Source of the DNA: Gekko japonicus
Lineage: Eukaryota
Direction of reading: 5' to 3'
NCBI RefSeq assembly: GCF_001447785.1
Contig: NW_015163639.1
Coordinates: 62,001 to 126,000 of the forward strand
Length of the DNA stretch: 64,000 nt
Position numbers and translations under genes: made by a program. This document shows, piece by piece, positions 1-64,000 of this stretch. Every line of letters begins with the position of its first letter. Positions within the stretch are counted from its first letter, which is position 1. Below the pieces are notes generated by a model. It was not told the DNA's origin, did no database searches, and saw only the letters and a list, made by a program, of their open reading frames with translations.

Positions 1-330
1 GGAGACGCCCCTGCTGATAGGAGCCAAGTTGTCATGGCAGCACATAGGGAGAGAGGCCAGTGCCATGGAGGGCTTTGCATGTGATTGCCAAGACCTCAAA
101 ACTGAGCTCGATAACAAATGGGGAGCCAATGGAGTCCCTGCAGAATGGGAGTAATGTGCATTCTACGCCAGTTGGAGTTTCCACATTAACTTTGAGAGGA
201 GACCAACGTACAGTGCATTACAGTAGTCTAGTCTGATAATAAATCAATGTTACGGCGGCATCAATCCAGGTGGCCAGATTGAGGTGGCTCCTATGGAGGG
301 CGGCCTCTATGGCGTTATACCTTGTTGAGG
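1..330 (-). mobile_element. L2 LINE reverse-transcriptase C-terminal fragment
   Basis: Minus strand encodes RLDYCNALYVGL, a typical L2-clade motif; degraded. Confidence 0.6.
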
Positions 331-713
331 TCTAACATGACATTAGACATCAGCCAATGCTCTAGAAATGCTGCCATCACATTCAGATTTTTGCCCATAC
401 ATAATGTATGGGTGCTGGTAGGCAGTCACCACCCTGTAGACAATGTGGCCCTAGTCAGGTTAATTGGTTGGTTAGAACCACTATGTAAACCGCCCAGAGT
501 CCCTTCGGGGTCAGGGCGGTATATAAGCCGAAGGTATAAATAAATAAATAAATATAACCTGACATAATTTCTACCCCTTGCCCTTTGAACTGGAGATGCT
601 GGGGATTGAACCTGGGACCTTCTACCACAGAGCCACAGAGCCACGGCCAAGCTTTCAAGGGATAGCTTAAGATAGGATTGAAGCAGCAGGGTTTGTCACC
701 CTGGATGACTCCC

Positions 714-1200
714 CTCCTGTTTGGTGTAGTGCAGGGGTGGCCAAACTTGCTTAATGAAGCAGCCACATAGAATGAACGTCAGATGTTTGAGAGCCACAAG
801 ACATGAACAAATACCACACACACATTTTTACTGAGAAATCTACAAATTTGCTTTTTATTAACATTAAATTAGATTGTGTGAAAGAGCCACCTGCGGCTCC
901 TCAGCTGCAGTTTGGCCACCCCTGGCTGCAGTGGTTAAGAGTGGCAGACTCTAATCTGGAGAAACAGGTTTGATTCCCCACTCCTTCACGTGCAACCAGC
1001 TGGGTGACCTTGGGTCAGCCACAGTTCTCTCAGAGCTGTTATCATGAGCAGTTCTCGAAACATCTCTCTCAGCCCCACCTACCTCACAGGGTGTCTTTTG
1101 TGGGGAGGGGAAGGGACGGAGGTTGTAAGCCGCTCTGAGACTCCTTAGTGAAGAGTGGGGTATAAATCCTGTCTCCTCCTCCTCCTCCTCTTCTGCATCA
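714..1200 (+). mobile_element. tRNA/CORE SINE (Squam3/MIR-like) interrupted by a MITE
   Basis: Head GTTTGGTGTAGTG resumes as GTGGTTAAG after the MITE; CORE-like GGGTGACCTTGGG; pyrimidine-rich tail. Confidence 0.8.
732..924. mobile_element. hAT (Charlie/Buster-like) MITE
   Basis: 16-bp TIR CAGGGGTGGCCAAACT at both ends; degenerate TSD GTGTAGTG (nnnTAnnn type). Confidence 0.85.
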
Positions 1201-1805
1201 CTCTTCTGCATCACTCCCTAGGGCAGGCAATAGCAAACCACCCCTGAACGTCTCTTGCCTTGAAAACCCTGTGGGGGTCTCCATAAGTCAGCTGTGATTT
1301 GATGACACTTTCCACCGTCACCTCTCCCAGATCTTAGCCCAACACTCTGGCTCTGCAATACAGTTCCCAAGACAACAACCCTTTCCCAGCACACATAAAC
1401 GTCCTTGTCTGTGTGAAGAGGACTCCGGTCCGAGTGGTGTGTGCCCAGAGGTTTGCTGTTCAAATGAAAAGTGAAACATTTCCAAACAGATAGACCCAGA
1501 ATGGACAGCTGTGTTGGTCTGAGGCAGTAGAACAAATATGAACAAGGGTTTCTTGCACACAAAAGCTCATACCTTGAATAAACCTGTGTTGGTGTTAAAG
1601 GTGCCACTGGACTCTACATTTGTTCCACATTTCCAAACAGGCGTGGGAAAGAAAACGGAGGCTGTCAAAAACTGAAATAATTAGAGCTAGTTTATCAAGG
1701 AGAAAAAGGCTGCTTTGGAGACTGGACTCTATGGTATTGTATCTTGCTGAGGTTTCCCTCCCAAACTCTTGCTTTTGTGAAGATAAAATGGAGGTAAGGA
1801 GAATG

Positions 1806-2437
1806 ATCAGTGGCTATTAGCCATAAGCAGGGCTATTTTGGGGCAGGAACGCACAGGAACGGAGTTCCGGCTGGCTCCTGAGTTGGCCACGCCCAGCAGG
1901 AACTCATTAGCATAATAGGCCACACCCAACAGCAGAAATTCATTAGGATTGGCTACATTCGGGGTGTGTGGCCTAACATGCAAAGGGTTCCTGCTGCAAA
2001 GAAAGCCCTGGGTTTTGACAACAAACAAGGTAAACAGAATAAGAAGCAAAAGGTGGATGTGGCTGGATGACAACACGTCTGGTGATATGGGGGTGTGGCC
2101 TAATATGCTAATATGCTGTGCTGTCAGGGTGTGGCCTACTATGCTAATGAGTTCCTGCTGTTGGGTGTGGCCTGTTATGCTGATGAGTTCCTGCTGGGCT
2201 TTTTCTGCAAAAAAAGCCCTGGCCATAAGGTATTGATAAGGACTCTCAGTCTGGGGCAAGTGATGCTCTGTATTCTTGGTGCTGGGGGGAGGGGCAACTT
2301 CGAGTGTCCTGGTCTCACTGCTGGACCTCCTGATGGCAGCTGGTATTTTTGGCCACTGTGTGACACAGAGTGTTGGACTAGATGGGCCTTTGGCCTGATC
2401 CAACATTGGCATCTCTTATGTTCTTATATGTTCTTAT
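1806..2437 (+). mobile_element. CR1 LINE 3' end with nested MITE
   Basis: Same 3' UTR and (TTATGTTC)n tail as the CR1 at 17131-18018. Confidence 0.8.
1828..2221 (+). mobile_element. hAT MITE family C (composite)
   Basis: Termini CAGGGCTATTTT / AAAAAGCCCTG; perfect 8-bp TSD GCCATAAG; extra internal right TIR ending near 2010. Confidence 0.9.
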
Positions 2438-3684
2438 GATGTCAGGTGTTTTGGGTCCCCAATGGAGGGAAATTGGGATATGAATAAAGTAAATAGATTA
2501 ATATAATTAATTACCAAACATTTATTGATGATCGTTGTGCCACGGGCTTACAACTTCAGTATCTTTATAAAAAAAACCCCATCTCAAATCCCTGATAAAG
2601 GCTTTCCACCTAGAAACAGGACACAAAAAGAACTAGAGAATATGGGCGGGAAATCAATTTTAAAATGCCATTAATGTATATGGAAAAAAATCTTTGGTAC
2701 TTAGAGGTGCAAAGAATTGACCTGAGGAGATGGATGGTTTTAAAAAAGGTGTTTTTAAAAAATTTCTCAGAACATGAGGTTATCACAATGTATGCGAGAA
2801 GAGAAAACGTTTTCAGTAACTAGCGAGAGTGCCTCTGGGCAGGTGCAGAGTGCCTTCCCACATTATCGACAGTGCTGATGCTTAGAGGGCCAGGGCTTGA
2901 AGCTGACAAAGGGCACAGCCTCCAAGAGTGGGCCTGGTTCTGGATTCAATACCACCTTCCTTGTCAATGCCGGGCCAGGCAGTTTTTTCTGGATTTTCCA
3001 CACAAGGGGTTAAACTGAGAGAGCTCCGCTTGCTAGAGAGGCCTGGCTGGAGGGCCGAATTGGATGGGCTTCCTTTTCTTGTTTCTCCCCCATGGCTTGG
3101 TGGAAAGATCCCGCCTTGATTGAGGGTAGTTTTGAAGGTGGGCATATTTCTGTTGCATGTTTCCAGGGGCTGCAGCCAAGCCGGTAACTGGGAGAGGTGA
3201 GTTTTGGAAATAACTCGGTAGATCATGAAGGAAAAACCAAGAGTCCGCTTTATGTCTAATTGAGCGTTGGGTCCTCTGAGTGGCAGCTGACCTTCAGGAT
3301 CCCTGGCAGGGAAAGGTCTTTCCCAGCACCCAAGATCCCTTTAACAGGAGATGCCTGAAGTTGCTGTAAGGACTCTGTGCATTCAAAGCCGGTGCTCTGC
3401 CCGCTGAGCCCCAGCCCTTTCTCCTGGCACATCCTTTCCTTACACAGGAAAGCTGCCTTATGCCCTTGTAGACAGCCGATCAGTCTCTCTCAGTACTGTC
3501 TGGCAGCAGCTCTCCGGGGCCTCGGACAGAGAAGGGACCCATCCCCCCAAATATGCCTATTCCCGATCCATTCACTGGAGGTGCCTGGAATCAATCCTGG
3601 GAGATCCTGCATGCAAACAAAGCATTCTGCCGCTGAACCTCAAAAGCTGGTTTATATCCATTTAACTCAGTTTTGCCTCCTCCT

Positions 3685-3953
3685 CCAGTTTGGTGTAGGG
3701 GTTAAGTGCGCGGACTCTAATCTGGGAGAACCGGGTTTGATTCCCCACTCCTCCACATGCAGCTGCTGGATGGCCTTGGGCAAGCCATAGTTCTGTTAGA
3801 GTTTGTGTCAGAGTTCTCTCAGCCCCACCCACTTCACAGGGTGTCTGTTGTGGAGAGGGGAAGGGAAGGGAAAGGAGTTTGTAAGCCGCTTTGAGACTCC
3901 AAGTGAAGGGCGGGGGTATAAATCCAATCTCTTCTCTTCTTCTTCTTCTTCTC
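3685..3953 (+). mobile_element. Squam3-like SINE
   Basis: tRNA-like head, CORE-like body, (CTT)n tail. Confidence 0.85.
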
Positions 3954-4276
3954 TAACTGGCAGCAGCTCTCCAAGGCCTCAGGCAGAGAAGGTCCTCCCC
4001 CCCCCATTAATTCCTATGGGAACAGGGCAGTTGTCTAAGTCGTTCAGTCATAATTAGGGCTTCCAACAGCCTAGGGGGGAAGATGTTCTGTCCCTTTAAC
4101 AGAGACTTACAGTGCAGTCCTAAACAGAGTTGTACTCTTTTAAAGTCCATTGAAGTCAACAGAATGGTAAGGGTATGACTTTGTTTAGGATTGCACTGTT
4201 AACAGAATGTCATTTACTAGGTGCCGTTATTTGCCTCCAGGACACGAAAAGCTTCAGCTGCTCATTTCCGCACAGA

Positions 4277-4502
4277 TCAGTGGCTATTAGCCACAAGGTA
4301 TAGATAGGGGCTCTGGGGCAAGTGATGCTCTGTCTTCTTGGTGCTTGGGGGGGGGGGGGTCAACAGTGGGAGGGCTTCTAATGTCCTGGCCCCACTGGTG
4401 GACCTCCTGATGGCACCTGGTATTTCTGGCCACTGTGTGACACAGAGTGTTGGACTGGATGGGCCTTGGCCTGATCCAGCATTGGCGTCTCTTATGTTCT
4501 TA
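4277..4502 (+). mobile_element. CR1 LINE 3' UTR fragment
   Basis: Matches other CR1 3' ends; TTATGTTC tail. Confidence 0.8.
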
Positions 4503-4514
4503 TGATAGATCAAG

Positions 4515-4705
4515 CTGGATAGCCGTGTTAGTCTGTAGCAGTAGGAAAGAGCAAGAGTCCAGGAGCACCTGAAAGATTAACAAAAATGCGTGGCAGGGGA
4601 TGAGCATTTGTATCTGAAGAAGTGAGCAGTGGTTCACGAAAGCTCCTCCTCTGCCACCAATGTTGTTAGTCTTTAAGGCGCTCCTGGACTCTTGCCCTTT
4701 GCCAC
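4515..4705. mobile_element. Penelope-like element remnant (inverted arms) with hammerhead-like core
   Basis: Arms CAAGAGTCCAGGAGCACC / GGCGCTCCTGGACTCTTG enclose CTGAAGA-A-GTGAGC-AGTG-GTTCAC-GAAAGCTC. Confidence 0.6.
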
Positions 4706-5385
4706 CGTTCCACACAGTAAGCCTCTTATTAAAGGGGCAGGATATCTTCCTCTAGGCTTGCTGACGACCACAGTGTCAGAAGCAATAATTGCCTAAATTC
4801 CAGTCGTCGGAGGATAGCAGGAAGGACGGGCTGAGGCCTCTGTGGTGTGCTTGGAACCCCCTCTCCCCAGACTTACGTTGGTCTATGTTTAGGAGTCAAC
4901 ATGGTATAGTGTGTCAGAACAGGATCCGGGAGTGTGTGTGCGCCATCAAGTCGCAGTTGACGTAGGGCAACCCCTGCGAGACCTGTCACAGTTCTGCGAA
5001 GCCTGCAAAACAGAGCTCTTCCATCAGGCCTGTGGCCAAGGCTCCTGACAGAAAAGAATCAAGACTCTCTGAGGGGCCCTCCTTTCGCTCCCTTCCTCTG
5101 GCCTTCCCCCAGCATGACCAGATCTTTCCCTGAGGTGGAAAATTCTATATTTAATTTAATTAATTTATTTATTTTATTAAATTTCTACCCTGTCCTCCCA
5201 GCCGGAGCGGCTCATTTTTATTGTCATTTTTGTGTGTTATCTGTTGGTACAGTTGGTAACTTAAACTTGTATATGTTAAACTGTCTTAATTAATTTATGA
5301 TTATTGTTATTATAATATGTTGCTGCTGCGCCCTGAGGCCTGCAGTAGCAGGGGTGGGCGAGTCAGAAATTGAACAATTGAATAA

Positions 5386-5664
5386 CCAGTTTGGTGTAGT
5401 GGTTAAGTGTGCGGACTCTAATCTGGGAGAGCCGGGTTTGATTCCCCACTCCTCCACTTGCACCTGCTGATGTGACCTTGGTTCAGTCACAAGCTCTGGC
5501 ACAGCTGTCCTTGAAAAAGAGCAGTTTGTGTCAGAGTTCTCTCAGCCCCACCCACCTCACGGGGTGTCTGTTGTGGGGAGGGGAAGGGAAGGGAGTTTGT
5601 AAGCCGCTCTGAGACTCCAAGTGAAGGGCGGGGTATAAATCCAATCTCTTCTTCTTCCTCTTCT
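5386..5664 (+). mobile_element. Squam3-like SINE
   Basis: Full-length copy with (CTT)n tail. Confidence 0.85.
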
Positions 5665-5689
5665 AAATAAATAAATAAAAGGCAAGAGA

Positions 5690-5812
5690 TGATCAGAGGT
5701 GGTCCAGGCCATGACCCTTTGGAGGTCTCCCATCCAAATACTAGCCAGGGCTGACCCTGCTTATCTTCTGAGGTCTGACGATATCAGGCTAGCCTGAGCC
5801 ACCCAGGTCAGG
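5690..5812 (-). mobile_element. 5S rRNA-derived SINE
   Basis: Reverse complement carries the 5S internal control region (TAGTATTTGGATGGGAGACC). Confidence 0.7.
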
Positions 5813-6066
5813 AGGATCTAGGTGTTCAAATCCCTGCTGTGCCCAGAATCTTGCTGGGAGACCTCGGGCCAGTCGTCTCTGCCTAACCTACCTTACAGGG
5901 TTGTTGTGAGGTTAAAATGGGGGAAGGGAGAACAGCGTACGCTACCCTGAGCTTCTTGGAAGAAGGACACGATAAACGTGTGCTAGATTGTAGAGATATT
6001 GATATTGCCTTGCTCTTATTAAAATGAATTTTCTTTCTGGTACTAGAACGGTAGCCGGGAACGAAA

Positions 6067-6783
6067 ATGGAGGGGCAGAGTTTGGCCGGATCTCCAACAA
6101 GTGGACGCCTGGATTTGGGAGGAGGACTCCCTCACATTCTCCAACTAGAAACCGTGAGGGAGTTTCTGGCAGGGACAGCTCCACAACCCATCAAGAACGA
6201 ACCGGCTGAAGGGTTACGACAGCACGGGGAAGTCCAACGGCAGGGATTCCCAAAGACGACCCAGTTCCCACATGCGGGGTGGGGCAATCCGCAGCTGCCT
6301 CGGCCCTGGCCAGAAGAGGACTCCAAGGAGTTCCAGGCCTCCTTCATGGCAGTAGCTGGTGTCACCCAATGGCCTCGAGGGAAGTGCATGGCCCAAATTC
6401 CGCCAGAACTGAGTGAAGAGACCCGAGAGGCCTACGAGCCCTCAGCTTCTTCCGTCAAAGTAAAGGAAGAGATGCCGGAGGAGGTCCTGGTCGGCTTGGA
6501 GATGTGCCGCCAGCGTTTCAGGTGGTTCTGCTACCAGGAGGCCGAGGGACCCCGAGAGGCTTTCAGCCAACTCTGGGATCTCTGCCATCAATGGCTGGAG
6601 CCAGGGAGACACACCAAGGAGCGGATCCTGGAGCTGGTGATCCTGGAGCAGTTCTTGTTCATTCTGCCTCAGGAAATGCAGAGCTGGGTCAGGGAATGTA
6701 GCCCCGAGACCGGCAGCCAGGCGGTGGCCTTGGCGGAAGATTTTCTCCTCAGGCAAGGAGAGGCTGAAGGTGCTAGGCAAAAG
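6067..6783 (+). CDS. SCAN zinc-finger gene A, coding exon 1 (SCAN domain)
   Basis: SCAN motif [50 protein letters not shown]; acceptor TAG ends 6046; donor AAG|GTGAGA; 239 codons, phase 0. Confidence 0.93.
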
Positions 6784-7345
6784 GTGAGAGAACGCCATCC
6801 GATTTATCAATTTTTAAAGCCTTTGGCCTGTGACACGCTGTCCGTGCCTAGGATACAGGTCTTCAAAAGTGAGACTCTAAAGATCTGGAAGGAAGTTAAA
6901 ATTACCAAGAGCTTAGCCTGTGGGGCTGCTTATATGAGAGATCCCTGTCAGAGTGGGATCTTAATGTCAAAAGGACAGTGTGTGTGATACATTTGACAGA
7001 CATATTTACAAGTCCCTTATTCCCAAACAGTTACAGAATAACCAGCCTCATATTTTGTTCTTATTTCAATAAATCATCTTTTTTTAAACTTATCCCAGAA
7101 TTCAGCTCTATCTTTCCTCAGGACCACATAGATCCCTGAAAAGCCCAGACTCTGGGTCCCATTACCAGCAGCAAAGGAGAGAAGGTTTGGAATTCCAAAA
7201 ATTCCTGGTGGCAGCAGAAACTACCCCGCATAAAACACAAAGAGAAAATTTAAAGTGATAAACAGTCCTCCCCAAATAAGAGGACGCCACAGTCCTCCTT
7301 CCCAAATCTCTGACTGCTAAACACTGTCTGTATCTTCTGTTTCAG

Positions 7346-7460
7346 AGACAAGGACCCTTGGAATATATGGCTGTTAATTCCCCCAAGTCCGAGGACGATC
7401 CACCCGACTCCCTGAATATGCAGTTCTCTGTGGAGGCCAAACATGAGGCCAGCTTGCTGG
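7346..7460 (+). CDS. SCAN zinc-finger gene A, coding exon 2 (linker)
   Basis: TTCTGTTTCAG| and G|GTAAGG; open frame RQGPLEYMAVNSPKSEDDPPDSLNMQFSVEAKHEASLL, homologous to gene B exon 2; phase 0 to 1. Confidence 0.8.
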
Positions 7461-7816
7461 GTAAGGATCAGGGCCTCAAGTGACCTCTACTGACCTCTGT
7501 CTTTTGAAGAAGCATATATCACATGAACATGAAACTGCCTTCTGTTGAGGCAGACCATTGGTCCAATGAGGTCAGTATTGTCTACTCTGACTGGGAGAGG
7601 CTCTCCAAGGTCTCAGAGGTCTTTTCCATCAGCTCCTACCTGCTCTTTTGAACTGGAGAGGCTAGGGATTAAACATGGAACCTTATGCATGCCAAGCAGA
7701 TCATCTACGGCTGATCAACAATATGTATGCTAAATTTCATTTCTGGTAAGGAAGACTTTTAGTGTTGGCGTTTCAATTCTGGTCACGTTCCCAGTGTGAC
7801 ACAAAACCAGGGTGTG

Positions 7817-8396
7817 TGTATACTAGCTTGCCGGCTTCTGCTATCAGGTTACAGCATCTCTTGCTGCTCCTCAAAGATAACAAGGAGTCTCTGAAGTCCC
7901 GAGTCATTCAATCCAAGGTCAGGTTTTCCAGTAATCAATCAAGGCAATGTCAGCAGTTCAGGTCTAAGGTATGTATCGCATTCACGCCCAAAAGCATCTC
8001 TTGGGAGACTGTATAGCCACATGCCCAAATGTCACACAAACAGCCAGCTTCTAAGGACAGTCCTGTAAAGACTCATCTTCACTATCAATAGGCCACTGGT
8101 GTCAAGCCAAGAGGCGTGCACTTTGCCTTCTAGCCTGTAACTCTGTTCTCAGTGTTCTTCTGCAGCATTCCAAAGGTGTAGGTGATTCCAGAGGACTGGG
8201 AGTGGCTAACTGACCTTTAGCTGCTGAATTAGAGCTGGAGGGTGGAGATCATTCTAAACCAGCTTTTGGTTGCAAGTCCTGGCTTGCCTGCCCCTCATTT
8301 TCCAGCTGGTTGGCTTCTGTCAACTCTGGACTGGCTATGCAGGACCCCTCCTCTGAGGAGTCCTCACTGTCGCTGAGCTCTGGCTGACCCTTGACA
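7817..8396 (-). mobile_element. Solo LTR (Gypsy-like)
   Basis: TG...CA termini with 5-bp TSD GTGTG on both sides; strand is inferred. Confidence 0.65.
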
Positions 8397-9235
8397 GTGT
8401 GTATTTTACATGCAGATGGACACCAAATGTTCAAATGCCTGGCCTCTCCAGTTAAAGGATCTTCAGCAGCAGGTCTTGGGAAATCACTCTTGCTCTCTCT
8501 CTCTGTCTCACTCTGTTTCTCTCCCTGCCCGAACCCCTAAAAAGCTGCCGCCAGTTGCAGAAGACCAGTCTGAACTAGATGGGTGGAAGACCTGACATGG
8601 TATAAGGTAGTTTCCTATGATGGAACATCTGCTTTGCATACAGGTGGTCCAGGTTCAACAGGCATGGAGAAAACGCCCTGTCCCTTTAATAAGAGGCTTT
8701 GAGGGATGTTAATTACCAGCTGAAGTTATTTACCTTCGTGCCACAAAAAGCTGCAGCTGCCCATTTCCACACATTAAGCCTCTCCTTGCAGTCAAAATGG
8801 CTGCCAGTCACTCATCTTTCTTCATTCTTCAGTATGGAATATTGCCTCACAGCAGATTCCAGCGGAATCCTTCAGTGGGTGAGAAATTGCATCTATGAGA
8901 CAATGAATCTATATTGAATTTGATTTCACCCCTCCCATTACGACCCCCACTGTGTCTTTGTTCAACCGCACGTGGACTTCTAGTGGTACCTGGCCCCTGA
9001 TTCGCCCCTATGAGTGGAACAAGGGGGAGGGCCTTTCCCATCACGGCCCCAGAATGCTCCGACTGAGGAGACTAGTGCCCTGCAGGACTTGTCTGCATTC
9101 TGCGGGGCATCTAAGACAGAGTTATCCCACCAAGCATCCCTCGAATATAATTTTGGTAGACTCTTGCCAACAATGCTGTCAATTTTTATGCCAAAAGTTT
9201 ATGTGCCGAGTTTTAACGGGATTTCTATTGCCCCG

Positions 9236-9430
9236 ACCTCGATAGCCCGGGCTAGCCCGATATTGTCAGATCTCAGAAGCTAAACAGGGCCATCCCTGGT
9301 TGGTTATTTGGAAGGGAGACCACCAAGGAAAACCCAGGTCATGAAGTGGAGGCAGTCAATGGCAAACCATCTCTCAACGTCTGTTACTTTGAAAACCCTA
9401 TGGGGTCACCATAAGTCGTCGGTGACTTGG
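9236..9430 (+). mobile_element. 5S rRNA-derived SINE
   Basis: GCCCGATATTGTCAGATCTCAGAAGCTAA 5S-like head plus the 3' body shared with other copies. Confidence 0.7.
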
Positions 9431-9448
9431 TTTTATTATTGTTACAGT

Positions 9449-9848
9449 CGGGGGTCATTTCCTGCAGGAGCGCACAGGAGTGGAGCTCCGGCAGTAAAGA
9501 GTCCAGGGGGTGGGCACATGCAACAAGCCCCGCCCCCTGCTCCCAGGAGCCCTCAGTCAGAGCAAGAAGCAGCCAGGTAAGCTGCAGAGCCCCCCCCCTA
9601 GCCCCCCGGTCCAAAACAGTCCAGTGGCACCTCTAAGACCAGGTTTTATTCAGGTACAAGCTCTCCCTCCTCTGTGAGGACAGATCTGCACCCCCCCCCC
9701 AATAGCTAGCAATCCAAAACAGTCCAGTGGAGCCTGAGCGGTAGGTGTTGCCTTCTGACACACTTCCGGTGATGTCAGGGGGTGTGGCATATGCTAATGA
9801 GTTATGCTAATGAGCTCCTGCACCTCTTTTTCTACAAAATGACCCCTG
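9449..9848 (+). mobile_element. hAT MITE family D
   Basis: TIR C(A/G)GGGGTCATTT / AAATGACCCCTG; perfect 8-bp TSD GTTACAGT. Confidence 0.9.
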
Positions 9849-9998
9849 GTTACAGTACTGTTATCTGCCCCAAGCCCCATTTTGGGGGAGGGGCAGGATA
9901 AAAATCTGATAAACTAAATCAGTAAAACAAATGGGTCCTCTACCGTGCTGTCCCATAGAGTGTCATTCATATGGTGTTTCCTTTCCCACCCCCAACAG

Positions 9999-11330
9999 GC
10001 GAAGAGCAAGTCCAGCAGATTGAGGAAATGATAACAAGACCTGAGCAAGCAGACTTCAGTGCAGCAGCATCGGGGGGAGCAGAAGGGACATTTTTCCAGG
10101 ATCGTGAGGAAAAAGAGTTGCCTACAAGGCACGAGGGGCCAGAAAGTCAACAGGACACCTGAGCAAGCAGACTTCAGTGCAGCATCATTGGGGGGAGCAG
10201 AAGGGCCATTTTCCCAGGATCGTGAGGAAAAAGAGTTGCCCACAAGGCACGAGGGGCCAGAAAGTCAACAGGAAAACGATCCAGGGAAGGCAACAGATGT
10301 TTGCGCGGAACCCAACCTGGGCTTCGATGGACGTGCTTTCCAAGATGGAGTCTGCGGGCCTGAGGGACAAAAATTAGCTAGCTCTGCTAGTCAAAACTCC
10401 CCTCAGAGTTTTGACCTCACTGAGAACCAGGAAACACAGTTGGCAGAGAAAGGGTATCAGTGCACGTACCGTGGAAAAATCTCCAGTCAGAGACCACCCC
10501 TGCTAAGCATCCCCGAGGCAGTTCACACATCGTATGAATGCTCCGAGTGTGGGAAGAGCTTCAGCTGGAAGTCGCACCTTTTTAGGCACAAGCGAAGCCA
10601 CACGGGAGAGAAAGCTCATCAGTGCTCCGAGTGTGGGAAAGGGTTTATCTTCAAAACGGACCTTTTCAGGCACAAGAGGATCCACACAGGAGAGAAGCCA
10701 TACGAATGCTCGGAATGTGGGAAATGCTTTAGCCGCAAACCGAACCTCATTACGCATAGGAGAACACACACAGGAGAGAAACCACATCAGTGCGCTGAGT
10801 GTGGCAAATGCTTCAGTCGCAAGCCAACCCTTATTACTCACAAGAGAACCCACACGAGGGAGAAACCATACGAGTGCTCAGAATGTGGGAAAGGCTTTAT
10901 TTTTAAAATAGACCTCTTTAGGCACAAAAGAACCCACACAGGAGAGAAACCTTACGATTGCTCGGAGTGTGGGAAATGCTTCAGTCGGAAAGCCAATCTC
11001 ATTACACACAAAAGGACCCACACAGGTGAGAAACCCTACGAATGCTTGGAGTGTGGGAAAAAGTTCAGCCGAAAAGGAAACCTTATTACTCACACGAGGA
11101 CTCACACGGGAGAGAAACCATACGAATGCTCAGATTGTCGGAAAAGTTTCACTCAGCGAATACATTTCCTGAGACACGAATCGATCCATATGAGAGAGAG
11201 AAATGCGGAAGCTGTGGGGGATGCAGGGAGCGTGGGTTGGTGCTTACAAACGTCACGCAATTCACATGCGCAAAAGAGAAGCCAGAGAAAGCATGAAGGA
11301 AAGACTGTCCGGTTCTCCTTGGCTTTGTAG
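9999..11330 (+). CDS. SCAN zinc-finger gene A, last exon: 8 C2H2 fingers, frameshifted relative to upstream exons
   Basis: Phase-1 acceptor CCCCCAACAG|GC; spliced frame stops at TGA 10160-10162 because of a 118-bp duplication; finger frame (TGEKP-type linkers, 10533-11190) is open to TAG 11328-11330. Confidence 0.85.
10040..10273 (+). repeat. 118-bp tandem duplication inside the coding exon
   Basis: CTGAGCAAGCAGACTTCAG at 10041 and 10159; copies differ at about 5 positions. Confidence 0.95.
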
Positions 11331-11964
11331 ACATCAGGTGATCCATTCTGGAGTGAAACTGAAAGAATGCTTAGACTGTAGGCAGTCTTGTGGCATGAAA
11401 CTGAAGCTGTGTATGAGGGAAGCTTCAGACCACAGATGGGACTGAGCAGGGGGGGGGGGGGGGAAAACAGCATCCTTATGACATGGTGCAAAAAAGATTT
11501 CATAGGTAACCCTGCATGATGTTTTATCTACGCAAAAATATTCCAATGACATTACTTACCGTTGGAAAAGGCACGGTGTGAGCAGTCTCAAAATACCTTC
11601 TCCAAAACACACCCTTTAGTGACACCTGTGCTTTTTTGTTTAAAAAAAAGGTGCCAGTGCTCTTATACAAAACTGTGCCAATTTCCACCAAATCCCCCTC
11701 CCTCTGCTGATCCCCATTAAGCTATTCTTCTCTTTCTCTGGCTGAGTGGGGCTGGTCAGCCCAATGTGCTGATGCTTTAGCACCAGTGAGCACTGTCACC
11801 AAAAAAACACAAACCAAAGTAGCACCCAGCAAAATTAGCCATTTGGGCACACACAACACAAGCACAGATTGAGATCCAAGTGTGGTGTAGTGCTTAGCGT
11901 GTTGGACTATAATCTGGGAGACCCAGGTTTGAATCCCTGCTCTGTCAGAGGCTCTCAGCCCACG

Positions 11965-12152
11965 ATTGCCAGCTTCAAGTTGGGAAATTCCTGGAGATTT
12001 GGAGGTGGAGCCTGGAAGGGTGGGTTTTGGGGAGGGGGTGGACCTCAGTGGGACATAATGCCATAGAGCATACCCTCCAAAGCAGCCATTTCATTTGGGA
12101 GAAAATGTAATTCTGGGAGATCTCCAGGCTCCACCTAGAGGTTGGCAACCCG
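11965..12152. mobile_element. hAT-like MITE family E (TAGGGTTGCCA-type termini) inside an older MIR-like SINE
   Basis: GATTGCCAGC...GTTGGCAACCC termini; body shared with copies near 13273, 22013, 38855, 59595, 60835. Confidence 0.65.
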
Positions 12153-12971
12153 ATATCAGCCTAACCTACCTCGCAGGGTTGTTGTGAGGATGAAACGGAG
12201 GAGAACAGTGTCAGCCACTTTGGGCCCTCATTGGGGAGAAAGGTGGGGTACATATTAACTAAATAAATAAATGTCAGATTTGGTCCATGTGGTCAGACAC
12301 ACAACTTCTTTGCAGAATTGTGCTCAAGAGGCCATGGGTCCTGCACAGCACTGGTTGGCCAGCTCCTGTAATGTCATGAACAGTCCTACCCCTCACGAGC
12401 CTGGAGCAGTTTTTCAAATTAATAAAACTGGATTAGGAAAACAGACAGCACCAACCATTTCATTAGATAAACTTGCCAGTGTCCTGTTGGGGGGGGGGGG
12501 CAAGGTGAGCAGCATGCCTAAAGCAATGATAGGGATAGGAACAAAGGATAAGCAAATCAGCATTAGCATTGGAGGCAAGTCCATTGAGAGGCAGTAACTG
12601 GGCAAAGCCAGAGTCAGCCTTGCAGCAGACCAAAGCACAGGGACTCTTGTTTGCATGCGTATTTGTATGCATCTCAGAGAATCTGGGCAGTTGCTGAAAA
12701 CAGTTTCACTTCAGCTCACAGAAGAGACGGGGAAATCTTTTTGCTCTTCTGCAGAGGTCTTAATAATTTGTCCTGGCATCAAAAGATTAGGCGTTGACAG
12801 CTGGATTTCTAGCCCCGTTGATTAATGTATGTAGCCATGGGGGGGGGATATCTTTTTTCCTTGTTAACTTCTGCATTTTGAGATGCAGTGTCTCACACAC
12901 TGTGTGTCTTTAGGGTGGAGGACTAGTTAGACCACTGTTGATTAATTACGCTGTAGGGTAGGGTTGCTTAC

Positions 12972-13242
12972 GGAGCCATTGCGGCATAGTGGTTAACAGC
13001 GGTGGACTCTGATCTGGAGAACCGGGTTTGATTCCCCACTCCTCCACATGAAGCCTGCTGGGTGACCTTGGGCCAGTTACAGTTCTCTCAGAGCTGTTCT
13101 CTCAAGAGCAGTTCTCTCAGAGCTCTCGCAGCCCCACCTGCCTCACAGGGTGTCTGTTGAGAGGAAGGGAAGGTGATTGTAAGCTGCTTTGAGACTCCTT
13201 CGGGTCGTAGAAAAGCAGAGTATAAAAACCTACTCTTCTTCT
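12972..13242 (+). mobile_element. Squam3-like SINE
   Basis: Family match with CTT tail. Confidence 0.8.
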
Positions 13243-13461
13243 TAGCCACGGGCAGGAAGTAGTCCTATGACTTGGGTTACCAACCTCAACATGGGGGCTG
13301 CAGATCTCCTGGAATTGCATCTGATCTCCAGCCTACAGAGTTCAGTTCCCATGGAAGAAATGGCAGCTTCAGAGGGCAAAACTGCATGGTATCCCATCGG
13401 TTCTAGGTGAAATCCCTCCCCAAATTCTCTCCTCCACAGGTACTCCCCCCCCCAAATCTCC

Positions 13462-13781
13462 AAAGAGTGATTAACACATGGAATTCCCTGCCACAGGAAG
13501 TGGTGGCGGCTACAAGCATGGACGGCTTCAAAAGGGAATTAGATAAGCATATGGAGCAGGGGTCCATCAGTGGCTATTAGCCACAAGGGATAGATAGGGA
13601 CTCTGGGGCAAGTGAGGCTCTGTCTTCTTGGTGCTTGGGGGGGGTCAACAGTGGGAGGGCTTCTAATGTCCTGGCTCCACTGGTGGACCTCCTGGTGGCA
13701 CTGGTATTTCTGGCCACTGTGTGATACAGAGTGTTGGGCTGGATGGGCCTTTGGTGTCTCTTATGTTCTTATTATGTTCTT
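13462..13781 (+). mobile_element. CR1 3' end nested in a family E MITE (about 13273-13820)
   Basis: CR1 tail; AAATCTCCA repeated at both junctions. Confidence 0.8.
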
Positions 13782-14299
13782 AAATCTCCAGGAATCTGCC
13801 AACCTGGAGTTGGCAAATCTACCTGTGATGCCCACCGGCCTTGGGAGAGTTCTTATTGTAGCACCTTGGAGCAGGGGTGGACCCCGGCAACGGAAACAGG
13901 ATTAAAGCACGACAGCCTCAGTTTATTTTAGCAGGCTTGTTTAACAACAATATAAAACAACTGGATTAAAATAAATTAAAACGGACACTGAGATGGTGGA
14001 AAGTACTATCAAACGGAAGCTGACTTATGGCGACCCCTCGTGGCATTTTCGAGGCAAGAGGTGAACAGAGGTGTTTTGCCACTGCCGGCCTCTGCGTAGG
14101 GACCCTGGGCTTTCTGGGTGGTCTCCCATCTCTGCTTCGCTTCAGGAACTCTTGACAGGATCGGGCTAGCCAGGGCTGTCCAGGTCAGGACTAAAACACA
14201 GAATACCTTAAAACCACAGTAAACCGAACATAAAAACCCTGCATGTGCCTCACTAGTAGTGTATGCCTGTGATTTGACTTTCCATTTCAGGGTGTAGGT

Positions 14300-14465
14300 C
14301 AAGGTGGGCAGCTGTGTTCGTCTGTCTGTCTAGCAGTAGAAAAGAGCAAGAGTCCAGTCGCACCTTAAAAGACGAAGTGAGTGAAGTGAGCAGTGACTCA
14401 TGAAAGCTCATCCCCTGCTACATATTTTGTTCGTCTTTAAGGTGCGACTGGACTCTTGCTTTTTT
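14300..14465. mobile_element. Penelope-like remnant with inverted arms
   Basis: CAAGAGTCCAGTCGCACCTTAAA / TTTAAGGTGCGACTGGACTCTTG arms; partial GAAGTGAG...CTCATGAAAGCTCA core. Confidence 0.55.
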
Positions 14466-14501
14466 GGATCATCTCAGGGGGCCTTAGGTAGGAATCCTGA
14501 C

Positions 14502-14705
14502 CAAGGTTCCCTCTAAGCTGAGTTAGGGTGAGCTAGCTCAGTTTTTTAGCCTCCGGCTCACACATTTTTGTCTCGGCTCAGGAAGGATGGCTCCAGAGCA
14601 AACTAACTTATGCAGTAGCCCAATCGCTTGCTCACAGCTTTAATGCCAGCGGCTCACGAAGTAGAATTTTTGCTCACAAGAGTTCACAGCTTAGAGGGAG
14701 CATTG
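14502..14705. mobile_element. hAT MITE family B
   Basis: TIR CA(A/G)TGTTCCCTCTAAGCT; TSD ATCCTGAC/ATCTTGAC. Confidence 0.9.
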
Positions 14706-15119
14706 ATCTTGACTGGATCCATCGTTCTTAATTCATGTTACACTTTTATGGTACCGCACTACAATGAAGGGCAGAACCTGTGGTTCTGTTTTTTGATGGT
14801 GCCCTGTGCCATCTGTCTTTTGGGTACTTCCTTTTGGGAAACCACCTAAATAAACAGTGAGGACACTTACATGTGCTATCACTGCAACAGCACTTTTTGC
14901 AGCTGCTGGTGTGACCTTGGGTCAGTTACAGGTTCTCTCAGAGCTGTTCTGTCAGGAGCAGTTCTGGAAAGAACCCTCTCGGCCCCACCTACCTCAAAGG
15001 GTGTCTGTTGTGGGGAGGGGAAGGGAAAGGAGACTGTAAACCGCTCTGAGACTCTTTCGGGTAGTGGAGGGCGGGGGATAAATCCAATCTCCTCTTTTTC
15101 CTCTATTAATTATTTTTAA

Positions 15120-15860
15120 TGGTACAGCCTGACCGCGGCAGGCGCTACAGTATGAAGGTGTTTCTTCCCAGGCGGACTGTCAAAACCAAGCCTATCCATT
15201 CATCTAGATCCATCCCCCTCACCACCACCACCCCGGCAGGCAAACAGAAGAAGGAGCCAGCTGGGATTTTCCTTTCTCGCAGTTAATCTCGGTCTCTCAG
15301 ATTTCTGCACAGGATGCAAGGCCATTTCTTCTGGGCCTCTCTAGAGGCAGCAGCAGGAGGAGGAGGCAGCTGCTCTTCTCTTGCCCCCCCCCTTGCTATT
15401 TTTTTGTTTAGAGCAACAAAATGGGTTAAGTTCACTGAGTGCTAACGCCTAGAGAGGAGAACCAGAAATGGCTGGGAAGAGGAGGAGGGTGTGCAAAAAA
15501 AAAAAAAAAGGGGGGGGGGGGGGGGCACCTTCCTGCCCCACCCTCTCCCCTTCCAGGGGGGAAACTTCCTTTTGGTTCCTTCCCCCCCTCCCCTTCCGCA
15601 TCCCGCAGGAGCAACTGCTGGGGCGACGGAATTGCAGAGGATCTAGGGGGGCGCTCGGTGAGTGACAAGGCATGATGGGGCTCGGGAATGGGCGGGGGAG
15701 AGAGGGAGAAGAAGAGTTGCAGAGACCGGATCGGGCCCGGAAAAGATGCGTGGAGAAAAACGTGGTGCTTCACCGGCGCCCGCGGGGTGGGTTGCAAGCA
15801 TTGTCAGGTACCCAGTGGCCTGATGGACGTCTGTTTGTGTGTGTGTCCGAGAGCGAGAGA
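15120..15860 (+). promoter_or_regulatory. CpG-rich promoter and probable non-coding first exon of ZNF gene B
   Basis: Local CpG/GC enrichment; strong donor CG|GTGAGT at 15658; lies upstream of the gene B acceptor at 19963. Confidence 0.55.
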
Positions 15861-16356
15861 AAGAGAAATGAAATCTCGATTTATTAAAAAATTGATTTTG
15901 CTGCTTGTTGGCCCTTAAGGAACTGCTGGCATTTTGGAGGGGCTGTTCCCTCTCTTGATGTTTTTTTTTAATGTAGTGTTTTTATTTGAAACTGTCAGCA
16001 AGGATGTGTTCTTCATCACAAAAGGGTGTGTGTGTGTTGTTGTTGTTGTTTTAACGTACGCTGCAGTCTAATTCACAAGTGTGGACTGGTGTGTGCAGGC
16101 GTAGAACAATAAAGTTCTCCCCGTGTGTGTGCACTGCAGCACGATTCCGAACAGGGGATCTGTACACAGGGCGATATTACAGTATGATTCGCAAAGGGGG
16201 ATTTTTCCTGCGTGCTGCAGCCCTACAAGATAAAATAGGCATCTGAGAAGCCAGCCCTTGATAGGATGGAAGGGTAGTGAAGCTGGTGGGTGGGTGCATT
16301 TTTTGACTGTCAAAAATACATCTGGGCCAGAAAGCATTGCTTTGCTGTGATGATAT

Positions 16357-16660
16357 AGGGTTGCGGTGCTCATCTCCGTTTCAAAGCCAAAGAGCCAGCG
16401 CTGTCCGAAGACGTTTCCATGGTCATGTGGCCGGCATGACTAAACACCAAGGCACACGGAACGCTGTTACCTTCCCACTGAAGGGGGACCTATTTATCTA
16501 CTTGCAATTTCTTGCTTTCGAACTGCTAGGTTGGCAGGAGCTGGAACGAGAGACGGGAGCTCACTCCGTCATGCGGCACACTCGGATCTCGAACTGCTGA
16601 ACTACCGACCTTCCACAGCCTGCAGTTCAGCGTCTTAACCACTTGAGCCACCGCAGCTCC
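16357..16660 (-). mobile_element. Sauria SINE
   Basis: Near-identical to the full-length copies at 18483 and 60259. Confidence 0.85.
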
Positions 16661-16825
16661 CCCCCCCCCATACACACACATTTTATAGAAGGCATTACTG
16701 TGCTTTGTGGCCGTTCTGTTCTGAAAGCTTAATTTTCTGCATTATTATTGAAAGGGTATTATTTTGACATTATCAGAGCTGCCTGGATCTCTTGACTCTT
16801 CTGGCTGCTATAAAGCTTCTGCCCT

Positions 16826-17020
16826 AATCTGGATAGCCCAGGCTAGCCCGATCTCATCAGATCTTGGAAGCTCAGCAGGGTTAGTATTTGGATGGGAGAC
16901 TATTGAGGAAGGCGAGGGTCACGGGATGCTGAGGCAGGCAATGGCAACCCACCTCAGATGGTCTCTTGCCTTTAAAACCCTGTGGGGTTGCCCTAAATTG
17001 GCTACTACTTGACGGCAACA
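16826..17020 (+). mobile_element. 5S rRNA-derived SINE
   Basis: GCCCGATCTCATCAGATCTTGGAAGCT...TTAGTATTTGGATGGGAGAC. Confidence 0.75.
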
Positions 17021-17130
17021 ACAGCAAACAAGGGGTCTGGAGCTTGAGTCCCAAAGACTAGTGGAGCGAGGATCTCACGTCCTGGTAAGAGACACATCCT
17101 TTTAAGTCCAAAGTAGAATCTTGAATCTTC

Positions 17131-18018
17131 ATGTCGCAGCCCCAAAATCCTAACTATAAATACACATTGATGGGGTCTGAACTGGTGGAGACTGACCAAG
17201 AGAGAGATCTTGGAGTCATAGTAGATAACTCACTGAAAATGTCGAGACAGTATGCGACTACAATAAAAAAGGCCAACACTATGCTGGGGATTATTAGGAA
17301 GGGAACTGAAAACGAATCAGCCAGTATCATAATGCCCCTGTATAAATCAATGGTGTGACCTCATTTGGAGTACTGTGTACAGTTCTGGTCACCACACCTC
17401 AAAAAGGATATTATCGCATTGGAAAAAGTGCAGAAAAGGGCAACTAGAATGATAAAAGGGTTGGAACACTTTCCCTATGAAGAAAGGTTAAAGCGCTTGG
17501 GGCTCTTTAGCTTGGAGAAATGACGACTGAGGGCTGACATGATCAAGGTTTACAAGATTATGCATGGGAAAGAGCAGGTCAAGAAAGAAGTACTTTCCTC
17601 CCTTTCTCACAATACAAGAACTCGTGGGCACTGAATGAAATTGCTGAGCAGTCGGGTTAGAACAGATAAAAATAAGTACTTCTTCACTCAGAGTGTGATT
17701 AATCCATGGAATTCACTGCCACAGGAGGTGGCAGCAGCTACAAGCATGGACAGCTTCAAGAGGGAATTGGATAAACGTATGGAGCAGAGGTCCATCAGTG
17801 ACTATTAGCCACAAGGTATAGATAGGAACTCTCAGTCTGGGGCAAGGGATGCTCTGTATTCTTGGTGCTTGGGGGGGGGGACAGTGGGAGGGCTCCTAGT
17901 GGCCCCACTGCTGGACCTCCTGATGGCACCTGGTATTTCTGGCCACTGTGTGACAGAGTGTTGGACTGGATGGGCCATTGACCTGATCCAACATTGGCTT
18001 CCCTTATGTTCTCATGTT
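17131..18018 (+). mobile_element. CR1 LINE, 5'-truncated (ORF2 C-terminus and 3' UTR)
   Basis: ERDLGVIVD and [17 protein letters not shown] motifs with in-frame stops; TTATGTTC tail. Confidence 0.92.
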
Positions 18019-18155
18019 CTCTGTGCAGCTATCCTGGGATAAACTTTTATTTTGCCTTCAGCACCACCAGAAGGGGAGGCTGTGAACTAATAAGGCGAGG
18101 GGAAGATGAGGCAGTGAAGGCAGCAATAGTAAGTTCAGGAGAAAAGGGTCCCAAG

Positions 18156-18323
18156 CAATGCTCCCTCTAAGCTGTGGCGTCTTGTGAGCAAAAATTCTAC
18201 TTTGTGCGCTACTGGCATTAAAGTTGTGAGCAAGCGATTTGGCTACTGCATGAATTAGTTTGCTCTGGGGCCATCCTTCCTGAGCTAAGACAAAAATTTG
18301 TGAGCTGCTTAGAGGCAACGCTG
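18156..18323. mobile_element. hAT MITE family B, internally deleted
   Basis: TIRs present; perfect TSD GTCCCAAG. Confidence 0.88.
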
Positions 18324-18482
18324 GTCCCAAGTTATGGGGAAATCCTTCTGTTTGTTGCACTGTGTTCTGTACACCTGGCTTCACCTGGGACCCAAGGGAT
18401 CCTGCTGGGTAAACACCCGCCTATTGTTGGATCTGACAGTTTTATGTCTGTGAAGGAGAAAGGAGCACTCTGAAAGGCCATA

Positions 18483-18828
18483 AGGTAAAGGCTCCCTTGC
18501 TCGAAAGCCAGTCGAGTCCGACTCTAGGGTTGCGGTGCTCATCTCCGTTTCAAAGCCGAAGAGCCAGCGCTGTCCGAAGACGTTTCCGTGGTCATGTGGC
18601 CGGCATGACTAAACACCAAGGCGCACGGAACGCTGTTACCTTCCCGCCGAAGTGGTACCTATTTATCTCCTTGCAATTTCTTGCTTTCGAACTGCTAGGT
18701 TGGCAGGAGCTGGAACTAGAGATGGGAGCTCACTCCGTCATGCGGCACCCGGGTCTCGAACTGCTGAACTACTGACTGTCCACGGCCTGCAGTTCAGCGT
18801 CTTAACCACTTGAGCCACCGCAGCTCCT
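18483..18828 (-). mobile_element. Sauria SINE, full length
   Basis: tRNA-like head, ACCTTT-type tail, 12-bp TSD TGAAAGGCCATA. Confidence 0.9.
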
Positions 18829-19384
18829 TGAAAGGCCATACCCCTTGGCAATTTTGGAGGTGCTGCCGCAATTGCCCTTTTTATTGTCTGCTCTGTGTCA
18901 CTGTGCCTACATGGTCTTTGGAAGACAAAATAACGCTCTTCAGGACAGCGAAGACCATAGCAAAGACCCAGTTGCCCCAAACTCGGTACTCACAGCTCTG
19001 GGGGGGTGGGGAGAGGGAAACCAGCCCATACTTTGCCATTTGAGTGAGGGAAGTGTGTCTGAGGGAGGTTTAACCTTGTCAATGATTTCTTCTCAAATTG
19101 GGGCAGGAAGGGCTGCAGGAGATTATGTTTGGTTACTATTTTTGCTAATTTCTGTTCCCGTCATTTCTTACTTTGTAAAGGAAATATTTTTAGAAGGGGC
19201 GTGCCACCAGTTTTAACCCAGAAAAAGGCCTCTGTGCCTCAGATATTAGAAATTTGGCCTAGACTGACATCTGCCATTTAAAAACATTCAGGCTCCTTTC
19301 TGCTGTTGACACGCTGAAGACAGAAACAAAACTTCAAATCTGCTTCCATCAGACTTGTAAATCAGTTGCGTTACCCAACAGCGG

Positions 19385-19550
19385 GAGTTGTCTAGTGGGG
19401 TTCCACAGGGTGCGATCTTATGCCCCATGTTATTCCACCTCTGCATGAAGCCTTTAGGAGGAATCACACGTAACTCTGGAACTGGACGTCATCAATACAC
19501 AGATGACACCCAGCTTTATATCTCTCTATCCAAATCCCTGGGAGATACAG
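19385..19550 (+). mobile_element. L2 LINE RT fragment
   Basis: SGVPQGAILCPMLF...YTDDTQLY. Confidence 0.75.
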
Positions 19551-19559
19551 TCCTAAAGA

Positions 19560-19835
19560 GAGCCAGATCGGTGTAGTGGTTAGGAGCGCGGACTCTAATC
19601 TGGGAGAACTGGGTTTGATTCCCCACTCCTCCACTTGCAGCTGCTGGTGTGACCTTGGGTCAGTCATAAGTTTTTTCAGAGCTGTTCTCTCAGGGGCAGT
19701 TCTCTGAGAGCTCTCTCAGCCTCACCTACCTCACAGGGTGTCTGTTGTAGGGAAGGGAAGGAGATTGGAAGTCGCTCTGAGACTCCTTCGGGTAGTGAAG
19801 GGCGAAGTATAGATCCAATCTCTTCTTCTTCTTCT
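19560..19835 (+). mobile_element. Squam3-like SINE
   Basis: Full length with (CTT)n tail. Confidence 0.85.
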
Positions 19836-19983
19836 AAATTAACTGTTGATTTTATGTGGAGAACATGTCACAGTCCTTCAGTTGCAAGACACGGTGTCAG
19901 TCTGTTAATTGAACAAACCTCATTCACTTATTGAATTCACCACCACCCCCTTTCTCATTCAAGGGCTGTAGCCAGCGATCAAA

Positions 19984-20709
19984 ATGGAGGAGCGGAACAT
20001 GGCAGAACCCAAAGCTGGGGAGAGATTGGCAGTGGGAGGCAGCGATCTTCACATTGTCCAAGTTGGGATGATGGGGGAGTTTCTGAGTGGGGTGACCGCA
20101 CCCCACATTAAACAAGAACCGGATGAGGGGCCACAGCAAAGCTGGGGAGTCCAGCGGGAGGCGTTCCTGAAGACGACGGAACAGACTCCACATTCAGGAT
20201 GGTCAGGCGCCCCCCTCCCTCAGCCCCTGTCAGAGAACAGGACAACAGAATTTTGGGGCTCTTCCAAGGGAGGAGGTGACGCCAACCGGTGGCCAGGAGG
20301 AGAAGGCCCAACTCAATCCAGGCCGAGCCTGAGTGATCAAGAGGACCACGAGGCCTACAAAAGCCTGGACTCTTCCGTGGAAGTGAAGGAAGAGATTCTG
20401 GACAAAGTGGACACTGCCAACTTGGAGCTACGCTGTCAGCGCTTCAGGCAGTTCAGCTACCAGGAGTCGGAGGGGCCTCGAAAGATATTCTGCCAGCTCT
20501 GGGAGCTTTGCCACCAGTGGCTGAAGCCGGAGAGGCATACAAAGGAGCAGATTCTGGAGCTGGTGATTCTGGAGCAGTTCCTGATGATCCTGCCTCTGGA
20601 CATGCAGTGCTGGGTCAGGGAACGGGGGCCCGAGACTTGTGTCCAGGCAGTGACCCTTGCGGAGGATTTCCTGTGGCGGTCACCAGAGGCCGACGGAACA
20701 GAGCACAAG
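19984..20709 (+). CDS. SCAN zinc-finger gene B, coding exon 1 (SCAN domain)
   Basis: [49 protein letters not shown]; donor AAG|GTAAGA; 242 codons, phase 0. Confidence 0.95.
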
Positions 20710-20749
20710 GTAAGAAAAGCTCACCCCAATCCTTCCTAGTAGACACCAG

Positions 20750-21005
20750 GGCAGTTTGGTGTAGTGTTTAAGACTGTGGGACTCTAATCTGGAGAACTGG
20801 GCTTGACTCTCCACGCGTCCACATGCAGCTGCTGGGTGACCCTGGGCCAGTCACAGTGCTCTCAGAGCTGTTCTCTCAAGGGCAGTTCTCGGGAGAGGTT
20901 TCTCAGCCCCACCTACCTCACAGGGTGTCTGTTGTGGGGAGAGGAAGGGAAGGAGATTGTAAGCCGAGTAAAGGGTGGGGTATAAATCCAACGCGTCTTT
21001 TTTTC
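20750..21005 (+). mobile_element. Squam3-like SINE
   Basis: Family match. Confidence 0.8.
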
Positions 21006-22271
21006 TCTGTTCAAAGTGGAGTTGAGGACTCTCCTGGAAAAGGAACATCCTTTGAAAAAAATAATTTTTCATGGCAAATTGTGTTAGTAAGGTATTGTTG
21101 CACTTCAGACAAGTGTAAAGGGGTACGAGATGCTCCCACACACGGTCAAGTAATGTATGGTTGTTGCTGACGCCATTTTATGATGTTTTTCTGGGGAGGA
21201 CATCCATAGCTTTTATTAGATTCTTTCAAAAAAATTTTTTAGTGATAATGTAATACGTTTAGAGCAGCTGAAATTCTCAATAAACTATCACAATCCTCTT
21301 TCACAGACCACATAGAGAGAGAGCTATTAAAAACCCCTCTAAAACAGTTACAAATTAATAATATCAAATTATAACTTCTAGATTTTTCTAATTGCCATTA
21401 TTTCTTTATTGGTATAGTACCCATCCACCCCCCTGCTAAACCCGGCAAACCAGTGTACTTTTGGAATTAAAGTGTAATTAAGCAGCCTTCAAAAAACTCT
21501 GTCCTCCACCACTGAAGATATTAATTTCAGAGTTGTTTATGGGCCAAGGAGGTTCTAAAATTTCAAAAATTGATGTCAAGTCCCTTTAAAAGGTGTCAAT
21601 GTCAAACCCTGGAAATTCTTCTTTTTCCGTAGATGTACAGGAGTTGGTATCTTTATTGTTAGTATCACTCATAGAGATGCTTCAGTCCTTGCTTTGTATA
21701 ATAAGAGACTCTGTGAGGACTTGTTAGCTTTAACATGAGACGTTTTGTAGCTTCATTAGATCCACAAAGGGGGTCCATGACCCAAAAAAGGTGAAGAAAC
21801 ATTGCTACACAAGTACCTCCAGTACAAGTAGCTACGTCTTTTGTCCTCTGCTATGAAAATAGGGGCCGAGATAGTATCCTGTGTATAATTTTCTTTGTTA
21901 ACCCTTAACTCCTTTTTTCCTGTCCGATGTGTGCTAGGATGGATGATATATGTTGAGGCGTGATTTTAGGTTAATTAATTAATTCAACCTTGTTTGTTCT
22001 GCTTCTGTAGGTCAGGTTGCCAACTCCTGGTTGGGAAATTCTTGGAGATTTGGAGGTGGAACCTGGGGAGGGCAGGGTTCGGGGAAGGGAAAGTCCTCAC
22101 CAGGGCACAATGCCATAGGGGCTGCCCCTCCAAAGCAGCCGTTTTCTCTGGGGGAACTGATCTCCGTAGCCTCAAAATCAGCTGTAATTCCGGGAGGTCT
22201 CCAGGCCCTGCCTGGAGGTTGGCAACGCTATCTGAATGGCTTGTGGGCTGTCATAAAGACTGACTGACTAC

Positions 22272-22645
22272 CAGGGCTCTTTTTGTAGAAATAGCATAAT
22301 AGGCCACACCCAACAGCAGAAACTCATTAGCATATTAGGCCACACCCATGACAATACAGCTGCATATTAGGCCACACACCCCATGTTACCGGAAGTGTGG
22401 TCATCAGCCACACCCACCTTTTGCTTGTTATTCTGTTTACCTTGTTTGTTGACAAAACCCAGGGCCTTTTTTTTGTAGCAGGGACTCCTTTGCATGTTAG
22501 GCCACACACCCCTAATGTAGCCAATCCGAATGAGTTTCTGCTGTTGGGTGTGGCCTGTTATGCTAATGAGTTCCTGCTGGGCGTGGCCAACTTGGGAGCC
22601 AGCCGGAACTCCATTCCTGTGTGTTCCTGCCCAAAAATAGCCCTG
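22272..22645 (-). mobile_element. hAT MITE family C (composite), inverted relative to 1828-2221
   Basis: TIRs CAGGGCT / AGCCCTG; perfect TSD CTGACTAC. Confidence 0.9.
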
Positions 22646-23395
22646 CTGACTACTCTGTGGGGAAGGAGTCTGTGTAACTAGGAGGGAATCTGCCGCAGAT
22701 GCCCTTCCGCCCTTTTGGTATTAGTATGTAGGCCAGTGGCTGAATCGGGGATTGTTTAGTAGGGAAAACTGGGCCAGTGTTATTGCCTTTGCTTTCAGGC
22801 CCTTCCCAACCCTTCTGCTTGTGCCATATTTGTTTGTTTAATTTATTTGTCCCCTGCCTCTCTTCCCCAAGGGGACCCAAAATGGCTGACCTGATTCTCC
22901 TCTCCTGTGAGTGACCCAAACACACACACACCACACACAAAAGTTACACGGTCCCATCATAAGCAACAGAAGTATAAATAAAGAATGATTTATAATAACA
23001 CTGATTCTGTCATTCCTCAAAATATAAATACCACACAAAGATTGCTCACGATCGCTCATAGGAAACATAAAGAGAAATTCCATCTGTAGCGTTATCTTTT
23101 CAGAACACCGGGAGTCCAGCATTCCATAAACTTATTTGAAATACTAGAAGAGTCCCCACCCCACCCCCATGTAGCAGAAAATATTAGTTTAGCAACCACA
23201 AGAAGGGGTAAGACAAATTCCGAATCTGACAAAAACGACAAGAGTTCTAATGTAACCCGATAATTTAACCTTTGGATCATGAGGTAAACTAATATTTAAC
23301 ATATCGTTAATGAAGTGGATTACAAAATCCCACAAACTCTATATTTTTTTGCACAGCTCCAAAAGAGATGAACAAAATCCCGATTTCTATTTCAG

Positions 23396-23498
23396 ATCTC
23401 AGAGGACGTGGACGGATTGGTAGCCGACTCTCCCAAATCGGAGCTGGACCCGTCGGACATTGTGAAGTTTGAGCTCTCGATGGAGAACTTGCAAGAGG
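23396..23498 (+). CDS. SCAN zinc-finger gene B, coding exon 2 (linker)
   Basis: TTTCTATTTCAG| and G|GTGAGG; ISEDVDGLVADSPKSELDPSDIVKFELSMENLQE; phases 0 to 1 join the flanking exons in frame. Confidence 0.8.
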
Positions 23499-23787
23499 GT
23501 GAGGATGAGGATGAGGAGGAGACATCAGGCTGACCTGAACTTCCTTAGTCCCTGGAACTTTCTGGGACCATTACAATGGAGGTCCTTTTCTGTCGTCTAA
23601 AATGGAGCCGAAAGCTGCTTTAAATCGAGTCAGATTAGTGGTCCAGCCAACTCGGCTTGGACTGGCAGCCGCTGCCTAGAGTCTCAACCTGAAAAGGTCT
23701 TTCTCGAAACCTTTCCCCTACCACCGCCCATGAGATCCTTTTTAGTGGAAAGGCTGGGGACTGAACCTGGAATTTTCTGTGTGCAAA

Positions 23788-24070
23788 TAGAAGAAGAAGA
23801 GATTGGATTTATACCCCGCCCTCCACTACCCAAGGGAGTCTCAGAGCGGCTTACAAACTCCTTTCCCTTCCCCTCCCCACAACAGACACCCTGTTAGTAG
23901 GTGGGGCTGAGAGAGCTCTGACAGAAACTGCCCTTTTTCAAGAACAGCTGTGCCAGAACTATGGCTTGCCCAAGGTCATCCAGCCAGGTGCAAGTGGAGG
24001 AGTGGGGAATCAAACCCGGTTCTCCCAGATTAGAGTCCGCGCACTTAACCACTACACCAAACTGGCTCTC
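23788..24070 (-). mobile_element. Squam3-like SINE
   Basis: Full length, (AAG)n on the + strand. Confidence 0.85.
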
Positions 24071-24249
24071 TTTAAATAGAATTCCAGTGGTGACTTACGA
24101 GGCAAGCACTGACCTCTGAACCCTTGAGTATGAAGCTGCTTTAGGTGGAGTCGGGCCTTTGATCTACCTGGCTTCTGCCTGCCCTGGCAATATCTCTCCT
24201 GGTCTTGCCAGCCTTTGGGAAATGCCAAGAAGTGAGCTTGGGAACAGGT

Positions 24250-24655
24250 TGGTGGCTCAGTGGCAGAGCATCTGTTCGGCACACAGAAGGTCCCAGGTTC
24301 AATCCCTGGCAGTTTAAAAGAATCAGATGGGAGGTGACGTGAAAGACCTGTATCTGAGACCATGGAGAGCAGCTACAGGTCAGATTAGACAATACCGACC
24401 TTGCCAGACCAGTGGTCTGAGCCAATATAGAACAGAGTCATGTATATACACATTATTTTGGGGGGAGGGGCCGTGGCTCAACGGTGGAGCGATTGATTTG
24501 CACACAGAAGGTCCCCAGTTCCATCTCCAGTTCAAACAATCGGATAGGAGGTGATGTGAAAGATCTCTCTGTACATGAAACTGCTGCCTGTCAGAGCAGG
24601 CAATACTGACCTCGGCAGGCCAGTGGTCTGACTCAGCATTAAGAATGGTTCATGT
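24250..24655 (+). mobile_element. Two tandem tRNA-derived SINEs with CR1-like 3' ends
   Basis: GGCTCAGTGGCAGAGCA...GGTTCAATCCC A/B boxes; 3' CCAGTGGTCTGACTCAG; related copies near 570, 3450, 7525, 8410. Confidence 0.65.
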
Positions 24656-24789
24656 AATAATAATAAATATTATTATCGTATGGCATTTTCTGTAGAATAG
24701 CCAGGAGATCCAAAGATAGTCTGGCGGCCAGAAGTCCTAGCTCTTTCAGCGTTTTGTACCACTAGGTGGCGGGCTAGACTTTTTTTTTT

Positions 24790-24952
24790 AAGGCAAGAGA
24801 CGTTTCGGAGGTGGTTTGTGCCATGGCCTGCCTCTGCGTCACAGCCCTGGTATTCCTTGGAGGTCCTCCCATCCAAGTACTAGCCAGGGCCGACCCTGCT
24901 TAGCTTCCGGGATCTGACGAGATCAGGCTAGTCTGGGCTATCCAGGTCAGGT
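24790..24952 (-). mobile_element. 5S rRNA-derived SINE
   Basis: Reverse complement GATCTCGTCAGATCCCGGAAGCTAAGCAGGGTCGG...TAGTACTTGGATGGGAG. Confidence 0.8.
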
Positions 24953-26173
24953 TCATGTGTGTACACGTGAGCCATGTACTGTGGCCCTTTGTTATCTTCC
25001 TTTCCCTGTCACTATTTTTATCCTGCCTTCCCTCCAAGTAGCTCAAGAAGCGGTATGTAGTTCTCCCCGTCTCCGTGTTTAATTACCACGACAACCTGTT
25101 GAGATAGGTTGGTCCGAGAGAGAGGGTGACTGGCCCAAGCTCCCCCAGCAAGCTCCCATGGCAGAGTGGGGATTTGAGTGTGGATCTCTGCCATCCTAAT
25201 CCAACTCTTTTAACCCCTGCAACTCATTGGCTTTCCAGCCCTATCAGGAATATCTTGATATTCTCCCATGGCTGGGGAAAGTAGTGCTATACCTTTGGAA
25301 ATCTGATGCCAGCTCACTGAAAGAAGGTTGAGATGAGGGTGGTAGTGGAGGGCTGGTTGCTCAGCGGCACCTTGCATACTTCAAGTGCATATGGACTCAG
25401 GGCTCTTTTTGTAGCAGGTACTCATTTGCATATTAAGCAACACACCCCTAATGTAGCCAATCCTCCAAGAGCTTACAGTAGCCCGTAGGCAGCATAGTGC
25501 CCGCCATCACCTTTCTTGGTGCCTGCCAAGTGATTTTAGAAAGCAGGTGGGAATTTTGCCCAGGAGGGCTTCTGATTGACTGTTGGAGATCTAGTTGGAT
25601 CTGGAGATTTTTAAAAAGTCGCTTCAGCGGCAGCAGCTGCTACCAGAGCACTAAGATCTTCACTGTATGGTGGAAGGTAAGCTGCATGTATGCTAGAAAA
25701 CATTTGTGATTGAGACGTTCATTTTAAAAGGCATCCTATTAAACAGCTCCTGTCTGAAATGTTGAAGAGTTAGCATTAGAGTTAGGCACATCCTCACTCC
25801 CTGACATTTTGTCATTGGCTCCGCCTCTTGTGGCAGCCATTTTGTGGCTGCGTACCAAGTGTCAGAGTTCCAGATGTGGCTCAAAAAAGCTGGGGGGTCC
25901 CCAGCTTAGGGTATTGGAGTGCCATCTGGGAGACCAAGGTTCAAATCTCCACTCGGCCATGGAAACTTGCTGTGTGACCTTGGGGAGGTCTAAAGATGAA
26001 GAAAATGGAAGGGGGCCAAATTTATGCAGAGTTTAACTTGAGGCAGGTGTGTAGAGTTCATAATTGTGTGTATCAGCTCATAAGTAAATAAGGATTGTTA
26101 TAAATGTTGCTTAGAGGAATCCTTTCCCTCTAGTGTGGGATATGATTTACATGGTGATTTTTGCTTGTTCCAG

Positions 26174-27414
26174 ACCAGCAACAATATTTTCTTGGCGAAG
26201 TGGGTGAACTGCAAGAGGGAACTTGTGGCACCGCAAGAAAAAAGGCTGCTTATGACAGTGGGAAAACCCTCCGTCCATCCTCTGACCACCTTTCCAAGAA
26301 TCAGAAGAAAGAGAAACCATATAAATGTTCGTACTGCGGGAAAATCTCAGATTGCAGGGCACATCTGATCATCCACGAGAGAACCCACACGGGGGAGAAG
26401 CCACATAAATGCTCTGTCTGTGGCAAGAGTTTCACTCGTAAAGAGTCTCTTATTATCCACGAGAGGTTTCACACAGGAGAGAAGCCCTATAAATGCTCAG
26501 TTTGCGGCAAAACCTTCAGCGATAAAATTGGCCGCCTCATACATGAAAGAACCCACACAGGAGAAAAACCGTACAAGTGCACTGAGTGTGGGAAAAGCTT
26601 TGGAACTCGCTGTAACCTTCTAAGGCATAGAAGGGTGCACACGGGAGAGAAACCATATAGATGCTCGGACTGTGGGCAGAGCTTCAGGTATAGGCCGCAA
26701 CTGGTGATACATGAAGGGACCCACAAGGGCGAGAAACCATATAAGTGCCCAGACTGTGGAGAGAGCTTCAATCAAAGTCGGCACCTCGTTATTCACAAGT
26801 GGACTCACACTGGAGAGAGACCACATAAATGCTCCATCTGTGGCAAAAGCTTCAATCAGAAATCGGACCTCATTACCCACACGAGAACCCACACAGGGGA
26901 GAAACCATATGTGTGCTCAGAGTGTGGGAAAAGCTTCATTTCGAGCTGCCAGCTCCGAAAGCACGAGAGGATCCACACGGGGGAGAAACCATACCAGTGT
27001 TCGGAGTGCGGCAAATGTTTCACGTACAGCTCTCACCTGACAACCCACAAAAGGACACACACAGGGGAGAAACCATACCAGTGTCCGGACTGTGGTAAGT
27101 GCTTCATTTCCAGCTCTCACTTCACTGCGCACAGAAGGACGCATACGGGAGAGAAGCCGTATCAGTGTTCGTACTGTGGAAACAGCTTCATCCAGAGATC
27201 CCAGCTCGCTAAACATGAGAGATCCCACACAGGCGAGAAACCGTATATATGTTCAGAGTGCGGGCAAAGCTTCCGGTGGAGTCAAGGGCTCAAGAAACAC
27301 ATGAGGACTCACACAGGAGAGAAGCCGTATAAATGCTCACAGTGTGAGAAAACGTTTACTAGTTCCTCTAATCTCTCTAGACATCAGAAAATCCATGCTA
27401 GGGAGAAACTGTAA
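26174..27414 (+). CDS. SCAN zinc-finger gene B, last exon: 13 C2H2 fingers
   Basis: Phase-1 acceptor TTGCTTGTTCCAG|AC; 13 CxxC...HxxxH units with TGEKP-type linkers; spliced CDS 2070 nt = 689 aa. Confidence 0.95.
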
Positions 27415-28271
27415 GGACCCCAATCAAAGAGACTGTAAACTCCTGTAAATGTTTAGATGATGGGACAGTGTATTGAGTGGACATCAGAAAACCACACCAA
27501 AGGAAAATCTTTCCATTGTGCCAAAACACTCAACGGTACAGTCACACCTTGCCGCTAATTCACACTGTAAATAGAGTCTTGGGAAACCTTGACTGGGCAA
27601 TAACTTCCTTTTGTAGCTCTCAGTATCCTAGTCCTCAGAGAATCCGTTCCATCACCAAATGTGGATCTGGGTCATTGCCTCTTCCCAAGAGCTGGGCACC
27701 CCAAAATTTGACACTGGCAATTGAAAAAAATGGATTTTAGCTCTCGTGCAGTGGTGTCTTAAATAGTTGCTGGTTTAAAATAAGTTTTGTTTAGAAACTT
27801 GTATTCTTCCACCTCTCTTGCTGAGTGTGTACAATTGCTGAGAATCATTTCATTCCATTATCGGGGGGTATTTTTAGAGCCTGGCATTTGTATATACCTC
27901 TTTTGCTTTCAACCACTGTTCCCTGCCTAGAGCTGACGAGATTTATATTGGCCAAGACTGTAAATGGTGGTATAAGTGCAAGTTTTGGGATATGCCATTG
28001 ACAGTAGGTTTTATGTTTAGAATGATTTCTCGTCCTCATTAAATTCAACGATGCCATGTCGCATGCAGTGTTTGCTCTTAAGACTGGAATGAGAGTCCTT
28101 GTTCCCTAGTCTGCTTTGGTCTTCTTGGGTACCACGGTTAGTTTTGAACCAAGGTAAGAAGCAGGTTTGCAAACTGCAGTTTGTACGAACCATCGTTAGC
28201 GGAAATGCTGGTGCAGATGTAACACTGAGCTGTGCTTGGAGGGAAAGAAAAAGAGACTGTACAGAAAAGGG

Positions 28272-28314
28272 NNNNNNNNNNNNNNNNNNNNNNNNNNNNN
28301 NNNNNNNNNNNNNN
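28272..28314. other. Assembly gap (43 N)
   Basis: Run of n. Confidence 1.
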
Positions 28315-29164
28315 TAATGGAAGTCCTGAAAAAGAATGTGTGTCACCCGGCTGAAGGCCTGATGCGAGGAAATCTTGCAGGCCTCGGCTGACAACTCAGG
28401 GCAGAGGTGTGGGTCATGACAGGAAAGGCTCAGTACGAGAGGGCCGCCATTTTAGCCACTGCCAGCAAAGACACATTCAATAAGCTTTCCTGGAACAATG
28501 TTGGTCTGTTGAAGAAAACCAAGCGGAATTCCAGTGGTACCTTAAAAACTAATAACCAGGGGTTTTTTTTCCTTTTCCTTATAAAAAAGAGGTGCTGGAA
28601 CTCTCAAGAAGGAAATGAAGTTTTCAATCTGTATACTGAAAACTCATGAACTTTTAAACATTTTAAAAATAATTTTGTTGAAGAGGTTCCGGAACTCTGT
28701 TCCGGTGTGTTGCCCCAGAAAAAAAGCCCTGCTAATAACATTTATTCCAGTATTAATGTGTATGAGACAAAGTTCTCTTCTTCAGATACAATGAAAGAAA
28801 GTCATTTACCTCATTACAGGAATTACAGGAGGCCAGCAGGAAAGTGGGAGGGGTTGAGGAGACAGAGGCCTAGTTACAATTCCCCACAGAGAGAATTTCA
28901 CCTCATTATCCTAGGTCCCTCTCTGCTCAACTTATTGTTCTATCTGAAGATGTGACCTCTGTCTCATGAAAATGCATACTGGAAGAAGAGTAGGTTTTAT
29001 GCCCCGTTTTTCTCTACCCTAAGGAGTCTCAAAGCAGCCTTCCCCGCAACAGTCACTTTGTGAGGTAAATGGGGCTGAGAAAGTCGCAAGAGAACTGTAC
29101 TTCATCTGGAGGAGCAGGCTTCATCTGGAGAAGAAGTAGGGAATCAAACCTTGCTCTTCAGATT

Positions 29165-29475
29165 AGGTAAAGGTAAAGGTTCCCTGGCTCGAAAGCCAGT
29201 CGAATCCGACTCTAGGGTTGCGCTGCTCATCTCCGTTTCAAAGCCGAAGAGCCAGCGCTGCCCGAAGACATTTCCGTGGTCATGTGGCCGGCATGACTAA
29301 ACGCCAAGGCGCACGGAACGCTGTTACCTTCCCACCGAAGTGGTCCCTATTTATCTACTTGCGATTCCTTGCTTTCGAACTGCTAGGTTGGCAGGAGCTG
29401 GAACTAGAGATGGGAGCTCACTCCATCATGCGGCACACTCAGGTCTCGAACTGCTGACCTTCCACAGCCTGCACC
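29165..29475 (-). mobile_element. Sauria SINE (5'-truncated)
   Basis: GGTAAAGGTAAAGG tail; family match. Confidence 0.85.
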
Positions 29476-29859
29476 ACACTAGTATTTAAAGTGTTAGTCT
29501 TTAAAGGTGCCATTTAAAGTGTTAGTCTTTAAAGGTGCCATCGGATTTCAGTTTTGTTCTCTGGGAATGAGCCTGTCTTGCACCAGGGCTCCTAGCAGGA
29601 GTTGTGGCTGTTCAGAAAAGCGGACCTTGCATTGTGAAGGCCTTTTGAGGAAAGCAGCAGACCTTTGGAACGGACCCAGAGCTTGTCAGAAGCTAGTGTT
29701 GCTGCCTTCCAAACACGTGTTACATGATGGATGAACTTGATCTCACTAAAAGTCAGGCAGCTAGCTTTTACTGGAACTTGGCCATTCAGAGATTGAAAGG
29801 TAAGCACTGGTATCGTGAAGTAAGACTGGACCTTTTCCTTTTATAAGTACCCAAGGGTA

Positions 29860-31075
29860 CATTTTTATTGATTTTTCCCATTATAAACTACAAACATACA
29901 TAGCAACAGGCAAACACCTACCTACAACTAACAAACACAAAACATACAGCGAGAGGCTTATATTTCATATTCTATCTTCGATTAACTATTTGTTAATTTT
30001 CTATCCCCTTATCTATCTTACTGGTTTTCCCTTTTCTGTGTTCTCAAATTTCCACAAATCAAGTTAGTACGCTTATGTTATACCAGTCATAAAATCTCTT
30101 CCAAGTGTTCTGAAAAGTCCATTCAGTTCCAGCTCTCATCTCTAATGTCAGTTTATCATTCTCAGCCATTTCAGTTTATTCACAAATTCTTGTTTCATTG
30201 GAGTCTCCGTTGTTTTCCAGTATTTAGCATATAAAATTCTTGCAGCTGTCGAAAAGTGAACAATCAAATACCTGTCTGTTTTATCAAAATCTTTCGGAAA
30301 TATATTCAGTAACAGTGTCTCTGGAGTAAAAGGAACATTAGATCTTATTATTTTTTGCATTATTTCATGTACCCATTTCCAGAATCTTTTTGTTATATCA
30401 CATAACCACCACATATGATAAAAAGAACCAATCTTATTCTTACATTTCCAACATTTGTCTGAATAATTAACATTTTGTTTAGCTAATCTATATGGTGTAA
30501 TATACCATCTATAAAACATTTTATACATATTCTCTTTATAGGATACTGCATTAGTCAGTTTAACATTTTTCAGCCAAATCTGCTCCCATTCCTCTAGATT
30601 AATATTACAACCAATGTTCTGGGTCCATGCAATTATATTTTTTTTCACAATTTCATCTATCATCACATCATCTAGTAAGATCTTATATAATTTCTTTATC
30701 ACTTTACTTTCTGCAGTTAATATAGTTTCTTCCAACTTAGTTATTTTATTATTAAATCCTAGCTTCTTGTCCTTCAGGTATATTGATTCCAATTGTGCTT
30801 TTCTCCACCAGGATATCTGTTCTGGTAATTTAAGGTTATCTTTTTTATCCAAAATGTCCTGGTATCTTAACGGCTCTTCTCCTTCATAAACATTAGGTAA
30901 AGTAAATGCCTCTAAAGGTATTATCAGTCTCGATCTTTTAGTATAAAAGTTTTTATGTATAGAGTCCCAGACCTTTAGTAATGCCGCTCTCAACCAGTGC
31001 TGCTTAATATACTTTTGGGAGCCTAAGTAAGACTGGATCTTAATTGGCAGTCATGCCAGCCCTGAAGGAATGCAG
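29860..31075 (-). mobile_element. L1-clade LINE, 5'-truncated (ORF2 C-terminus)
   Basis: 281-aa ORF 30148-30993 with YKMFYRWYITP and CWKC...HMWWLC zinc knuckle; minus-strand AATAAA near 29866. Confidence 0.88.
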
Positions 31076-31702
31076 CCTTGCTTTTCTGTTCTAGTCAGCA
31101 ACCAAAAGAATTCAAGACAAAAAGGACAACTGTCCCCCCACACACAAACACACATGGGAAACCTATCACGTTCAACTCTCTCAGGCAAGGAGTGAGTTCT
31201 GGCTCATGAAAACTGCTTTATTATTTTTATTATTAACTTTATACCCTGCCTTTCTCCCCAGTGGGGACCCAAGGCACCTCACATTGTTCCCCTCTCTTCC
31301 ATTTTATTCTCACAACTCTGTGAGGTAGGCTAGGCTGAGTGTGTGACTGGCCTAAGGTCACCTGTGGCAGAAGTGGGGATTGGAACCTGGGTCTCTTAGA
31401 CCCTAGTTTAACCACTACGCCAGCTGGCTCGCACTCATGCTGTAATATGTTTTGGTGCCACCATTCTGGTTTTTTGGAATCTCTTAAAAACTGCTGGAAT
31501 CTCTTTAAAACTGCTTCTGTTCCTGGGGTGTGTTTGCGTGAAAAGAGCCCATTGCTTACATGCAAGGGAGTGAAGAGCTCTTTGGCCTGTGTTTTAGTCT
31601 GGTGATGGCTTGGGCAGAATCAATAGTGCTTGTCCTCCGCTCTTTCCAAAACTCAATGGGCTCTGTTAAAAACTACTTGACAACATAGTGTGGTAAGGAT
31701 TA

Positions 31703-31970
31703 AGAAGAGGAGGAGGAGATTGGATTTATACCCTGCCCTTCACTCGGAGTCTCAGAGCAGTTTACAAACTCCTTCCCCTCCCCACAATAGACACCCTGTG
31801 AGGTAGGTGGGGCGGAGAGAGCTCTTTCGAGAACTACCCTTTCAAGGACAGCTCTTGTCAGAATTATGGCTTGCCCAAGGTCATCCAACAGGTGCAAGTG
31901 GAGTGGGGAATCAAACCCAGTTCTCCCAGATTAGAGTCCGTGCACTTCACCACTACACCAAACTGGCTCT
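31703..31970 (-). mobile_element. Squam3-like SINE
   Basis: Family match. Confidence 0.85.
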
Positions 31971-32349
31971 CAGTTTGGTGTAGTGATTAATATGGGGCAC
32001 ACAGCACTTTGTATCCAGCCTGAAGTTCTGGTGCTCTAGGTTCGAATCCCTGCTGTGTCAGGATGTAACTGCATAGGACAGGTCAAGATCTGAATTAGTG
32101 AGAGGTGACTCACTGAGGCTCATCACACCCTGCCACAGATTCTGTTAGTCTTGAAGGTGCTCCTGGACTCTTGCTCTTTTCTTCTGCTTAGGATTGCACT
32201 GTAAACCGGCTCAGGATTTCTGTTTGTCTTGATATTGGCTAACAGTCCTAGGTGGATAAGGTCGCCTCTGCATTTGTCTTACACCCAGGGCCATCCCACA
32301 GAGCCCAGACTTAGCCCCAGGGGACGACTACAGCACTTGCAACCCTGCC

Positions 32350-33080
32350 CCGCGCATGAACAAGCTCACCCGACCGAGCCCTCCCACCACCCCCTATAGA
32401 TCCATCTATAGGGGGTGGTGGCCCTCCCCGTCTTTTTGCAAACCCTGTTGAGGAATAGCAGTAAACAGCAAACACAAAAGCCTAGCATTCCATCGCCGCG
32501 TTATGATTGGCTCCCGCTCCTTCAAGCGAGCCAATCCAGCCCTCCCTTTGAAAGGAAGCCGTTCCGAGAGGAGCCTGGGCGGCGCTCACGACCGCCTACA
32601 GTTAAGCCATTCGCAGCAGCGACCCGAGTTCTCGTTGTAAGGCGCGTTTTCATTGGCCGCTTCGTTCTAAGGGGCGCTTCCTACTTCCCTCCCCCATGTA
32701 TTTCCTTTAGTGGATCGCAGCAGGATAAATCGGCGACCGAGCACAGAGGCGGGCTCTGCAATGTGGCGCGTAATCCGAATTTAGCGAGGCGGCGGAGACG
32801 CCGGGCTCGCTGCAGAAGGTGAGGCGCGCTGAGCATTGTCATGTCAGAACCGCGTCGGGCGGCGCGGTGGAGAAGCCCCCCCCCCCCTTCTGTTCTGTCC
32901 CAAACTCGTTCTGAGCCGGGCCGGGCTAAGAGCGAAGCGGGTCTCCTCCCATTGGCTGCTGTGGTTCCACTCACGGCTGTGACGTCGCCGAGCTGTTCGG
33001 AGCACGATGATGCCTTTCCTGACGCAGGAGGAGTAGCCTCTTCCCCCGCCCCCTTGCCAAGGCACGTGATCCGAACAGGG
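32350..33080 (+). promoter_or_regulatory. CENPA: CpG-island cell-cycle promoter and probable non-coding exon 1 of CENPA
   Basis: CCAAT boxes at 32506, 32531, 32652, 32951; CHR-type TTTGAA 32547-32552; E2F-like TCCCGC and TGGCGCG; donor AAG|GTGAGG at 32819; assignment to CENPA is inferred. Confidence 0.7.
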
Positions 33081-33459
33081 GCTTTTAATTGGGGAACGAA
33101 TATAGAGGGTTTTAAGGAAATATGCAATATGCTTCGATCTTTAAAATGCCACTTTAAAACTTTGCATGGAATCGGTTTTTTGTTAAATTCATGCACACAC
33201 TTGTGCATACAATATGTGTGTGTATGAATCAATACTTTTAAAAAATGTCAGTGGGATATTGTATATCATACAAATATTCGCATGCGTGTGTAAAATTTCC
33301 TGATGGGTAGCTGTGTTCGTCTGTTGTAGCAAAATAAAACAGGAGTCCAGAGGCAGTTTGTTGGGATATTGCAAATGTCACACTTCAGTCAAGAAAGAGT
33401 TAGCCTGTTTATGTAAGCTAACTCTTAGCTAGTTAGCTTAGGACCAGTTAGGTGTTAGG

Positions 33460-33667
33460 CAATGTTCCCTCTAAGCTTTGGAAACTTGTGAGCAAAAATT
33501 CTACTTTGTGAGCTCCTGGCATTAAAGTTGTGAGCGAGAGATTTGACTGCTGCAGAAATTAGTTTGCCTCTGGAGCCCCTCCTTCCTGAGCGAAGACAAA
33601 AATGTGTGAGCCGGAGGCGAAAAAACTGTGAGCTAGCTCACACTAACTCAGCTTAGAGGGAACACTG
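33460..33667. mobile_element. hAT MITE family B
   Basis: TIRs present; perfect TSD GTGTTAGG. Confidence 0.92.
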
Positions 33668-33798
33668 GTGTTAGGCACATATTTCTGCCAGAGAAAAGTT
33701 GAGATTGGGAACTGCTGTTGGTGGATCAATAGTTTGGAAGATACTACATGGTAATCTTCACATACACAAGGGATAGAGCTTTGGGGAAACTTTCCTTT

Positions 33799-35804
33799 TT
33801 TATATATATATATATATTTATTTTCTGAAACAACTACAAGAAAATAGGGAAAGGGAACTATACACTACAGGAGAAAGTAAAAAATAACACTAAAAACCCA
33901 AGAGGTGGTGATCATATAATGGTTACAATACCATGCTAATAATAAAAAATAAAAAGATATTTGGTTACATTAAATGTGATCATTAAAACAGTTTAGATGA
34001 TTCAAGTCCAGGACTACTGACTTCTTAAAGAACAATACTAAAGAACGCTTATATATTAATAAAGAACAAACAAATTCAGACTTCAGAAAAAATTAGCATT
34101 TCATCTTTTGTATTTTCTTTCCCTCAAACGATATCCTTGCTTGGGGGCTGCTGCCACACATTCCGAGTCTGATTCTTCTCCAGTAAGTGTTTCATTTTCA
34201 CTTCCCTCATGACTCTCCTCTTCTTCCCCTGTTGGTCTGAGTTGTTGCTGCAAGAATGCATTGGCTTTCATAACAGAGTCAATTTTTCCCCTTTTATCTT
34301 TGAATTTGAATAGTATGCATTCAGGTAAGATCCATTTGTAGGGGATGTTATTCTTTTGTAGAAACAAAGCCAAGTCTCTGTATTTTTTCCTCTTCTTTCG
34401 TATTTCAAAGGGAATGTCTTTCAAAACTCTTATCTCCTTGCTGTCAATTTTAAGAGTAGTTCCATTTATTGCTTTTAGTATCTGGTCTCACTTGTCTTCA
34501 GGAGAATCTAACCACCACCTCACTGGGCAGATTCTTCTTCTTTATGAATTCTGAATATGACATATAGATCACATCCATCTCGCTTTGAAGAACATCCGCT
34601 TTTAAATCTGCAACCGGTCTCAAGGCATCAATCATAATCTGCTTTAGATTCTCCCCTTTAGTCTCAGGTACCCCCTGAAATCTCAGAATAAAGCTTGCCT
34701 TTTCCATTTGTAGCTGTAAAAGCTGGGCTTCATCCGAGTTTCTCTTCTTTTCCATCTTCTGCATTTGTTTTTTACAGTTTTTGATCTTGGCATCCACTTC
34801 TTTAAGGTTCTCAGCTGTTTGCTCTGTTTTTTTTAATGTTCTCACTTAGTTGCAGTTGCTGTGCAGCAAAATTTCCGTTGAGCGTCCTCATTTGCTCCAG
34901 CAGGGGTCACAAATAATAATAAATAAAGCATCCATTAGCATCTTAGAGAAGTCTATAGTTACATCCAATGCTCCCTCTAAGCTGTGGAGTCTTGTGAACA
35001 GAAATCCTACTTTGTGAGTGACTGGCATTAAAGTTGTGAGCCAGCGATTTGGCTACTGCATAAATTAGTTTGCTCTGGAGCCATCCTTCCTGAGCTGAGG
35101 CAAAAATGTGTGAGCCGGAGGCTAAAAGACTGTGAGCTAGCTCACACTAACTCAGCTTAGAGGGAACACTGGTTACATCTGGTTGCGTGACCGCACTCGC
35201 TGGGCTGGCACATCCTGAAGAAGGTTTAGGTTTCAGATGCTTATCTTTCTCCATCTTTTTCAGCGACATCTTTGAGGATGTTTACATTCAAAGTAAAGTT
35301 GCCAAAAGTCTCTAAAGTCTGCAAACCGCCTAGGAATCTCTTGTAAGTTTCTTAATATAGTCTTTTTTCGCTTTAAGTTCCGTCCCCCTTCTGCTTAATG
35401 TCCGTTTTTATTTTAATGGGGGAGGTTCCTCCCCCCCCCCCCGCTTACTTTAAGGGGGATTTTCAGCCAGTTCTCTGGTTTTTGCTTCAACCAAAGTCAC
35501 TTTTAATGTAGTTCAAGTAGATCATGCCATTTATTGTTTAAAACGCTCGACCTCCACATGGTTGTCCCGGTGTGCGTCTCTGAGTCCAGTACTGGAACAC
35601 AGCGGCAAGACCGTCGGGGCATTGGAGTGCCTCAATCCACCGGCAGCGTGCCGGGGGAGAGGCGATCCTCGGCGCCCCATGGCTAGGAACCCTTCACAAG
35701 GGCTCCAGGGGGGCGCGTACAATTACACCCCCTCTCCTCCGCCAGTTCACGGATCACGGAGCTCCCAAGAGGCACGTCCACCATTAGATCGCCAAAACCG
35801 GAAG
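33799..35804 (-). mobile_element. ORF1-only L1 derivative (HAL1-like), full length
   Basis: CpG-rich 5' end starting CTTCCGG; degraded ORF1 35269 to 34101 (coiled coil, LRFQGVPE, C-terminal domain); 300-bp 3' UTR, AATAAA, (TA)n/A tail; TSD TTGGG(G)AA(A)CTTTCCTTT. Confidence 0.75.
34966..35171. mobile_element. hAT MITE family B nested in the L1 ORF1
   Basis: TIRs present; perfect TSD GTTACATC. Confidence 0.92.
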
Positions 35805-35954
35805 TTGGGAACTTTCCTTTCCCAAACTCCCACCCACTCACACCTCTCTTAGACCTGTGATACATTGATGACATTTTTATTGTCTAGATACATGGTAAAG
35901 AAGCCCTGGACATTTTCCACCAGGCATTCAACTGGTCCAGATCATGGGAGGTCT

Positions 35955-36405
35955 ATTCTGCTATGGTCAGGCTTCACCTGGAGTACTGTGTCCAGTTTTG
36001 GGCACCACATCTTAGAAAGGATGTTGACAAGCTCAAGCGTGTCCAGAAGAGGGCAACCAGGATGGTGATAGGGTTGAAATCCAAGTCTTATGACGAAAGG
36101 CTGAAAGAGTTGGGTCTGTTTCGCCTGGGAAAGAGAAGGCTTAGAGGGGACAGGATTGCAGTCTTCAAGTATCTGAAGGGCTGTCATGTAGAAGATGGAG
36201 CAGATCTATTCTCTCTTGCTCCGGATTGCAAGATTAGGTCTAATGGGTGGAGATTACAATGGAGTCATTACCGGCTAAATATCAGGAGAAACTTCCTATC
36301 TGTAAGAGTGGTTGAGCAGTGGAACAGACTGCCTCGGGAAATGGTGGATGCTCCTTCGCTGGACGTTTTCAAGTGGAGGCTGGGCGACTATCTTTCGGGT
36401 CTTAA
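35955..36405 (+). mobile_element. CR1 LINE ORF2 C-terminal fragment (second family)
   Basis: [33 protein letters not shown]. Confidence 0.88.
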
Positions 36406-36916
36406 ATGGGCCACTGCACTCAAACTTGGTTCTTACATCTGTTGGTAACACCTTTATTATCTGTATGCCAATTTGCTGCTTTTTACATGTCCTACCAAAT
36501 GTGGTACTCCAATCTTAGCTGTATTTACTTATGCATCTTCTTGACTCTTTCTGGCAACTAACAGCAAATTAACATGTGTATAGCTGCTGCTCATACAGGA
36601 CGTAGAACCTTTGCTGTCCTGAAGTTTGTCTTTATACAAAGGATTTGTGGACTTTACTTGAGTTTTCCGTTTTTGTCAAGTACTTTTGGATCCTAGCTCT
36701 TTAAGAATATATAAGGGTTTGTTGAACTTTAACGAAGATTTAGAACTGTTTGAATTGTTTTGCACAATATAATCTTTCTGATTTTGTTCGTTATTCATCC
36801 ACGGAGTGTCTTTATATTGATACACTCTCCTCCCGGGAGCTCTCATTTTGATATACAACCACCTGGAGGTTGGCAACCCTTCTCACACAGCTCCATTTGC
36901 CATAGATAATGCAGAC

Positions 36917-37292
36917 CAGGGGTCATTTCCTGCAGGAGCGCACAGGAGCGAAGCTCCGGCAGTAAAGAGCCCAGGGGGCGGGCACATGCAACAAGCCCCA
37001 CCCCCTGCTCCCAGCAGCCCAGTCAGAGCAAGAAGCATCCAGGTAAGTGGCAGAGCTCCCCCCAGCCCCCCGGTCCAAAACAGTCCAGTGGCACCTTTAA
37101 GACCAAGTTTTATTCAGGTACAAGCTCTCCCTCCTCTGTGAGGACAGATCTGCATGTTCCCCCCCCCAATAGCTAGCAATCCAAAACAGTCCACTTCCGG
37201 TGATGTCAGTGGGTGTGGCATATGCGAATAAGTTATGCTAATTAGTTATGCTAATGAGCCCCCGCACCTCTTTTTCTACGAAATGACCCCTG
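36917..37292 (+). mobile_element. hAT MITE family D
   Basis: TIR CAGGGGTCATTTC / GAAATGACCCCTG; perfect TSD ATGCAGAC. Confidence 0.92.
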
Positions 37293-37474
37293 ATGCAGAC
37301 TATAAATCCTTTAAGACAGAGTGATGTTAGCTGTATCTTTGTGTAAACTACCTCTCATGTACCACTGCAGCTCACTTTTAGATGGTAGCCATGTTGGTCT
37401 GAAGCCGAAGCGCTAGATTTGAGTCCCGGAGCACCTCAGTGACCAGTGAAATTTCCAGGGCATGAGATCTGCTG

Positions 37475-37800
37475 AACATAAGAACATAAAAGAAGCCAAT
37501 GTTGGATCAGGCCAATGGCCCATCTAGTCCAACACTCTGTCACACAGTGGCCAAAAATACCAGGTGTCATCAGGAGGTCCAGCAGTGGGGCCAGGACACT
37601 AGAAGCCCTCCCACTGTTGCCCCCACCGCAAACACCAAGAAGACAGAGCATCACTTGCCCCAGACTGAGAACCCCTATCTATACCTTGTGGCTAATAGCC
37701 ACTGATGGACCTCTGCTCCATATGCTTATCTAATTCCCTCTTGAAGCCGTCCATGCTTGTAGCCGCCGCCACCTCCTGTGGCAGTGAACGCCATGTGTTC
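37475..37800 (-). mobile_element. CR1 3' end
   Basis: (GAACATAA)n tail on the + strand. Confidence 0.85.
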
Positions 37801-38854
37801 AGAATCCCATGCTGAAGGGAGTTTTGACTCTCAAAAGCTTATACCCTGAGAATCTTGTTCGTCTCTACCTGGTTCTATGGAACTTGACTCTAGGTCATTT
37901 GCAGTTCAGTATTCCTGTAATAACAGGTGCGGTTAGAGAAGAAGAAGAAGAGATTGGATTTATCCCCCTGCCCTTCACTACACAAAAGTCTCTCAGAGTG
38001 TTTTATAATCTCCTTGGGTTGGATAATTAAAATTCACTGTTGAAATAGTCAGTATATTTTGTGACAATATATTATTTTTGGCAAGGTGTCAAACAGTGGC
38101 AAGCAGTCAGCCCAGCACGAGACATGCAAATCATGGGATAGCAAGTCACCCAGTGGTTGCTGGTGTGCTTGGCCCTGAAGAGTCTTCCTTCAAAGGCCAA
38201 AAGACCTCTGGAAAAGACCCTGCCCCATCCCCCTGCCTATTACTGACAGAAACCAAGGCAGCAAAGCGGGCAATACTGTGCTGTTGCCTAGCAACTTCCA
38301 TTGAGGGCATTTGTTTCTTAAAGCTACAGGCACTGCTATCATTTTGGAGGGTTTCAATCCCCCCATTTTGGTGTTTTGAGTGTTTTGTTGTTATTATTGT
38401 AGGTTTCAGATTTACCTGGAGCTTTTCTCAGGTTTGTAAAAAGATTTGTTTTGTTTGTCCATGACTCCAGTCTCTGGATTTAATCTACCACAGATGGAGC
38501 CATGTTGACAGTTAGATGGATCGATCTATGATGCCTGGTTCTGAGAAAATAGACAGAAAGAACTTTCCCTCTCTTGGGGCACCCAAGGAAATTGGTAGGC
38601 CGGAGATTCAGGACAGACACATGGAAGTACTTCTTTCTGCAACGGGTAGCTGACTACTGGAACTCATGGCTGCTGGTTGTAATTCTCACTGGCTCAAACG
38701 GATTTTAAAGAGGCTTGGAGAGGTTTATCAGTTTATAAGTCTATTGCTGATTAGCTTGAATGAGGCCTTCAGAGTTTGAGGCAGAATACCTCTGAATGTC
38801 AGAGGCCGGGGGAATCAGTCAGCAGGCCCGTGGGCTTCTCTGTGGCATCTGACT

Positions 38855-39487
38855 GGGGTCGCCAGCCTCATGGTGGGGCCTAGAGATCTCACATATTACA
38901 GCTTGTCTCCGGGTGACAGATCAATCTGCCTGGAGAAAATGGCTGCTTGGTAGGATGCCAGACTCCCCCGTTGGGGAGGGGGTCCCCTGCTGCCAGACCC
39001 CACCTCTCTGCTGTGGATCAGCAGATGGGAGAATTACCCCCCAAATGAGGGAGGAACAGTGGACATTTCCGCAATGTTTCTGTGTGACTTCAACATGGCC
39101 CGGAAGTGTTGTAGGCACATCGGGGACATCAGGTCGACACTCTGGTTTTTGCGCAATATCTCTATGGTAGAAGCTAATTCTACCATAGAGTTTTTGCCTC
39201 AAAACCAGAGTGTCGCCCCGACATGCCTACGTCACTTCTGGGTCACGTTGGAAGTCACGTGGGTGCATCGCTGAAACATGCAAAGAACCTCCTGGGTCCT
39301 GGTAAGCTCACCCCCACCCCACCCCCCGTCAGCTGCCTTAGCGACCTGGCAAACCTACTTGGGGGGGGGGGTGGACTCTGGGGCATTATGTGCTGCTGAG
39401 GTCCCTCCTCTCCCCAAACCCTGCCCTCGGAAGACTCCTCTCCCTCAAATCTCCAGGAATTTCACAACCCAGAGTTGGCAACACTAA
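38855..39487. mobile_element. Long family E hAT-like element with internal palindrome
   Basis: GGGGTCGCCAGCC...GTTGGCAACACTA termini; internal hairpin 39084-39258. Confidence 0.55.
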
Positions 39488-40015
39488 ATCTGACTGTCCA
39501 CTATTGGAAAGTAACAGCAGCATGTCCTGTGGTTGCAATAGCACTATAACAACAATAGAATGAACAATCACAACATATACTTCTGATGGATTATATAATC
39601 AAAAGATAACAGTAGAATTTGAACAGAAGTTTTATCTCACATATAATGTTCTCAGAAACAAAGAAGCAGGGTTCTTCCTTCTGATACTCTTTATGTGTAC
39701 ATTCTTATTGTGTATCAGAGTCCATAAATAATAAATAGGCATCTTCCGTTTTTAAATGCTGACGGTTTTTCTAGATAATTTCCACGTTTCGAGTAGAAAC
39801 CTTCTTCTAAGCAGATTCCATAATTCTAAAACTGTAGAGAGTATACAATAAATTATAGACAGTATCATGAAATCCAGTATAAAAAACCTCAGGGTGCCAA
39901 AGGTCACCGAGTACACACCAACCAACAATGTCAAAATTTATAAGCAAAACTCCCTAATTTCAAATCCACAGTATCAGTATTTATCTTAAGGTGAGGCAAG
40001 AGTTCACAAAATATA

Positions 40016-41040
40016 TGTTGCCAGTGGCGCTGCCTTTTACTCTTGGGTAGCCCCAATAGCGGGGCACCCCACTTCTAACCAGATCAGAGACCCACAAAAC
40101 TCAGGCCAAGGAAGGCACTCTTGGTTCTGAAACACAGAGCTAGCCACAGCTCTGAAAAAGGGGTCTCCATTTTCAGGTGACAGGCAACCTCAGAGGAAGC
40201 CTCCAGTCTTCCCTCTCCACCCAGCAGAGATTATTGCTTATGGAATAACAATAAGTTCTAGCAGGTAAAGTATCTACATTTCTAAAGTCTATTTAATTCT
40301 TTGTCTGAATACTTGTCTTTTCTACTCTGTCCCTCAAGATACAGGGATAAACCAATCAAGCATTCAAATTATTAACAATCCTTCCTGACACTAATCAGGG
40401 ATGTCTCCCACCTTTTGTTTACCCTGGCCAGGACCATTAGTGGTCAGATAATCCATTCAACTAGCCACCCAGCACCTGGCTTCAGTTGTTAAATCCAGAC
40501 CCTGCCTCTCTGAAAGCTCATTGGTCACATCTAGGCCTTGCCCATCCTGATGCCACACACCCCTGGGACTCATCATTGGTCCAGGAAACCTATTGTTCTC
40601 ACCTGAGACCAGCCCCCAGGACTGGCCATTGGCCTGCATTGTCTTCCATAGGGTATATCCCAGTGTAAACATGGCCTCAGACGGTGTGTTTTCTGCCATA
40701 ATCCAAAATGGCAGTCCACCCCTGAACTCTCTGAGTTTAGGCCACAATCCATGAACCTCTGCACACCTGGACAGGTTGTATCACCCCTCTATAAGCTATC
40801 AATCACCTCTGCTTCCTTATAGTTCTATATTGTGTGTGTGAGTGTTTGAATATTGTTTGTATGCTTGAGGATGTTTAGTAAAGAAATCATTATTTTAGCC
40901 ACCCAGTTTCTGTGTCTGTTCCTGGGTTCTTGGGAATTCTAACTCTGGTATACACAGGTCAGATCCTATAGATAAGCCAATTGCATATTAATAATTATAA
41001 TTCCCCATCTTTATTAAATAATAGAGCAATTTGGCTAACA
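40016..41040 (+). mobile_element. Solo LTR (1025 bp)
   Basis: TGTTGCCA...TGGCTAACA termini; 4-bp TSD TATA; TATAAG at 40790 and AGTAAA at 40877. Confidence 0.72.
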
Positions 41041-42038
41041 TATATAAACGGGCTACAGCTCTGCAGTCTGAAGGCATCAGAAGTGTGTGTTGTGATTGTT
41101 CATTCTATTGTTGTTGTAGTGCTATTACAACCACAGGACATACTGTTGTTACTTTGTTGTGGTTGATATATTTGTCCACTATTGGCCACAGGATGCTGGA
41201 CTAGATTGGTCAGTTCCAGCAGGGCTCCTTGCATGTTCTCCTGTATGGATGTGGCTTGACCCTCAGTCTTTCGATTCCCCCTTTATGACTGATTTGATAT
41301 GTCTGGTTATTTACCCGCATTTATTTCTTTTGCTGGGATTGTAAACATGTGTCTGTAAGATGGCTCTGTTTTAATTGCGTGTCTCCAAACATGAAGTCAT
41401 TGTACTCTGTTCGAAGTTTGTTTAAAAGTTGGTCTGGGAGTGGGATGGGGAAGACAGGGAACAGACCTTTTGGTAGGCAAGAAGTCCTATAACAGGGAAT
41501 CGCAATAATTATTCACTGGATTTACATCTTTCAGCCCTGCCTGCTCTTGTATATAAATATAGTTGGAAAATGATCTGAATTAGGAGTCGTTATTCTATTT
41601 ACTTTTTATACCTTATAGCCGCAGCAGTGTTATCAACACGTACCGATCCTTTCCCCCTTCTTCTCACCCATTCCTCCATTTTTATTGTATAAAGAGGCAC
41701 TTTGGGAACGCAGACCTATTATATAGGCCGGTTTTGATTGGTTTTAAGTAGTCACTCGTTGTGTAGAAACAATGTATTGGCCAAAAATATGAATATTTGG
41801 GGGGGGGGAGTGGTTAAAAGGGAGGGGCTGTCAGTGTGGAGGTATGTCTAGAGTGCCATGCTGGGGGAGGCCTGTGTTCATATCTCCACTTGGATGTGAG
41901 GCTTATGGGGCACCGTCTCAGCCTGTCGTACCTCACAGGATTGTTGTGACAGAGTCACATGTGCTGTCTGCACTCCTTTGAAGGAAGGGCAGGATAAAAA
42001 TGAAAGATAAATAAGGTTACTGTCTCCCCTTTGTTCTA

Positions 42039-42300
42039 CCAGTCTGGTGTAATGGTTAGGAGTGCGGACTCTAATCTGTTTGATTCCCCGCTCCTCCACA
42101 TGCAGCTGCTGGGTGACCTTGGGTAAGCCACAGTTCTTGCAGAGCTGTTCTCTCAAGAGCAGTTCTTTGAGAGCTCTCTCAGCCTCACCTACCTCACAGG
42201 GTGTCTGTTGTGGGGAGAGGAAAGGAAAGGAGATTGTAAGCCGCTCTGAGACTCCGAGTGAAGGGCGGGGTATAAGTTCCATCTCTTCTCTTCTTCTTCC
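42039..42300 (+). mobile_element. Squam3-like SINE abutting the CENPA ATG exon
   Basis: Head CCAGTCTGGTGTAATGG; (CTT)n tail runs directly into CCTAG-CCAG-ATACC-ATG. Confidence 0.9.
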
Positions 42301-42312
42301 TAGCCAGATACC

Positions 42313-42457
42313 ATGCGTCACTCACGAGCAGGCCCGAGCCCCAGGAGAGGTTCCACCACTTCGCCTCGACGCCGCGGACCAACATCTCCACGGCGAGGAC
42401 AACCACGGACATCTCCACGACAACGCCCCCGGGCGGCGCCTGCTGAAGGACGGCCAG
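42313..42457 (+). CDS. CENPA: CENP-A coding exon 1 (N-terminal tail)
   Basis: ACCATG start; MRHSRAGPSPRRGSTTSPRRRGPTSPRRGQPRTSPRQRPRAAPAEGRP; donor CAG|GTAAAC phase 1 matches the next exon. Confidence 0.85.
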
Positions 42458-43279
42458 GTAAACGCTACTGAATCCCAGCTTTGGAGGCCACGGCGAATTG
42501 ATGAGAAAGGAACCGGTGACCTTTCATCGACTCGCCTGCCTCTTCTTAACAGCCCCCGGCTTTATCTATCATATCGTTATCCTGCCCACCCTCTAAGGAA
42601 ACTCAGGGTGGTGTTGATGCTTTTCTCTCCCCCCCCCCCCCCCCCAGTCATTTTTTCCTCACAACAGCTCTTTGAGGTAGTTGAAAGGGTGTGTGTTACT
42701 GGCCACCCAGCAAGCTTCAGGGCTGAACAGGGATTTGAACCCGAGCCTCCCTGGCTAAAATCTTGTGTCAAGGGAAGTCTCCTAGAACAGCGGTGGGGTC
42801 AGAACTGGTACAACCCCGCAATAATTAGTTGATGTTGAACAAAAAGTTTGGGAATACGTACCCAGTAACATGGATAAAAGTGTTAGGGCTGTCCCTTAAA
42901 AAACACTTCAGGGTGGTGCTTGGGGAATTCGGATAATATGCCTGTGACTTTGATTAAAGAGACTCATGGTCGTAATTGGTCATCACAGAGGTTTCTCTGT
43001 CAGCATTTTTAGCTTCATCTGTCACAAACCAGGAGCGCAAACGATTGTCTTCTTGTCAGCAGGATGATTTGGCTTTGAAGCACACGCATGCCTTGGATCG
43101 TGGCCTAATGGATCCGAATGTTGAGTGGAGTCTGGGGCTAATTAGCAGCCCCTCTGTTTTTGTTGTGGCTCAGATAAACATTCCTCAAAAACACGGGCTC
43201 ATCTTGGGAGGCGCCAGGATTTACAGAGAGCGGACTTTCCCACTGCTCCTGGGGAGTAGCCTTCGATTGAAGCGTTGCT

Positions 43280-43907
43280 CCTTAAAAAGGATATTATAGC
43301 TTTGGAAAAAGTGCAGAAAAGGGCAACTCGAATGATAAAAGGGTTGGAACACTTTCCCTATGAAGAAAGGTTAAAAGCACTTGGGGCTCTTTAGCTTGGA
43401 GAAAAGACGACTGAGGGGTGACATGATCGAGGTTTATAAGATTATGCATGGGAAAGAGCAGGTAGAGAAAGAGGTACTTTTCTCCCTTTCTCACAATACA
43501 AGAACTCGTGGGCACTCCATGAAACTGCAGAGCGGTCGGGTTAGAACGGATAAAAGGAAGTACTTCTTCACCCAAAGAGTGATTAACACATGGAATTCAC
43601 TGCCACAGGAAGTGGTGGCGGCTACAAGCATGGACAGCTTCAAAAGGGAATTAGATAAGCATATGGAGCAGAGGTCCATCAGTGGCTATTAGCCACAAGG
43701 TATAGCTAGGGGCTCTGGGGCAAGTGATGCTCTGTCTTCTTGGTGCTTGGGGGGGGGGTCAACAGTGGGAGGGCTTCTAATGTCCTGGCCCCACTGCTGG
43801 ACCTCCTGATGGCACTGGTATTTCTGGCCACTGTGTGACACAGAGTGTTGGACTGGATGGGCCTTTGGCCTGATCCAACATTGGCGTCTCTTATGTTCTT
43901 ATGTTCT
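43280..43907 (+). mobile_element. CR1 LINE 3' fragment
   Basis: [21 protein letters not shown]; TTATGTTC tail. Confidence 0.9.
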
Positions 43908-44269
43908 TAAACCACTTCTAGCTCCGTAGGGCCTACTCAGCCTGTGATGGGCTTGATCACTGTTACAATGGAAGGTCTGTGTTTTCACCTTTCCTCCAAG
44001 GAGCGATGTACAAACTTCTGTGATTTTCCTCACAACAACCCTGTGAGGTGGGTGGGTGAGAGTGCGCGACTGTCCGAGGTCATCCCTCTGACCTTTCAGG
44101 CGGAGCAGGGATTTGAACCCAGCCATCCCATCCAAGTATCAAACCTGACTAGCTTCTGAACTCTGGTGAGATTGTACATTTAGGGCTGATCTCCCGAATA
44201 CATCAGGTGTTTCCAGTGACTCTTCGCCACTGGGTTTCTTCCCCTCAAAAATCCATTTTAGTCCACCTG

Positions 44270-44492
44270 GACCCGGATAGCCCAGACAAGCCCGATCTAG
44301 TCAGAGCTTGGAAGCTAAGCAGGGCCGACCCTGGCAAGTATTTGGATGGGAGACCTCTAAAGAGGACCAGGGCCGGGGAGACCAGAGGCAGACTATCAAG
44401 CCACTTCTCTGGACGTCCTCCATGCCCCAGTAGGAGTCGCCAGAGGTCGCCATGACTTCCAGGCATAGGCAGACACACACACACACACACAC
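44270..44492 (+). mobile_element. 5S rRNA-derived SINE with (CA)n tail
   Basis: GGAAGCTAAGCAGGGCCGACCCTGGCAAGTATTTGGATGGGAGACC. Confidence 0.75.
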
Positions 44493-44609
44493 AAAATACA
44501 AGAAATACCTCCCCCAATCCATTTCATTCCCATCCCTAGCTCTTGGGCTAGCCAGGCTTCCTTTCTTAGAACTCACGTTGCATGTTCTGGCAATCCTCTT
44601 CCCACACAG

Positions 44610-44713
44610 TGCGGCGGCGAAGATACCGGCCCGGCCAGCGGGCCATGCTAGAGATCCGGAAGTACCAGAAGAGCACCAACCTGCTCATCCAGAAGCTGCC
44701 CTTTGCCCGTGTG
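44610..44713 (+). CDS. CENPA: CENP-A coding exon 2
   Basis: CAG|TG and GTG|GTGAGT; [35 protein letters not shown] (alphaN and alpha1 of the H3 fold). Confidence 0.96.
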
Positions 44714-44725
44714 GTGAGTCTGCAG

Positions 44726-45376
44726 CGAGAGTCCCCAGCCGTTTTGAGCCTGCGGAATTCTCACACAGGGTGGTGGGCGCAGCTACAAAATGGCTGCCGT
44801 GGGAGGCGGAGGCAGACATACACACACACACACAGGGGAAGGCCAAGTGCAGGAGGGTAAATTAAAAAAAAGTCTACTGGAAAAGAGGAGTGGGAGAGAA
44901 TTAATTAAACTGACACTGTGGTGGGAGCTGCCGCTGAAATGTTTTTAAAACTGTGCACAGCCAATCAGATTTCCAGGGGCCAGGGAGATGCCCTGTTGGG
45001 CAAAAAGCCCCACCCGTTTTTTAAAAATGCCTGGCGGGTAGAGAAGAGAAGAGATTGGATTTATCCCCTCCCCTTCACTACCCGAAGGAGTCTCAGAACA
45101 GCTTACAATCTACTTTCCCTTCCCACAACAGACACCCTGTGAGGTGGGTGGGGCTGAGAGAGCGCTTTCGAGGACTGCTCCTGACAGAACAGCTCTGAGA
45201 GAACTTGTGACTGACCCAAGTTCACACCGGCAGCTGCATGTGGAGGAGTGGGGGATCAAACCCGGTTCTCCCAGATCAGAGTTCATGCTTCTAACCACTA
45301 CACCAAACTGGCTCTCTACCAGGAGAGGTGCTGGCATGTGCCATGGTGCCAATGGGCACTCTGTTGGAGACACCTG
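44726..45376. mobile_element. hAT (Charlie/Buster-like) non-autonomous element with nested Squam3-like SINE (45040-45316, minus)
   Basis: Degenerate TIR ending GGAGACACCTG; TSD GTCTGCAG/GTCTACAG; relatives near 25480-25905 and 48689-49030. Confidence 0.7.
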
Positions 45377-45624
45377 GTCTACAGGTTGGCTGTGTGTATT
45401 GGAAGTGGGTTATTTTGGTGTGTGATCAGGCTGAGTGGCACTTTCAGGCTGTGCACTATATAATCCACTTTCCGCCTGTAGTCCACCTTTCTCACTGAAA
45501 TATAGTCCATAAAATGGCTTGGGCCAAGAGCTTAAAAGGTGAATTTAGAGGAAGCCAGAGAGGAGGCAACGTGCAGATATTCTGGGACAGGGGTGGACGG
45601 GAAAGTCCCAGGGATCAAGGGTAG

Positions 45625-46295
45625 TGTAAGACAGAAACTCCGTCAAGGGTTGTGCTCCCCCAGCCCAATTTGAGAAAGCACACGGCAGTCTTGTAGAGGA
45701 GAATCAGATCTTGTACTTTATTGATCAACAAAGGAGGGAGGTGAAGATCCAATAAGGTTTTGGACCCCACAGCTCTCCCTAAGGTTACAATGGGAGACAT
45801 AGGGTTTTATACCCCCTATGACAGAAATAAAACATAATTATTGGTTCCATCAAACATTGTCAAATTTCATCACCTATTTCCCATTGGGTTAAGACCTGGG
45901 GGGGGGGGTTGTTCCCAGGCAGAAGTTCTTCTTTTCCTAACAGAACAATACACTTTTCTTTTGGAACCTATGAAGCAGCAATGTTGTATCTATATAACTG
46001 ATATGGTTACAGAGTTCTTACTGTTCTTCATTCTAGCTAGGGTAACTGACATCAGAAACATGCGCAGTTGTAGCTGGCCAGAACAAGCAAGGTCATGGGT
46101 AGCATAACTATCAGCATTTCAGCCTTCTTCCCAGCATGCATTCAAACAACAGTCACAAATGAACCAAAGTTAATACTTGAATACATTCATGATGTCAGAA
46201 TCATATGCATTATGGAAGTGCTAAGCACACCTACTAAGTTAAACCTGTTAGGCAGTGGCAGAGTACAAAGTGGTTCATAAAATGTGCGTACAACA
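45625..46295 (-). mobile_element. Solo LTR (ERV- or Gypsy-like), antisense to CENPA
   Basis: TG...CA termini; 4-bp TSD GTAG; minus-strand CCAAT 45883-45887, TATAAAA 45805-45811, AATAAA 45717-45722. Confidence 0.85.
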
Positions 46296-46894
46296 GTAGT
46301 GAGGGAGAAAGGGTAAAGTCCTTTGAGGAAACCAGAGACCTTCAGACAGAGAAGCAAAGATCCTGGGTAGGGTCGGGGAGTTGCAAGGCCATAGAATACT
46401 TTGTCCTGGGTTCAGCTGACGGGAAGCGAGTGTAGGATTTTAAAGGAAGGGCATCCCATGGCTGGGGAAATGAAAGGAGCTGATGATTTGGGCAGTGGAT
46501 TGTTGGAGAGGGGGAGGGGCTGAGGCACCGTAAGTGGAAACCAGAGAAGAGAATGTTGCGTTTGTCCAGGTGAGGGACAACCAAGAGCTCTGTGGGTCAA
46601 ACTGAACAGAAAGTAGTTTGAGACACAATCTAGGGGGCGTCAAGCTTCCCTCTACATAGGGGGCTTTTAGTACATGTAGCTGATTCGCACAGTCTTGATT
46701 TCTGCATATTGTGCAAATTTGGTCTCTCTCATGGTGTATCCACAAGGTGGTGCTCTCAGCCTGGTAGAAACCAGGCAGGGAGTTCTCCTTTCCACTTGAG
46801 AGAAGGATGTGAGTTTTTAAAGGAAAACTTCTTTTGAAAAGTGGTTCAGTAACCGAGTTAACTGTTTCAGCCTAAAGCTATCCCACGATAGTAG

Positions 46895-47200
46895 ATTCAG
46901 GTGGGGAGCCATGCTTGTCTGAAGCAACAGAACAAAATCTGAATCCAGCAGCACCTTTGAGACCAACAAAGTTTTATTCAAGGGTATAAGCTTTCATGTG
47001 CACGCATACATCTTCAGATACATGAAGTTACCAGTCCATCCATATAGGTAGAGGGTGAGCAGCAAATCAGCATAGGCATAATAAAAGTTGTTTAACAGAA
47101 TCCAGGACCAAACTGGAATAAAAAACCTTAGTTTATATGGTCACCATTTGTTTGGGTTTAATTCTGGGGGGGAAAACATAGTGAATGAAATAAATAGATC
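46895..47200 (-). mobile_element. Penelope-like terminal remnant with hammerhead-like motif (46984-47021)
   Basis: Minus strand GTAT-CTGAAGA-T-GTATGCGTGCACAT-GAAAGCTT-ATAC. Confidence 0.55.
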
Positions 47201-48199
47201 AGAATTGGAGATTGATGTGCAAGTGCACCCTTCTTAGTTGTGGAATGCTGAGAGTAATTAACTAAGACTCTGTTGTTACGCTCCATCCATCTCCTCTCAA
47301 GCATGGTAACGAACAACATCCTTTTCTTTTTGGGGGGGTGATTGGTTGTGCAGTGTTATGTCTCCTGCACAGCCAGTCACACACACCCTTAAAGAAAAGT
47401 GTGCTGTTAGTTACCTCCATGCTTGAGAGGAGACGGATGGAGCGTAACAACAGGGTTTCAGTTAATTACTTAATTAACATTTAGTGCTAGAGGCACAAAG
47501 CCTCCTCTGTGTGTGTGTGTGTGTGTGTGTCTGTGTCCAATTTTTCTCTTGTCTTTCCTCTAAACACAATTGGTTTAGCCTGAAAGTGGGACACTTTTAC
47601 GACTGAATTAGAATTTGAATCCAAGACAACTCTTTTAAAAGCCTTTCACTGCCTGTTTCTTTCTTTATAAAAGTTTCTTTTCTCTGAGCTCTGGTCATCT
47701 GCATAACCCTATGGCTTTCCTTCCCTTAACTTGCTTATCCCTGCGGAGATGCCGGCAGATGAGATCAAACTTGGGTAAGCGCTGAACTCCCCCATTCGCC
47801 TTTACAAATATGATAACAATGAATTGATGCTTCCAACTTTGCAGGATACTGGCTACTTTTCTTGCAGATGTTTGCAAAATAATAAACATTAAAGCCGAAA
47901 GTTTGAACTGGCAAGCTAAACAGCGAAATTTAAATTGTGGATTAAACAAAATCAATGGCGGGGTTGAAATGAATGGACATAATCCCCAGTGCGGGTTTGA
48001 GAGACGTGCGGGTCTTGTGTCCAGCAGTTCTAGCCTCCTGAAGAGTGTGGAGCAGCGATACTCACCCAGTGGCTCCGGAGCCACCTGTGGCTCTTCTGAG
48101 CATCGTCCCCCAATGCAGAACCTGGCCCATGGTTCAGGAAACTGGGCAAAGCCCTTGTCCAGTGGCGACTGTGTTGGTGGTTGATTCCCTCCTTGAAAT

Positions 48200-48610
48200 A
48201 GCACACTCTGTGACACGGTGGCCAAAAATACCAGGTGCCATCAGGAGGTCCAGTAGTGGGGCCAGGACACTAGAAGCCCTCCCACTGTTGCCCCCCCCCC
48301 CAAGCACCAAGAGTACAGAGTATCACTTGCCCCAGCCTGAGAACCCCTATCTATACCTTGTGGCTAATAGCCACTGATGGACCTCTGCTCCATATGCCTA
48401 CCTAATTCCGTCTTGAAGCCGTCCATGCTTGCAGCCGCCGCCACCTACTGTGGCAGTGAATTCCATGTGTTAATCACTCTTTGGGTGAAGAAGTACTTCC
48501 TTTTATCTGTTCTAACCCAACTGCTCAGCAGTTTCATGGAGTGCCCACGAGTTCTTGTATTGTGAGAAAGGGAGAAAAGTACCTCTTTCGCTACCTGCTC
48601 TATCCCATAC
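48200..48610 (-). mobile_element. CR1 3' fragment
   Basis: Family match. Confidence 0.85.
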
Positions 48611-49151
48611 TACTGGCAATAGAGCCTGCGTCTCCCAGGAGCATAGTGGCTACGAGACTTGAGAGGGGAATCCTTCATCAGTCTACAGCAGGAGTCCTCA
48701 GCGTGGTGCCTGTGGGTGCCGGGGTGCCCGCCAACACCCTTTCTGGCGCCCGCCAAGTGTTTTTAAGGAGTGGGCGGAGCCCGGTGGCGCTTCTGCCCCG
48801 CAAGACTTCTGAGTGACGGTTGGAGATCTGATTGGCTGTGCAGGTTGTTTTGAATGTCGCTTTGGCAGCAGCTGCCCCCACAGCACAAGGAGCTGCACAA
48901 GTTAAGTGGCGGCAGCCATTTTGTGGCTGGCTCCGCCTCCTGTGGCAGCCATTTTGAGGCAGCTGTCTTGCTGCTGTGCCCATCGTGCCATGTCAGAATT
49001 CCAAATGTGCCCACAGGCTCAAAAATGGGATGGGAGACGGCCAAGGACTACCAGGGTCGTTACGCAGAGGCAGGCAATGGGAAGCCATCTCTGAGCAACT
49101 CTTGTCTTGTTAACCATATGGGGTTGCTGTACATCTGCTTAGACTTGACAG

Positions 49152-49357
49152 CAGTGTTCCCTCTAAGCTAAGTTAGTGTGAGCTAGCTCGCAGTTTTTTA
49201 GCCTCCGGGTCACACATTTTTGTCCTAGTTCAGGAAGGATGGCTCCAGAACAAACTAACTTGTGCAGGAGCCAAATCGCTCACTCACAACTTTAATGCCA
49301 GTAGCTCACAAAGTAGAATTTTTGCTCTCAAGACTCCACAGCTTAGAGGGAACATTG
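49152..49357. mobile_element. hAT MITE family B
   Basis: TIRs present; perfect TSD CTTGACAG. Confidence 0.92.
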
Positions 49358-49444
49358 CTTGACAGCACTTAATAATTGTTATATTTTTGCCATATGTGGA
49401 CTCCCCCATGGATTTTTTTCCTGTATGGGGGGGGGGATACTTAT

Positions 49445-49990
49445 AGAGTGACAGAGTTGGAATTGGCCATCCAGTCCATCCCCCTGCTCAGTGCAGGATC
49501 AGCCTAGAGCATCCCTGACAAGTGTTTGTCCAGCCACTGCTTAAAGACTGCCAGTGAGGGGGAGCTTCCCACCTCCCGAGGCAGCTGGTTCCACTGTTGC
49601 ACAACTCTTTGCGTAAAAAAAGGTTTTTCCTAATGTCTAGCCCGTACCTTCCCGCCCTTAATCTAAACCCATTCTTCCAAGTCCTCTCCTCGGCTGGTGA
49701 CAGGAGCAGCTCCCTGCCCTCCTCTACGTGCCAGCCCTTCCATCATGTCCCCCCCTCAACCGCCTCTTCTCCTGACTGAACATTCCCCAGTCCCTCAGCC
49801 TTCCCTCACAGGGCTTGGTCTCCAGGACCCCGATCATCCTCGTCGCTCTCCTCTGTACCAGCTCCATTCCGTCCACATCCTTTCTGGAGTGAGGCCTCCA
49901 GAACTGCGCACAATACTCCAGGTGCGGCCTGACCAATGCAGTGTACAGCGGGACTAGGACGTCTTGCGATTTGGATGTCATGCCTCTGTT
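49445..49990 (-). mobile_element. CR1 LINE fragment (third family)
   Basis: PLYTALVRPHLEYCAQFWRPH. Confidence 0.85.
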
Positions 49991-50221
49991 GACTTTGCCC
50001 GGCTGTTATAAGAATTACCAAGATGGTGTTGGGAGCCCTCCAAAGCGCTCCTCGTAAAGTCTCTAAGTGGCGTTTTGTGGGATGGGATGGATGTCTGTCT
50101 GTTGTAGTAACTTGTGTGGGTGGAGAGAAAACTGTCCCAAACGTGGCACTGGGCATGCCTGTGACCAGCCTGGTGGGCCCACCCGCCCTGTGGTTCTTAC
50201 CTTTCTCTGCCTCTTTCCCAG

Positions 50222-50299
50222 GTGCGTGAGATCTGTCTGGACTACACTCGAGGAGTTGACATGCAGTGGCAGGCGATGGCTTTGCTTGCCTTGCAGGAG
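50222..50299 (+). CDS. CENPA: CENP-A coding exon 3 (loop 1, CATD)
   Basis: TTTCCCAG| and GAG|GTAAGC; VREICLDYTRGVDMQWQAMALLALQE with the RG loop and the CENP-A-type Trp. Confidence 0.96.
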
Positions 50300-51901
50300 G
50301 TAAGCGTGGGGATGGGGAGGGACCAGGTCTGGGGTTGTATGTACTTGGGCCCAGCTTGACCCATTTGACATCTTTCCAATTGCTGACTGGGGGAGGGGAG
50401 GACTGTGAAGGGAACCGGTAGGCAGAGGTTATGGAGAAATACAGAATTAAAATAGAAGGAAAGAAAAATAGAATGAAAGCCAAGTTCTCCTCTTGAGCGG
50501 GGCAGGTTGCCTGTGGGCTTGGGCACATTCATTCCGCTTAGAGGATTCATAGTATTTTCTCTGCCGGAGACCTAGAGGAAAAAAATTCCCTTTCCCACCC
50601 ATCCTGCTGTGTCTTTTTGTTTTTTAATAATCTATTTATTGAATTTTCATTATATAAGAGAGGAAAAAAGATAAATATGATTTACACATCACAATATTTA
50701 CGATTAAGTACATTAATTAATTATACATTTCATCCCTATCTCATTCGTTATAATAATCCAAATTACCACGTATATCAAGTTTATCTAAGTTGCTCCATTA
50801 ACAAGGTTTATAACATCTCATAATTAATTGCAGCAACATTCTTACACCTAAACCTTTCCCAAACTAGTTAAACTATTCCCATGGAGCTATTCTATTCCTT
50901 TAAATTATTTAAGATCTTATTTCCCATTTTTCTGCTCTTAAAACCAGTTAATTAGAAATCTTTACCTTCCCAAGAAAAAACATGACTTATTGGCCTTTCT
51001 TATTCCATAACAATTCAGTCATTATTCCCGACTTAGTCTTTTATTTATGTAATTATAATTAATTATCCTTACATTAAGAGGCCCAGTTGTAGACAAACCA
51101 CATTTCTTATTCTTGCCATTATATCACCGGTACAGAAAAACATTCATAGAATATTTCTGATCAGGAACTTATTTGCAAAGACACTCTATTTAACTAATCG
51201 ACTCATGTCTTATTCCTGGTTATTTTAATTATAAAAGACATCTATATAGAGACATTCTGTAATCCAATTAAATTGTCCTATTATTTTATTTTTGTTAATA
51301 ATTGTAATGTCAGTGAAAGGTTTTATTCCAAAACATGCAAAACACTATACAGAGAGTGGGGGGGGGGAATCAAAAAGGGGTCCAACTAAACAATATAACT
51401 CACCCCCATGAAGCTAAACCTCTCTCACCTTACTCACTTATGTGCTAACTATCTTTTTCTTTCCTCCTTTCCCTTTCTTTCTACAACACCATTAAAGCTC
51501 TTTCCTTTTTTTCCCCCTTCAAAAAACCATATATACCCAAAAGAGAGACAAAGATTCTATTAACAGCAAACATATCTTTTTTTCTTCCTTCTTCCCCATC
51601 TTTCAGTAGTCTCCTTTTTCCTTTCAACCTCTTTTTAAGTGATTTGCATTTTTGTATTCAGAAAATTTAAGGTCCGAATCAATTCTTCCATGTTTCAAAC
51701 AGGCAATTCTCAGTCTTTTGTTCATTTTGCGTTTCTCTACACCATTCTTTTCTCCTCTTTTACGTTTTTTTTCCTTTTTCTTTTTTCTTCTTGCTGCTTC
51801 TGCTGAATAACCTTCTGTGATGACCCCTTAACTGGGGAGGTCTGGGTTTACTTTAAAATGTTCTTTCTGTTTTGTTTTACTCTATATATCCGGCTGCCAC
51901 C

Positions 51902-52010
51902 AGGAAATTTTAAAAGGATTTCCAAACCTTTATGCTTTCGCTATTTCTGGGTAGGAGGAAATTTTAAAAGGATTTCCAAACCTTTATGCTTTCTCTATTT
52001 CTGGGTAGGA
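51902..52010. repeat. 54-bp tandem duplication
   Basis: AGGAAATTTTAAAAGG at 51902 and 51956. Confidence 0.95.
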
Positions 52011-52011
52011 A

Positions 52012-52595
52012 TGTCGAGGGTTTTAGGCATTCACGAGGGTCTATGTGGTCCTGGGAAGTATTTCTTTCAGAGTGGGTAATTTTAAATAAAAGAGGATTTA
52101 TTGAAGTAATTCACAAATAAAAGATTAACTCATTGTAACCAGGAAGGCTTAAATACTGAACACATGCTTGGTGTATAACACTCTTTTCTCTTTTACTGAC
52201 AGGGATCTGGGCATGTCACTTTGTAACAATATTTTCCTTAGGCCATATACGTTAACTGTTTCTTATACATTCAACTTCAGCTTATAACTGTTTCAACACA
52301 GACGGCTTCTCTCACAGACTTCAGAACTTAACAGCCCCCACAGGGAAGCTTATCCTTCTCTCTCATACATAACTTAACTCCCTTTCAACTGTCTTTTTCA
52401 ACTGTCCAAACTCTAACAGTCACTCCTGATAGACATTCAAATCATCCACACAGCATCCATTCCAAAACCCCTCCCCCTATCTGTCACTCACCAATCATAT
52501 CACTTGCCTGAGTCCAGCACTCTAGATTATCATCACAGCCATGCAAACCAAACTTTTAAAGCCACACACACACAGTTAAACATGAAATCATTACA
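52012..52595 (-). mobile_element. Probable solo LTR
   Basis: TGT...ACA termini; minus-strand AATAAA near 52100; no matching TSD. Confidence 0.5.
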
Positions 52596-53675
52596 CCTTC
52601 CAAATTATTTTTTTTCCAATACAAAGTCTTCTGTTTCATTTAAGCCACATCCTGGAGCTTCCTTGTTTTCCAGCGTCTCTTTTCCTATAGTTATCAACTG
52701 ATTATCAAACAGCTCTCTCTCCTCCTCTTGGGGATCGTTGGAGTCCTCATCAAAACTCTGAATAAGTTGAACGTGCTCTCCGATTTCTCCCTTATTTTGA
52801 ATTACACTTCTTGGGCTTTCGATCAGGTTTTTGCAGGCATCCTTTACTGCCTGTGTAATTTCCTTTTGCAAAAAAGCCCGAAATTGCTCCCAAGTAAGGG
52901 TACCCACCAGTGTCTCTGGTGACTTGAGTGTGGGGGGAGGTTGCCTTTGCACATGGCCCGTTGGCCCCCAAAGAAGGAAGCAGCAGGTTAGCTTTTTATA
53001 TTTTCTGGTGTGGTTCAAACCCTGTGCACAGGTGATGGTTTTAATATGAAAGGATATCCTCTCTTATATGACTTCTATTACAATAAACTGTTATGTTAAA
53101 ATGTGTTAAAATTATATGCAACATTTCTATGAGGTTATTCATGTTTTATTGTAGAATAGATAAGCTTGATAAGATAGGATAAAAATGATAATATGTCATG
53201 AGAAAATGGTAAAATAAGTCAAGTAGGTTGTTATACTTGCTTTTTAAGCTACCATCTCGTATATTCATTGTATCTACAAGTGTATTTTAATCAAGGATTG
53301 TCCTTAATATCTGCAAAATTGCCCTCTGTATTGTGTTTTTGTAATCATGCCTTTTATTCCTTCTCCTCTATTCCTTTTCTTTATTCTATATTCCCTTAAA
53401 AAGTTAAAGTAAAATTTATTTAAAAAACCACCATGTGCACAGAAAACTAAACTGAGAAAGCCTGGCTTAATTCTCTTGCTGAGGGAATATCCTGTTGCAC
53501 TTCCCCCCCCCCCTCAAGTGGTTCTGTGAGAGAGACAAATTCGCCTCAAGGTTTCCACGTGTACCTTCAGCTCTATGAAGTGACAGCTTTCCCCCACATT
53601 GCGGTACTTGCATGGGGCACTGCATTTTCCGTCTGTTATCAGCCCACCTGTCTTCATTTTCCTCTCCTTTCATAG

Positions 53676-53810
53676 GCTGCTGAAGCATTTCTTGTACACC
53701 TGATGGAGGATGCCTACATCTGTGCCATTCACGCCAAACGGGTCACCCTCTACCCCAAGGATATACAGCTGGCTCGGCGGATTCGTGGCATTCAGGAAGG
53801 ATTGGGTTAG
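53676..53810 (+). CDS. CENPA: CENP-A coding exon 4
   Basis: TTTCATAG|; [44 protein letters not shown]-stop; C-tail resembles human LEEGLG; total CDS 462 nt = 153 aa. Confidence 0.97.
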
Positions 53811-54572
53811 AGCCCCTTCTCCTTCCCCTTGGTTGGAGGATCTGTCTCCCGAGACTGAAAGTTGAGAAATCACCCTGGTGGGGGGGGGAAGCTGTTTCTG
53901 AGGAGAAGTCCCTAATTTGGGCTTAACGCTTTCTTCGGGACAGAGGACTAAATTGTTCCACTTGGTAATCGAGGTCATATTGGAGGGCCTGATCCAGCCC
54001 GGAGTTCAGCCGCAGTATTTTAAATAGAAGTGTTTTTATCTTTCCTGCTTCTTTTGTAAAAAAAAAAAAGTGCTTAAGACTTTGCTGGGTCATGCTCATG
54101 GTGTTTTCAAACTATTTTGACTGTTTCTATAAGAGATTTTTATATTGGCGCTTGGCATATCCCCATATTCTGCTCTGTCTCCTCTCTGCAGGCACACAAA
54201 CGTTAAAATCGTCCTTTTGTTCATTTCTAACCTTTCCATTCCTACCTTCATATTTTTTACCTCATAAATGAGACAATAACGGGTAAGAAGTGGTTGACAC
54301 TCTCCAGGTTTGGGGTGTGTGTGTGAGAGGGTGTGAATTCTTTATCGAAGCCTGATCCTTGCCTGAAGATGGAGGGATACAGATCCAGCCGGAAATGTAG
54401 CCAGGGAAGCCTCTGTGGTGATAAAGTGACCTGAAAACCCCCTCACTCAAGCTCCTTCCTAAAGGCCACGTTGATTCCTGAGAGAGAGGACTCCTGGGTG
54501 GAACAAGATGAACATGGAATGGGATGACGATGAAGGAGCTGTTTCAATCTAATTTTATTATGCAGAATGTTG

Positions 54573-54578
54573 AATAAA
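54573..54578 (+). terminator. CENPA: Probable CENPA polyadenylation signal
   Basis: AATAAA with T-rich upstream and GT-rich downstream sequence, about 760 bp after the stop. Confidence 0.6.
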
Positions 54579-55195
54579 GTAGGTTTTATTATCTTTATGT
54601 CTCGTCTGTCCTTGCTGGGTGTGGGTGGATGGCAGCGTGTGCTTGATTTGACTGGCTCTGTGAGATTCTAATCCCATAGTCCAGAGGACTATCAGAATCT
54701 CTGCCCTGTAGTCCCTGCATGTGGGAACGGCGAATCTCTGAGAGGCATGCCCGGAGTTCTATGTTCCCACAGGGAGATTAGACAGTAGTGTGCAGTTACA
54801 TCTGCTGAGTCAACTGATAGAAGTAACTTGGCTATAGTTGGGTAAAAGATACAGTGAGCTGTGGGCAAAGACCATTCTGTAAAGAACATACTGTGATCCT
54901 AGTTTAGAGTCCTCTGCTTGTAGCTTTTTCAATATACAGGGCAAGGGGGAGGGAAAAGAAAAAGCCTTAATAAAGCGCTGCTGGGCCAGTCTGGATAAGA
55001 CAGCTGGATCAGAGAGCTTCGGCAGATCTGTGTGTCGTGTCGTTTATTTGAACCCTCGAACCTTCACCTGCATGCCAGCTGTGGTCATCGGGTGGCCATC
55101 TGTTGGCTATCCCACCACATAGGGTGGCCCGACTAGCATTGACCAGAGCCTGGGCCTTTTCCATCATGGCTCCAGCTCTGTGGAATGGGCTCCCT

Positions 55196-55472
55196 GAAGA
55201 AGAAGATGATATTGGACTTATACCCCGACCTTCACTACCCAAAGGTGTCTCAGAGCGGCTTACAAATTCCTTTCCCTTCCCCTTCCCCACAACAGACACC
55301 CTGTGAGGTAGGTGGGGCTGAGAGAGCTCTGACAGAAACTGCTCTTTTTTCAAGAACAGCTCTTATCAGAACCACAGCTTGCCCAAGGTCATCTAGCCAG
55401 GTGCAAGTGGAGGAGTGGGGAATCAAACCCAGTTCTCCCAGATTAGAGTCCGCACACTTAACCACTACACCA
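55196..55472 (-). mobile_element. Squam3-like SINE nested in an L2 3' fragment (about 55060-55700)
   Basis: Family match; flank encodes RAWAFSIMAPALWNGLP (L2 C-terminus). Confidence 0.8.
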
Positions 55473-57424
55473 AAGAGATGAGGGGAGCCCTTCCCCCTCC
55501 TTGGAGATCTTTAATTGTGTTGCAAGGCCTGCCTATTTTTCCTGGACTTTTAAGGAGGTTTGAATGGTGGATCTTTTCACTGCCGGAGGGGAGAGAGATT
55601 TGGGATTTGCTATTTTACTTTTGGTTCTAACTGTAAATGTTTTTGACTATTATAAGCGGCCTTGAACCATAAGGAAAGGTTGGGTAGAACTATTTTAATG
55701 CATTAATTTATTCTTTCATTGAGCCACAAAACAACATCTGTTGAAGAACCCCTGAGTGCCTGCCCTGGAAGCAGTGATGTATAGAGACACCGTCTTTAGG
55801 GTTCTTTCCTTCAGTTATCGCTGCAAGCGTTTTCATTCCACTCATTTTTGTCAATGGCACTCCCAATGCATTTCTTACAACACTTACACATTGTATGCCA
55901 AAAATCTGACAGGGAATTAGAGATGAGGGAATAAAAAAACAAACACCAGCATGAAAACTCTTAGGTTTGATTTGCACATGGGAGAAACAAACCTGAAAGA
56001 ATTCATCACCGCCACCCCTCAAGTTAAACAGCAGGGAAGGAAAAACTCCCCCAATGTCTCAGGGAATTCTGTGGCAAGTTCTAGTATACACACATGATGT
56101 TCACATGTGACCCTTGCCAAATGTTAGACTTCAAACCAATCCTGCTTCCCTTTTTAATGTATCCTGGAATAAGCAATCCTGGAGGTTTTTTTGTCATCTG
56201 GGCGTGGAACAGCGGTCACTGCGGGTGTGGAGGGGGAGGTATTTGTGAATTTCCTGCATTGTGCAGGGGGTTGGACTAGATGACCCTGGAGATCCCTTCC
56301 AACTCCATGATTCTATATTCTTCTGCCTGTGCATTGCAGAAGAAGAAACCTGTCTACCATTACTGATCTTCTCACTGAGGAATCCTCACTAAATCTTTGA
56401 GGGACTCCATGTTTCCTGTATTTGAAAAGCAGCCGGTACTGTCGAGGGAGAATCAGTATCTGACCCTCACCTTGTGCTTTATCTCTCACATTTCTGTCAG
56501 GCCCTGTTTATCAAGGGGCTCGGGGTGTTTCTCCATTTTTATCTTCAAAACGACCCTGTGAGGTAGTGTGCACTGAACGGGAGAGAGAATGTGTCGCGGG
56601 CCCCAAGGTCTGTCCACTGAGCTTTGTGGCTCAGTGGGGATATGAACCTTGGTCTCCCTATGCCTAGTCCAACACACAACGACCACACAAATGAGTGGAG
56701 TGGGCCAAGCCAGTCCTCTCACTGAGGGAACAGATCAGTTGGGCTGTGGGGAAACTCAGATTAAAATCCCTCATCTCTTGTCATGCTGGCCGTGGTGGTC
56801 TTGGGCTAAGTTGCTGTGTACAGGCTGACCCACCTCATGGGGGATCTTGTAAGCTTGAAGACACAGCTGGATACGCATGTGAGAAATAAGAAATCTCTGC
56901 TGGCTTCAGCCTCTGATTCATCTCATTCCAAGCTCCCAATGTGTTTCCACATTTAAAGGTGTTCGTATTGTGGTTATTGGAGGAGCACAAATATTTTTTA
57001 AAAGCATCTGTTTTCATCATTGCCATTACTTCCATTAATTTTTCGTTGGTTTCAGCAGCAAACAAAAAAAATGATTTTGTTGTGCTGTTACAGTGTGGAG
57101 ACTCAGGTTCAAGTCCTCACTCAAGCATTTAACACAGCTCTGTTCCAAGGTGGGCAGGGTGCCAGCTGTCTCTCCTACTGATTCCAGGGACATCTGGTTG
57201 GTCTCTGTGTGAAACAAGATGCTGGACTAAATGAACCATTGGTCTGATAACCGCGTGGCTGCTCTCGTGCATTTAGATCCTTATCTATTTGACCTTGATG
57301 ATTGGAAAGCTTCAATGTCAGTTTCATACCTGAAATCTTCATTCTCTTTCCTCTGACCTCCCTCTTTCTAAATCAGTATGCCAGTACCCGGGGGATCAAA
57401 TGACATTCATTTAATCACTGCTAT

Positions 57425-57738
57425 TTAATTCCCTTTTGAAGCTGTCCATGCTTGTAGCCGCCACCATTTCCTGTGGCAGTGAATTCCAAGTGTTAATCAC
57501 TCTTTGGGTGAAGAAGGACTTCCTTTTATCCGTTCTAACCCGACCGCTCAGCAATTTCATGGAGTGCCCACGAGTTCTTGTATTGTGAGAAAGGGAGAAA
57601 AGTACCTCTTTCTCTACCTGCTCTATCCCATGCACAATCTTATAAACCTCAATCATGTCACCCCTCAGCCGTCGTTTCTCCTCATGTCACCCCTCAGTCG
57701 TCGTTTCTCCTCATGTCACCCCTCAGTCGTTTCTCCAA
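57425..57738 (-). mobile_element. CR1 fragment with 29-bp triplication at its 5' junction
   Basis: CATGTCACCCCTCAG at 57654, 57683 and 57712. Confidence 0.85.
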
Positions 57739-57829
57739 AGGAAAACAAAACTTGGACATGATTCATGGCCACAGTCACCTTCAGATGATAGAGTTGAAAA
57801 ACCCCCCACCATTTCCAGGGTAACCAGAC

Positions 57830-58028
57830 ACTGGCGTCAAGGAGACATGGCAATATTTTAAAATGACAAACTTGTCACTGGGTCAAGGATGGTTTTAAAT
57901 ATGGGAGGAGGGAGGCTTGTTTATGGAGGGCAACTCTCGGCTGATGCAGAGGTTACTCCCCCCCCCATGATTGTTCCTGGATTTATATATCTGCAGAGCC
58001 CCCCGCCCCACCTTGGGCCTCCTTAGCG
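57830..58028 (+). promoter_or_regulatory. CYP21A2: CYP21 proximal promoter
   Basis: TATATA 57984-57989; NR5A1/SF-1-like TCAAGG cores near 57837 and 57883; CRE half site CGTCA. Confidence 0.55.
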
Positions 58029-58254
58029 ATGTTCAGCGCTGCTCTTTTCCTCCTGGTGTTCCTGGCAGTGGCCCTGTTCGGCCGGCGGCACACCAGGCTT
58101 CTCCGGCCGAAGGGGTGTGGGGACCTGCCTGGCCCTTGGGCCCTGCCCCTCATTGGAAACCTCTCCCACCTGTTCCACCCCGACCTTCCTATCCACTTCC
58201 TCAAGTTAACCAAACGGTATGGACCCATCTACCGCCTTCGCTTCGGCAACAAAG
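58029..58254 (+). CDS. CYP21A2: Steroid 21-hydroxylase (cytochrome P450 21), exon 1; gene continues beyond the window
   Basis: Membrane anchor, Pro-rich hinge, HLFHPDLPIHFLKLTKRYGPIYRLRFG (human [27 protein letters not shown]); donor AAG|GTGAGC phase 1; adjacent to CENPA as in the chicken MHC. Confidence 0.9.
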
Positions 58255-58784
58255 GTGAGCTGGGGGGGGGTCCTTGTGGCCAGGAATGAATCTCTTTTGT
58301 CCTTAGCCTCCAAAGAGCTCGGGGTGGCTTACTTGGGTCTCTCCCCTTTTATCCTTACAACAGCCCCGTGGGGCGGGCTAGGCTGCGAGAGAGTGGGAAG
58401 GTCAGCCATTGAGGCGTGTGCCCCCCCAGTTCTAATCTAGCCCTTTAAGCCCTCCCCACCGCACACAACATTTTGTTTGTGGGGGGGGGGTTTGCTTACG
58501 GTGGATCTCTGGCCTGGTTCAGCTACAAAATGGCTGTGGCAGGAGGTGGAGCCAAGTACCAAATGGCTGCCACTATAACCAGAGCAGGGGACGAAGGGGG
58601 TACAAAGCTGATGTGGTAGAAACAGAACTGATCAATGTTGTCTGGAGAACACTTGTGATTCTGGGAGTTCTCCAGGCCCCATCTGGATGTTGACAACCCT
58701 AGCAGCAGCCGGAGGTCTCTGGCCGGAGACCTTCCTGCCATGCCGCCTGAAATCTTTTAAACTAAAGGCCTAGGACCAAAACAA

Positions 58785-58900
58785 CGTTTGAGTCCAGCAG
58801 TGTCTTTAAGACCAACAAGTTTTATTCTGGGTACAAGCTTTCGTGTGCATGTGCGCTTCTTCAGATACAGTGAAACGGACTCCCACAACCGTTATCTAGA
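58785..58900 (-). mobile_element. Penelope-like remnant with hammerhead-like motif (58831-58868)
   Basis: Minus strand GTAT-CTGAAGA-A-GCGCACATGCACAC-GAAAGCTT-GTAC. Confidence 0.55.
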
Positions 58901-59594
58901 AATGAGTGTGGGTCCTTACCTTCCACATGCAACGTTCATGCCTGCCTGTCTAGTGAATTTGTTATCCCACCCTTCTTTAAAGGAGGTCAGAGCACCATGC
59001 ACAGTTCCATCTTCCTTGCTTTATCCTCACAACAACACTGTGAGGTAGGCTTAGGCTGAGAGGGATTGGCCCAAGGTCATGCACTGCACTGAATTGCATG
59101 GGAGACTCAGAATTTGAACCTGTGTCTCTCAGACTGTTCTCCAACACCTTAATCATTATTCCACACTGACTCACTGGAACGACTGAGCTATGGCTAATGC
59201 AGATTTCTGATGCTGATGGTAGAGTGGGGTGTCCTGAACTTCCGACAATGGCATTATGTGCCTTTATTTCTTCTGAGGTAAAACCGGAGGCACGTTTGGT
59301 TCTAACACACACTTTAAAAATGGGTTCCTAATGTTGGGGTATGCCTCCAGTGTTCCATGTGGCTTGACCTTAGAGCAGTGGCTCATGCAGAGATGCCACA
59401 GATGGGTGCCTTGCCTTTCTGTACCTCAAGAGAAGAGTAAATCCTGAGTATCAGAGATTTCCTCCCATTCCTTAAGACAGGAACTCCTAAGACGGAGCAC
59501 AGATTTGGCCATTCATGCGACCTCTTGGTCGACCCTGAACCACTCACGGGGAGATGGGCATATTGTTTTAAATTTTTATTCTGTGTGACTGCCC

Positions 59595-59800
59595 TAGGGT
59601 TGCCAGCCTCCAGGTGGGGCCTGGGGATCTCCTGTTTTTACAACTGATCTCCAGCTGGCAGAGATCAGCTCCCCTGGAGAAAATGGCTGCTTTGAAGGGT
59701 GGACTCTGTGGGCACTGTCCCATGCGGAGGCCCCTCCCCTCCCCAAACCCCGCCCTCTCCCGGCTCCACCCCCAAAGTCTCCAGGTATTTTACAACCCTA
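59595..59800. mobile_element. hAT-like MITE family E
   Basis: TAGGGTTG / CAACCCTA termini; TSD GACTGCCC/GACTGTTC. Confidence 0.75.
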
Positions 59801-60258
59801 GACTGTTCCCCAGTGATTTGGAGGTTTGGGACCAAACTGGACTTTACAGTAACGACAAATCTGGCCCATGGATGCCAGTGCCTTTTTACAGCTCAATTCA
59901 GCCCATTTAAAATCCCATGAGGGGCACCGTGTGGCAGGATCAGGCGATTTTGCCTCTCCCCATGTGTCTTTTCAAGTGCCGCAATTGAAATGCCCAGGGG
60001 TGGGGTGGGGTGGGGTGGGGTGGAGATTGCCTGCAGTTCTCGAGGCCAAATTCAGCTCCAAAACTGTCCACAGGCCTGTGCGTGTTGTAATGTCCAATTT
60101 GGCCTCTAGCTTTCTGGTATTTGTTTGTTTTAACAAATTTCATTCAGTTTTCTCCAGTGAGAGGACCTACAGCAGGTATTTCCCAACCCAGAGCTACCAA
60201 CCGTATGGGAGACGGAGGAAAAAGCTCTCTACTCACGTTCTCCACCCCATGCATAATT

Positions 60259-60613
60259 GGAGCTGCGGTGGCTCAAGTGGTTAAGACGCTGAACTGCAGG
60301 CTGTGGAAGGTCGGTAGTTCAGCAGTTCGAGACCTGGGTTGCCGCATGACGGAGTGAGCTCCTGTCTCTAGTTCCAGCTCCTGCTAACCTAGCAGTTTGA
60401 AAGCAAGAAATTGCAAGTAGATAAATAGGTACCACTTCGGTGGGAAGGTAACAGCGTTCCGTGCGCCTTTGTGTTTAGTCATGCCGGCCACGTGACCACA
60501 GAAACATCTTCGGACAGCGCTGGCTCTTCGGCTTTGAAACGGAGATGAGCACCGCAACCCTAGAGTCCGACTCGACTGGCTTTCGAGCAAGGGAACCTTT
60601 ACCTTTACTTTAC
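60259..60613 (+). mobile_element. Sauria SINE, full length
   Basis: GGAGCTGCGGTGGCTCAAGTGGTTAAG head; (ACCTTT)n tail. Confidence 0.9.
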
Positions 60614-61236
60614 CATGTCTCCCCTCAGCCATCTTTTTTCTAGACAGACAAATCCCAGCCTTTCCTCGTATGAATGACTCCCTTAATTATCTCGGCTGCC
60701 CTCTTCTGCCCCTTTTCCAGCCCTTTCCTTTCAGAGATACAGTGACCAGAATTACATGTGGGACTCCGAGTCAGGCCTCACCACAGATTTCTACAAGGGG
60801 CATGACAATATTTTCAGCTCCTTTTCAAATTAGGCACTGATCTCCAGTCAACAGAACTCGGTCCCCCTGGAGAAAATGGCTGCATTGGAGGGTGGACTCT
60901 ATGGGCATTGTACCCTGCTGAGGCCCCTCCCCTCCCCAGGCTCCACTCCCAAATCTCCATGAATTTCCCAGCCTGGAGTTGGCAACCCTGTTTCAGGATC
61001 ACCAGCATGGCAAATGCCTTCTTTGCCACTTTAAAGTTGCCAAGCCAGACGGTCAAGTTAAACAGGAAAATGCCGTGAAATAGGCTCCCGATATCGCCAA
61101 ATATAAGCTGTATGTTATGTAAAACTTAACATTTATTTCTAAATCCATCTGCTATCTTAGTTCACTATTGTTACTGCGTCATAACTTCTTATCACAAGTT
61201 TCCATAATTCCATAACAAACATACAATAGTCATAAC

Positions 61237-61443
61237 CAATGTTCCCTCTAAGTTGTGGAGTCTTGTGAGCCAAAAATTCTACTTTGTGAGCTGCTGGCAG
61301 TAAAGTTGTGAGCAGGCAATTTGGTTACTGCATAAGTCAGTTTGCCTTGAAGTCATCCTTCCTGTGCTATGACAAAAATGTGTGAGCTGGAGGCTAAAAA
61401 ACTGTGAGCCAACTCACACTAACTCAGCTTAGAGGGAACATTG
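61237..61443. mobile_element. hAT MITE family B
   Basis: TIRs present; perfect TSD GTCATAAC. Confidence 0.92.
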
Positions 61444-61795
61444 GTCATAACAGTCTTTCATCTAACTTCACGGTGATTCTTCAGCAAACATGAGGAACTG
61501 TCCAAGGACGGCTTCTCAAGGCCCGGAGTTACTTTCTTGGTTGAAGAAAGAAGGCAGCAGGCCTCCACAGCAACTTACACAGTGCAAGAACCGCTTCTCA
61601 GAGAGGACTTCTACCAACCGAAGGAAACCTTATCAGGCAGGACTCAGAGATGACTTCTACAAGCACCAAAGAGAGAACAAAGGGAGATTCTGCATGGACT
61701 TTTCCCTCCGTTGTTTCCCACGTTGGAAGAGAAATTCCCCTCTGCATTGCATGCCGCTTTCATTTTCTTTGATCATCGGGTTTTATGGTACCTTA

Positions 61796-62250
61796 CAGGG
61801 GTCGTTTCGTAGAAAAAGAGCTAGGGAACTCATTAGCATAACTCATTAGCATATGCCACACCCCCTGACATCACCGGAGGTGTGTCATAAGGCCACACCC
61901 CCTGACATCACCGGACGTGTGTCATAAGGCCACACCCCCCACCCCCAACGGTCCCGGCCGCTGCCGCCGGCCTTGCAGCTCCACTGCCGAGCCCCATGAG
62001 GGGCCCGGCGGTGAACCTGCAAGGCCGGCGGGAGTGCAAGGAAGCCCCGCGAAGGCCCTCCCTGGCCCCAGGCAGGCAGGGGTGGGGAGAGGCAGGGAGG
62101 AAGCAACTTACCCTCCCTCTTCTCCTGCCTCCTCCTGGCTGAATGAGGGCCGGAAGCGGGGCGGCCGGAAGCAGGGGGCGGGGCTTCGTCATGTGCCCCG
62201 CCCCCGTACGTCACCCGGGGGAACTGCGATCCCCCCCGAAATGACCTCTG
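61796..62250 (-). mobile_element. Family D-related hAT element with CpG-rich interior
   Basis: CAGGGGTCGTTTC / GAAATGACCTCTG termini; tandem GCCACACCCCCTGACATCACCGGA units; no matching TSD. Confidence 0.7.
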
Positions 62251-62447
62251 CTTCTGCATAGATTCATGGCTGTTCAGGGGTGACTTTGCAGTCAGTGCAG
62301 CGTTGCCCCGGGGTATTTGAATGTGGTTTTGAGCTGCACCTTTTCCTCCCAGTTGAAAAAATGTGGAGCGAATGCCAGATTCAGAATAGCCCATAGAGAG
62401 ACAATAGGATCAGTGCCCTCCTATGAATAAGAAATTTGTTTTGTCGA

Positions 62448-62975
62448 TTTATTTATTTATTTTATTATATTTATACCTCGCCCTCCCCGCCAATGGGCTC
62501 AGGGCGGCTCACATAGAGCACAAAGTGCATACAGTATACAAAAATTAAAACAGATTAAAATCGATTTCAGCGGATACACATATAAAACACCGAACATCTT
62601 GCGTAGCAGAGGGAAAGGCTAGGGTAATGGAAAGATGTTGCCCAACCCCCCGGCGGTCTCTCTCTCTAGAGGAGCGGTGGTGGAAGTGGCCGTGGCGGCT
62701 CCTACTCGTAAGCCTGGCGGAAGAGCTCTGTCTTTCAGGCCCTGCGGAACTGCGCAAGGTCCTGCAGGGCCCTGATCTCCTCCGGGAGCTCATTCCACCA
62801 GGTAGGAGCTGCCACTGAAAAAGACCTGGCCCTTGTTGCCACAAGCTTGGCCTCCTTAGGGCCCGGGGTCACCAGCCGGTGTTGTGACCCCGACCAAAGT
62901 GCTCTTTGGGGAATATATGGGGAAATGCGGCCCCTCAGGTATGTCGGACCCTGGCCATGACAGGCTTTGACAGGC
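62448..62975 (-). mobile_element. L2 LINE 3' end
   Basis: TRARSFSVAAPTWWNELPEEIR; (TAAA)n-like tail. Confidence 0.8.
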
Positions 62976-63473
62976 TTTGGAAACCTCAATGGTCAATTAA
63001 CTATCAGTGAATCATGACTGATTGGCCTCTGAAGAAGTGGATATGCCAAACAAGATAAACGTACCGGGAACTCCTCAAGAAAGAGAATCCAGTCCTTGAT
63101 AAGCCGTTCCTGGACTGTGTGAGTTGTTGTGGAGGCCTGCTGCCTTCTTTCTTCAACCAAGAAAGTAATCCCAGGCTTTGAGAAGCCGTCCTTGGACTGT
63201 TTGCGTATTGGGTGGGGCTGCTGCCTCAGTTCCTCATGTTCATTGAAGAAGAAGTTGGATGAAAGACTGTTATGACTATTGTATGGAATGATGGTGTTGG
63301 AAACTTGTGATAGGAAGCTATGACTCAGTAACAATCACAAATTGAGATAGTAGATGAATTTAGAAATAAACAAGAAGCGGGACCCGTGATACTCACAGGG
63401 GGGAGTATTCCTAAGGGCTCCCAGCCTGCAGAAGCAGCTCCGCAGGTAAGCCTCCCCCCCCCCAGCCCCCGGG

Positions 63474-63630
63474 GGCGAGGCCTGAGCCCCTCCCAGCCGC
63501 CGGGCCTGCCGATTTCCCACCCCCGGCACCAGCAGCAAGGCCTGAACACTTCCCAGCCACCGGGCCTGCTGATCTCCCCCTGGGCACCGACGGCGAGGCC
63601 TAAGCGCCTCCCAGCCGCTGGGTCTGCTGC
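63474..63630. repeat. GC-rich minisatellite, about 59 bp x 3
   Basis: AGGCCT...TCCCAGCC units at 63478, 63538 and 63596. Confidence 0.8.
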
Positions 63631-64000
63631 AGAGTTCCCAGAGCATTCTCTGCGCATGCGCAGGGGACACTCTTTTGGGGGGATTTAAATATCCCCCTTA
63701 CAGTTTTTAAAACCTTTCAGATTTTTCTGCACACCTGGGGACTGCCACAAGTGTGCAGGAAAATCTCTCTGCCCCCCAAGTGCCCCTGATGTGCGGATTT
63801 AGATATCCACATGGAGGGGGCAACTTGGCTATTAGATATATAGATATTTATTTTACATACGATTAAAAAGAGCAGCTTGTATTTGGTTGTATTGGGAGCC
63901 TATTTCATGGCATTTTCCCATTTAACTTGGCTGCTCGTGTTGTGAGCCTTTTTCATTTCCTATAGCTTCCAGGTGGTGGCCAGATATCTCCTCTTATTAC

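What the first reader, a model, noticed from the sequence alone, without database searches (positions are those of the whole stretch)
42313..42457. CENP-A N-tail built from periodic S-P-R-R repeats
Seen: SPRR at residues 9, 17 and 25 and SPRQR at 34 (spacing 8, 8, 9), with a DNA-level repeat (ACATCTCCACG at 42382 and 42409) indicating expansion; no Lys in the tail and no mammalian-type N-terminal GPR. Known: SPKK/SPRR motifs bind the minor groove of AT-rich DNA in sea-urchin sperm histones, S-P-x-R is the full CDK consensus, and similar oligopeptide expansions occur in Drosophila Cid tails. Inference: a phospho-switchable linker-DNA-binding tail that evolved convergently in a squamate centromeric histone, relevant to centromere drive or retention in sperm.
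Basis: partly seen in the sequence, partly recalled or inferred. Interest (0 to 1): 0.7.

Follow-up and report, generated by a model that had tools for sequence, protein, structure and literature searches.

The report
Gecko centromere histone with SPRR-rich tail
This is the gecko's centromere histone gene (CENP-A); its tail carries three SPRR motifs in a layout shared with other geckos, which likely grip neighbouring DNA until phosphorylation releases them, an idea already proposed for fly, mouse and human versions of this protein.

Summary
The exon encodes the N-tail of a CENP-A that is letter-identical to the NCBI-predicted Gekko japonicus protein. RNA reads confirm the 42457-44610 junction (26 reads, one run) and show a non-coding first exon ending at 32818. 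Two corrections: only three of the four sites fit the SPKK/CDK consensus, and the 11-nt DNA repeat is borderline given the protein (P about 0.05). The motifs are not a recent expansion. All 6 gecko tails carry three to five strict motifs, and two of the four sites align across lizards, snakes and tuatara. S/T-P-basic motifs also occur in birds, mammals, sturgeons and sharks. Minor-groove motifs in CENP-A tails were proposed in 2002. The likely mechanism is a basic, unstructured tail that binds linker DNA and is tuned by proline-directed phosphorylation; this is untested. Nothing found points to sperm or to centromere drive. The fresher lead lies in relatives: 7 of 29 squamate tails, against 0 of 47 from other amniotes, have exact tandem expansions, and two of these are in extra CENP-A gene models.

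The parts
32400..33100 (+). CpG island and likely promoter (CCAAT boxes at 32506, 32531, 32652; CHR-like TTTGAA at 32547)
   Evidence: CpG observed/expected 0.95 against 0.36 for the window; motif positions; reading them as NF-Y/CHR elements is recalled knowledge, not tested
32787..32818 (+). 3' part of a non-coding first exon (true start not determined); GT donor at 32819
   Evidence: 29 reads of X21 carry these letters in front of the ATG exon; single window match; the ATG at 32696 is in frame but stops after 4 codons, those at 32503 and 32761 are out of frame
42038..42300 (+). SINE-like repeat whose TC-rich tail forms the pyrimidine tract of the acceptor of the ATG exon
   Evidence: 77-87% identical to 11 other long copies in the window; matches end at 42255-42301; acceptor AG at 42302-42303
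42304..42457 (+). CENP-A exon with 9 nt of 5' UTR, ATG at 42313 and tail residues 1-48
   Evidence: one match in the genome
42337..42348 (+). site 1, S9-P-R-R; aligns with SSRR in most squamates
42361..42372 (+). site 2, S17-P-R-R; shared by geckos, aligns with TP(P)(S)RR of other squamates
42385..42396 (+). site 3, S25-P-R-R; SPRR in 14 of 22 lepidosaur rows
42412..42426 (+). site 4, S34-P-R-Q-R; SPRR in 11 of 22 lepidosaur rows including tuatara; a read variant at 42422 (Q37R) gives SPRR
42382..42419 (+). two copies of an 11-nt word (42382-42392, 42409-42419), 27 nt apart
   Evidence: P 0.044-0.057 under synonymous recoding
44610..44713 (+). coding exon 2: end of tail, alpha-N helix, start of alpha-1
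50222..50299 (+). coding exon 3: loop 1 (two residues longer than in H3) and start of alpha-2
53676..53810 (+). coding exon 4 to the stop codon; AATAAA follows at 54573 and 54969

Best explanation
This exon encodes the N-terminal tail of a spliced gecko CENP-A gene, and its SPRR motifs, laid out as in other geckos, likely bind linker or neighbouring-nucleosome DNA until proline-directed phosphorylation (likely by CDK) weakens that grip. Shown: gene structure, splicing, CENP-A features, motif enrichment, a 53-residue tail with 18 Arg and one acidic residue, and the same layout in other geckos. Inferred from alignment: sites 3 and 4 go back to the lepidosaur ancestor, site 2 was sharpened to SPRR in geckos, and site 1 arose by one S-to-P change, so the periodicity is old and not a recent duplication. 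Inferred from known SPKK and human CENP-A biochemistry: DNA binding, phosphorylation, and a modulating effect on compaction or loading of centromeric chromatin. My odds: gene identity 0.99; inherited layout 0.85; some sites CDK-phosphorylated in vivo 0.7; phospho-dependent DNA binding that matters in cells 0.5.
For: The four GT-AG exons give a protein identical to P0004. The best solved-structure matches are CENP-A chains and H3/CENP-A chimeras. Loop 1 and the diagnostic residues match human CENP-A. The junction is in RNA reads. No second CENP-A turned up in the genome. In the model, residues 1-50 have no secondary structure and block pLDDT 43-49 (weak model, mean 60). 6 of 6 geckos have at least 3 strict motifs, with spacings 8,8,9 in Gekko, Paroedura and Sphaerodactylus. 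At least one strict motif occurs in 18 of 24 other squamates, 14 of 17 tuatara/crocodile/turtle/bird tails, 18 of 30 mammals and 8 of 14 frogs and fishes; sturgeons, paddlefish and sharks have 5-7 [ST]P-x-[RK] sites. SP(K/R)(K/R) binds AT-rich minor grooves and phosphorylation blocks it (PMC9903204, passages). Human S16/S18 are phosphorylated and alter CENP-A chromatin compaction in vitro (PMC5343448, passages); S18 is a cyclin E1/CDK2 substrate (PMC7397030, passages).
Against: No binding or phosphorylation data exist here for any reptile CENP-A. 6 of 24 non-gecko squamate tails, and the human tail, have no strict motif, so the motif is dispensable elsewhere. Tail alignments are of low-complexity sequence and site homology can shift. 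The 11-nt identity between units 3 and 4 (P about 0.05) could reflect an old duplication or local conversion. In human cells the two CENP-A tails are largely redundant (PMC6329807, passages). Few frogs and fishes were sampled and no salamander or lungfish could be named, so the state of the vertebrate ancestor is not fixed.
Confidence: 0.6

Rival explanations
1. The sites are CDK-read switches for protein partners, loading or turnover of CENP-A (as for human S18), and DNA binding is incidental.
For: Hyperphosphorylation of human S18 by cyclin E1/CDK2 lowers centromeric CENP-A (PMC7397030, passages). The human N-tail acts through CENP-B and CENP-T (PMC6329807, passages). The looser [ST]P-x-[RK] class is more widespread than the strict one: at least one in 77 of 91 tails, against 64 of 91.
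Against: All three gecko sites are the doubly basic SPKK type, more than a kinase needs, and regularly spaced. The tail is 34% Arg with one acidic residue.
Confidence: 0.2
2. Only the overall basic, Pro-rich make-up of the tail is selected; SPRR words and their repeats arise by drift and slippage in a GC-rich exon.
For: The exon region is 63% GC with CpG ratio 0.98. The expanded unit differs between lineages and is not always SPKK-like (Lacerta, Phrynocephalus). Two of the 7 expansions lie in extra copies whose histone folds diverge faster. SPKK motifs are said to evolve easily (PMC9903204, passages).
Against: Enrichment over composition in all 5 geckos shuffled (p at most 0.001 each), with spacing kept across gecko families. 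Related species are not independent samples, however.
Confidence: 0.12
3. One reading: a convergent, recently expanded sperm-histone-like tail serving centromere drive or retention of CENP-A in sperm.
For: Geckos have the highest strict motif count in the sample (mean 3.7 against 0.8-1.4). Squamate tails do expand by tandem repeats (7 of 29). Read variants in this exon include two amino-acid changes inside the motif units.
Against: No exact internal repeat longer than 5 residues in this tail, and a borderline DNA repeat. Motifs are shared with outgroups. No second, germline-type copy was found in this genome. No tissue information for the RNA runs. No selection test was possible. Rodent and primate CENP-A, rat tail duplication included, was under negative selection (PMC549713, section 5).
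Confidence: 0.08

Closest known systems
Vertebrate CENP-A (human, galliform birds)
   Same: Histone fold with two extra loop-1 residues, the same diagnostic substitutions, a GLG end as in human, four coding exons (four exons also in rat and chimpanzee, PMC549713 section 5), Arg-rich Lys-poor tail with S/T-P sites (PMC6329807 passages).
   Different: Tail of 53 residues against a median of 37-38 in birds and placental mammals; 3 strict SPRR against 0 in human and a mean of 0.8 in mammals; no X-P-K/R start for NRMT1; keeps the H3-like RYRPG that human lacks.
SPKK-type minor-groove motifs in CenH3 tails of Drosophila, mouse and human (Malik, Vermaak and Henikoff 2002)
   Same: Repeated minor-groove-type motifs in a centromeric histone tail, with lineage-specific gain. 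Known to me only through passages of PMC12321929 and PMC549713; the paper itself was not held.
   Different: Positive selection is reported for Drosophila tails and is untested here; the gecko layout is stable across families and not recently expanded.
Sperm-specific SPKK H2B and H1 of sea urchins and hydrozoans
   Same: SP(K/R)(K/R) motifs repeated in an extended histone N-tail (PMC9903204, passages).
   Different: Those are sperm-restricted bulk H2B variants with five to seven motifs (Hydractinia); this is an H3 variant with three, the only CENP-A found in the genome, and with no shown sperm specificity.
Rat CENP-A with a 25-residue tail duplication
   Same: Precedent for tandem duplication inside a vertebrate CENP-A tail (PMC549713, section 5).
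   Different: The window's gene shows no such duplication; other squamates do.

Membership tests
CENP-A / CenH3 | H3-type histone fold | tested here: met
   Pfam Histone E 2e-42; best PDB matches are CENP-A chains and chimeras; four helices predicted
CENP-A / CenH3 | Loop 1 longer than in H3 | tested here: met
   two extra residues against the genome's own H3, RG as in human CENP-A (PMC6379705 passages)
CENP-A / CenH3 | H3 Gln68, Phe84 and Thr107 replaced (criteria recalled from memory) | tested here: met
   Ala, Trp and Ala at the aligned places
CENP-A / CenH3 | N-tail unrelated to the H3 tail | tested here: met
CENP-A / CenH3 | Localises to centromeres | not testable with these tools
   inferred from orthology only
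SPKK-motif DNA-binding tails | Repeated S/T-P-(K/R)-(K/R) | tested here: met
   3 copies, 0.21 expected; the fourth site fails in the reference sequence
SPKK-motif DNA-binding tails | Binds the minor groove of AT-rich DNA | not testable with these tools
   needs a binding assay
SPKK-motif DNA-binding tails | Binding blocked by Ser phosphorylation | not testable with these tools
   needs kinase and binding assays
Sperm-specific SPKK histones (spH2B, spH1) | H2B or H1 backbone | tested here: not met
   the backbone is CENP-A
Sperm-specific SPKK histones (spH2B, spH1) | Expression restricted to the male germ line | tested here: inconclusive
   exon depth about 32 in X21 against 1-2 in X20 and X22, tissues not given
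Tandemly expanded CenH3 tails | Near-exact internal repeat of 8 or more residues, or a matching DNA tandem repeat | tested here: not met
   longest exact repeat 5 residues; DNA repeat P about 0.05; no TRF array. Met by 7 of 29 squamate tails, not by this one
Adaptively evolving CenH3 tails (centromere drive) | dN/dS above 1 or excess fixed amino-acid changes | not testable with these tools
   no coding DNA of related species could be fetched
NRMT1 substrates (alpha-N-methylated CENP-A) | X-Pro-Lys/Arg after Met removal | tested here: not met
   starts M-R-H-S; motif from PMC5343448 passages

The most novel reading that the evidence does not exclude
Squamate CENP-A tails are a vertebrate hot spot of repeated, independent S/T-P-basic gain: point changes in geckos, tandem expansions in at least five lineages (Heteronotia, lacertids, Anolis, Phrynocephalus, Vipera), and extra CENP-A genes with expanded tails in an agamid and a viper. 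They would form a phospho-tunable DNA-binding rheostat that tracks centromeric satellites or serves the germ line, as Cid tails and paralogs do in Drosophila.
Probability: 0.2. Interest if true: 0.65.

Novelty: new member of a known kind. Interest (0 to 1): 0.3.

Why it matters
For this locus alone it matters little. It is an annotated CENP-A whose tail shows an idea proposed in 2002 in unusually clean form. It would be a neat test substrate, because three identical, evenly spaced SPRR sites make phospho-dependent DNA binding by a vertebrate CENP-A tail easy to assay. The comparison across squamates could matter more. If their tails really gain these motifs repeatedly, and some species keep extra CENP-A genes with longer tails, reptiles would give a vertebrate system for testing whether centromeric histone tails track centromere DNA, where early rodent and primate comparisons found only negative selection.

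Tried and rejected
Recent tandem expansion in this gene: rejected. A longer N-terminus from the upstream exon: rejected, the in-frame ATG stops after 4 codons. A second CENP-A in the genome: none seen. The exon-4 search gave 17 matches, 1 self; 9 of the 16 others were fetched and all are H3; 7 were not fetched and have H3-like scores; counts are lower bounds. SRPK as the kinase: disfavoured, the tail has one SR dipeptide, and the SRPK preference for RS repeats is recalled, not tested. Run search: no holder on record as RNA was listed among the indexed runs; three raw RNA runs were added by species label. Only the region up to 43900 was laid, so the later junctions are not read-checked; they rest on GT-AG ends and identity to P0004. 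The tree of histone folds is poorly resolved (4 of 32 branches well supported), so I used only end-branch lengths. The structure model is weak (mean pLDDT 60) and no fold search was run on it. Malik 2002, Suzuki 1989 and Churchill and Suzuki 1989 were not held. Earlier scan notes: none found. dN/dS and satellite AT content could not be computed. No complex prediction was run. No supplementary files were read.

Full report
What is there. The stretch 42313-42457 is the first coding exon of a CENP-A gene on the + strand. Coding exons lie at 42313-42457, 44610-44713, 50222-50299 and 53676-53810, all with GT-AG ends. Together they give a 153-residue protein that matches P0004 letter for letter; NCBI names P0004 the predicted CENP-A of Gekko japonicus. 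It has two extra loop-1 residues and the CENP-A substitutions when aligned with human CENP-A and the genome's own H3, and its best solved relatives are CENP-A chains. Genome searches found one copy of the tail exon and no second CENP-A among the exon-4 matches inspected (9 of 16 non-self matches, all H3).

Splicing. It is listed for one of the four runs laid; X20 and X22 cover the exon only 1-2 deep and the table is truncated. In the same run 29 reads enter the exon from a sequence that maps once, at 32787-32818, before a GT donor inside a CpG island. This first exon adds no protein. A SINE-like repeat ends just before the acceptor of the ATG exon and supplies its pyrimidine tract.

The observation. 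SPRR at 9, 17 and 25, SPRQR at 34, no Lys before residue 66, no GPR start and the 11-nt word at 42382 and 42409 are all as described. The three strict motifs exceed chance: 0.21 expected from composition, and P 0.024 even when SP and RR pairs are kept. The fourth site has Gln at +3 and fits neither consensus. The DNA repeat is weak evidence: 4.4-5.7% of 3000 synonymous recodings reach 11 nt; only units 3 and 4 share third positions; unit 1 uses the AGC Ser codon where the others use TCN.

Relatives. I hand-picked 91 full-length named tails (92, which had two invertebrates and lacked Eublepharis). I dropped partial, fused, mis-started and chimeric records and most same-species duplicates. One search listed only the best 120 of 299 hits, so mammals are a subsample without mouse or rat. 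Tails with at least one and at least three strict [ST]P[RK][RK] motifs: geckos 6 and 6 of 6; other squamates 18 and 4 of 24; tuatara, crocodile, turtles and birds 14 and 1 of 17; mammals 18 and 0 of 30; frogs, ray-finned fishes and sharks 8 and 0 of 14. With the looser CDK consensus, sturgeons, paddlefish and sharks reach 5-7 sites, more than this gecko. Geckos are thus the most SPRR-rich group sampled, but the motif class is vertebrate-wide. Lys is absent from 25 of 30 squamate tails, and the MGP(R/K) start is confined to mammals (27 of 30).

Origin of the four sites. In an alignment with 22 lepidosaur rows, site 1 is SPRR in 4 rows and SSRR in 13; Eublepharis also has SSRR. Site 2 is SPRR in the 5 geckos and aligns with TP(P)(S)RR in the others. 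Site 3 is SPRR in 14 of 22. Site 4 is SPRR in 11 of 22, including tuatara. Spacings of 8, 8, 9 recur in Paroedura and Sphaerodactylus. The simplest reading (inference; low-complexity alignments can slip) is an old layout sharpened by point changes, not a recent expansion.

Where expansions are real. Exact internal repeats of 8 or more residues occur in 7 of 29 squamate tails (Heteronotia, two Podarcis, Lacerta, Phrynocephalus, one Anolis, one Vipera), in 0 of 47 other amniote tails and in 2 of 16 anamniote tails; this gecko is not among them. The units differ between lineages, so at least five events are implied. The sequences are not independent, they are gene predictions, and rat is a known mammalian counter-example outside my sample (PMC549713, section 5). 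Two of the seven lie in extra gene models. Phrynocephalus has two CENP-A models on different contigs, Vipera latastei four accessions on one chromosome, and Crotalus tigris two. The extra copies have longer histone-fold branches (0.05-0.14 against 0-0.01 changes per column), and one Vipera copy has changes at conserved positions, so decay is as likely as specialisation.

How it likely works. The 53-residue tail has 18 Arg and one acidic residue and no predicted structure (weak model). SP(K/R)(K/R) repeats bind AT-rich minor grooves and lose binding when the Ser is phosphorylated (PMC9903204, passages). Human CENP-A is phosphorylated at S16/S18 with effects on chromatin compaction and segregation (PMC5343448 and PMC6379705, passages); S18 is a cyclin E1/CDK2 site (PMC7397030, passages). 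I therefore favour a tail that binds linker or neighbouring DNA and is loosened by proline-directed phosphorylation (overall 0.6). Rivals: protein-docking or loading switches (0.2), neutral low-complexity drift (0.12), and a recent sperm- or drive-related expansion (0.08). None of the functional steps was tested here.

What is known. [quoted passage not shown] I could not read the 2002 paper. High variability of CENP-A tails is general (bioRxiv 10.64898/2026.09.17.752431, passages). Six searches of the held library (listings only, and searches listed part of their hits) showed no paper on squamate CENP-A tails or duplicates. The library lacks most subscription journals, and I read no supplements.

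Verdict. It is a new member of a known kind, interest 0.3. The bolder reading, squamates as a hot spot of tail-motif gain and CENP-A duplication, has probability about 0.2 and would deserve about 0.65.

Noticed in passing
window 32787-32818: Non-coding first exon spliced to 42304, 9.5 kb upstream, in a CpG island with CCAAT boxes and a CHR-like TTTGAA. Two RefSeq accessions with the same protein suggest that UTR variants are already annotated.
   Followed up: yes
window 42038-42303: A SINE-like copy ends 1-3 nt before the acceptor AG of the ATG exon; its TC-rich tail is the pyrimidine tract in use. A second pyrimidine tract with CAG lies at its 5' edge (about 42020-42042), perhaps part of the tract before insertion. 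Not compared with other geckos.
   Followed up: partly
window 42382, 42402, 42422: A>G read variants (T24A, synonymous, Q37R) in 16 of 48, 12 of 47 and 8 of 47 reads of X21, and together on one contig of X1 that has 5 differences in 156 nt. Q37R makes a fourth SPRR and T24A breaks the 11-nt repeat. A second haplotype is likely; RNA editing is not excluded, since all three are A>G and 20 nt apart.
   Followed up: partly
window 6055-11330 and 19972-27414: Two SCAN plus C2H2 zinc-finger genes upstream on the same strand. A Crotalus adamanteus prediction named zinc finger protein is fused to CENP-A, and Phrynosoma and Phrynocephalus predictions carry similar foreign N-termini, which suggests a conserved squamate neighbourhood.
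   Followed up: partly
P0060 and P0011; P0051, P0059, P0305, P0065; P0034 and P0303: Extra CENP-A gene models in Phrynocephalus forsythii, Vipera latastei and Crotalus tigris. The extra copies diverge faster in the histone fold, and two have tandemly expanded tails. One literature search found no report.
   Followed up: partly
P0024 and P0036; P0006 and P0008: Tail length differs by one repeat unit between two Anolis sagrei records (8 residues) and between two Podarcis species (9 residues).
   Followed up: partly
P0143, P0275, P0296, P0298-P0300, P0153: Shark, sturgeon and paddlefish CENP-A tails carry 5-7 [ST]P-x-[RK] sites, and a sea anemone tail carries 4 in a tight cluster.
   Followed up: partly
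window 57945-58286: Weak Pfam p450 match (E 0.009, below the cut-off) in a short frame; possibly an exon of a downstream cytochrome P450 gene.
   Followed up: no
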